Below are positions 1 to 64,000 of a DNA stretch of 64,000 bases, piece by piece. The notes under the pieces were generated by a model that was not told the origin of the DNA, ran no database searches, and saw nothing but the letters and a program-made list of their open reading frames with translations. The DNA is from Eledone cirrhosa (Eukaryota): NCBI GenBank assembly GCA_964016885.1, contig OZ024762.1:11408001-11472000 (forward strand), given 5' to 3'. The number at the start of each line of letters is the position of its first letter. Positions within the stretch are counted from its first letter, which is position 1. A program made the position numbers and the translations under genes.

Positions 1-164
1 TCTTCTATCATAGACTCAGACAGACCAATGTTCTTGGGGTAGATGGAAATAATACAGAAACCCTTTGTGTGATATATAACCCCTTGCATTTGACACCACT
101 GGTGGCAACTTTTGTTTATTTCACACATAAACAAAAGTCCCACAAGTTAACATGCCAAAATTGG

Positions 165-288
165 AACTTGTCATCAGGAAAGCTATCTGACTATAGAACT
201 TTGCCCTAAAGAGAGTTTGGACCAACCATTACTAGCATGGATAAATGGATGTAAAAAAAAACCAAAACAATGATGATGATGATGATAT
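165..288 (+). mobile_element. Decayed 3' end of an RTE-tailed retroposon with a (GAT)n tail
   Basis: ctagcatggataaatggatgtaaaa...tgatgatgatgatgat resembles the tails at 21215-21254 and 62200-62260. Confidence 0.45.
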
Positions 289-424
289 TGTCCTAAATTA
301 TGATATAAGCTAAAAGAAACCTTTAATAAACTTTAAGTCAATTTATATCAGTAAATAAACTAATATTTAGATAAAAAGGAATCTAGCAATAAGTGTTGCC
401 TGGTTTAACTCTTGATACTAAACT

Positions 425-1512
425 GTAGGGCTGAGACCCTGTCATTAAAACACCCAAGAAACCTAAGAGGCAACCTCATGGAAAGCTAGCCAAACCTATA
501 TAGATGTAAGCTGTAACAACATTGAGACCCATTATTAAGCACCCCAGAAACCTTCTATGAGATACAGCCTTGTGGGATGACACATGTAACTACATAGATG
601 TAAGCTCTAAATAACATTGAGGCCCCTATCATTAAAATACCCAAGAAACCTATAAGATATAACCTCATAGATCAGCTAAACATGTATAAGTGAGTCATAA
701 CAATTACATAATAGGACTTTAGCCCCTATCATTACAATACTTGAGTAACCTCCTGTGAGATCCAACCTCATAGGTCAGCTAAACATGTAGAGGTGTAAGC
801 TGTAACTACTACATGACAGAACCGGGACCCCTGTTATTAAAAGACCCAAGAAGCCTGAGAGGTAATCCCACAGGAGGCTAGCCAAACCTATATAGGTGTG
901 AGCTGCTGAAGCTCCAATCATTAAAACACCCAAGAAACAGCTTTGTGGGATGCCAGCTAAACCTTGCATAAGTGGAAACTGTAACAGCATTGAAGCCTCT
1001 ATAATTAAAACTCCCAAGAAACCCTCTGAGATGTAACATGATAGGACTGGAGCCCTCATCATTAAAACACAAGAAATCTATGAGATTCAACCTCATAGGA
1101 GGCCAATTAAACCTACATAGGCGTGAGCTGTAACAACATGATAGTACTGGGAGCCCTATCATTAAAATACTCAAGAAACCTCCTGTGAGATACAAGGTTG
1201 TATCTCGCAGGAGGTTCCTTGTGGAATACCAGCTAAACCTACACAAGGGTGAGCTGTAACATTGGTGACCCTATTATGAAAGCACCTGGGAAACCTTCTG
1301 AGATGCAACCACATAGGAGGCCAGCTAAACTTAAATATGGGTGAGCTGTAACAACATGAGGTCCCCATCATTAAGGCACCTGAGAAAGCTTCAGAGATGC
1401 AACCACATTGGAGGCCAACTAAACCTACATAGGTGTGAGCTGTCAAGAAACCTTCTATGAGATGCAACCTCGTAGGAGACCAGCTAAACCTACACAGAGC
1501 TGTAAGAACATC
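425..1512 (+). repeat. Degenerate tandem repeat, ~90-100 bp unit, about 12 copies
   Basis: Recurring ccctatcattaaaacacccaagaaacc...gagatgcaacctcataggaggccagctaaacctacataggtgtgagctgtaac; anchor motif near 444, 535, 631, 731, 836, 920, 1004, 1061, 1161, 1273 and 1370. Confidence 0.85.
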
Positions 1513-1517
1513 ATTAA

Positions 1518-1722
1518 CCCTTTAGCATTTACATTATTCTATAATAACTATTGTATTTCCACAGTAAAGGCTTCACCTCACATATCAAATCTATGATATT
1601 TTGATATTATTTATTTTGAGAACAATAACTTAACATCAGTATTAGAGGCCAGTTACAGCCGGTTATAAGAGAAAGAGGTGAGAGAATTCTGGCTGGACAT
1701 GGCCAGTTTAAATGCTAAAGGG
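1518..1722. mobile_element. piggyBac-type MITE (~205 bp) with TTAA target duplication
   Basis: TTAA|CCCTTTAGCATTTA...TAAATGCTAAAGGG|TTAA: 14 bp TIRs, CCCT/AGGG ends, TTAA at 1514-1517 and 1723-1726. Confidence 0.85.
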
Positions 1723-1959
1723 TTAAACTATTCATAGGAGTAAATATCATTAGAAATAATAATAGTGACAATAAAATGACTTTCGTTTTCCTGATTTTTG
1801 TAATTTAATTAATTAGAAAGATTTAAGAGAGTGATTACTTAATTAAGTGAAAACATATTGGTGAGAGATAACAAGCAATTCTTAATTACGGTAGATGTCC
1901 ATTAACAGGAATGAAACGGTTTATAGGAATATCAATTTGTTAGATAAGCTAGTGTCTCA

Positions 1960-2367
1960 GTAATGTAGTAGTGTAGTGGTAGAGTTGCTGTAACAGTGGT
2001 AGTTGTAATAGTGCTAGTAGTAGTAACAGTGGTAGTTGTAATAGTAATAGTGGTAGTAGTAGTAGTAGCAAGAGCTGTAGTAACAGTAGTAGTAGTAGCA
2101 GTAGTAGATTGTAATAGTAGCAGTAGTACTAATAGTAGTAACAGCAGTAGTAGTAATAATAGTGGTAATAATAGTAGCAATAGTAATAGCAGTGGTAGTA
2201 GTAGTAACAATAGTAATAGTAGCAATAGTAATATAGTAGTAGTAGTAACAGCTATAGTAATAGTGGTAGTAGTAACAGTAGTACTAATAGTAGTGGCAGT
2301 AGTAATAATAGTAGCAATAGTAGTAGTAGTAGTAGTAGTAGTAGTAGCAATAGTAGTAGTAGTAGTA
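1960..2367. repeat. Degenerate (GTA/TAG)n trinucleotide repeat
   Basis: About 400 bp of agt/agc/aat/ggt triplets in phase. Confidence 0.9.
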
Positions 2368-2539
2368 AATAAGTTGTTCTAGCAAGTCCAACAGTTGAAA
2401 AGATTGTCTGGTATTCCAGACACTTTCATTAATCTTTTAACTAACAATAATAATGATAATAATAATAATAATCATCATTTCTTTATTTGCCACAAAGGCA
2501 AATAATAATAATAAACACACTTCTTAAAAGATGTACAGT

Positions 2540-5387
2540 TTTTTTTTCTTTTTTTTTTTTTACAACGAAAATTGTATCAAATTTATATTTTTCCTCGCGT
2601 TTTTCATTTTTTTTTTTCTTTTGTGAATTCTAAAATGTTTTCCGATAATGGAAACATGTCTTCCACAGACTGGCAGAAATAAGTTATTCCATTGGAATAA
2701 AATCTTTATCATCAGTTAAAATAAACTGTGGTGGAGGGATGAAGAATGAAAAATGAAATTTTAATATTAAAAAAAAAAATATATAAAAGAATGAAGCTAT
2801 TTGTCAAATGATTATGCCGGATAAATATGAAGATTTGAAGGAAATGATTTGTAAAAATGACACCAGGGTATAGAAATAAATGTAACCCATCTGAGTGATG
2901 TGATGATTGTTAAAATATATATCCAGAGAATATATTCACAGAGGTAGCACAAACTGTAATGTTGGACACACTGTTACTGTTGTAGTTGATTATAAAAATA
3001 AAAAAAAAATAACATGTATTCTTCAATTTGATTTTCCAGGCATGAAAATATCCTCGTCGCAATGAAATAAATGATCTTGTTTGGGAATGGGTGTTTGTTA
3101 TGTTAAAATAGAACAGATCTTTGTGAATTCTTAGCTCCAATATCATCACAATTGCAAATTATTCCACACACTCTTCATGTAGATTCAGCTTTCATCTCAT
3201 CAAAGAGCTTGTAACTTATTAAATATATCTCAAAAATTGACGCTCATCATCAATATATTTTCCTGAATCAATTACAGTTGACAGCCCATCAGATGCAGTC
3301 TGCGTTGGTTTTATAGATAAAAGCTCTTTGGTTTTTTTGTTTTTTTTTTGGTTTTTTTTAAATCGCCATGAAACAGTTGGCAATTATTTGCAAGATTTTT
3401 ACTTAGAAACTTTCTTTGCAAAATATTTCAGTAATAAATCAGTAAAGGATTTTTTTACAAGGAAAATAAAAGAGAAAGCAGTATAATCCAAGATATACTT
3501 CATATATGTAACAGTGGGAACACACACACTGCTGTTTGGTTTATAGGCTTTCTGTCTTAACTTTGTTGTAATCACTTCTGGTTTAATAAACTGACATTGT
3601 TAAATGGAACAGATGATAGATCTCCATTGCTAGTGATGTTGGATATATGTACATGTACATACACATACATGTAGACACATCCAGACAAAACCATTTTTGC
3701 CATAATTAATGGCTAGTCCAGGGGGTTTTCTGTATTACTGGAAGGGGGGAAAGGCCAAAAACACACAAGTTATAAAAATATATATATCGATGTCACAGCC
3801 ATCATTTTTAAAATTATAAATTCTTTTAAATATAAAAGAATATTAATTTTTTTCCCTGAATATTGCACAATTAACTTTCTGTTAAAAGAATTTTTTTAGA
3901 AATTTTGTAGTAAACGTATGTAAATGTATATCGATATAGATCTACATATCTAGTAGATCTTTATATAAATTAAATATGAATACTTTGTGTAAATGTATAA
4001 TAGATGTAAATAAAATTTGCAGTATAAAAAATAGATTCAATTTTGAAGCATTATAAAAATAAACCCGAAATATAGCAGATCTCTTTTTTTCTTTTTTTTT
4101 TTTTGTGTTTTTTTTTGTTAAATAGGAGGTGATAGTGTTGCAATCCAGTGATGTGATAGAAGATGAAGTTGGTTGTCAACATAGGCTTCGGATTTGTAGC
4201 AATAAAATCCAGTGGCATTGATATGGAACTGGAAGGGACCACTGAAGTAGTAACAAGGGCCAAGGGATAGGGGACAGAAACACAACTCATTTTAGGGTAG
4301 TCAACAGACTTTTAAAATATATTAAAAAAAAATTTTTTTTTTTTTTAAATGCCAAGTAGATCCAGTGAAATAACAAGTATGTAAACTCCCTGAAATACAC
4401 AGACAAGGGTTGCAAATAATACATCCATCGAAACATGGCTCTTATCATGTCACATAGCAGCAAATGGAGACAACATTCCAATTATATGGCACTAAAGTAG
4501 ATTTCCAATTCCATGAACATTTCAACATTTCTGCAGCATTGGTAAAACTTGATTCAAACGGAAAGCCGCCAAAAAGAATTAAAAAAAATAAATAAAGTTG
4601 AATTCTTTTCAAATTCATGCTTCCTTTTACACATAAGTAGAATGTGAGGGAATTTCCAAAATGCTTCAGGAACAAAGCATAAATATACCAAAAGTGGCAA
4701 AACCAATTCCGTTGATGAAAAGAAAACCAAACATAAGAAACTTTGGAATGAGGGTGGACACTGAAGATGTTAAGTCTTCTGCTTCCAGTTTATTGCAGAG
4801 AAGAAATCAGTAGTTTTGCCAATTGGCAACAATATTTAGAAATTTTCCATTTCATATATCACTTTTCCTTTAATTTCATATTTGCAGGGTTTTGTAAAAC
4901 ACATCCTAGAGTGGAAAATATGATCTTTGATATATTAAGAAGTGCAGCAAATAGGCAGGAAGGGACAGGGAGATGATTCAACGCATTAGAAATTTCAGCA
5001 CACAGAAATTTGCACAAGTTTATTCGTCACTATATGTTTAATAAAGATACAAGTTAGTCTGAGAAGATGCGATCAACAGAAGAAGGCACCACCTGCAACA
5101 CTAGGCAGCTCCCAACATAAGGAAGAGAAAGACAGACACAATATCCACAGCTAGTTTTAGCAGCAGCAATGTAGTGTAAACACAAGGCCCCGATAAAGGA
5201 AGTGAACACTCAAACAATGGCACACTTAACGTGCCACATATGGCACACCAGAAACAATCTCCGTACAAGCTGGTCTGGAAAGCGAGAATGGTGAAATAAG
5301 TTTGGTACTCCAGGAGTCTTCTTCTTTACGCCTCTCTGTTCAGGTAGTTAAAGGGATTAAAAGTTAAAAGAAAGAATTTAAACACAC
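2540..5387 (-). other. Putative long non-coding terminal exon (3' UTR) of RBM15
   Basis: About 2.8 kb of unique-looking, TE-free AT-rich sequence with homopolymer runs, starting exactly at a minus-strand splice acceptor. No credible ORF; the 3' end is uncertain. Confidence 0.4.
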
Positions 5388-5428
5388 CTAGAAATAAATT
5401 ATATACTATATACAGTAATTATATATAC

Positions 5429-5473
<45 letters not shown>

Positions 5474-5976
5474 CAAGATGTATAATTATATATGAATATA
5501 TATAATAATTATATATAGAGATATAATAATTATATATATAATATATATATATATTGAAAAAATATGAAATCTCACATACAAATACCAAATATGTACATAA
5601 TATACATATGTAGATATATACAATTGCAACCATTGTAGATATAATAAAGTATTTTAATATACACACACACACACACATCCCTATATGTGTATAAAGATTT
5701 ACACAGGAACATGCTTTTAATATATATATACATACATACACACACAGGTATATATATATGCGTGGGTATGTATATATATATAAAATATCATCATTAACAT
5801 ACAACTTCCTTCATCATCATCATGGTCATCACCACTACCATCAACACATTACTTCTATTTTCCATGGTTTACATGGGCTGTCACATTATGAGGCTACACG
5901 GGTCAGAGTATTTGTGACCTGCTCATAAGTTCCATTTTGGGCATGCTTGCTACGGCTGAGTACCCTCCCTAACACC

Positions 5977-6009
<33 letters not shown>

Positions 6010-6454
6010 TATTTATTACACTAACATTACAAAATGGCTGGACACATAATTTGGCAACAATGAAACACTGGTCTCCAGCAAACTGCATTTGTTAATGTAA
6101 TAAATAAATAACTCTTTCTTCAGACTGAGTACCAACTTTGGATATATATATTAAGAAATTAGGATACATCATATACAAAATCATTATTCATTGTTTTATG
6201 TCTAATGTCCATAAGCTCGCATACGTTTAACTAAACCTTTTAAGGCAATTTTTCTACAACCAGATGCCCTTATTGATGCCAATATAGGCTTCATTTTAAA
6301 GTATGTTATATTCTGCTAGCCTCCATCAAACTGCAAATCTTCACCACTCGCTTTCAACAGTGATATGAAGATACCTGTGGTAAGTGACACACAAACACAC
6401 CTATATATAATGGACTTCTATTTAGTTTACTTCTGTCAAACTCATTCAGAAGGC

Positions 6455-6580
6455 ATAGGGGGTTATCCTGAGGCTTTAGGGGGTTGCCCTGAGGCTATAG
6501 CAGGTTGCCCTGAGGCTATAGCGGGTTGCCCTGAGGCTATAGGGGGTTGCCCTGAGGCGATAGGGGGTTGCTCTGAGGCT
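6455..6580 (+). repeat. 21 bp minisatellite x6 expanded inside a decayed SINE (about 6390-6660, minus strand)
   Basis: Six units of atagggggttgccctgaggct. The flanks (gagacatttgctcatgcagtggggccaaacctggaaac...cttcttaaccac) look like a reversed tRNA-derived SINE. Confidence 0.8.
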
Positions 6581-6885
6581 ATACTGGGAGACATTTGCTC
6601 ATGCAGTGGGGCCAAACCTGGAAACAGATAGTTGCAAAAAGGCCTTCTTAACCACTCAAACATGATGATGATGATATATATATATACATACACACATACG
6701 TGTGCATATATGCATACATATGCATATATATAGACATAACTACATAAACACAGAGCAACTACAATGCAGCCAGTGATGTTGAAGTCAGAATTTCATATAA
6801 TAATGTAAAAAAAAAAACAATAGCCAGAAAAGGTACTAAGGAGCATGTGTGTGATTATATGTATATGTATGTGTGTATATATATG

Positions 6886-6916
<31 letters not shown>

Positions 6917-6919
6917 GTA

Positions 6920-7019
6920 TAGGGTGGCCCCAAAAAATGTATACACACTTTGATTGCCTGTACAGGCAATATGTACTAAAATGCTGTTAAAATATGCACA
7001 CATTTTTAGGGACACCTTA
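6920..7019. mobile_element. Small Tc1/mariner-type MITE in a TA tract
   Basis: Imperfect TIRs tagggtggccccaaaaaatgtatacac / gcacacatttttagggacacctta; internal palindrome attgcctgtacaggcaat. Confidence 0.5.
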
Positions 7020-7106
7020 TGTGAGTATATATATATATATATAACCCCAACCACAGCCCTAAGCGGTTTTAGATATATATATACTCACACATACATACTG
7101 CCAATT

Positions 7107-7109
<3 letters not shown>

Positions 7110-7169
<60 letters not shown>

Positions 7170-7287
7170 TTTATATATATATAAATATTTATATTTATTT
7201 ATATATATATATATTTATATATATATATATATATATAAATATTTATATATATATAAATATATATATTTATTTATATATATATATATT

Positions 7288-7318
<31 letters not shown>

Positions 7319-7456
7319 ATATTTATATATATATAAATATTTATATATATATAAATATTTATATATATATAAATATTTATATATATATAAATATTTATAT
7401 ATATATAAATATTTATATATATATATTTATATATATATAAATATTTATATATATAT

Positions 7457-7495
<39 letters not shown>

Positions 7496-7525
7496 AATAT
7501 TTATATATATATATATATATATAAA

Positions 7526-7579
<54 letters not shown>

Positions 7580-7592
7580 TAGATAGATAGAT
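7110..7592. repeat. Interrupted (TA)n microsatellite
   Basis: (TA)n with periodic aaatattt interruptions. Confidence 0.95.
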
Positions 7593-8577
7593 ATAAATAC
7601 ACACACATACTGCCAAGTATATATATATGGTTGGATGAAGCAACATAAACAACAGCAACAAGAACATATTGACTATCAGTAGATGCTGGGGGTTTACTAG
7701 AACTAATTAATTAGTGAGTTTAATCTAATTACACTTTAACAATGCAGTTCCTTTCAAGGTTGCAATATATATGGGACATGTGGTAAATTAATATCTAAAA
7801 TAAAGGAACATCTCTGACATCAGCTAATTAAGTTAACTTTTTTTTATATTTCTATGTTATTATTATGATATACATGAGTTTGATACTGTTATCTTAGCCC
7901 TTTCTGATACCAAACTCCCTGAAACTGCCCCTGGTTCTATGAAAGAAGACTGTTTATTAATTCCAAAGTGTTTATATTTATCTAACAACTTACTTAATTT
8001 CTTACAGAATTCTATGTATGAACCTTTCTCAAGTTATGTTCCCAAACCCCTCTTAATAAAAGGCCTTGCAATCACAGGTACAAATCACACCCACCTCTAG
8101 CTGACTGCACTTAAGTCTCTTGTTGAAGGGTACAACACAACTACCTCTTTGAAACGCCAAGTACTTCCATCAAAGGTAGGATGGATACAAACTGATTCTC
8201 ACACAGGGGAAGCAATATCGCCTGTGTGCGTGTGTGTGTACCCAGTTCAGAAGAAACACAGTATCCCTGTGTCTCGTAAGAGGTGACAAAAGAGGGGTAA
8301 GTACCAGGAAGGGCATCCAACTGTAAACCCTTGCCATAATGTATGAAGCATGCCATGAAGCCTATAAGGCTTTAGCAGGGATAAATGGCCTTAAAAGACT
8401 TCTTACTATTGAGGAGTAAAGTAAACTTTCTATCTGTTATCAAAGAATATTAAAAAAAAAATGGAAAAACAAAATACAAAAATAAAAATTAGTAATTTTG
8501 TAATCTACCAAGACAGTCTTACCCTCTCTAACAATCTCACCAATATCTAATAGTCAAATAGAAACAAAACACAGAGT

Positions 8578-9315
8578 ATATATATATATTATACATATAT
8601 ATATATTACACATATATATACATTATATATATATATAATGTGTAATATATATATATGTATAATATATATATATATATATATAATGTATATATAGGTGTAA
8701 TATATATATATGTATAATATATATATATATATATAATGTATATATATATATATAATGTATATATATATATATAATGTATATATATATATATATATATATA
8801 ATGTATATATATATATATATATATATATAATGTATATATAGGTGTAATATATATATATATGTATAATATATATATATATATAATGTATATATGTGTAATA
8901 TATATATATGTATAATGTATATATGTGTAATATATATATATGTATAATATATATATATATAATGTATATATATGTGTAATATATATATGTATAATATATA
9001 TATATATATAATGTATATATATGTGTAATATATATATGTATAATATATATATATATATAATGTATATATATGTGTAATATATATATATATGTATAATATA
9101 TATATATATAATATATATATATACACATATATTATGCATATATATATATTACACATATATATATACATTATGTATATATATATATTACACATATATATAC
9201 ATTATATATATTATATATATATTATATATATATACATATATATATATATGTCACATATATACATTGTATATTATACATATATATACATATATATGTTATA
9301 TATATATATATATTA
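8578..9315. repeat. Compound (TA)n satellite with ~40 bp superperiod
   Basis: Recurring tataatgtatatatatgtgtaatatatatatgtataat. Confidence 0.95.
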
Positions 9316-9494
9316 AAAAAACAACATTTATCTTGGTCACCAGAGCATTTTCTTGCCAGCAATGATGCTCATATGATTTCTTCAAATAGAAAATAAATAA
9401 AATATTTTTAGCTCTAAAATAAAATGTTTTTTTTTGTTCAATAATACTCTTTGTTTTTATTTGTTTATTGTTTCTTTTTAAAACTCAATTGTCC

Positions 9495-9532
9495 TATATA
9501 TATATGTTTGTATCTATATATAAATATATGTG

Positions 9533-9573
<41 letters not shown>

Positions 9574-9665
9574 AAATATATATATGTATAAATATATATA
9601 TATATATATGTATAAATATATATATATATATATGTATAAATATATATATATATATATGTATAAAT

Positions 9666-9739
<74 letters not shown>

Positions 9740-9747
9740 GTATAAAT

Positions 9748-9779
<32 letters not shown>

Positions 9780-9787
9780 GTATAAAT

Positions 9788-9819
<32 letters not shown>

Positions 9820-9987
9820 GTATAAATATATATATATATGTATAAATATATATATATATGTATAAATATATATATATATAAATAAATATATATATATATA
9901 AATATATATATATATAAATAAATATATATATAAATAAATATATATATATATAAATATATATATATATAAATATATATATATATAAAT

Positions 9988-10057
<70 letters not shown>

Positions 10058-10162
10058 AAATATATATGTATAAATATATATATATAAATATATATATATA
10101 TGTATAAATATATATATATATGTATAAATATATATATATATGTATAAATATATATATATATG

Positions 10163-10204
<42 letters not shown>

Positions 10205-10254
10205 TATATATATATAAATATATATATATAAATATATATATATATGTATGTATA

Positions 10255-10287
<33 letters not shown>

Positions 10288-10345
10288 ATTTATAAATATA
10301 TATATGTATGTATGTATGTATATATGTGTGTGTAAATTTATATAA
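9495..10345. repeat. Interrupted (TA)n microsatellite
   Basis: (TA)n punctuated by tgtataaa/taaa; this is the source of the spurious 301 aa IY-rich ORF. Confidence 0.95.
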
Positions 10346-10704
10346 AGATTTTGCAGTTCCCACCAAGTGACACCAAGTCACGGCCATTTTTAACTGCAAA
10401 ATTCTGACAATTTAAGTAAATGTACAAGAATAGTGGCTTTGTCTTGCCCTCCCTCTTGTTTTTCTGTGAATTAATGATTTTTGTCGATACAAACAAAATC
10501 AAAACTAGGCACCCCATCTTTTAACTTAGCAGCCATTATTTGTTTTCCTAGCAAAATGAAAATTGAAATAAAAATAAAAATAAACCTCCTAAAAAGACTA
10601 GCATTTTCTTGGGTATTATAACTTTAACTCTTTTAAATGTAACATTTTTTTAACCAAGATAAAAGCCAGTTCTTGAACAAAAAGAAAATATGTTGATTGA
10701 TTGG

Positions 10705-10731
10705 TATGTATGTTGTGTTTGCACGAATGAT

Positions 10732-10796
<65 letters not shown>

Positions 10797-10857
10797 TTTA
10801 CATGTACGCATATGTATGTTGTGTTGCACGAATGATTATATATAATATATATATATA

Positions 10858-10889
<32 letters not shown>

Positions 10890-10990
10890 TTTACATGTAT
10901 GCATATGTATGCTGTGTTGCACGAATGATTATATATATATATATGTAATTGTTTTACATGTATGCATATGTATGTTGTGTTGCATGAATG

Positions 10991-11064
<74 letters not shown>

Positions 11065-11079
11065 ACATGTATGTTATGT

Positions 11080-11117
<38 letters not shown>

Positions 11118-11160
11118 TGTGTGTGTGTGTGTTTTACATGTATGCATATGTATGTATATA
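10705..11160 (+). repeat. Microsatellite-spaced tandem repeat, about 5 copies
   Basis: Core gttttacatgtatgcatatgtatgttgtgttgcacgaatgatta separated by (TA)n(TG)n of variable length. Confidence 0.85.
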
Positions 11161-11389
11161 GGGGTGGAATACTTGCTGTAGGTCCTGAACAATCCTGAAG
11201 ATCGGCAGGAACAAGGGGACTATATGTACATGTATGCCATCAGGTTAGTATTTCAGTGGTGCCTACAAGAGAAAATAAACGTATAAGAGTAAAATGATGT
11301 TTTATTGCTAATTGTTAAGAATTAACTTACATGGCTGTCAGAGAGAGAATACATGGGAGATAATTCACATCACAACACAGTAGTAATTT

Positions 11390-11580
11390 TGATTTCTAAT
11401 TTAGACACATGGCCAGTAAATTGGGAGGCGGGGGGACTGATTATATCCACCCAATACTTAACTGATATTTTATTTTATCAACCCCAGAAGGATGAAAAGG
11501 CAAAGTTGATTGGCCAGGATTTGAACTCAGAACAATGAAAAAAATAACTAAATATAAAGTATTCTGTCCAACACTCTACC
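11390..11580 (-). mobile_element. Old, diverged tRNA-derived SINE
   Basis: ttttatcaaccccagaaggatgaaaaggcaaagttg...ggatttgaactcagaac matches the younger SINEs at 54217 and 62660. Confidence 0.7.
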
Positions 11581-11588
11581 AGTACAAC

Positions 11589-11712
11589 CAGTGCTGGATT
11601 TAGGACAAATGAGACCCTGTGCTAGTTAAGTTATGAGGCCTCTTACTTGGGTCCTGGCCAACAGAGCCCTGTGCTTTAAGCACACCTAAACACAACAGTA
11701 AATCTGGTACTA
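11589..11712. mobile_element. hAT-type MITE (124 bp) with 8 bp TSD
   Basis: Direct repeat AGTACAAC at 11581-11588 and 11713-11720; imperfect TIRs cagtgctggattta / taaatctggtacta. Confidence 0.75.
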
Positions 11713-11939
11713 AGTACAACCATAAACCATGTTGTCACTGGAAGCAATTATGTAGAAAACAGAATGAATGTCTGTATGGTATTTATCCCTTTTTTTCAAT
11801 GGTGTAAATGAAGTGAATTTACTTCAAACAGAACTTCAGTTTCCCCATAAAGCTAACTGTTGTAGAATAAGCAATGATAGATGACAGAGGTGTCTCAACC
11901 ACAAATTAGTAAAACGTTATCTTTGATAAAACCTACAAC

Positions 11940-12241
11940 TACTGAGGTGTTGAAAAGTCCCTGGTTTAACCCTTTAGCATTTAAACCAGTCGTATCGAGC
12001 CAGAATTCTCTCACCTCTTTCTGTTCAAACTGGCTTCTCATACTTATGTTAAGGTGTTTTCTCAAAATAAATAATATAGAGTAATGTAAATGCTAAAGAG
12101 TAGAGCTGTTACCTTTACAGGGGAGGTAGGACCGCTGCAATAAGTGTGTGAATCTGAGAGGGGAATATGTTGAGTAAAATCATAACTGATCCACCTGTAT
12201 TTTCTTTTACCCAAAGCCGGGAACCTTTCAGCACACCGGTA
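11940..12241. mobile_element. mariner-type MITE with a nested piggyBac-type MITE (about 11970-12100)
   Basis: TA-flanked TIRs tactgaggtgttgaaaagtccctggttt / aaagccgggaacctttcagcacaccggta. Inside is ttaa|ccctttagcatttaaacc...taaatgctaaagag, the same family as 1518-1722. Confidence 0.6.
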
Positions 12242-12529
12242 TTACAAATGAAGCTATGTTATGGTGCAGTAGGAGCTGTTGTAATGACAACCAGCAGAAC
12301 TAATTACAAAAAGATACTGTTTAAATCAAGAATTCTCATAGTAATCCATATATACAACTCCCCCCCACCTAGTGGTGAATAAAAGTTTAGGTGTCCACAG
12401 GGCTGAACTTACTAGTTTGCATTTATTAACCTCTTCATAAATCGTTGGACCATGTAGGCTAGCTGCTAGATATGTACATCAAACATAAAAGGTGAGTTTG
12501 CATTTATAGTTTACTGATACAACAAACAA

Positions 12530-12970
12530 TTTATTAATAATGAGAAAGTTATCTTTCTAAATGTCTTTAAATTCTTGATTATTTTCAAAATTATTTGAAA
12601 ATCAAAGTGTCTTTCATTAGAAATATAGTAATGAGAGGGTTATCTAAACCTATTGTAATTTTATGTAAGAACTTTGATATTTGATGTTCCAAACACCAGC
12701 TTAATAACGAGAAAGTTAATCATATTACTAAATCCCTCCAAATTCTTGGTTTATCTTCAAAATTATTTGAAAATCATGAGTGTCCTTCATTAGATATGAG
12801 AGGGTTATCTAAACCCATTATAATTATCTGAGAATTTTTATATGTAATGTTTCAAACACCAGCTTACTAAACCCCCCCCCCCCCCCCCCCGCCCTCGAGT
12901 TCTCTATTTTCAAAATTATTTGAAAATCACAAACTGTCTTTCATTAGAAATATGGTAAGGAAAGGGTTAA
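12530..12970 (+). repeat. Three degenerate tandem copies (~160-170 bp) of a MITE-end-like sequence
   Basis: ttcaaaattatttgaaaatca...ttcattag...agggtta repeated near 12585, 12756 and 12909; the last copy ends AAAGGG|TTAA. Confidence 0.65.
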
Positions 12971-13697
12971 GAGTAACCCAAACTATAGAATGAGAATACT
13001 ACTTACCTGAAGAGAAAACTTGACAGTCCCATTCTGACTTTAGAAATATCTGTCCATTCTAGCAATGCAGCTGGACATTAGCTTGGTCATGATGATGTTG
13101 GTGGTGGTCGATGTTGTAGGTGTGTTGTAAACTTGCTCTTTCTTATTTAGTCCTTCTTTTTCTGAGTCTTTCACAGTTTTAACAATGAGGTAGAACTGCT
13201 AGAGTTGTGTGTTTGTGTGTGGGGAAAATTAATAGTTCAGTTTCCACTCTTCATGATGGTTTGGCTTTCTCTTTTGGCATATATATATATATATACATAT
13301 ATAGATATACTTATTGTTTTGTGATTTATCATTTGATATGATTCAATGTAAAGTGATCAAATGTCTTCATTATTATCATTTTTTTTTTCAAGGAACCAAA
13401 CAGACATGGTTCCTTTTAAATTGGAAATTCTTTTGTTTATGTTTTTATTTTCTATTTTTATTTGGCACCAAAGTGTTCTGTGGCAGAATTCCATTAAAAT
13501 GTTCGTTATTATCTCCATTATTATAAAAACAATTGTAAAAACTAAATTGGCAGTAAAAACATTTCACTTTTTGCTTAATAAACTCAACATGTTTCTTTAA
13601 GAAAAACAAAATTCATAATAATCTTGAGATTTTTTTAGGTGGGCGGGGGTAACCATTAGATTACAAAAATATAATCAAACTTCCAAATTTGGAAGTC

Positions 13698-13728
<31 letters not shown>

Positions 13729-13912
13729 TACATCAACAAACAGAAAATTGATAATTCTAATGGGGACTTTTTATAGTTGTGAGGGAAAAAAAAAAAAGTG
13801 AGACCTTTGTGTATGTAATTTTTTTTTTTTCTTTTTTTGAGGGGGGTTTGTTTTTCTACATCTTGATGATGTTTATTAAGATACTTGTGTATGAGGATGG
13901 GATCATATATGT

Positions 13913-16369
13913 TCAAGTGGCACCACGTACAACTATCACAACCAAATAATCATCTTTAATCGGCTCAGCAGGCAGTTTAGGGGCACAGCCGAGAAGAAAG
14001 TTGTACCCAAATTGACATGGAGGGAATGCATGCAAAACTCCAACGTTTTCTTTATCCTTCGAAGGGTTGGGTGGTAATGAAATCACACCAGCGGCCTCTT
14101 TTTGTTTTAGATAGCTAACTAAATTTTTTAATGGTCTCTGTTGGATCTGTCCCACTTCGTAATTTGGTAAAGTACTGGGTAGAGCTAATAGAATACAGTG
14201 GCCGTGTGAACCGGAGGAAGTGACCCGTCTGCCAACCTCGTCTAATTTCGGCTGGTCAAGCCTTAGTCTCTGAGTAATACGAAGTACTGAGGTTTCTGTG
14301 GTGGTTGTATCTCTCATCAATGTATCAACTATGGTCACATCACCACTGACAACATGCATACGCGCTAAAAACGCACTGTTCTTCAATATAAGAGCACCAT
14401 TCCAAGCAACAGGTAAGCACTTTGCCAAATCTACTAAATTGTTCACATGCTCGGCCACGCTGAGTTCTTTCTCTGTAGGGGGGCGGGCTTTTTTGTTTAT
14501 CTCTAAACTTCTGTCGGATGCCGTTAACTCCTGCGGTAGTTTCATGTCCGGTTTGTTTTGCTCGCGGAATTCATTTTCTCTAGTAGCTGCACGGTAAATA
14601 TCAGGCCGTTCCTGACTGAGGGATCTGTATCTTTTTTGATACTCGTCGGTCGGGGAACGTCCGCCTATCCTCTTGCGTCGATCGCCACCATGAAGACTGA
14701 CGGCTCGCTCCATCACTTCTATTCGATTGCTGCTGCCTCTGTGTTCAAAATCGCGTGGGTTATCGGGATTTCGAAATACATTAATGGGATCAGCCTCAAC
14801 CTGATGCCAGGGATCACGAGGCCGGGCCTTGTCGGATACATGGGAATCGGTGAAGCCGTCAGTCCGTCTCTGGTCGCTACAGCCATAAGAAGTATTAGTA
14901 AAATCTCTTATATGATCCGTGTTATCGTATTTGCCATCAACAGACGGCGACGCAAAGGGAATATGATTAGAATCAGAAAAGTCTACCCTTAAAGAGAAGT
15001 CTTTCTCCCCGAAAGGGTTACGCCTCATTTCTTGAAAGGCCGCCTTTGCGGCATCTTTACTGTCATATAAAACATAAGCATGTGGTTTACCGGGTGGCCA
15101 TACAATACATTTTATAGCTCCAAAACGGTCAAATTCGCGATATAAAGTCTGATAGTTGATCCAAGGGCCGAGCCCTCCCACCCACAAACATGTAGTGGGA
15201 GTCACTTTACCATAACCAATCCTGCATTGAAACTTACCTATGTGCTTACCTGACATTTCAATCTTGGCTCTATGTGCACAATCCAAATTTATAAATTTAA
15301 CAAAAGCATAAGGATTACCCTGACCTCTCTGTTGTCTTTTAATGTCGATATCTTCAACAACTCCGAAGTGTTCGAAGTGTCTCCGTAACTCCGCTTCTGA
15401 AACACTGTGATCAAGGTTTCCGACGAACAAAGTCCGAGTGGCCTTCTCCTCGGTTTCCGGAGAAGGATGCCGCTGGTTCACCGGGTTCTTTTCGATGTTC
15501 CCGTGCCGTGCATCTGCATAAAGGTATTCCCTCTCCCTCGGTAAATCTCGGATAGGGTTTACGTTGCGACCAGCTCTTCGCCCAGCAACCAAAGGTAGCC
15601 CGGGGGGGATGCTTCTGTTGGCAAATCTGTCGGAAACGGCGAGGATGGCCGGCGCTCCAGGCCTTGGGATGTAGTCTGCTGCATTAGATGGACTGTTACT
15701 CCGACGACGATTGTTTAAAACTGGTTCCACGCGTATTGGTCGGTCAAAAAGAATCAAATTATTGGACTTGTCGTGTCTAGCCGCCCGTGCATCTTCAGGG
15801 TAGCGGAAATTCACATAAGCTACCATCTGGTCGCCGACAAAAGATAGCCGGATGTTAAAAACTCCAAAGCGTTCAAATTCACAATATAATCTGTCAACTA
15901 AATCGGTTTCTGTAATCTTGGGATTAAGGTTACTAATACATAATGACCGGTATGGTTCTTGGATTGTAGCTGGTGGCGCTCTGTTGTCTGCTGTCGATCG
16001 AGAGGATGACGAAGATGAAGAATTGTGACTATAATCACCGCTGCCTCCGACTCTATCATCTCGATATGGTTTCCTGGAATGTTCCACATCGTGGTCGTAT
16101 GATGGTCGATAAGATTTCCCAGCTACACCACCTCGGTTAGAATTTGTCGAAGCTCCTGCCGGAAGGATCTTAGAAGTTACAACAGCACTACTACTGCTAC
16201 TAACAGAACCAGCACAACCAGTTGTGCTAGTACTAACGGTAGTACGGCCATCGCGACGATCCATGTCTGGGCTTAATATATTCCTGTTTAAATCATGATC
16301 ACTTGTTCCATAGCTGCTTCTTAGACGCTTGCTACGAGGTGAGACGTCTCTGTCTTGCTGTCGTTTCAT
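13913..16369 (-). CDS. RBM15: RNA-binding protein 15 / spenito (SPEN family, m6A writer-complex adaptor), 818 aa, uninterrupted ORF
   Basis: Three RRMs (YRSLCISNL...AYVNF; TRTLFVGNL...AFVKF; TTCLWVGGL...AYVLY) and a C-terminal SPOC domain (AWNGALILKNS...LRITQRLRLDQPKLDEV...LVSYLKQKEAAGVISLP...YLVVIVVRG). The ORF track starts at a TTG (16408); the first in-frame ATG is 16369 (MKRQQDRD). Confidence 0.95.
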   Translation of the reverse strand: MKRQQDRDVSPRSKRLRSSYGTSDHDLNRNILSPDMDRRDGRTTVSTSTTGCAGSVSSSSSAVVTSKILPAGASTNSNRGGVAGKSYRPSYDHDVEHSRKPYRDDRVGGSGDYSHNSSSSSSSRSTADNRAPPATIQEPYRSLCISNLNPKITETDLVDRLYCEFERFGVFNIRLSFVGDQMVAYVNFRYPEDARAARHDKSNNLILFDRPIRVEPVLNNRRRSNSPSNAADYIPRPGAPAILAVSDRFANRSIPPGLPLVAGRRAGRNVNPIRDLPREREYLYADARHGNIEKNPVNQRHPSPETEEKATRTLFVGNLDHSVSEAELRRHFEHFGVVEDIDIKRQQRGQGNPYAFVKFINLDCAHRAKIEMSGKHIGKFQCRIGYGKVTPTTCLWVGGLGPWINYQTLYREFDRFGAIKCIVWPPGKPHAYVLYDSKDAAKAAFQEMRRNPFGEKDFSLRVDFSDSNHIPFASPSVDGKYDNTDHIRDFTNTSYGCSDQRRTDGFTDSHVSDKARPRDPWHQVEADPINVFRNPDNPRDFEHRGSSNRIEVMERAVSLHGGDRRKRIGGRSPTDEYQKRYRSLSQERPDIYRAATRENEFREQNKPDMKLPQELTASDRSLEINKKARPPTEKELSVAEHVNNLVDLAKCLPVAWNGALILKNSAFLARMHVVSGDVTIVDTLMRDTTTTETSVLRITQRLRLDQPKLDEVGRRVTSSGSHGHCILLALPSTLPNYEVGQIQQRPLKNLVSYLKQKEAAGVISLPPNPSKDKENVGVLHAFPPCQFGYNFLLGCAPKLPAEPIKDDYLVVIVVRGAT

Positions 16370-16455
16370 CACTTGCAGGCGAGAAGATGGAAAAATAATG
16401 AATGGCAACGTTTGTAATTCATCTATTCTTTTACTGTCAACTGAATGGCCGCCAT
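16369..16455 (-). other. Two tandem upstream ORFs in the putative RBM15 5' UTR
   Basis: uORF1 16455-16423 encodes MAAIQLTVKE*. uORF2 16422-16369 encodes MNYKRCHSLFFHLLACK*, and its TGA overlaps the main ATG (TGATG). Confidence 0.5.
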
Positions 16456-16459
16456 CTTG
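16448..16459 (-). promoter_or_regulatory. YY1/Pho-type motif CAAGATGGCGGC in the RBM15 5' region
   Basis: Plus strand gccgccatcttg, an exact match to the canonical YY1 consensus, about 80 bp upstream of the ATG. This motif is typical just downstream of housekeeping-gene TSSs. Confidence 0.6.
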
Positions 16460-16894
16460 TCTACTACCTACCTTACTGTGGAACGCAGTGCAAACGCCCA
16501 GATATTCGCAATTGCTTAAAAATCGAAAAATAAAGCCATATTTAGAAATTAATCCACGAAAATATAGTAGAATTACTAACGATGCTCATGATAAATGTAG
16601 ATAATATTTTAAATGTAAATTATACTGCAAAACATTGCGCAGTTATTAGGGAACATTTTTTTCTTCGTAATATCAATCCGCAAGGTCAGAGGTTAGCAGT
16701 GACAAGTTCCCGTTCTTTATATTCATAGTTTATTTATCTTTGTTATATTTATATATTTATATATATATATAAATTTATATACATATATAAATTTATATAT
16801 ATATTTATTTATATATATATATAAAAATTTATTTGTATATATATAAATATAAATTTATACATTCATACGTACACAAGCACAAATAAAAATGTGA

Positions 16895-16967
<73 letters not shown>

Positions 16968-17061
16968 CACACGCACACATATATATACACACGCACACAT
17001 ATATATATACACACACACACATATATATATATATACATATATACACACACATGTATATATA

Positions 17062-17106
<45 letters not shown>

Positions 17107-17484
17107 CTATATATATATAAATTAAAGTAATATATATATATATATATTATGAAATACTGTTGGCTTCACGCTTACAATAATTTCTATACTTTTCATTTAT
17201 ATATATATATATTCGTTTGTGTTGGTGATTAAAGTACGAAGTACTAGTATTTCCGTCTATGCTTTTTATTATTATTTTTTTTATATATATATAAATATAG
17301 TAATATTTTACTTCAATCTTCAGCAATCAGAAGCTGCTGTACGCAATGTTGAAGAAAGGGGGAAAAAGAAGTAGTGAGGTTTGTTAGTGAATGTGGCAGA
17401 AATATAATTCCCACCATTAGAACTACTAATCTTACATTGTTTGTTCGTTCGTTCGTTCGTTGTCGTCTCTTCCCTTCATTCATT

Positions 17485-17516
<32 letters not shown>

Positions 17517-17569
17517 ATTTTACTGTTTCTTTCTCTCTCTCTCTAACTCTTTCTCGCTCACTCATACAC

Positions 17570-18222
17570 ATGATCACATTCTTTCTCTCACACACACATG
17601 TTCACAACCAGATACACACACAGGTTCACAACCAGACATGCACACACAATCTTTATTACTTCCACACATGATCACTCCCTCACACATGCACGTTCCTTCC
17701 CTCACAAAAACACACGTTATACACATACAGGCAAATTAAAAGGCTTTTACACAAACACACACATGATCTCTCTCTCCTTCCCTCACACACAGTCACACAT
17801 GATCACTCTCTCTCTCCTTCCCTCACACACAGTCACACATGATCACTCTCTCTCTCCTTCCCTCACACACAGTCACACATGATCACTCTCTCTCTCTCCT
17901 TCCCTCACACACAGTCACACATGATCACTCTCTCTCTCCTTCCCTCACACACAGACACACATGATTACTCTCTCACTCTCCTCTCCTTCCCTCACACAGA
18001 CATATGATCGCTCTCTCTCTCTCCTTCCCTCACACAGTCACACATGATCACTCTCTCTCCTTCCCTCACACACACACACATGATCACTCTCTCTCTCTCT
18101 CCTTCCCTCACACAGACATATGATCGCTCTCTCCTTCCCTCACACAGTCACACATGATCACTCTCTCTCTCTCTCCTTCCCTCACACATGATCACTCTCC
18201 TCTCCTTCCCTCACACACAGAC
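17570..18222 (+). repeat. ~40 bp minisatellite upstream of RBM15
   Basis: About a dozen copies of cacatgatcactctctctctccttccctcacacacagtca. Confidence 0.9.
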
Positions 18223-18479
18223 AAATAAACATGCTCACACACACCGACAGATAAACACGCTCATATAGACACACACAGCTCTTATATATCCGTGTTGGTG
18301 TATATTTTATTCCGTGTGTGTATATATATCCTGATTGGATTCTCAATTAGCCATCATCGATAGAAAAATCTAATCAAATTTTTATTTTCTTTCCATATAA
18401 TCTCAAATCTCGAGCGTTTCAACACCACATAAATTATGTCGGTGTTTATATACACAGAGAAAGATTATATATTATTTAT

Positions 18480-18514
18480 AAATATATATATATATGTGTA
18501 TATATATATATATA

Positions 18515-18557
<43 letters not shown>

Positions 18558-18936
18558 ATATATATATGTGTGTGTATATATATATATGTGTGTGTATATA
18601 TATATATGTGTGTGTATATATATATGTGTATATATATATATATATATATGTGTGTGTATATATATATATGTGTATATATATATATATATATATGTGTATA
18701 TATATATATATATGTATATATATATGTGTATATATATATGTGTGTGTATATATATATGTGTGTATATATATATATGTGTGTATATATATATGTGTGTATA
18801 TATATATATGTGTGTGTGTATATATATATATATGTGTGTGTATATATATATATATATGTGTATATATATATATATATATGTGTGTATATATATATGTGTG
18901 TGTGTATATATATATATATGTGTGTATATATATATA
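18480..18936. repeat. (TA)n(TG)n compound microsatellite
   Basis: Directly visible. Confidence 0.95.
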
Positions 18937-19290
18937 GCGTGAACCTAATACCATTTGTAACTTGTAATGCTGCGTTGTTGATGTTTTTATATTCCTATAT
19001 ATATATATATATCTATATATATATATATAGGAAAATGTTCAAGACCACGACGGCAGAGTTCAAGCCGTTTCGACGGCCATTTCATATATATATGTGTGTG
19101 TATATATATATATTTATTTATTTATAATAAGAGTGATTAAAATCGAAGTTACAGTTGCGATTAGCATTTTTCGAAGTATATATCTATAAACAAATGTTGA
19201 CCAAGATGTTGTACCTCGGAGGGAGCTTTTTAGGTGCAAAACTCACGATCATTCGTGACCGAAAGGGATCTCTACTTTATACACACACAT

Positions 19291-19345
<55 letters not shown>

Positions 19346-19438
19346 ATAGAATTAACCTCCGCCAGTATCAGCGATAAGTGTTCCAGTTTTACAATCAAAC
19401 GGACAGCTTGTTGCTAAAATCAATGAGCAGCAGCACAT

Positions 19439-19496
<58 letters not shown>

Positions 19497-19639
19497 GCAC
19501 TCACACACGTGCAACTTTCTTCTACTGTGACCTGTAAGTTAGAGGACCAATCAGATAATTACTGGGATCGAAATAATCGATCGAATCATGACGGTGCCCA
19601 CCGTTGTCATAGTCGAATGACTGACTCTTGCTGAGGCAA

Positions 19640-21254
19640 CAAAAGAAGTTTCTAGCTACAAAAAAACCACTATATTGAATTTTTCTTGATCCAGAAAAAG
19701 CTTTTGATAGACTACCTCGATCTATTATCTGGCGATCCTTAAGGAAATTAGGTGTAGAAGAATGGCTTGTGAGAGTAGTGCAAGCTGTGTACAGAGGAGC
19801 TGTTAGTATAGTATGAGTAAGTTTGGGGAATTCAGGTTACAAGCAAGAGTTCAGTTCTTAACCCACTGGTATTCATCACAGTCCTCCAGGCCATAACAGA
19901 AGAGTTTAAGACTAGCTGTCTATGGGAATGATCTGATTTTAGCAGAAAAATCCAAAAACTATGATTTTTTTGGTTGCGAGAAGGATCCTTAAAGAAGATT
20001 ATTAGATTATAAGGCTGCGTGTTTAAGTTTCTTCCTGAGGAAAGGATCAGATCAGAAAGCAGTGAGGAAATATGATAAAGGTTTATTTTTCTCCGTAAAA
20101 TATTACAATAGAATATTAGGCGCCATTGTGGCATATCTCTAGGTAGGATGTTGCTGGGCCCTTGCTGAAAGGGTCAAAGTTCCTTGGTAAATGTTTCATC
20201 TTGCCAGTTGCTACAGGGAATAAGTTTAGTAACGCCCTGTTTGTACAAAAATGAAGCTGCAACTGTTCAGAAGTGAAAAGAGGCGCAAATTCCCTTGCTG
20301 GGTGGAAGTCACTGCCTGGTGTTCCTACGCCTCTGACTTACAGGCCTGTTGATTGACCAAGCGCAACCCAATTGTTCCGTCGCGGTAAGGTAGTGCCATT
20401 GCTTACTACATGATCATTATAGCTGAATCCATAAAAGAACTAGAGAATAAGTTCCGACTGTGAAAACAGAATTTGGAGTCAAATGTTCTGAGAATAACCT
20501 TAGCCAAAACTAAAGCATTAGTAAGTAGTAAAGAAGATAGGACCCGGATTCCATCAGGGAAATGGTTCTACTTAATATGTAGAAGAGAAGTAGACATAAA
20601 CTCTATAGGATGTATTGGGATAACAAGCAGACTAACAAGAAGGGAAGACTTTGTATGTAGAAGATGCAGAAATAACAACTCTGAAATATGTGACTGACTT
20701 AGGAACAAACAAATTATTTGTCACAAACTTCTTTCTCGATCACTCAATCCTAATTGTAATAACACTTAGAAGTGACTAAAAAGAAAAGTGTAAACTGATT
20801 TAAGAAATATCAAGCAGCAATGGTGGCAAGACAAAACCAAGCAAGCGCAAGAGGTAATAGATTGCACGGACACTAAAGTACCTTTCTCCTACATTGAAGA
20901 AGTATATGCTGCTTCACCAAGTTTCAGTCATCTGATGGATGTGCAATGTCAATGTGTGTGAACGACCAAGCATAGACGAGTTGAGAGAGAAACTGTGTAT
21001 AAGAGGGATAAACTGTAGTGTGGGGGAGAGAAGACTGCATTGGTATGGACATGTGATCGCTGGGTAAAGAAATACCAAGAAATCCCAGTAGAAGGAAGAT
21101 GGCAGTAGAGGAAGACCACGAAAATCACGTACGGAGGTGGTGAGAGCTGACCTCAGATCATGGAGGAGATGATGAATGGAGAGATGCTGTGCTGAATAGG
21201 ACCCGTCCCACCCTTGCAAGCAGGGAAAAGCAGACGTAAAATGATGATGATGAT
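19640..21254 (+). mobile_element. Decayed RTE-clade LINE (RT, internal Cys finger, 3' end), interrupted by insertions
   Basis: Translates in pieces: FLDPEKAFDRLPRSIIWRSLRKLGVEEWLVRVVQAVY (~19682), LESNVLRITLAKTKALVS...GKWFYLICRREVDINSIGC...SRLTRREDFVCRRC (20473-20670) and WMCNVNVCERPSIDELREKL...RRLHWYGHV...GRPRK (20936-21125), followed by a (GAT)n tail. Contains stops and frameshifts. Confidence 0.85.
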
Positions 21255-21393
21255 GGCCCACAATCCTCTTCTTACAACCTGTAAGAACTGCAGATTGTCA
21301 GTCACCCTTGACTGCTGCCTTGAACACTTCTCTGAGCTCCTAAACAAGCCCTTTAATGTTAGCATAAACATTATTGAATCAATGAAAAACGAG

Positions 21394-22240
21394 CCATCAT
21401 CATCATCATCATCATCAGTTTTATGCCTATTTTTCAACATTTGCATGGGTTGGACAGGTCCTTTGCAGCATCTCTTCACAATTACCATGTTCCTTTGTCA
21501 TCTCTCTGAGACTCAGCAATTTAAGATCAGTTCCCACCACATCTGCCCAGGTCTTCCTTGGTCCACCTCTGTTGTGGCTTCCCTCCACTTCTTTAATCAG
21601 TGATCATCATTCATGCACATCACATGTCCATACCAACACATTCTGCTCTCTTACACCACTTCTCATTCTTCTTAACCCTATCGCATATAAAACGGCTATA
21701 TCTGGCCAGAATTCTCTCACTTTTTCTTTCCCAACTGACCCCAACCGGCCACTCATACTGACTTTAAGGTATTGTTTTAAAAATAAATAATATCAAAATC
21801 TCATAGATTCAATATTATGTGAGATATTATGTAAGATAAGGCCTTTTACTGCAAAAATACAATAGTTTATAAAGAGTAGAGTAAATGTTAAAGGGTTAAA
21901 CCCAGTTTCTGTCTCAGGTTTATATCATTGATGCTCTTCCCCTTGATAACCCCTGTGTATCTTCTACATACAAAGTCTTCTCTTGTTGTTAGTCTACCTG
22001 CCAACCATACAACTGATGTTAACTGAACTTGCTCTGTGTACAAGAAGTACCTGATCAGTTGAACATATTTCCAGTGGACATAGCTTGCATAGAACTACCC
22101 CCACATCTTGACCATGAAAAATGTCCTTGGTGTGACATATGGAATAACAAGACTAAGAAATTCTTTGGCCTCGGGGTTATTTGTTTTTATTTTTTTTTTT
22201 TTTCCAGAGCTGACCATATCCTAGATTAATTACCATAACC
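21394..22240 (-). mobile_element. Second, older RTE LINE fragment in reverse orientation spanning the A/B junction; repeated through the array
   Basis: (CAT)n tail near 21395-21416. Minus strand ggtagactaacaacaagagaagactttgtatgtagaag matches 20627-20665. Removing the MITE restores ctgagacagaaactgggtttaagaaga...tggtatggacatgtgatg, homologous to the LINE 3' ORF. Confidence 0.75.
21676..21895. mobile_element. piggyBac-type MITE inside block A (present in all 9 A copies)
   Basis: TTAA|CCCTATCGCATATA...TAAATGTTAAAGGG|TTAA; the interior is the reverse complement of 1518-1722. Confidence 0.8.
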
Positions 22241-25200
22241 AAACTATACAGCCTAGTCTACCCTATGAATCAAAGATATCGCATAGTACCACCATATTAC
22301 GGGGATCCTCAGAAATAAGAGATATAGTATTATATAAGATTTATAAAATAATGATATTTAATATAATAATAATATACAATATATTTATAAAAGTAAGAAA
22401 GAAAATGAAATAAATGATAAAAATAAATAAATAAACATTTATTTGAAATTTTCTTTATACACTAGCGATATATAGAGACAGATATAAACGTATACATATG
22501 TGTGTATATGTACAAGAATCGAACGTGCTTCCCTTGATTTGTAACGTACGAGTAATTAAACGACGAAGCCCGGATGTGTTGGGAGAAAAACTGTGCATTG
22601 GAAGAGAAATGCGTGTGTGCAGATATTTGGGTCAAAAGTAGTCAAGGGGAGATAACCAAAATAAATCGTATGCCATGAACTGTCGTCTGTAGACTTGTAC
22701 TGAACCAGTTTAAAACTCCTTAAAACTTATAATAACATACATTAGCAGCAATTCTATGGATTGGAAAAGCTAGAATATTAATAGTTGATTGTTTGAGTCT
22801 CGATGGTTTTACAATTTACCCTTGGATTAGAAGTAGATACCCCATATAACACACCACTGTCAGTGACTCTTTTGTCTTTTCCGCCACATCCGAGATTAAC
22901 AAAATAAACGACAGAAATAAAATATTTTATAAAACTACCGCAGAATTATAATTATTTTTACCTATATAAAATTATTTGATGTTACCCACAATGGTAAAAA
23001 TATATACTCTCCTAATTTACCAGTTTTATGACGAGCCACACTCGATTGAAGTGGGATTAATTCATCTTGGCAACATACACAAACATATATATATTTATAT
23101 AAAAGCTCTTGTTTAAGCAGGGGTCAGGTCTACATTTATACATTTTTGTATATAGCGTAGTATTTCGTCAAACAGATATCGATAAGAAATAATATATTTA
23201 AATAAATACTACCATCAATATGTTAGCCGAAACATTTAAACAAGCTGTCCCCTGTATGACCGGAGACCTATTGAATGACTGAAATAAAATCTGTGAAAGA
23301 TCTCATTTATTTTTAATGTAATTGTTTATTTGCTTCGTTTAAAATATGTCTATGGTACTAAAACATAACTGCATCTCCCCACCTTTAAACATTAAAAACA
23401 TGAAAATTAGAAGAACCTTAGAGTTCCCCCCAAATACTCGGTCTCACTTTTACTAAGGATCTCTCATGTCTAACGTACATTTAGTAAACATGGCTGTAAC
23501 TTCTTTAAACAGACTGCCTCTTCTCTTCAACATAGTTGGAGAAGGATTAAATTTAGTTCAAAGAAAATATAAGAAAATTGTTTATATTTAACGATAGAAG
23601 CAAAATAATAATTTAATGGAGTGGGAAGGGTGATAAACAGACGAGGATGGGGACTTCGTGATTTTCCAGACAAGCTGGTACACACAAACATATATATATA
23701 TATACACGTACTTATATACATATTATATACAAACATGTACTACATACATATATATTATATACATCATGTACTACATACATATATATTATATACATCATGT
23801 ACTATATACATATATATTATATACATCATGTACTATATACATATATATATATACATGTACTACACACACACATATATATTATATACGTACATATATATAT
23901 TATATACATATAATATATACTACGTGAATATATATATATAAAATGTCCTTGCCTAATATATACATAATTCAGTGTGCCCTTGTCAAGAAATCGAACACGC
24001 CCCGCTGGGTGTGCAACAGATATACAAAATAAACGACTAAGCTCGAATAAGCTGAGAGGAAAAGCTGGTCAATAAAATAGAAATGCGTGTGTGCAAACAT
24101 TTTCATAAGAACCTAATCAAGGGGAGTTAACCAGAGTTGTATGCATGGGTGTATGTATGGTGTGTGACAGTATATATGCGCGTGCGCGTTATTAGAGTTT
24201 GGTTGTTGCAGCGGCCAGATCTAAGCTATTCTCTTTTTAACAAATCTTTTCAAACAGTTTTGGTCTGTCTGGATCTTCAAGTTATTTCAGTGGCAACATA
24301 CTCTTATTGTTAGTCTACCTGCCAACCATACAACTGATGTTAACTGAACTTGCTCTGTGTACAAGAAGTACCTGATCAGTTGAACATATTTCCAGTGGAC
24401 ATAGCTTGCATAGAACTACCCCCACATCTTGACCATGAAAAAAGTCCTTGGTGTGACATATGGAATAACAAGACTAAGAAATTCTTTGGCCTCTGGGTTA
24501 TTTGTTTTTATTTTTATTTTTTTTCCAGAGCTGACCATATCCTAGATTAATTACCATAACCAAACTATACAGCCTAGTCTACCCTATGAATCAAAGATAT
24601 CGCATAGTACCACCATATTACGGGGACCCTCAGAAATAAGAGATATAGTATTATATAAGATTTATAAAATAATGATATTTAATATAATAGTAATATAGAA
24701 TATATTTATAAATGTAAGAAAGAAAATGAAATAAATGATAAAAATAAATAAATAAACATTTATTTGAAATTTTCTTTATATACAAGCGAGAGACAGATAT
24801 AAACTTATACATATGTGTGTATATGTACAAGAATCGAACGTGCTTCCCTTTATTTGTAACGTATGAGTAATTAAACGACGAAGCCCGGATGTGTTGAGAG
24901 AAAAACTGTGTATAAGAGGAATAAACTGTAGAGTGGGGGAGAGAGGACTGCATTGGTATGGACATGTGATGCACATGCAGGATGACCGCTGGGTAAAGAA
25001 ATACCAAGAAATCCCAGTAGAAGGAAGATGCAGTAGAGGAAGACCACGAAAATCACGGATGGAGGTGGTGAGAGCTGACCTCAGATCACTGAAGATCATG
25101 GAGGAGATGATGAATGGAGAGATGCTGTGCTGAATAGGACCCGTCCCACCCTTGCAAGCAGGGAAAAGCAGACGTAAAATGATGATGATGATGGCCCACA

Positions 25201-28200
25201 ATCCTCTTCTTACAACCTGTAAGAATTGCAGAATGTCAGTCACCCTTGACTGCTGCCTTGAACACTTCTCTGAGCTCCTAAACAAGCCCTTTAATGTTAG
25301 CATAAACATTATTGAATCAATGAAAAACGAGCCATCTTCATCATCATCAACATCATTAGTTTTATGCCTATTTTTCAACATTTGCATGGGTTGGACAGGT
25401 CCTTTGCAGCATCTCTTCACAATTACCATGTTCCTTTGTCATCTCTCTGAGACTCAGCAATTTAAGATCAGTTCCCACCACATCTGCCCAGGTCTTCCTT
25501 GGTCCACCTCTGTTGTGGCTTCCCTCCACTTCTTTAATCAGTGATCATCATTCATGCACATCACATGTCCATACCAACACATTCTGCTCTCTTACACCAC
25601 TTCTCATTCTTCTTAACCCTATCGCATATAAAACGGCTATATCTGGCCAGAATTCTCTCACTTTTTCTTTCCCAACTGACCCCAACCGGCCACTCATACT
25701 GACTTTAAGGTATTGTTCTAAAAATAAATAATATCAAAATCTCATAGATTCAATATTATGTGAGATATTATGTAAGATAATGCCTTTTACTGCAAAAATA
25801 CAATAGTTTATAAAGAGTAGAGTAAATGTTAAAGGGTTAAACCCAGTTTCTGTCTCAGGTTTATATCATTGATGCTCTTCCCCTTGATAACCCCTGTGTA
25901 TCTTCTACATACAAAGTCTTCTCTTGTTGTTAGTCTACCTGCCAACCATACAACTGATGTTAACTGAACTTGCTCTGTGTACAAGAAGTACCTGATCAGT
26001 TGAACATATTTCCAGTGGACATAGCTTGCATAGAACTACCCCCACATCTTGACCATGAAAAATGTCCTTGGTGTGACATATGGAATAACAAGACTAAGAA
26101 ATTCTTTGGCCTCGGGGTTATTTGTTTTTATTTTTATTTTTTTTCCAGAGCTGACCAAATCCTAGATTAATTACCATAACCAAACTATAGAGCCTAGTCT
26201 ACCCTATGAATCAAAGATATCGCATAGTACCACCATATTACGGGGACCCTCAGAAATAAGAGATATAGTATTATATAAGATTTATAAAATAATGATATTT
26301 AATATAATAATAATATACAATATATTTATAAAAGTAAGAAAGAAAATGAAATAAATGATAAAAATAAATAAATAAACATTTATTTGAAATTTTCTTTATA
26401 TACAAGCGATATATAGAAACAGATATAAACGTATACATATGTGTGTGTGTGTGTACAAGAATCGAACGTGCTGCCCTTGATTTGTAACGTACGAGTAATT
26501 AAACGACGAAGCCCGGATGTGTTGGGAGAAAAACTGGGCATTGGAAGAGAAATGCGTGTGTACAGATGTTTGGGTCAAAAGTAGTCAAGGGGAGATAACC
26601 AAAATAAGTCGTATGCCATGAACTGTCGTCTGTAGACTTATACAGAACCAGTTTAAAACTCCTTAAAATTATTAATAACATACATTAGCAGCAATTCTAT
26701 TGATTGGAAAAGCTGGAATATTAATAGTTGATTGTTTGAGTCTCGATGGTTTTACAATTTACCCTTGGATTAGAAGTAGATACCCCATATAACACACCAC
26801 TGTCAGTGACTCTTTTGTCTTTCCCCCCCACATCCGAGATTAACAAAATAAACGACAGAAATAAAATATTTTATAAAACAACCGCAAGGATTATAATTAT
26901 TTTTACCTATATAAAATTATTTGATGTTACCCACAATGGTAGAAATATATACTCTCCTAATTTACCAGTTTTATGACGAGTCACACTCGATTGAAGTGGG
27001 ATTAATTCATCTTGGCAACATACACAAACACATATATATATTTATATAAAAGCTTTGTTTAAGCAGGGGTCAGGTCTACATTTATACATTTTTGTATATA
27101 GCGTAGTATTTCGTCAAACAGATATCGATAAGAAATAATATATTTAAATAAATACTACCATCAATATGTTAGCCGAAACATTTAAACAAGCTGTCCCCTG
27201 TATGACCGGAGACCTATTGAATGACTGAAATAAATCTGTGAAAGATCTCATTTATTTTTAATGTAACTGTTTATTTGCTTCGTTTAAAATATGTCTATGG
27301 TACTAAAACATAACTGCATCTCTCCACCTTTAAACATTAAAAAACATGAAAATTAGAAGAACCTTAGAGTTCCCCCCAAATACTCGGTCTCACTTTTACT
27401 GAGGATCTCTCATGTCTAACGTACATTTAGTAGACATGGTTGTAACTTCTTTAAACAGACTGGCTCTTCTCTTCAATATAGTTGGAGAAGGATTAAATTT
27501 AGTTCAAAGAAAATATAAGAAAATTGTTTATATTTAACAATAGAAGCAAAATAATAATTTAATGGTGTGGGAAGGGTGATAAACAGACGAGGATGGGGAC
27601 TTCGTGATTTTCCAGACAAGCTGGTACACACAAACATATATATATATACACGTACTTATATACAAACATGTACTACATACATATATATTATATACATCAT
27701 GTACTACATACATATATATTATATACATCATGTACTATATACATATATATATATATACATGTACTACACACATATATATATATACATGTACTACACACAC
27801 ATATATATTATATACGTACATATATATATTATATACATATAATATATACTACGTGAATATATATATATATATAAAATGTCCTTGCCTAATATATACATAA
27901 TTCAGTGTGCCCTTGTCAAGAAATCGAACAAGCTCCGCTGGGTGTGCAACAGATATACAAAATAAACGACTAAGCTCGAATGAGCTGAGAGGAAAAAACT
28001 GTTGAATAAAATAGAAATGCGTGTGTGCAAACATTTTCATAAAAACCTAATCAAGGGGAGGTAACCAGAGTTGTATGCATGGGTGTATGTATGGTGTGTG
28101 ACTGTATATATGCGCGTGCGCGTTATTAGAGTTTGGCTGTTGCAGCGGCCAGATCTAAGCTATTCTCTTTTTAACAAATCTTTTCAAACAGTTTTGGTCT

Positions 28201-28599
28201 GTCTGGATCTTCAAGTTATTTCAGTGGCAACATACTCTTGTTGTTAGTCTACCTGCCAACCATACAACTGATGTTAACTGAACTTACTCTGTGTACAAGA
28301 AGTACCTGATCAGTTGAACATATTTCCAGTGGACATAGCTTGCATAGAACTACCCCCACATCTTGACCATGAAAAATGTCCTTGGTGTGACATGGAATAA
28401 CAAGACTAAGGAATTCTTTGGCCTCAGGGTTATTTTTTTTTTTTTTTTTTCCAGAGCTGACCATATCCTAGATTAATTACCATAACCAAACTATAGAGCC
28501 TAGTCTACCCTATGAATCAAAGATATCGCATAGTACCACCATATTACGGGGACCCTCAGAAATAAGAGATATAGTATTATATAAGATTTATAAAATAAT

Positions 28600-28673
28600 T
28601 GTTTCTACTTTTTGGCACAAGGCCAGCAATTACCCAGTGCATTACTGGTACTTTATTTTATCGACCCCGTAAG
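28600..28673 (-). mobile_element. 5'-truncated SINE in the 4th B block
   Basis: tgtttctactttttggcacaaggccagcaat...tcgaccccgtaag flanked by a duplicated gatttataaaataat; absent from other B copies except the last. Confidence 0.8.
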
Positions 28674-31600
28674 GATTTATAAAATAATGATATTTAATAT
28701 AATAGTAATATACAATATATTTATAAAAGTAAGAAAGAAAATGAAATAAATGATAAAAATAAATAAATAAACATTTATTTGAAATTTTCTTTATATACAA
28801 GCCATATATAGAGAGAGATAGAGACAGATATAAACTTATACATATGTGTGTGTGTGTGTACAAGAATCGAACGTGCTTCCCTTGATTTGTAACGTACGAG
28901 TAATTAAACGATGAAGCCCGGATGTGTTGAGAGAAAAACTGTGTATAAGAGGGATAAACTGTAGTGTGGGGAAGAGAAGACTGCATTGGTATGGACATGT
29001 GATGCGCATGGAGGATGACCGCTGGGTAAAGAAATACCAAGAAATCCCAGTAGAAGGAAGATGCAGTAGAGGAAGACCACGAAAATCACGGACGGAGGTG
29101 GTGAGAGCTGACCTCAGATCACTGAAGATCATGGAGGAGATGATGAATGGAGAGATGCTGTGCTGAATAGGACCCGTCCCACCCTTGCAAGCAGGGAAAA
29201 GCAGACGTAAAATGATGATGATGATGGCCCACAATCCTCTTCTTACAACCTGTAAGAACTGCAGATTGTCAGTCACCCTTGACTGCTGCCTTGAACACTT
29301 CTCTGAGCTCCTAAACAAGCCCTTTAATGTTAGCATAAACATTATTGAATCAATGAAAAACGAGCCATCATCATCATCATCATCAGTTTTATGCCTATTT
29401 TTCAACATTTGCATACAACATTTTTCAACATTTGCAGCATCTCTTCACAATTACCATGTTCCTTTGTCATCTCTCTGAGACTCAGCAATTTAAGATCAGT
29501 TCCCACCACATCTGCCCAGGTCTTCCTTGGTCCACCTCTGTTGTGGCTTCCCTCCACTTCTTTAATCAGTGATCATCATTCATGCACATCACATGTCCAT
29601 ACCAACACATTCTGCTCTCTTACACCACTTCTGATTCTTCTTAACCCTATCACATATAAAACGGCTATATCTGGCCAGAATTCTCTCACTTTTTCTTTAC
29701 CAACTGACCCCAACCGGCCACTCATACTGACTTTAAGGTATTGTTCTAAAAATAAATAATATCAAAATCTCATAGATTCAATATTATGTGAGATATTATG
29801 TAAGATAATGCCTTTTACTGCAAAAATACAATAGATTATAAAGAGTAGAGTAAATGTTAAAGGGTTAAACCCAGTTTCTGTCTCAGGTTTATATCATTGA
29901 TGCTCTTCCCCTTGATAACCCCTGTGTATCTTCTACATACAAAGTCTTCTCTTGTTGTTAGTCTACCTGCCAACCATACAACTGATGTTAACTGAACTTG
30001 CTCTGTGTACAAGAAGTACCTGATCAGTTGAACATATTTCCAGTGGACATAGCTTGCATAGAACTACCCCCACATCTTGACCATGAAAAATGTCCTTGGT
30101 GTGACATATGGAATAACAAGACTAAGAAATTCTTTGGCCTCTGGGTTATTTGTTTTTATTTTTATTTTTTTTCCAGAGCTGACCATATCCTAGATTAATT
30201 ACCATAACCAAACTATACAGCCTAGTCTACCCTATGAATCAAAGATATCGCATAGTACCACCATATTACGGGGACCCTCAGAAATAAGAGATATAGTATT
30301 ATATAAGATTTATAAAATAATGATATTTAATATAATAATAATATAGAATATATTTATAAAAGTAAGAAAGAAAATGAAATAAATGATAAAAATAAATAAA
30401 TAAACATTTATTTGAAATTTTCTTTATATACAAGCGATATATAGAGACAGATATAAACGTATACATATGTGTGTGTGTGTGTGTACAAGAATCGAACGTG
30501 CTGCCCTTGATTTGTAACGTACGAGTAATTAAACGACGAAGCCCGGATGTGTTGGGAGAAAAACTGTGCATTGGAAGAGAAATGCGTGTGTGCAGATATT
30601 TGGGTCAAAAGTAGTCAAGGGGAGATAACCAAAATAAGTCGTATGCCATGAACTGTCGTCTGTAGACTTATACAGAACCAGTTTAAAACTCCTTAAAATT
30701 ATTAATAACATACATTAGCAGCAATTCTATTGATTGGAAAAGCTGGAATATTAATAGTTGATTGTTTGAGTCTCGATCGTTTTATAATTTACCCTTGGAT
30801 TAGAAGTAGATACCCCATATAACACACCACTGTCAGTGACTCTTTTGTCTTTTCCGCCACATCCGAGATTAACAAAATAAACGACAGAAATAAAATATTT
30901 TATAAAACTACCGCAGAATTATAATTATTTTTACCTATATAAAATTATTTGATGTTACCCACAATGGTAAAAATATATACTCTCCTAATTTACCAGTTTT
31001 ATGACGAGCCACACTCGATTGAAGTGGGATTAATTCATCTTGGCAACATACACAAACACATATATATATTTATATAAAAGCTGTTGTTTAAGCAGGGGTC
31101 AGGTCTACATTTATACATTTTTGTATATAGCGTAGTATTTCGTCAAACAGATATCGATAAGAAATAATATATTTAAATAAATACTACCATCAATATGTTA
31201 GCCGAAACATTTAAACAAGCTGTCCCCTGTATGACCGGAGACCTATTGAATGACTGAAATAAAATCTGTGAAAGATCTCATTTATTTTTAATGTAATTGT
31301 TTATTTGCTTCGTTTAAAATATGTCTATGGTACTAAAACATAACTGCATCTCCCCACCTTTAAACATTAAAAACATGAAAATTAGAAGAACCTTAGAGTT
31401 CCCCCCAAATACTCGGTCTCACTTTTACTAAGGATCTCTCATGTCTAACGTACATTTAGTAAACATGGCTGTAACTTCTTTAAACAGACTGCCTCTTCTC
31501 TTCAACATAGTTGGAGAAGGATTAAATTTAGTTCAGAGAAAATATAAGAAAATTGTTTATATTTAACAATAGAAGCAAAATAATAATTTAATGGATTGGG

Positions 31601-34600
31601 AAGGGTGATAAACAGACGAGGATGGGGACTTCGTGATTTTCCAGACAAGCTGGTACACACAAACATATATATATATACACGTACTTATATACAAACATGT
31701 ACTACATACATATATATTATATACATCATGTACTACATACATATATATTATATACATCATGTACTATATACATATATATATATATATATATATACATGTA
31801 CTACACACACATATATATATTATATACGTACATATATATATTATATACATATAAGTACTACGTATTTATATATTATATACATATAATATATACTACGTGT
31901 ATATATATATAATATATATATAATGTCCTTGCCTAATATATACATATTTCAGTGTGCCCTTGTCAAGAAATCGACCACGCTCCGCTGGGGGTGCCACAGA
32001 TATACAAAATGAACGACTAAGCTCGAATGAGCTGAGAGGAAAAAACTGTTGAATAAAATAGAAATGCGTGTGTGCAAACATTTTCATAAAAACCTAATCA
32101 AGGGGAGGTAACCAGAGTTGTATGCATGGGTGTATGTATGGTGTGTGACAATATATATGCGCGTGCGCGTTATTAGAGTTTGGCTGTTGCAGCGGCCAGA
32201 CCTAAGCTATTCTCTTTTTAACAAAGCTTTTCAAACAGTTTTGGTCTGTCTGGATCTTCAGGTTATTTCAGTGGCAACATACTCTTGTTGTTAGTCTACC
32301 TGCCAACCATACAACTGATGTTAACTGAACTTGCTCTGTGTACAAGAAGTACCTGATCAGTTGAACTTATTTCCAGTGGACATAGCTTGCATAGAACTAC
32401 CCCCACATCTTGACCATGAAAAATGTCCTTCGTGTGACATATGGAATAACAAGACTAAGAAATTCTTTGGCCTCTGGGTTATTTGTTTTTATTTTTATTT
32501 TTTTCCCAGAGCTGACCATATCCTAGATTAATTACCATAACAAAACTATACAGCCTAGTCTACCCTATGAATCAAAGATATCGCATAGTACCACCATATT
32601 ACGGGGACCCTCAGAAATAAGAGATATAGTATTATATAAGATTTATAAAATAATGATATTTAATATAATAATAATATACAATATATTTATAAAAGTAAGA
32701 AAGGAAATGAAATAAATGATAAAAATAAATAAATAAACATTTATTTGAAATTTTCTTTATATACAACCGAGAGACAGATATAAACTTATACATATGTGTG
32801 TATATGTACAAGAATCGAACGTGCTTCCCTTGATTTGTAACGTATGAGTAATTAAACGACGAAACCCGGATGTGTTGAGAGAAAAACTGTGTATAAGAGG
32901 AATAAACTGTAGTGTGGGGGAGAGAGGACTGCATTGGTATGGACATGTGATGCGCATGCAGGATGACCGCTGGGTAAAGAAATACCAAGAAATCCCAGTA
33001 GAAGGAAGATGCAGTAGAGGAAGACCACGAAAATCACGGACGGAGGTGGTGAGAGCTGACCTCAGATCACTGGAGATCATGGAGGAGATGATGAATGGAG
33101 AGATGCTGTGCTGAATAGGACCCGTCCCACCCTTGCAAGCAGGGAAAAGCAGACGTAAAATGATGATGATGATGGCCCACAATCCTCTTCTTACAACCTG
33201 TAAGAACTGCAGATTGTCAGTCACCCTTGACTGCTGCCTTGAACACTTCTCTGAGCTCCTAAACAAGCCCTTTAATGTTAGCATAAACATTATTGAATCA
33301 ATGAAAAACGAGCCATCTTCATCATCATCAACATCATCAGTTTTATGCCTATTTTTCAACATTTGCATGGGTTGGACAGGTCCTTTGCAGCATCTCTTCA
33401 CAATTACCATGTTCCTTTGTCATCTCTCTGAGACTCAGCAATTTAAGATCAGTTCCCACCACATCTGCCCAGGTCTTTCTTGGTCCACCTCTATTGTGGC
33501 TTTCCTTCACTTCTTTAATCGGTGATCATCATTCATGCACATCACATGTCCATACCAACACATTCTGCTCTCATACACCACTTCTGATTCTTCTTAACAT
33601 TATCGCATATAGAACGGCTATATCTGGCCAGAATTCTCTCACTTTTTCTTTTCCAACTGACCCCAACCGGCCACTCATACTGACTTTAAGGTATTGTTCT
33701 AAAAATAAATAATATCAAAATCTCATAGATTCAATATTATGTGAGATATTATGTAAGATAAGGCCTTTTACTGCAAAAATACAATAGTTTATAAAGAGTA
33801 GAGTAAATGTTAAAGGGTTAAACCCAGTTTCTGTCTCAGGTTTATATCATTGATGCTCTACCCCTTGATAACCCCTGTGTATCTTCTACATACAAAGTCT
33901 TCTCTTGTTGTTAGTCTACCTGCCAACCATACAACTGATGTTAACTGAACTTGCTCTGTGTACAAGAAGTACCTGATCAGTTGAACATATTTCCAGTGGA
34001 CATAGCTTGCATAGAACTACCCCCACATCTTGACCATGAAAAATGTCCTTGGTGTGACATGGAATAACAAGACTAAGAAATTCTTTGGCCTCGGGGTTAT
34101 TTGTTTTTATTTTTATTTTTTTTCCAGAGCTGACCATATCCTAGATTAATTACCATAACCAAACTATACAGCCTAGTCTACCCTATGAATCAAAGATATC
34201 GCATAGTACCACCATATTACGGGGACCCTCAGAAATAAGAGATATAGTATTATATAAGATTTATAAAATAATGATATTTAATATAATAATAATATACAAT
34301 ATATTTATAAAAGTAAGAAAGAAAATGAAATAAATGATAAAAATAAATAAACAAACATTTATTTGAAATTTTCTTTATATACAAGCGATATATAGAGACA
34401 GATATAAACGTATACATATGTGTGTATATGTACAAGAATCGAACGTGCTTCCCTTGATTTGTAACGTACGAGTAATTAAACGACGAAGCCCGGATGTGTT
34501 GGGAGAAAAACTGGGCATTGGAAGAGAAATGCGTGTGTGCAGATATTTGGGTCAAAAGTAGTCAAGGGGAGATAACCAAAATAAGTCGTATGCCATGAAC

Positions 34601-37600
34601 TGTCGTCTGTAGAGTTGTACTGAACCAGTTTAAAACTCCTTAAAACTATTAATAACATACATTAGCAGCAATTCTATTGACGGGAAAAGCTGGAATATTA
34701 ATAGTTGATTGTTTGAGTCTCGATGGTTTTACAATTTACCCTTGGATTAGAAGTAGATACCCCATACAACACATCACTGTCAGTGACTCTTTTGTCTTTT
34801 CCCCCACATCCGAGATTAACAAAATAAACGACAGAAATAAAATATTTTATAAAACTACCGCAGAATTATAATTATTTTTACCTATATAAAATTATTTGAT
34901 GTTACCCACAATGGTAGAAATATATACTCTCCTAATTTACCAGTTTTATGACGAGTCACACTCGATTGAAGTGGGATTAATTCATCTTGGAAACATACAC
35001 AAACACACATATATATTTATATAAAAGCTGTTGTTTAAGCAGGGGTCAGGTCTACATTTATACATTTTTGTATATAGCGTAGTATTTCGTCAAACAGATA
35101 TCGATAAGAAATAATATATTTAAATAAATACTACCATCAATATGTTAGCCGAAACATTTAAACAAGCTGTCCCCTGTATGACCGGAGACCTATTGAATGA
35201 CTGAAATAAAATCTGTGAAAGATCTCATTTATTTTTAATGTAATTGTTTATTTGCTTCGTTTAAAATATGTCTATGGTACTAAAACATAACTGCATCTCC
35301 CCACCTTTAAACATTAAAAACATGAAAATTAGAAGAACCTTAGAGTTCCCCCCAAATACTCGGTCTCACTTTTACTAAGGATCTCTCATGTCTAACGTAC
35401 ATTTAGTAAACATGGCTGTAACTTCTTTAAACAGACTGCCTCTTTTCTTCAACATAGTTGGAGAAGGATTAAATTTAGTTCAAAGAAAATATAAGAAAAT
35501 TGTTTATATTTAACAATAGAAGCAAAATAATAATTTAATGGAGTGGGAAGGGTGATAAACAGACGAGGATGGGGACTTCGTGATTTTCCAGACAAGCTGG
35601 TACACACAAACATATATATATATATACACGTACTTATATACATATTATATACAAACATGTACTACATACATATATATTATATACATCATGTACTACATAC
35701 ATATATATATATACATGTACTACACACACATATATATATTATATACGTACATATATATATTATATACATATAATATATACTACGTGAATATATATATAGA
35801 ATATCCTTGCCTAATATATACATAATTCAGTGTGCCCTTGTCAAGAAATCGAACAAGCTCCGCTGGGTGTGCAACAGATATACAAAATAAACGACTAAGA
35901 TCGAATGAGCTGAGAGGAAAAAAACTGTTGAATAAAATAGAAATGCGTGTGTGCAAACATTTTCATAAAAACCTAATCAAGGGGAGGTAACCAGAGTTGT
36001 ATGCATGGGTGTATGTATGGTGTGTGACAGTATATATGCGCGTGCGCGTTATTAAAGTTTGGCTGTTGCAGCGGCCAGATCTAAGCTATTCTCTTTTTAA
36101 CAAATCTTTTCAAAGAGTTTTGGTCTGTCTGGATCTTCAAGTTATTTCAGTGGCAACATACTCTTGTTGTTAGTCTACCTGCCAACCATACAACTGATGT
36201 TAACTGAACTTGCTCTGTATACAAAAAGTACCTGATCAGTTGAACATATTTCCAGTGGACATAGCTTGCATAGAACTACCCCCACATCTTGACCATGAAA
36301 AATGTCCTTCGTGTGACATATGGAATAACAAGACTAAGAAATTCTTTGGCCTCTGGGTTATTTGTTTTTATTTTTATTTTTTTCCCAGAGCTGACCATAT
36401 CCTAGATTAATTACCATAACCAAACTATACAGCCTAGTCTACCCTATGAATCAAAGATATCGCATAGTACCACCATATTACGGGGACCCTCAGAAATAAG
36501 AGATATAGTATTATATAAGATTTATAAAATAATGATATTTAATATAATAATAATATACAATATATTTATAAAAGTAAGAAAGGAAATGAAATAAATGATA
36601 AAAATAAATAAATAAACATTTATTTGAAATTTTCTTTATATACAAGCGATATATAGAGACAGATATAAACGTATACATATGTGTGTATATGTACAAGAAT
36701 CGAACGTGCTTCCCTTGATTTGTAACATATGAGTAATTAAATGACGAAGCCCGGATGTGTTGAGAGAAAAACTGTGTATAAGAGGAATAAACTGTCGTGT
36801 GGGGGAGAGAGGACTGCATTGGTATGGACATGTGATGCGCATGGAGGATGACCGCTGGGTAAAGAAATACCAAGAAATCCCAGTAGAAGGAAGATGCAGT
36901 AGAGGAAGACCACGAAAATCACGGACGGAGGTGGTGAGAGCTGACCTCAGATCACTGAAGATCATGGAGATGATGAATGGAGAGATGCTGTGCTGAATAG
37001 GACCCGTCCCACCCTTGCAAGTAGTGAAAAGCAGACGTAAAATGATGATGATGATGGCCCACAATCCTCTTCTTACAACCTGTAAGAACTGCAGATTGTC
37101 AGTCACCCTTGACTGCTGCCTTGAACACTTCTCTGAGCTCCTAAACAAGCCCTTTAATGTTAGCATAAACATTATTGAATCAATGAAAAACGAGCCATCT
37201 TCATCATCATCAACATCATCAGTTTTATGCCTATTTTTCAACATTTGCATGGGTTGGACAGGTCCTTTGCAGCATCTCTTCACAATTACCATGTTCCTTT
37301 GTCATCTCTCTGAGACTCAGCAATTTAAGATCAGTCCCCACCACATCTGCCCAGGTCTTCCTTGGTCCACCTCTGTTGTGGCTTCCCTCCACTTCTTTAA
37401 TCAGTGATCATCATTCATGCACATCACATGTCCATACCAACACATTCTGCTCTCTTACACCACTTCTGATTCTTCTTAACCCTATCGCATATAAAACGGC
37501 TATATCTGGCCAGAATTCTCTCACTTTTTCTTTCCCAACTGACCCCAACCGGCCACTCATACTGACTTTAAGGTATTGTTCTAAAAATAAATAATATCAA

Positions 37601-40600
37601 AATCTCATAGATTCAATATTATGTGAGATATTATGTAAGATAATGCCTTTTACTGCAAAAATACAATAGTTTATAAAGAGTAGAGTAAATGTTAAAGGGT
37701 TAAACCCAGTTTCTGTCTCAGGTTTATATCATTGATGCTCTTCCCCTTGATAACCCCTGTGTATCTTCTACATACAAAGTCTTCTCTTGTTGTTAGGCTA
37801 CCTGCCAACCATACAACTGATGTTAACTGAACTTGCTCTGTGTACAAGAAGTACCTGATCAGTTGAACATATTTCCAGTGGACATAGCTTGCATAGAACT
37901 ACCCCCACATCTTGACCATGGAAAATGTCCTTGGTGTGACATATGGAATAACAAGACTAAGAAATTCTTTGGCCTCGGGGTTATTTGTTTTTATTTTTAT
38001 TTTTTTTCCAGAGCTGACCAAATCCTAGATTAATTACCATAACCAAACTATAGAGCCTAGTCTACCCTATGAATCAAAGATATCGCATAGTACCACCATA
38101 TTACGGGGACCCTCAGAAATAAGAGATATAGTATTATATAAGATTTATAAAATAATGATATTTAATATAATAATAATATACAATATATTTATAAAAGTAA
38201 GAAAGAAAATGAAATAAATGATAAAAATAAATAAATAAACATTTATTTGAAATTTTCTTTATATACTAGCGATATATAGAGACAGATATAAACGTATACA
38301 TATGTGTGTATATGTACAAGAATCGAACGTGCTTCCCTTGATTTGTAACGTACGAGTAATTAAACGACGAAGCCCGGATGTGTTGGGAGAAAAATTGTGC
38401 ATTGGAAGAGAAATGCGTGTGTGCAGATGTTTGGGTCAAAAGTAGTCAAGGGGAGATAACCAAAATAAGTCGTATGCCATGAACTGTCGTCTGTAGACTT
38501 ATACAGAACCAGTTTAAAACTCCTTAAAATTATTAATAACATACATTAGCAGCAATTCTATTGATTGGAAAAGCTGGAATATTAATAGTTGATTGTTTGA
38601 GTCTCGATGGTTTTACAATTTACCCTTGGATTAGAAGTAGATACCCCATATAACACACCACTGTCAGTGACTCTTTTGTCTTTCCCCCCCGCCACATCCG
38701 CGATTAACAAAATAAACGACAGAAATAAAATATTTTATAAAACAACCGCAAGGATTATAATTATTTTTACCTATATAAAATTATTTGATGTTACCCACAA
38801 TGGTAGAAATATATACTCTCCTAATTTACCAGTTTTATGACGAGTCACACTCGATTGAAGTGGGATTAATTCATCTTGGCAACATACACAAACACATATA
38901 TATATTTATATAAAAGCTCTTGTTTAAGCAGGGGTCAGGTCTACATTTATACATTTTTGTATATAGCGTAGTATTTCGTCAAACAGATATCGATAAGAAA
39001 TAATATATTTAAATAAATACTACCATCAATATGTTAGCCGAAACATTTAAACAAGCTGTCCCCTGTATGACCGGAGACCTATTGAATGACTGAAATAAAT
39101 CTGTGAAAGATCTCATTTATTTTTAATGTAACTGTTTATTTGCTTCGTTTAAAATATGTCTATGGTACTAAAACATAACTGCATCTCTCCACCTTTAAAC
39201 ATTAAAAAACATGAAAATTAGAAGAACCTTAGAGTTCCCCCCAAATACTCGGTCTCACTTTTACTGAGGATCTCTCATGTCTAACGTACATTTAGTAAAC
39301 ATGGTTGTAACTTCTTTAAACAGACTGGCTCTTCTCTTCAATATAGTTGGAGAAGGATTAAATTTAGTTCAAAGAAAATATAAGAAAATTGTTTATATTT
39401 AACAATAGAAGCAAAATAATAATTTAATGGTGTGGGAAGGGTGATAAACAGACGAGGATGGGGACTTCGTGATTTTCCAGACAAGCTGGTACACACAAAC
39501 ATATATATATATACACGTACTTATATACATATACATATTATATACAAACATGTACTACATACATATATATTATATACATCATGTACTACATACATATATA
39601 TTATATACATCATGTACTATATACATATATATATATACATCATGTACTATATACATATATATATATATACATGTACTACACACACATATATATTATATAC
39701 GTACATATATATATTATATACATATAATATATACTACGTAAATATATATATATATATAAAATGTCCTTGCCTAATATATACATAATTCAGTGTGCCCTTG
39801 TCAAGAAATCGAACAAGCTCCGCTGGGTGTGCAACAGATATACAAAATAAACGACTAAGCTCGAATGAGCTGAGAGGAAAAAACTGTTGAATAAAATAGA
39901 AATGCGTGTGTGCAAACATTTTCATAAAAACCTAATCAAGGGGAGGTAACCAGAGTTGTATGCATGGGTGTATGTATGGTGTGTGACAGTATATATGCGC
40001 GTGCGCGTTATTAGAGTTTGGCTGTTGCAGCGGCCAGATCTAAGCTATTCTCTTTTTAACAAATCTTTTCAAACAGTTTTGGTCTGTCTGGATCTTCAAG
40101 TTATTTCAGTGGCAACATACTCTTGTTGTTAGTCTACCTGCCAACCATACAACTGATGTTAACTGAACTTACTCTGTGTACAAGAAGTACCTGATCAGTT
40201 GAACATATTTCCAGTGGACATAGCTTGCATAGAACTACCCCCACATCTTGACCATGAAAAATGTCCTTGGTGTGACATGGAATAACAAGACTAAGGAATT
40301 CTTTGGCCTCAGGGTTATTTTTTTTTTTTTTTTTCCAGAGCTGACCATATCCTAGATTAATTACCATAACCAAACTATAGAGCCTAGTCTACCCTATGAA
40401 TCAAAGATATCGCATAGTACCACCATATTACGGGGACCCTCAGAAATAAGAGATATAGTATTATATAAGATTTATAAAATAATGATATTTAATATAATAG
40501 TAATATACAATATATTTATAAAAGTAAGAAAGAAAATGAAATAAATGATAAAAATAAATAAATAAACATTTATTTGAAATTTTCTTTATATACAAGCCAT

Positions 40601-43600
40601 ATATAGAGAGAGATAGAGACAGATATAAACTTATACATATGTGTGTGTGTGTGTACAAGAATCGAACGTGCTTCCCTTGATTTGTAACGTACAAGTAATT
40701 AAACGATGAAGCCCGGATGTGTTGAGAGAAAAACTGTGTATAAGAGGGATAAACTGTAGTGTGGGGAAGAGAAGACTGCATTGGTATGGACATGTGATGC
40801 GCATGGAGGATGACCGCTGGGTAAAGAAATACCAAGAAATCCCAGTAGAAGGAAGATGCAGTAGAGGAAGACCACGAAAATCACGGACGGAGGTGGTGAG
40901 AGCTGACCTCAGATCACTGAAGATCATGGAGGAGATGATGAATGGAGAGATGCTGTGCTGAATAGGACCCGTCCCACCCTTGCAAGCAGGGAAAAGCAGA
41001 CGTAAAATGATGATGATGATGGCCCACAATCCTCTTCTTACAACCTGTAAGAACTGCAGATTGTCAGTCACCCTTGACTGCTGCCTTGAACACTTCTCTG
41101 AGCTCCTAAACAAGCCCTTTAATGTTAGCATAAACATTATTGAATCAATGAAAAACGAGCCATCTTCATCATCATCAACATCATCAGTTTTATGCCTATT
41201 TTTCAACATTTGCATGGGTTGGACAGGTCCTTTGCAGCATCTCTTCACAATTACCATGTTCCTTTGTCATCTCTCTGAGACTCAGCAATTTCAGATCAGT
41301 TCCCACCACATCTGCCCAGGTCTTCCTTGGTCCACCTCTGTTGTGGCTTCCCTCCACTTCTTTAATCAGTGATCATCATTCATGCACATCACATGTCCAT
41401 ACCAACACATTCTGCTCTCTTACACCACTTCTGATTCTTCTTAACCCTATCGCATATAAAACGGCTATATCTGGCCAGAATTCTCTCACTTTTTCTTTCC
41501 CAACTGACCCCAACCGGCCACTCATACTGACTTTAAGGTATTGTTCTAAAAATAAATAATATCAAAATCTCATAGATTCAATATTATGTGAGATATTATG
41601 TAAGATAATGCCTTTTACTGCAAAAATACAATAGTTTATAAAGAGTAGAGTAAATGTTAAAGGGTTAAACCCAGTTTCTGTCTCAGGTTTATATCATTGA
41701 TGCTCTTCCCCTTGATAACCCCTGTGTATCTTCTACATACAAAGTCTTCTCTTGTTGTTAGGCTACCTGCCAACCATACAACTGATGTTAACTGAACTTG
41801 CTCTGTGTACAAGAAGTACCTGATCAGTTGAACATATTTCCAGTGGACATAGCTTGCATAGAACTACCCCCACATCTTGACCATGGAAAATGTCCTTGGT
41901 GTGACATATGGAATAACAAGACTAAGAAATTCTTTGGCCTCGGGGTTATTTGTTTTTATTTTTATTTTTTTTCCAGAGCTGACCAAATCCTAGATTAATT
42001 ACCATAACCAAACTATAGAGCCTAGTCTACCCTATGAATCAAAGATATCGCATAGTACCACCATATTACGGGGACCCTCAGAAATAAGAGATATAGTATT
42101 ATATAAGATTTATAAAATAATGATATTTAATATAATAATAATATACAATATATTTATAAAAGTAAGAAAGAAAATGAAATAAATGATAAAAATAAATAAA
42201 TAAACATTTATTTGAAATTTTCTTTATATACTAGCGATATATAGAGACAGATATAAACGTATACATATGTGTGTATATGTACAAGAATCGAACGTGCTTC
42301 CCTTGATTTGTAACGTACGAGTAATTAAACGACGAAGCCCGGATGTGTTGGGAGAAAAATTGTGCATTGGAAGAGAAATGCGTGTGTGCAGATGTTTGGG
42401 TCAAAAGTAGTCAAGGGGAGATAACCAAAATAAGTCGTATGCCATGAACTGTCGTCTGTAGACTTATACAGAACCAGTTTAAAACTCCTTAAAATTATTA
42501 ATAACATACATTAGCAGCAATTCTATTGATTGGAAAAGCTGGAATATTAATAGTTGATTGTTTGAGTCTCGATGGTTTTACAATTTACCCTTGGATTAGA
42601 AGTAGATACCCCATATAACACACCACTGTCAGTGACTCTTTTGTCTTTTCCGCCACATCCGAGATTAACAAAATAAACGACAGAAATAAAATATTTTATA
42701 AAACTACCGCAGAATTATAATTATTTTTACCTATATAAAATTATTTGATGTTACCCACAATGGTAAAAATATATACTCTCCTAATTTACCAGTTTTATGA
42801 CAAGCCACACTCGATTGAAGTGGGATTAATTCATCTTGGCAACATACACAAACACATATATATATTTATATAAAAGCTCTTGTTTAAGCAGGGGTCAGGT
42901 CTACATTTATACATTTTTGTATATAGCGTAGTATTTCGTCAAACAGATATCGATAAGAAATAATATATTTAAATAAATACTACCATCAATATGTTAGCCG
43001 AAACATTTAAACAAGCTGTCCCCTGTATGACCGGAGACCTATTGAATGACTGAAATAAAATCTGTGAAAGATCACATTTATTTTTAATGTAATTGTTTAT
43101 TTGCTTCGTTTAAAATATGTCTATGGTACTGAAACATAACTGCATCTCCCCACCTTTAAACATTAAAAAGATGAAAATTAGAAGAACCTTAGAGTTCCCC
43201 CCCAAATACTCGGTCTCACTTTTACTAAGGATCTCTCATGTCTAACGTACATTTAGTAAACATGGCTGTAACTTCTTTAAACAGACTGCCTCTTCTCTTC
43301 AACATAGTTGGAGAAGGATTAAATTTAGTTCAAAGAAAATATAAGAAAATTGTTTATATTTAACAATAGAAGCAAAATAATAATTTAATGAGGTGGGAAG
43401 GGTGATAAACAGACGAGGATGGGGACTTCGTGATTTTCCAGACAAGCTGGTACACACAAACATATATATATATACACGTACTTATATACATATACATATT
43501 ATATACAATCATGTACTACATACATATATATTATATACATCATGTACTACATACATATATATTATATACATCATGTACTATATACATATATATATATACA

Positions 43601-46600
43601 TGTACTACACACACATATATATTATATACGTACATATATATATTATATACATATAATATATACTACGTGAATATATATATATATATAAAATGTCCTTGCC
43701 TAATATATACATAATTCAGTGTGCCCTTGTCAAGAAATCGAACAAGCTCCGCTGGGTGTGCAACAGATATACAAAATAAACGACTAAGCTTGAATGAGCT
43801 GAGAGGAAAAAACTGTTGAATAAAATAGAAATGCGTGTGTGCAAACATTTTTATAAAAACCTAATCAAGGGGAGGTAACCAGAGTTGTATGCATGGGTGT
43901 ATGTATGGTGTGTGACAGTATATATGCGCGTGCGCGTTATTAGAGTTTGGCTGTTGCAGCGGCCAGATCTAAGCTATTCTCTTTTTAACAAATCTTTTCA
44001 AACAGTTTTGGTCTGTCTGGATCTTCAAGTTATTTCAGTGGTAACATACTCTTGTTGTTAGTCTACCTGCCAACCATACAACTGATGTTAACTGAACTTG
44101 CTCTGTGTACAAGAAGTACCTGATCAGTTGAACATATTTCCAGTGGACATAGCTTGCATAGAACTACCCCCACATCTTGACCATGAAAAATGTCCTTGGT
44201 GTGACATATGGAATAACAAGACTAAGAAATTCTTTGGCCTCAGGGTTATTTGTTTTTATTTTTATTTTTTTTCCAGAGCTGACCATATCCTAGATTAATT
44301 ACCATAACCAAACTATACAGCCTAGTCTACCCTATGAATCAAAGATATCGCATAGTACCACCATATTACGGGGACCCTCAGAAATAAGAGATATAGTATT
44401 ATATAAGATTTATAAAATAATGATATTTAATATAATAATAATATACAATATATTTATAAAAGTAAGAAAGAAAATGAAATAAATGATAAAAATAAATAAA
44501 TAAACATTTATTTGAAATTTTCTTTATATACAAGCGAGAGACAGATATAAACTTATACATATGTGTGTGTGTGTGTACAAGAATCGAACGTGCTTCCCTT
44601 GATTTGTAACGTACGAGTAATTAAACGACGAAGTCCGGATGTGTTGAGAGAAAAACTGTGTATAAGAGGGATAAACTGTAGTGTGGGGGAGAGAAGACTG
44701 CATTGATATGGACATGTGATGCGCATGGAGGATGACCGCTGGGTAAAGAAATACCAAGAAATCCCAGTAGAAGGAAGATGCAGTAGAGGAAGACCACGAA
44801 AATCACGGACGGAGGTGGTGAGAGCTGACCTCAGATCACTGAAGATCATGGAGGAGATGATGAATGGAGAGATGCTGTGCTGAATAGGACCCGTCCCACC
44901 CTTGCAAGCAGGGAAAAGCAGACGTAAAATGATGATGATGATGGCCCACAATCCTCTTCTTACAACCTGTAAGAACTGCAGATTGTCAGTCACCCTTGAC
45001 TGCTGCCTTGAACACTTCTCTGAGCTCCTAAACAAGCCCTTTAATGTTAGCATAAACATTATTGAATCAATGAAAAACGAGCCATCTTCATCATCATCAA
45101 CATCATCAGTTTTATGCCTATTTTTCAACATTTGCATGGGTTGGACAGGTCCTTTGCAGCATCTCTTCACAATTACCATGTTCCTTTGTCATCTCTCTGA
45201 GACTCAGCAATTTAAGATCAGTTCCCACCACATCTGCCCAGGTCTTCCTTGGTCCACCTCTGTTGTGGCTTCCCTCCACTTCTTTAATCAGTGATCATCA
45301 TTCGTGCACATCACATGTCCATACCAACACATTCTGCTCTCATACACCACTTCTGATTCTTCTTAACCCTATCGCATATAAAACGGCTATATCTGGCCAG
45401 AATTCTCTCACTTTTTCTTTTCCAACTGACCCCAACCGGCCACTCATACTGACTTTAAGGTATTGTTCTAAAAATAAATAATATCAAAATCTCATAGATT
45501 CAATATTATGTGAGATATTATGTAAGATAAGGCCTTTTACTGCAAAAATACAATAGTTTATAAAGAGTAGAGTAAATGTTAAAGCGTTAAACCCAGTTTC
45601 TGTCTCAGGTTTATATCATTGATGCTCTACCCCTTGATAACCCCTGTGTATCTTCTACATACAAAGTCTTCTATTGTTGTTAGTCTACCTGCCAACCATA
45701 CAACTGATGTTAACTGAACTTGCTCTGTGTACAAGAAGTACCTGATCAGTTGAACATATTTCCAGTGGACATAGCTTGCATAGAACTACCCCGACATCTT
45801 GACCATGAAAAATGTCCTTAGTGTAACATATGGAATAACAAGACTAAGAAATTCTTTGGCCTCGGGGTTATTTGTTTTTATTTTTATTTTTTTTCCAGAG
45901 CTGACCATATCCTAGATTAATTACCATAACCAAACTATACAGCCTAGTCTACCCTATGAATCAAAGATATCGCATAGTACCACCATATTACGGGGACCCT
46001 CAGAAATAAGAGATATAGTATTATATAAGATTTATAAAATAATGATATTTAATATAATAATAATATACAATATATTTATAAAAGTAAGAAAGAAAATGAA
46101 ATAAATGATAAAAATAAATAAATAAACATTTATTTGAAATTTTCTTTATATACAAGCCATATATAGAGAGAGATAGAGACAGATATAAACGTATACATAT
46201 GTGTGTGTGTGTGTACAAGAATCGAACGTGCTTCCCTTGATTTGTAACGTACGAGTAATTAAACGACGAAGTCCGGATGTGTTGAGAGAAAAACTGTGTA
46301 TAAGAGGGATAAACTGTAGTGTGGGGGAGAGAAGACTGCATTGATATGGACATGTGATGCGCATGGAGGATGACCGCTGGGTAAAGAAATACCAAGAAAT
46401 CCCAGTAGAAGGAAGATGCAGTAGAGGAAGACCACGAAAATCACGGACGGAGGTGGTGAGAGCTGACCTCAGATCACTGAAGATCATGGAGGAGATGATG
46501 AATGGAGAGATGCTGTGCTGAATAGGACCCGTCCCACCCTTGCAAGCAGGGAAAAGCAGACGTAAAATGATGATGATGATGGCCCACAATCCTCTTCTTA

Positions 46601-49600
46601 CAACCTGTAAGAACTGCAGATTGTCAGTCACCCTTGACTGCTGCCTTGAACACTTCTCTGAGCTCCTAAACAAGCCCTTTAATGTTAGCATAAACATTAT
46701 TGAATCAATGAAAAACGAGCCATCTTCATCATCATCAACATCATCAGTTTTATGCCTATTTTTCAACATTTGCATGGGTTGGACAGGTCCTTTGCAGCAT
46801 CTCTTCACAATTACCATGTTCCTTTGTCATCTCTCTGAGACTCAGCAATTTAAGATCAGTTCCCACCACATCTGCCCAGGTCTTCCTTGGTCCACCTCTG
46901 TTGTGGCTTCCCTCCACTTCTTTAATCAGTGATCATCATTCGTGCACATCACATGTCCATACCAACACATTCTGCTCTCATACACCACTTCTGATTCTTC
47001 TTAACCCTATCGCATATAAAACGGCTATATCTGGCCAGAATTCTCTCACTTTTTCTTTTCCAACTGACCCCAACCGGCCACTCATACTGACTTTAAGGTA
47101 TTGTTCTAAAAATAAATAATATCAAAATCTCATAGATTCAATATTATGTGAGATATTATGTAAGATAAGGCCTTTTACTGCAAAAATACAATAGTTTATA
47201 AAGAGTAGAGTAAATGTTAAAGCGTTAAACCCAGTTTCTGTCTCAGGTTTATATCATTGATGCTCTACCCCTTGATAACCCCTGTGTATCTTCTACATAC
47301 AAAGTCTTCTATTGTTGTTAGTCTACCTGCCAACCATACAACTGATGTTAACTGAACTTGCTCTGTGTACAAGAAGTACCTGATCAGTTGAACATATTTC
47401 CAGTGGACATAGCTTGCATAGAACTACCCCGACATCTTGACCATGAAAAATGTCCTTAGTGTAACATATGGAATAACAAGACTAAGAAATTCTTTGGCCT
47501 CGGGGTTATTTGTTTTTATTTTTATTTTTTTTCCAGAGCTGACCATATCCTAGATTAATTACCATAACCAAACTATACAGCCTAGTCTACCCTATGAATC
47601 AAAGATATCGCATAGTACCACCATATTACGGGGACCCTCAGAAATAAGAGATATAGTATTATATAAGATTTATAAAATAATGATATTTAATATAATAATA
47701 ATATACAATATATTTATAAAAGTAAGAAAGAAAATGAAATAAATGATAAAAATAAATAAATAAACATTTATTTGAAATTTTCTTTATATACAAGCCATAT
47801 ATAGAGAGAGATAGAGACAGATATAAACGTATACATATGTGTGTGTGTGTGTACAAGAATCGAACGTGCTTCCCTTGATTTGTAACGTACGAGTAATTAA
47901 ACGACGAAGTCCGGATGTGTTGAGAGAAAAACTGTGTATAAGAGGGATAAACTGTAGTGTGGGGGAGAGAAGACTGCATTGATATGGACATGTGATGCGC
48001 ATGGAGGATGACCGCTGGGTAAAGAAATACCAAGAAATCCCAGTAGAAGGAAGATGCAGTAGAGGAAGACCACGAAAATCACGGACGGAGGTGGTGAGAG
48101 CTGACCTCAGATCACTGAAGATCATGGAGGAGATGATGAATGGAGAGATGCTGTGCTGAATAGGACCCGTCCCACCCTTGCAAGCAGGGAAAAGCAGACG
48201 TAAAATGATGATGATGATGGCCCACAATCCTCTTCTTACAACCTGTAAGAACTGCAGATTGTCAGTCACCCTTGACTGCTGCCTTGAACACTTCTCTGAG
48301 CTCCTAAACAAGCCCTTTAATGTTAGCATAAACATTATTGAATCAATGAAAAACGAGCCATCTTCATCATCATCAACATCATCAGTTTTATGCCTATTTT
48401 TCAACATTTGCATGGGTTGGACAGGTCCTTTGCAGCATCTCTTCACAATTACCATGTTCCTTTGTCATCTCTCTGAGACTCAGCAATTTAAGATCAGTTC
48501 CCACCACATCTGCCCAGGTCTTCCTTGGTCCACCTCTGTTGTGGCTTCCCTCCACTTCTTTAATCAGTGATCATCATTCGTGCACATCACATGTCCATAC
48601 CAACACATTCTGCTCTCATACACCACTTCTGATTCTTCTTAACCCTATCGCATATAAAACGGCTATATCTGGCCAGAATTCTCTCACTTTTTCTTTTCCA
48701 ACTGACCCCAACCGGCCACTCATACTGACTTTAAGGTATTGTTCTAAAAATAAATAATATCAAAATCTCATAGATTCAATATTATGTGAGATATTATGTA
48801 AGATAAGGCCTTTTACTGCAAAAATACAATAGTTTATAAAGAGTAGAGTAAATGTTAAAGGGTTAAACCCAGTTTCTGTCTCAGGTTTATATCATTGATG
48901 CTCTACCCCTTGATAACCCCTGTGTATCTTCTACATACAAAGTCTTCTCTTGTTGTTAGTCTACCTGCCAACCATACAACTGATGTTAACTGAACTTGCT
49001 CTGTGTACAAGAAGTACCTGATCAGTTGAACATATTTCCAGTGGACATAGCTTGCATAGAACTACCCCGACATCTTGACCATGAAAAATGTCCTTAGTGT
49101 GACATATGGAATAACAAGACTAAGAAATTCTTTGGCCTCGGGGTTATTTGTTTTTATTTTTATTTTTTTTCCAGAGCTGACCATATCCTAGATTAATTAC
49201 CATAACCAAACTATACAGCCTAGTCTACCCTATGAATCAAAGATATCGCATAGTACCACCATATTACGGCGACCCTCAGAAATAAGAGATATAGTATTAT
49301 ATAAGATTTATAAAATAATGATATTTAATATAATAATGATATACAATATATTTATAAAAGTAAGAAAGAAAATGAAATAAATGATAAAAATAAATAAATA
49401 AACATTTATTTGAAATTTTCTTTATATACAAGCGATATATAGAGACAGATATAAACGTATACATATGTGTGTATATGTACAAGAATCGAACGTGCTTCCC
49501 TTGATTTGTAACGTACGAGTAATTAAACGACGAAGCCCGGATGTGTTGAGAGAAAAACTGGGCATTGGAAGAGAAATGCGTGTGTGCAGATATTTGGGTC

Positions 49601-52600
49601 AAAAGTAGTCAAGGGGAGATAACCAAAATAAGTCGTATGCCATGAACTGTCGTCTGTAGAGTTGTACTGAACCAGTTTAAAACTCCTTAAAACTATTAAT
49701 AACATACATTAGCAGCAATTCTATTGACGGGAAAAGCTGGAATATTAATAGTTGATTGTTTGAGTCTCGATGGTTTTACAATTTACCCTTGGATTAGAAG
49801 TAGATACCCCATATAACACATCACTGTCAGTGACTCTTTTGTCTTTTCCCCCACATCCGAGATTAACAAAATAAACGACAGAAATAAAATATTTTATAAA
49901 ACTACCGCAGAATTATAATTATTTTTACCTATATAAAATTATTTGATGTTACCCACAATGGTAGAAATATATACTCTCCTAATTTACCAGTTTTATGACG
50001 AGTCACACTCGATTGAAGTGGGATTAATTCATCTTGGAAACATACACAAACACACATATATATTTATATAAAAGCTGTTGTTTAAGCAGGGGTCAGGTCT
50101 ACATTTATACATTTTTGTATATAGCGTAGTATTTCGTCAAACAGATATCGATAAGAAATAATATATTTAAATAAATACTACCATCAATATGTTAGCCGAA
50201 ACATTTAAACAAGCTGTCCCCTGTATGACCGGAGACCTATTGAATGACTGAAATAAAATCTGTGAAAGATCTCATTTATTTTTAATGTAATTGTTTATTT
50301 GCTTCGTTTAAAATATGTCTATGGTACTAAAACATAACTGCATCTCCCCACCTTTAAACATTAAAAACATGAAAATTAGAAGAACCTTAGAGTTCCCCCC
50401 CAAATACTCGGTCTCGCTTTTACTAAGGATCTCTCATGTCTAACGTACATTTAGTAAACATGGCTGTAACTTCTTTAAACAGACTGCCTCTTCTCTTCAA
50501 CATAGTTGGAGAAGGATTAAATTTAGTTCAAAGAAAATATAAGAAAATTGTTTATATTTAACAATAGAAGCAAAATAATAATTTAATGGAGTGGGAAGGG
50601 TGATAAACAGACGAGGATGGGGACTTCGTGATTTTCCAGACAAGCTGGTACACACAAACATATATATATATATACACGTACTTATATACATATTATATAC
50701 AAACATGTACTACATACATATATATTATATACATCATGTACTACATACATATATATTATATACATCATGTACTATATACATATATATATATATATATATA
50801 TACATGTACTACACACACACATATATATATTATATACGTACATATATATATTATATACATATAAGTACTACGTATTTATATATTATATACATATAATATA
50901 TACTACGTGTATATATGTAATATATATATATATAATGTCCTTGCCTAATATATACATATTTCAGTGTGCCCTTGTCAAGAAATCGAACACGCCCCGCTGG
51001 GGGTGCAACAGATATACAAAATAAACGACTAAGCTCGAATGAGCTGAGAGGAAAAGCTGGTCAATAAAATAGAAATGCGTGTGTGCAAACATTTTCAGAA
51101 GAACCTAATCAAGGGGAGGTAACCAGAGTTGTATGCATGGGTGTATGTATAGTGTGTGACAGTATATATGCGCGTGCGCGTTATTAGAGTTTGGCTGTTG
51201 CAGCGGCCAGATCTAAGCTATTCTCTTTTTAACAAATCTTTTCAAACAGTTTTGGTCTGTCTGGATCTTCAAGTTATTTCAGTGGCAACATACTCTTGTT
51301 GTTAGTCTACCTGCCAACCATACAACTGATGTTAACTGAACTTGCTCTGTGTACAAGAAGTACCTGATCAGTTGAACATATTTCCAGTGGACATAGCTTG
51401 CATAGAACTACCCCGACATCTTGACCATGAAAAATGTCCTTAGTGTGACATATGGAATAACAAGACTAACAAATTCTTTGGCCTCAGGGTTATTTTTTTT
51501 TTTTTTTCCTGAGCTGACCATATCCTAGATTAATTACCATAACCAAACTATAGAGCCTAGTCTACCCTATGAATCAAAGATATCGCATAGTACCACCATA
51601 TTACGGCGACCCTCAGAAATAAGAGATATAGTATTATATAAGATTTATAAAATAATGATATTTAATATAATAATAATAATAATATAGAATATATTTATAA
51701 AAGTAAGAAAGAAAATGAAATAAATGATAAAAATAAATAAATAAACATTTATTTGAAATTTTCTTTATATACAAGCGATATATAGAGACAGATATAAACG
51801 TATACATATGTGTGTTTGTGTACAAGAATCGAACGTGCTTCCCTTGATTTGTAACGTACGAGTAATTAAACGACGAAGCCCGGATGTGTTGAGAGAAAAA
51901 CTGGGCATTGGAAGAGAAATGCGTGTGTGCAGATATTCGGGTCAAAAGTAGTCAAGGGGAGATAACCAAAATAAGTCGTATGCCATGAACTGTCGTCTGT
52001 AGAGTTGTACTGGACCAGTTTAAAGCTCCTTGAAACTAATCATAACATACATTAGCAGCAATGCTTGGGATGGAAAAGTTGGAATATTAATAGTTGATTG
52101 TTTGAGTCTCGATGGTTTTACAATTTACCCTTGGATTAGAAGTAGATACCCCATATAACACACCACTGTCAGTGGCTCTTTTGTCTTTTACCCCACATCC
52201 GAGATTAACAAAATAAACGAAAGAAATAAAATATTTTATAAAACAACCGCAAGGATTATAATTATTTTTACCTATATAAAATTATTTAATGTTACCCACA
52301 ATGGTAAAAATATATACTCTCCTAATTTACCAGTTTTATGACGAGTCACACTCGATTGAAGTGGGATTAATTCATCTTTGCAACATACACAAACACACAT
52401 GTACTTATATAGAAGCTGTTTAAGCAGGAGTCAGGTCTACATTTATACAATTTTGTATATAGCGTAGTATTTCGTCAAACAGATATCGATAAGAAATAAT
52501 ATATTTAAATAAATACTACCATCAATATGTTAGCAGAAACATTTAAACAAGCTGTCCCCTGTATGACCGGAGACTTATTGAATGACTGAAAAAAAATCTG

Positions 52601-53005
52601 TGAAAGATCTCATTTATTTTTAATGTAATTGTTTATTTGCTAGGTTTAAAATATGTCTATGGTACTAAAACATAACTGCATCTCTCCAGCTTTAAACATT
52701 AAAAACATGAAAATTAGAAGAACCTTAGAGTTCCCCCCAAATACTCGGTCTCACTTTTACTGAGGATCTCTCATGTCTAACGTACATTTAGTAAACATGG
52801 CTGTAACTTCTTTAAACAGACTGGCTCTTTTCTTCAACATAGTTGGAGAAGGATTAAATTTAGTTCAAAGAAAATATAAGAAAATTGTTTATATTTAACA
52901 ATAGAAGCAAAATAATAATTTAATGGAGTGGGAAGGGTGATAAACAGACGTGGGGAAACTTCGTGATTTTCCACTACTAATTTTTCAGACAAGCTGGTAC
53001 ACACA

Positions 53006-53074
<69 letters not shown>

Positions 53075-53446
53075 GTACTTGTGTATATATATACACGTAC
53101 TTATATATATATATATACACGTACTTATATACATATATATATATACACGTACTTATATACATATATATATATACACGTACTTATATACATATATATACAC
53201 GTACTTATATACATATATATACACGTACTTATATACATATATATACACACGTACTTATATACATATATATACACACGTACTTATATACATATTATATACA
53301 AACAAGTACTACATAGATATAGATATTATATACATCATGTACTACATACATATATATATTATATACATCATGTACTACATACATATATACATATATATAC
53401 ATGTACTACACACATATATATATTATATACATATAATATATATTAC

Positions 53447-53491
<45 letters not shown>

Positions 53492-54216
53492 GTCCTTGCC
53501 TAATATATACATATTTCAGTGTGCTCTTGTCAAGAAATCGAACACGCTCCGCTGGGGGTGCCACAGATATTACAAAATGAACGATTAAGCTCGAATAAGC
53601 TGAGAGGAAAAAGCTGTTGAATAAAATAGAAATGCGTGTGTGCAAACATTTTCATAAGAACCTAATCAAGGGGAGGTAACCAGAGTTGTATGCATGGGTG
53701 TATGTATGGTGTGTGACAGTATATATGCGCGTGCGCGTTATTAGAGTTTGGCTGTTGCAGCGGCCAGATCTAAGCTATTCCCTTTTTAACAAATCTTTTC
53801 AAAGAGTTTTGGTCTGTCTGGATCTTCAAGTTATTTCAGTGGCAACATACTCTTGTTGTTAGTCTACCTGCCAACCATACAACTGATGTTAACTGAACTT
53901 ACTCTGTGTACAAGAAGTACCTGATCAGTTGAACATATTTCCAGTGGACATAGATTGCATAGAACTACCCCCACATCTTGACCATGAAAAATGTCCTTGG
54001 TGTGACATATGGAATAACAAGACTAAGGAATTCTTTGGTCTCAGGGTTATTTTTTTTTTTTTTTTTCCCAGAGCTGACCATATCCTAGATTAATTACCAT
54101 AACCAAACTATAGAGCCTAGTCTACCCTATGAATCAAAGATATTGCATAGTACCACCATATTACGGGGACCCTCAGAAATAAGAGATATAGTATTATATA
54201 AGATTTATAAAATAAT

Positions 54217-54397
54217 TGTTTCTCCGTTAGGCACAAGGCCAGCAATCACTCAGTGTATTACTGGTACTTTATTTTATCGACACCGTAAGGATGAAAGGCA
54301 AAGTTAACCTCGGCGGGATTTGAACGCAGAATGGCAAGGGCCGTAACTCTATGCGCCAAAGCATGGCACCCGACACTCTACCAATACTGCCAATCCA
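54217..54397 (-). mobile_element. Full-length tRNA-derived SINE in the last B block
   Basis: Minus strand carries an A-box-like tggcagtattgg and a B-box gcgttcaaatcc; TSD AAAATAAT at 54209-54216 and 54398-54405. Confidence 0.85.
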
Positions 54398-55160
54398 AAA
54401 ATAATGATATTTAATATAATAATAATATACAATATATTTATAAAAGTAAGAAAGAAAATGAAATAAATGATAAAAATAAATAAATAAACATTTATTTGAA
54501 ATTTTCTTTATATACAAGCGATATATAGAGAGAGATAGAGACAGATACATATGTGTGTATATGTAAAAGAATCGAACGTGCTTCCCTTGATTTGTAACGT
54601 CCGAGTAATTAAACGACGAAGCCCGGATGTGTTGAGAGAAAAACTGGGCATTGGAAGAGAAATGCGTGTGTGCAGATATTTGGGTCAAAAGTAGTCAAGG
54701 GGAGATAACCAAAATAAGTCGTATGCCATGAACTGTCGTCTGTAGACTTGTACTGAACCAGTTTAAAACTCCTTAAAACTAATAATAACATACATTAGCA
54801 GCAATTCTATGGATTGGAAAAGCTGGAATATTAATAGTTGATTGTTTGAGTCTCGATGGTTTTACAATTTACCCTTGGATTAGAAGTAGATACCCCATAT
54901 AACACACCACTGTCAGTGACTCTTTTGTCTTTTTCCCCCACATCCAAGAATAACAAAATAAACGACAGAAATAAAATATTTTATAAAACTACCGCAGAAT
55001 TATAATTATTTATACCTATATAAAAGTATTTGATGTTAACCACAATGGTAAAAATATATACCCTCGTAATTTACCAGTTTTATGACGAGTCACACTCGAT
55101 TGTACAGAGAGCACCCACAGACATGCATACACACACGCGTGTAAACTCATTCACACACAA

Positions 55161-55234
<74 letters not shown>

Positions 55235-55236
<2 letters not shown>

Positions 55237-55475
55237 TTATTAAAATAACAGATTAAAGTTTAAGCAAAGAATCGCTGCTTCCACCCTTAACCGGATCTTC
55301 TGAAACTCCCGTTAAGTTTCAGAAGATCCCGTCAAGGGTGAAAGCAGCGATTCTTTGCTTAAACTTTAATCTGTTATTTCAATAAATATTTGCTCTACGG
55401 TTCTTATATATTTGATATATATTTATCCTTATCGAGCCCTCTTCGGATTTTAGTCTTCAAATTTATTATTATTAT

Positions 55476-55479
<4 letters not shown>
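55235..55479. mobile_element. Palindromic Penelope-like terminal fragment with a hammerhead-like motif, inside (TA)n
   Basis: ~73 bp inverted arms (55235-55307 / 55315-55387) with a 7 bp spacer; the right arm extends about 90 bp further. Plus-strand hammerhead fold at 55314-55366. Confidence 0.65.
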
Positions 55480-55517
<38 letters not shown>

Positions 55518-55527
55518 ATGTATATAT

Positions 55528-56189
55528 ATGGCATAGGTTAAGAATAACGTCCTCGAAATTGAAACTAGGTTTTCTGACAAGTGAATGTGTCTGTTTGTTT
55601 TTTTACAATGAAATTTACGATACACTCTTTGTTTATTTACAACAGGTCTCTATAGTGATATGGTGTTAATTAGTATTGCGTGTGTGATTATTTTCTCTTA
55701 TATATATATGTGTGGGTGTGTATATGTGTGTATATATATGTGTGTCTGTATGTATATATATATGTGTGTTTGTATATATATGTGTGTTTGTGTCATCATC
55801 ATCGTTTAGATGTTTTTACCCAAATCCCTTATCATTCTCTGTCCTTCTTATGACCCGGCCTTAATTTGTTTATAGTTGGTGCCAACTTTGGCAAGATATT
55901 ACAAAAACATCTAAATGATGATGATGACACAAACACATATATACAAACACACATATATATATACAGACAGACGCATATATATACACACATATACACACCC
56001 ACACACATATATATATATAAGAGAAAATAATCACACACGCAATACTAATTAACACCATATCACTATAGAGACCTGTTGTAAATAAACAAAGAGTGTATCG
56101 TAAATTTCATTGTAAAAAAAAAAAAAAACACATTCACTTGTCAGAAAACCTAGTTTCAATTTCGAGGACGTTATTCTTAACCTATGCCT
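55528..56189. repeat. Long foldback: ~290 bp near-perfect inverted arms with an ~85 bp spacer
   Basis: ggcataggttaagaataacgtcctcgaaattg...tttagatgttttt (55528-55817) mirrored by aaaaacatctaaa...cgaggacgttattcttaacctatgcc (55903-56188). Confidence 0.9.
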
Positions 56190-56689
56190 ATATATATATA
56201 TATATATATATATTCAGAGAGACTGTTGTTTAACCAGGGATCAGCTCTGCGTATCGAAGATGATAAATGTACACAGTATCCTTCAGTACGGTTTTTTTTT
56301 AGGAAGATTTGGCTGCTATTTCTAGGGAAAGTACCTATGCGATCCTCTCAACAAACTAGAAATAGCAGACAATTCTTCCTAAAAAATAAATACCCAAATG
56401 TCTTTAAATACATATAAAAGATAACTCATGAAACTTACTTTGGATGTATTCCGTCACAACAGCACATTCAACTTCCCAGCATCTTGTATAGGCAAAGGTA
56501 AGTAGGTATATCCATTTATAAATGTCTATATATATATATATAGCAGTTCAAAATCCGATAATCCAGAGGCTGGTTAATCCATGGTAATCCGTATCCTAGG
56601 TAATTATGCATAAATGAAACAAACTCAGGTATGGAAAAATATTAGGTTCACGCTTGGAAGAGTGTTTGAGTTTTAACAGGCTAATCGTT

Positions 56690-56935
56690 TAATATATGTA
56701 TTTGGTACTTAGACATCACTGCATCTCTCCAACTTAGGAGATGATCCTCGGATTTCCCTCCAAATACTCGGCCTCACTTTCACTAAGGATCTCTCGTGAA
56801 ACGTACATTATTAAACATGGCTGTAACTGCTTTTAACAGACTGGCTCTTCCCTACAACTTAGTTAGATAAGGATTAAATTATGTCCAAGACAAATAGAAG
56901 AAAACGATTTATATAGGAATGTTGGGACTTCCCGC
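56690..56935 (+). repeat. Diverged paralogue of the central part of array block C
   Basis: actgcatctctcca...ccaaatactcggcctcactttcactaaggatctctc...aaacatggctgtaact...aaggattaaatt aligns by eye with 23335-23660. Confidence 0.8.
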
Positions 56936-57032
56936 TACTGATTTCTTTTAGGTAAGCTAACATTGCCACCGGTGATATGGAGGCTAAATCGCGGAATAAC
57001 CAAGTATCTTCACTAGGAGCATCAACTGATAC

Positions 57033-57118
<86 letters not shown>

Positions 57119-57186
57119 GGGCACAGTATACAGAGAATGCGTACGTGTGTATATGTAATTATGGTGCTGCTGGCATGATGAATTGC

Positions 57187-57612
57187 TCCCAGTACAATCG
57201 AGTGTGGCCCGTCATAAAACGGATAATTGTGTAAGTGTTTATTTTTCTCATTGTGATTTCTATCAAGTAATTTTATTTGGGTTAAAGATAATGATTTTGT
57301 TGTAGTTTATTTTGTTTATCTCGGATGTTGGGAAAAGACAAGAGAGTCATTGACAGTGGTATGTTCTATGGGATATCTACCTCTAACACAAGGGTAAATT
57401 GTAAAACCATCAGGTCTATAACAATCAACTATTAATATTCCAGCTTTTTCATTTCATAGAATTGCTGCTAATGTATGTTATTATTAGTTTTAAGGAGTTT
57501 TAAACTGGTTCTGTACAACTCAACAGACGACAGTTGACTACATAAGACTTATTTTGGTTATCTCCCCTTGACTACATTTGAACCAAATATCTGCACACAC
57601 GCATTTATCTTC
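57187..57612 (-). repeat. Diverged inverted paralogue of the B/C junction element ('family X')
   Basis: The reverse complement matches 22605-23048 (aaatgcgtgtgtgcagatatttgg...tcaaggggagataacc...ttttatgacgggccacactcgattg). Confidence 0.85.
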
Positions 57613-57764
57613 TAATATTGTGTTTTATGTATTAAATAATAAATTCATTATATATGATGTCAGGTATATAATATAAAAGGTCATTATTATGACATCTTTT
57701 ATTATTTGCAACCTATAGTGAACACTGCACCTGAGCACTGTACACAATAATTTCATTATTATTA

Positions 57765-57858
57765 TAACTTTGCCTTTCATCCTTACGGGGTCGATAAAAT
57801 AAAGTACCAGTAATTCACTGAGTAATTGCTGGCCTTGTGCCAAAAGTAGAAACAATTA
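57765..57858 (+). mobile_element. SINE 3' fragment
   Basis: aactttgcctttcatccttacggggtcgataaaataaagtaccag...ggccttgtgccaaaagtagaaacaatta. Confidence 0.8.
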
Positions 57859-58125
57859 TTATTATTACTATACTTCAAATAGTGGACAAACGGATTAGTG
57901 TAGGAACAAAAAATAGATAAGGATATTCTTAATAGAATATTAGTCTAATGATTTTTTTTATCGCATAAATTCTTTGCAAGAAATTATTCTTATCGCTCCA
58001 TATAACGACGTAATTATCCTTGCATATGTTTCGTCCATTGCCAGAGAATGTTTTCATGAACCAAAGAACCGTCTTCCTGTTTTCCTTTGGTTGTAACGGT
58101 TTTTTTTTAAATTTACTTCTGCGTC

Positions 58126-58205
58126 TACAGATTGATTTTTCTCAGTTTCAGAAGATCCCGTAAAAGGGTGAAAGCAGCGATTCTTTGCTTAAACTTTAAT
58201 CTGTA
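58126..58205 (+). ncRNA. Candidate type I hammerhead ribozyme with a variant core
   Basis: Distal stem I TACAGATTGA/TTAATCTGTA; bulge TTTTTCTC; proximal stem I AGTTT/AAACT; core CAGAAGA; stem II T-CCC-GTAAAA-GGG-T; GAA; stem III AGCA/TGCT; NUH = CUU. Predicted cut after 58190. Confidence 0.55.
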
Positions 58206-58384
58206 CTTATAATATATATATATATGTGAAGATTAAGGCCATAATCTAGTATCTTAGAGCGTTTTATTAAATGTGTCATTACGTATATACGCCAATATAT
58301 GTATGATGGACTCTCTCGTCGTACTTCCACGTATGAGGGTTCGACAGTCTTCTCGGTTCGATTTTTTTATGGTTATACCTTAAA

Positions 58385-59355
58385 TGGCATAATGGCATTT
58401 CAGTCCAGCTGCTGATTTACACACCAGGCCACATTTATTGCAAATGACAGGATTTGGGGCAGATCAGGATGGAATATTTGATCAGATCTTGGTGTTAGAT
58501 CTTAGATCATGAAGATGAACCAGACGAGATTTTTCAAAGTTCTTTCTACCTTCATGGCGGGCAGTTCTCCATTTTCCACAGTCAGTAGCTATGGCTTCAA
58601 AAGGAGTGAGAAATATGTTCACAGATTTAAGATTGTACCTTACCTTGTCCTTTGATCTGAGTAATGGTTTGCCTACACTATGTGGACCATTATGAAGTTG
58701 ACTATACTTCAGTACCTTGGGTGTGTAGTCGTCAGTCATCAGTAAAACATGACCAGCCCATCTGAGATGGAATTGTATCGGAAATAACTCAATTCCACTG
58801 ATGTTTCAACTCGTGAAGAGACCGGCATTGGAGATTCTGTCAGAAAGTGCATAACCACAGATAGACCGAAGACAATGTTTGTGGAAGACACCGAATTTAT
58901 AAATGTGGGTACGGTAAAATGTCCATGTCTCCGAGCCATATAAGTGTTGTCAGTACCACTACATTATAAACTGCAATTTTTGTTGTCAGGAATATGCCTC
59001 TGATACTCCATAGACAATGAGGTAGTTTGCCAAAGGCGTCATTTGTTTTAGAGATGCGATTAACGATCTCATCCTCCAGAGATGCAGTGTTCTTCACCTT
59101 GCTACCAAGGTAAGTAAACAAGTCCACATACTTCAGATTCTAGCCATCAACGGTGTTGGGAACATGAGGATGCCCATGCCTTCCTTGTTTTCCTTGCCCA
59201 ACATCTTCTTGTCTGGGGGTGGGGGCTTTGTTGATGTACCACCTCAGTCTTCTTAATGCTGGTTGTTCAACCAAATACTTTGCAGGCAAGCAAGAAGCGA
59301 TTCTTCAGTTTTTATCTCTTCAAAGGATGTTGTAACAAGTGCAGCAGCATCTGCA
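58385..59355 (-). mobile_element. Decayed RTE/BovB-type LINE, 3' half
   Basis: VDLFTYLGSKV...LEDEIVNRISKTNDAFGKL..LW...GIFLTTKIAVYNVVVLTTL, then RWAGHV..MTDDYTPKVLKYSQL..G.P.LRSKDKVRYNLK, and a terminal CGLVCKSAAGLKCH zinc knuckle; frameshifted. Confidence 0.9.
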
Positions 59356-59360
59356 AGTAA

Positions 59361-59412
<52 letters not shown>

Positions 59413-59596
59413 TAACTGTGTGTCTACTCTGGGATTTTACATAACTTTAACTATTGAGTACGCTGAGATGCAACCAGTCCTAGCAGTGAAGCCCGTGCTA
59501 TTCCCGTCAACCTATATATATATATATACTCTATTGAATATACGTTTATATATATATATATATTAATTCAAAATATTAATAAATGGAGACATTCAC

Positions 59597-59658
<62 letters not shown>

Positions 59659-59663
<5 letters not shown>

Positions 59664-59885
59664 ATAATAATAAAATTGAAGACTAAAATCCAGAGAGGGT
59701 TCGATAAGGAAAATATATATCAAATATATAAGAACCGTAGAGCAAATATTTATTAAAATAACAGATTAAAGTTTAAGCAAAGAATCGCTGCTTTCACCCT
59801 TAACGGGATCTTCTGAAGATCTTCAGAAGATCCCGTTAAGGGTGAAAGCAGCGATTCTTTGCTTAAACTTTAATCTGTTATTTTA

Positions 59886-59893
<8 letters not shown>
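59659..59893. mobile_element. Second palindromic Penelope-like terminal fragment, inside (TA)n
   Basis: Perfect spacer-less 148 bp palindrome at 59746-59893 (centre 59819/59820), plus an ~87 bp extension matching the reverse complement of 55388-55479. Confidence 0.7.
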
Positions 59894-59928
<35 letters not shown>

Positions 59929-59929
59929 C

Positions 59930-59975
<46 letters not shown>

Positions 59976-60069
59976 GTATGAGGCAATAGTCTGGAATCAT
60001 ATCATTTTATTACGTCACTATATATATAAAGAGGAAAATGTGAAGTTAAGGATGATATGGGTCCTTTAT

Positions 60070-60450
60070 TAATTGAGCAGTTAAACCCATCACTAAAGGG
60101 TTGATGAAACATCGCCCCCCATGGATATACACAATCGCCAGCAACTTAAACATGTATGTATATATGCTGCGTTTTTTGTCTGTATGATGCCAATCGCTGG
60201 TGCTGGTACCACAACGAATCACTCCGGGTTCAATAAATCCAAGAGTACAAATACATTCTGTGCGTAGCCGTGGAAAATATATTTTCAATTAAGTCGGCCT
60301 CCATGAAGCATAAGGTAGACTATTTTCAAAAGAGTCACACCATCGTAAGTCAGGGTTAAGTAATCATATTGATGGCCTCTCCCTGACAGCCCCAGCGGAC
60401 AGAATGGAGAAGTCGTTTTCATGGAGGATGGTAAGGGAGATGCGCTCCGG
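60070..60450 (-). mobile_element. Probable decayed Helitron Rep-helicase fragment (Rep-Hel linker region)
   Basis: Minus-strand frames give, in order, RLLHSVR/GAV, YDYLTLTYDGV, CFMEA, PRLRTECICTLGFIEP and DSLWYQH. This resembles the Helitron pattern LLxxVxGxTSFxDLRTVDG...EA...PxxLRxLFxxILxFxxPxDPxxLWxxH. Heavily frameshifted. Confidence 0.45.
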
Positions 60451-60480
60451 GTATGAAAGGAGTTATTTTCGGGGTGTAAA

Positions 60481-60900
60481 TTTTTATATAGGTAAAAAAT
60501 ATTTATAATACTGTGGTAGTTTTATAAAACATTTTATTTCTGTCGTTTATTTTGTTAATCTCGGTTGTGGGGAAAAGACAAAAGAGTCACTGATAATAGT
60601 GTGTTCTATGGGGTTTCTCCCTCTAACACAAGGCTCTCACTAATATCTATTAATTTTCCAGCTTTTCCGATCCATAGAATTACTGCTAATGTATATTGTT
60701 ATTAGTTTTAAGGAGTTTTAAACTGGTTCAACTCAACAGATGACAGTTGACTACGCAAGACTAAAACTGATTATCTCCCCTTGACCATATTTGAACCAAA
60801 TATCAGCACACACGCATTTATCCTATGAATAGTTTTTTTCCTCTTCGTTCAACCAGGCTTTGTCGTTATTTACTTTTATGTATTAGGAAAACATGTTCGC
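60481..60900 (-). repeat. Further diverged inverted paralogue of 'family X'
   Basis: tttttatataggtaaaaa...ttttatttctgtcgtttattttgttaatctcgg...aaggagttttaaactggttc...ttatctccccttgac...gcacacacgcattt is the reverse complement of 22520-22975. Confidence 0.85.
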
Positions 60901-61210
60901 TTTATGTTCTTATACACACATCCATGCATTACTCTATATTTACTATTGTATTTTCACAGTAAAGGCTTTACCTCACATAACATTTACATTGCTCTATATA
61001 TACTATTATATTTTCACAGTAAAGGCTTTACCTCACATAATTATCTCACATAATATTGAATCTATGCGATTTTGATATTATTTATTTTGAGAACAATATA
61101 CCTTAACGTTGATATGCGCATAGGGTTAAGCTGCCTGCGGGCAAATTAGCAACTGTATACCTCTAAATCATTAGATCTATACCTCTAAATCATTAGATCT
61201 ATACCTCTAA

Positions 61211-61405
61211 CCCTTTAGCATTTACATTACTCTATATTTACTATTGTATTTTCACAGTAAAGGCTTTATCTCACATAATATTGAATCTATGAGATTTTGA
61301 TATTTATTCCGAGAACAATACCATAATGTCAGTATGAGTGGCTAGTTTGAACAGAAAGAGGTGAGAGAATTCTGGCCGGATACAGCCGGTTTAAATGCTA
61401 AAGGG
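61211..61405. mobile_element. piggyBac-type MITE flanked by CTAA/TTAA; partial copies at about 60925-61130
   Basis: CTAA|CCCTTTAGCATTTA...TAAATGCTAAAGGG|TTAA, same family as 1518-1722. Confidence 0.85.
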
Positions 61406-62084
61406 TTAAATCGTTAGATCTGTACTCCTCGCTGCACCCCCAACGCCACAGGACTTTGAAGAGATATCTGCACTAGAAAATCAAAGCAACATCTGCTTGT
61501 GCTACACACATGCAGCCTTCTCAGTACCAGTAGTCAGCTGTAAAATCATCGGTTGGTCTATCAATTGCAGATTTTTCAGTGTCTTTCTCTCAAAACAAAA
61601 CAAGTAGCAGCAGCAGTCATAGGTTTTCGCAGGTAAATAATAAATAGGTTAAATAAATAAATAAGATAAAATGAAATTTTAAAAAAAGAATTATTTAAAA
61701 ATTAAAAAATACACACATGCACACTAACAATTCCACACACTCCCACATATACATATATACACACCCACTCATTATATACGCAATAGGACAATGTCACTGG
61801 TCCGAGATCTTTAGCGTCACGCAATAATAGAGAAGACCCCTTGTACAAAGCGAAACCTCCAGTCAGTAGACACCTCTTAACCTAATATACACCCCACCCC
61901 ACTACCCCTACCCCATCCTCCTACTCCCTCCAACACCACCCTCTCTCTGTAAAGTTATGTTGGTACCACAACATCCAGTCCAAACTAAGGAGGTAGTGTA
62001 GGTGTCACGACAAAAAAAACACACAGTCCGCACTGTAATGTGGCCGTGTAGGTAACACAGTAAAAAGTTCCCAGTTCCACACTG

Positions 62085-62261
62085 TAAATGTGGTTGGTGT
62101 TAGGAATGGCATCCAGCCATAGGAAACCTGGCAGATATAGTCCTATATACGAACGATACACGGTCACTCGACCAATCTTGCCTCAAGTGGGACAATTCCT
62201 GTCTAACCCATGCTAGCGTGGAAGATAGACGTTAAACGATGATGATGATGATGATGATGAT
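62085..62261 (+). mobile_element. RTE-tailed non-autonomous retroposon 3' end
   Basis: ggttggtgttaggaatggcatccagccatag...cccatgctagcgtggaagatagacgttaaacgatgatgatg; a related reverse copy lies at 62905-63040. Confidence 0.65.
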
Positions 62262-62460
62262 ATATATACAATTTTATGTCCAATTTTTTTTATACTTGCA
62301 AGGATTACTATGGAGGAATCATGAACCCCAGATAGTTTGCCTCAAACTTCTGCTGCTGCTGCTTAATGCTGACTAAAATGTTATGGTTGGCTCATTGGTA
62401 AGTTCCTTGCTTCTTGGCAACAAACGTATGTATTGCATTTGTACTTTTATTATAGTCTAG

Positions 62461-62652
62461 GTGGATTGGCAGTGTCGGTAGTGTCAGACGCCATGCTTTA
62501 CAGCAAAATAGTTACGGCCCTTTATGATCTGAGTTCAAATCCCGCCGAGGTTAACTTTGCTTTGCCTTTCATCCTTACGGGGTTGATAAAATAAAGTACC
62601 AGTAATGTACTGGGTAATTACTGGCCTTGTGCCAAAAGTAGAAACAATTATA
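62461..62652 (+). mobile_element. Full-length tRNA-derived SINE
   Basis: A box tggcagtgtcgg, B box gagttcaaatcc, conserved core gcctttcatccttacgggg, tail agaaacaattata. Confidence 0.85.
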
Positions 62653-62659
62653 GTATATA

Positions 62660-62845
62660 TATAATTGTTTCTACTTTAGGCACAAGGCCAGCAATAACCC
62701 AGTGCATTACTGGTACTTTATTTTATCGACCCCGTAAGGATGAAAGGCAAAGTCAACCTCGGCGGGATTTGAACGCAGATTGTAAAGGGACGTAACTATG
62801 CTGGAAGGCATGGCGTCCGACCCTCTACCGATACTGCCAATCCAC
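62660..62845 (-). mobile_element. Full-length tRNA-derived SINE, tail-to-tail with the previous copy
   Basis: Reverse complement of the same family; only about 7 bp separate the two tails. Confidence 0.85.
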
Positions 62846-62866
62846 TGTATATATATATATAATGAA

Positions 62867-62907
<41 letters not shown>

Positions 62908-63094
62908 TCATCATCATCATTTTACGTCCGCTTTTTCCCTGCTTGCAAGGGTGGGACGGGAACTGATTCTGGCTTGATTTCTACAGCTGGATGCCCTTCC
63001 TAACACCAACCTCATTTTACAGTGAGTGATGGGTGCTTTTTCGCCGTGGCACCTCCACGACCACTTTGCAGTGGAATGATAGGGACCCCAGTCC

Positions 63095-63244
63095 CTATCA
63101 TCTCATTTCTACAGCTGAGTAAACTGGAGCAATGTGAAATAAAGTGTCTTGCTCAAGGAAACAACACATCACCTGGTCTGAGAATTGAACTCACAACCTT
63201 TCGATTGCAATGCCAATGCTCTAACCACTAAGACATGTGCCTCC
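63095..63244 (-). mobile_element. Different tRNA-derived SINE fragment
   Basis: agctgagtaaactggagcaatgtgaaataaagtgtcttgctcaagga...gaattgaactcacaacc...ctctaaccactaag (reverse A and B boxes). Confidence 0.65.
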
Positions 63245-63274
63245 ATATATATATATATATATATATATTTATAT

Positions 63275-63309
<35 letters not shown>

Positions 63310-63546
63310 ATATTTATATTATATATATATATTTATATTATATATATATATTATATATATATATATATATATTTACATTATATATATATATTATATATAT
63401 ATATATTTATATATATATTTATATTATATATATATATATATATATATTTATATTATATATATATATATATATATTTATATTATATATATATATATATTTA
63501 TATTATATATATATATATATTTTATATTATATATATATATATATTA

Positions 63547-63582
<36 letters not shown>
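63245..63582. repeat. Interrupted (TA)n microsatellite
   Basis: Directly visible. Confidence 0.95.
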
Positions 63583-63587
<5 letters not shown>

Positions 63588-63916
63588 ATACTTGGGGAGG
63601 GTCATATTGTTATAATAATATTGCCAGAAATAATAACAGGACACACTCACTGTTTGGTTGGTTTTCGCTTCTGTATCTTTTATATCTCCAGAGTTAATTC
63701 ATTTGGCAATCAATGTTTATCATTGACTGACCAACGGTCAAAAATACAGATATAATTATATACATATATAGTCTATCAAAGTTCTTTCGTTGCACATCTG
63801 CAACATCACCAGTGGTCCTATTATCATGTTCCCTCCTATTGTTTTGTAATGTTTACCAACCAAACAGTGAGTGTGTTCTGTTATCATAACAATATGACCC
63901 TCCCCAAGTATAACAA
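63583..63916. mobile_element. MITE-like element with ~60 bp inverted arms
   Basis: ttgttatacttggggagggtcatattgttat...ataacaggacacactcactgtttggttggt versus accaaccaaacagtgagtgtgttctgttatcataacaatatgaccctccccaagtataacaa. Confidence 0.7.
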
Positions 63917-64000
63917 CATTTGTTTCGACACACGATTACATATCAAAACCCTTGCAAAACAAAAATATATATATATATCATCATCATCATCATCATCACC

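Follow-up and report, generated by a model that had tools for sequence, protein, structure and literature searches.

The motif at positions 58126..58205 (+) of the 64-kb window, the whole stretch of DNA analysed here, is the 3′ end of a 5′-truncated Penelope-like element (PLE) of the Hydra clade, 3.26 kb long when complete, where it forms a hammerhead-type RNA whose core carries A at position 4 throughout the element family. Because this A stands where the hammerhead core has a near-universal U, any cutting is likely to be slow, and we give about an even chance to the reading that the motif is a putative slow, possibly protein-assisted self-cutter.

The 80-mer and the hammerhead register given in the original prediction were confirmed by a sequence check, as was the closure of all three helices in that register. 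The type I hammerhead-like fold, assigned from the sequence, from a position and layout that match those of the hammerheads in Hydra relatives and from cross-subfamily constraint, lies entirely on the plus strand and comprises a bulged stem I, a 3-bp stem II resting on a U·U pair and a stem III of 4-5 bp with a 9-nt loop. Distal stem I (58126-58135/58196-58205) is separated by a U-rich bulge (58136-58143) from proximal stem I (58144-58148/58191-58195), which leads into the 5′ core C3-A4-G5-A6-A7-G8-A9 (58149..58155); the non-canonical A4, recognized from the sequence and from genome counts, is position 58150. Stem II (58157-58159/58166-58168) is flanked by U 58156 and U 58169 and followed by the GAA of the core (58170-58172), and the segment 58173..58190 contains stem III (strands 58173-58176/58186-58189), with its G15.2-C16.2 pair, and then U17 at 58190. 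Three helices are therefore arranged round the core, stems II and III being closed and stem I open, which is the type I topology. Compared with the consensus core (C3 U4 G5 A6 N7 G8 A9 / G12 A13 A14 / A15.1-U16.1 / H17), the motif departs at U4 only, with G8, G12 and C3-G8 intact. Hammerhead numbering places the predicted cut after 58190.

For the 96-mer that contains the motif, folding prediction gives a minimum-energy structure other than the hammerhead (-17.0 kcal/mol vs -12.5 for the hammerhead; z -1.29). The predicted pairing probability of proximal stem I is 0.01-0.07 in four subfamily representatives and 0.01 in the flagged copy, and in all four, whether they carry A4 or U4, prediction favours competing folds. 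No Rfam hammerhead family was found among 97 matches at E<=5 in window positions 50000-64000, which consisted of hairpin and microsatellite noise, and the expectation that a standard search would miss the motif was thus borne out for Rfam.

The original prediction also held that A4 is family-wide, and this proved correct. The A4 core 16-mer has 26,142 exact matches in the genome, as opposed to 127 for its U4 counterpart (0.5%), while reversed control 16-mers gave 0 matches, with ~0.7 expected by chance in the 3.0-Gb genome. A is found at position 4 in all five subfamily consensuses, and among the 58 copies found by upstream or ORF queries only, 54 carry A4, the stretch is missing from four, and U4 was seen in none. 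Of the 127 U4 loci, the 20 examined are scattered over subfamilies and junctions and form no lineage. Since A4 is family-wide and predominates across the genome, the suggestion that the consensus is canonical and the local copies are dead mutants fails.

A canonical-core sister family in the same genome was considered in view of 1,156 relaxed-pattern U4 matches and was rejected, as 28 of the 30 matches examined were inversion junctions (24) or truncations (4), the other two being unrelated. In the 24 junctions (L244-L273; window 59746-59898) the sequence CTGA arises by mirror symmetry centred on position 4. Inversion junctions cluster at the core, where the bases flanking position 4 form a short palindrome, and near-perfect hairpin insertions may perhaps number ~900 genome-wide, as extrapolated from the 1,156 matches. 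A separate, fully canonical type I hammerhead with U4 was observed at L148:900 and L148:1320 (+), 420 bp apart, and also at L060; the L148 pair suggests another PLE or retrozyme family in the genome.

Two features initially regarded as unusual turned out to be routine in the Hydra clade. In the 26 hammerhead rows for Hydra elements in File S2 of Craig et al. (PMC8557442), U4 and C15.2-G16.2 are present in 26/26, U·U at the base of stem II in 14/26 and U17 in 9/26. Further relatives were collected as 79 metagenome loci with 37-45% protein identity; a strict-score scan returned 56 plus-strand hits, whereas three shuffled versions of the full set of 81 scanned loci gave 5, and a relaxed score placed a motif in 53/79 relative loci. 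These 53 distinct motifs comprise 51 with U4, one with C4 and one with A4, and U·U is found in 27, C15.2 in 52 and U17 in 9 of them. On these published and metagenome counts the U10.1·U11.1 mismatch (14/26 and 27/53) and the CUU cleavage site (9/26 and 9/53) are clade-typical, so the claim that either is out of the ordinary did not stand. The lone A4 relative motif, which is the lowest-scoring and lies inside an ORF, was treated as a chance match. One metagenome relative (L180:2668, +) has a C4 core ~330 nt upstream of its ORF and a second motif with U4. The canonical hammerheads of the relatives have the same layout as the motif studied here.

What is unusual, and specific to this PLE family on sequence comparison, is therefore A4 together with a swapped 15.2-16.2 pair, which is C-G in other Hydra hammerheads and G-C here. 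The canonical hammerhead has been described as universal in the Hydra clade (PMC8557442), and the A4 family is an exception to this in all five of its subfamilies. Neither a natural A4 hammerhead nor a description of this PLE family was found in the literature searched or in the supplement of Craig et al. (PMC8557442), from which two motifs of the family are absent. The accessible portions of PMC11014351 and PMC6765202 added nothing on hammerhead position 4.

A genome search with the 96-mer gave 2,635 candidates, of which 40 were scored, and placed the motif at the end of a high-copy repeat. The left truncation point varies from copy to copy, whereas the right end lies ~25-30 nt beyond the predicted cut or, in copies with a tail, ~90 bp further on; among 179 distinct 3′ contexts, (TA)n follows in 95, the tail in 64 and other DNA in 20, as is expected of an element that targets (TA)n. 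Pairs of cores on one strand, spaced by 3,259 and 3,261 bp, flank an ORF and so delimit full-length units, which read: partial pLTR with the motif, tail, ORF, 3′ region, motif, (TA)n. Partial pLTR tandems, inverted truncated arms and a one-sided optional tail were all found in 30 near-full copies, 18 regions and the window insertions, and the layout agrees with the PLE architecture described by Craig et al. (PMC8557442). The proposal that the motif is a type I hammerhead homologue in a PLE pLTR is thereby upheld, with the motif on the sense strand of the RT ORF; an ORF on the minus strand, which would make the motif antisense, was ruled out because the ORF lies on the motif's own strand.

A protein search, in which 71 of 64,289 candidates were scored, found a 713-codon open frame in 12 of the first 30 loci. 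These open frames share 96.9-98.7% identity with one intact copy, which indicates that the family was active recently. The 709-aa ORF was modelled with a pLDDT of 93 on a 109-sequence alignment, and the top Foldseek matches of the model are telomerase RTs (best E 3e-9). The ORF carries the Hydra marks given by Craig et al. (PMC8557442), namely DKT, a CxCx5C linker, CxxC and CxH, lacks CCHH, has RWR in place of RWK, and can be aligned by eye with the Hydra proteins of that study. Of the linked RT and GIY-YIG ORF that had been anticipated, the RT is thus present in longer copies as a telomerase-like enzyme, and the endonuclease is placed by motifs: VY..YIG and the motifs downstream of it align by eye with published Hydra endonucleases, and one homologue carries PF01541, while neither Pfam nor Foldseek returned a profile or fold match for a GIY-YIG domain in the protein itself. 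Nothing informative came from Pfam, queried with three ORF pieces and with 40 aligned proteins, or from a sequence search of the PDB, which is why the C-terminal endonuclease call is made from motifs. No relatives of the element were found in the viral contigs searched.

A GT..AG stretch of ~750 nt is cleanly absent from genomic copies L295 and L117 and from contigs of sequencing run X1, in keeping with the retained introns of some PLEs. Its absence from these sequences indicates that the strand bearing the motif has undergone transcription and splicing, with the motif retained afterwards. In the young subfamily (L147:3834-4578) this intron of ~750 nt lies between the ORF stop and the motif, and two neighbouring acceptors are used; the oldest subfamily lacks the young-subfamily donor and has another donor-like site instead. 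The possibility that A4 became fixed to create a CAG splice acceptor is unsupported, as the acceptors used lie ~105-110 nt upstream of the core, and none of the splice joints listed falls at the core. In the old copy L328 the ORF end is joined directly to stem I, which was taken as a single deletion because related old copies have no donor there. Runs X5 and X6, from other organism codes, cover the motif at low depth only and were set aside as evidence.

The window holds four exact cores and one near-exact core. The flagged copy (57921..58219, +; delimited by BLAST to other copies) is a 5′-truncated old-subfamily copy, a pLTR end that runs into (TA)n, with no ORF left, and is 84% identical to an old copy and 76% to a young full-length copy by BLAST. 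A short young-subfamily copy at 55315..55476 (+) contains proximal stem I, the core, the 3′ end, the ~90-bp tail and (TA)n, and the inverted arm of the same insertion (55228..55307, −) has no tail and shows point changes in stem II and GAAA; the core reported at 55314-55366 is hence present with its proximal stem I, and distal stem I is missing. Near 59820, an inverted arm with a tail (59662..59817, −) ends at the core without the 5′ strand of stem I, and a direct arm without a tail (59822..59898, +) is cut off at the core and followed by (TA)n. Cores do occur there on both strands, as had been proposed, but an inversion junction runs through them, and both arms are incomplete as hammerheads because this junction cuts the core and the 5′ strand of stem I is missing.

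Other repeats were observed in the window. Two inverted repeat pairs, 55530-55791/55927-56188 (262 nt) and 54650-54936/57330-57616 (287 nt), are 90% complementary, flank the region and probably represent additional ends of inverted retroelements. A large tandem array at 20900-49000, evident from GC periodicity and from repeated reading frames, has a unit of ~3.9-4.0 kb that is shorter near the end. An 890-aa open frame at 13913-16585 (−), apparently a host gene, contains RNA-recognition-motif-like repeats and a C-terminal domain, which we take to resemble that of RBM15/Spenito.

Constraint on the motif was assessed in 75 copies drawn from 115 that qualified, with the youngest group limited to 30; the copies represent five subfamilies and lie 2-10% from their own subfamily consensus. 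Between the consensuses, 52/147 upstream columns differ and only 9/78 motif columns do so. Within the motif, 0/55 core and stem columns and 9/23 loop and bulge columns vary (p 4e-9), all the changes falling in the stem I bulge, loop II or loop III, and the 13 unpaired core bases alone show 0/13 changes (p 0.01); these p-values overstate independence, as the subfamily consensuses form a related series. On both sides, the conserved stretch is bounded by the outer limits of distal stem I. Covariation had been put forward as a further check on the stems, but with stems invariant within the family none is observable, and no two-sided compensatory change was found in the five subfamilies.

Such conservation could in principle belong to a neutral relic and reflect homogenization of 3′ ends between subfamilies or search bias, given that 3′ ends are the commonest part of the element and could be swapped by template switching, and that the motif served as the query for some loci. 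Since some loci had been fetched with the motif and some groups labelled by loop bases, the test was repeated on 67 copies for which both retrieval and grouping relied on upstream or ORF sequence only, and the same pattern was obtained: 51/149 upstream and 8/77 motif columns differ, at the same loop and bulge positions. Moreover, subfamily-specific changes are present immediately outside distal stem I and in the loops within it, which means that the region has not been homogenized as a block. A neutral relic is accordingly considered very improbable.

As to cutting by the conserved motif, published mutagenesis predicts low activity. As far as the accessible text of PMC9901934 goes, saturation mutagenesis of a type III hammerhead left every single and double mutant of the CUGA turn with low activity and no rescue, the C3-G8 swap excepted. 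On the other hand, the accessible part of PMC6155905 identifies G8 and G12, both present here, as the catalytic bases, and Perreault et al. (2011, PMC3088659, accessible text) reported a natural U4C viroid variant that is weak in vitro and sufficient in vivo for infectivity, and found U·U to be the best-tolerated mismatch. PLE hammerheads are slow in general, according to the part of PMC4209133 available, and the anole PLE hammerhead, in the available text of PMC11167929, needs protein in order to cut, can be dispensed with for insertion in vitro and leaves no read ends at its site.

A rival reading is a hammerhead fold that is dead and kept for another role, either the binding of an element protein that positions reverse transcription or a DNA-level role in an internal promoter, and we regard this as a real possibility while leaning against it. 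Changes at U4 are strongly damaging in the accessible mutagenesis data (PMC9901934), catalytic mutants leave PLE insertion in vitro unimpaired in the available account (PMC11167929), and Naiad PLEs spread without canonical hammerheads (PMC8557442). Both 3′ ends of the copies fall just downstream of the motif, and positions for which a ribozyme has no need, namely N7 and 7/9 loop III bases, are invariant as well. Nor was a genomic footprint of cutting detected: copy starts show no excess at the predicted cut site (795, vs 735 at the neighbouring base; p 0.13) in a test that cannot detect junctions preceded by T. However, a fold retained solely for such a role does not readily account for an unpaired catalytic core with 0/13 changes in five subfamilies, nor for variation confined to positions that hammerheads tolerate, and natural position-4 variants can keep function, as described in the available part of PMC3088659.

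At the opposite extreme, the A4 hammerhead might still cut efficiently, rescued by the 15.2-16.2 swap, the bulge or the element's RT. This appears unlikely; if true, there would be an A4 subclass of hammerheads that searches by core pattern throw out, and it would have served a successful retrotransposon lineage through at least five subfamilies. A more specific proposal, that of a rewired core in which A4 is compensated by G15.2-C16.2, by U·U or by a contact between the bulge and loop II and in which cutting proceeds at a near-normal rate, is judged improbable. All subfamilies are indeed fixed for both A4 and G15.2-C16.2, the stem I bulge faces loop II in the manner of extended hammerheads, and 127 U4 copies exist, yet the 20 examined form no lineage. 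The CUGA turn, however, was without pairwise rescue in the one saturation screen, in its accessible text (PMC9901934), the bulge and loop II both vary between subfamilies without a matching pattern, and folding predictions assign greater stability to competing structures.

For the slow and possibly protein-assisted cutter that we favour, the following life cycle is inferred by analogy with PAc, the anole PLE. Tandem copies would be transcribed from the upstream repeat, and the encoded RT-endonuclease would bind the RNA near the motif structure and nick (TA)n DNA. Reverse transcription could then start at either of two sites, ~25-30 or ~120 nt past the predicted cut, giving copies without or with the tail, and residual cutting after 58190 may trim read-through transcripts. 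The template would be uncut (or re-joined) RNA, as almost every copy spans an intact motif, and for this reason weak cutting would cost little and may even help.

Comparison with known systems places the element closest to the Hydra PLEs (PMC8557442), with which it shares a putative C-terminal endonuclease, DKT, CxCx5C, CxxC and CxH, the lack of CCHH, (TA)n targets and a hammerhead that lies close to the 3′ end, has a closed stem III and often shows U·U and U17; the hammerhead of Hydra-1_cRog also has the bulged stem I. The published Hydra PLEs differ in carrying U4, C15.2-G16.2 and RWK, where this family has A4, G15.2-C16.2 and RWR, and the 3.26-kb unit with its ~750-nt intron further sets it apart from published members. 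Hydra-1_Obim, compared by eye, is distinct, with a canonical core and a different protein.

PAc, a Poseidon PLE of Anolis carolinensis (Frangieh et al. 2024, PMC11167929, accessible text), resembles the present element in its pLTR hammerhead, its AT-rich targets, its two 3′ ends that define an optional tail and its use of uncut RNA as template. In contrast, PAc has a canonical core for which protein-helped cutting was shown, whereas the activity of the A4 core is putative; its ORF starts inside the hammerhead, whereas here the ATG lies ~200 nt downstream and the tail is ~90 bp. The natural core variants in the available text of Perreault et al. (2011, PMC3088659), namely the U4C viroid, U3-A8, A6C and U10.1·U11.1, are single departures from the 13-base core, as here, and include no A4 variant. 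They are maintained biologically but are rare single elements, while A4 is fixed in tens of thousands of copies. The minimal PLE hammerheads of Cervera and De la Pena (2014, PMC4209133, available part) likewise lie in PLE terminal repeats, mostly as truncated solo or inverted copies, and low activity is expected of them as of the motif. Unlike the motif, however, they have no stable stem III, need dimers and keep G10.1-C11.1; the motif is a predicted monomer, given its stem III of 4-5 bp with a non-palindromic loop.

The A4 family constitutes a natural experiment: tens of thousands of copies, some of them young and with an intact ORF, bear a change at an 'essential' core base, and the remaining core positions and every stem stay fixed. 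It bears on a hammerhead that has been called universal in the Hydra clade, although cutting is dispensable for PLE insertion in vitro. If the A4 motif cuts, the hammerhead core would be more flexible than current descriptors permit, and searches are overlooking A4 motifs; if no cutting takes place, selection would be keeping the hammerhead shape for another job, most plausibly protein binding.
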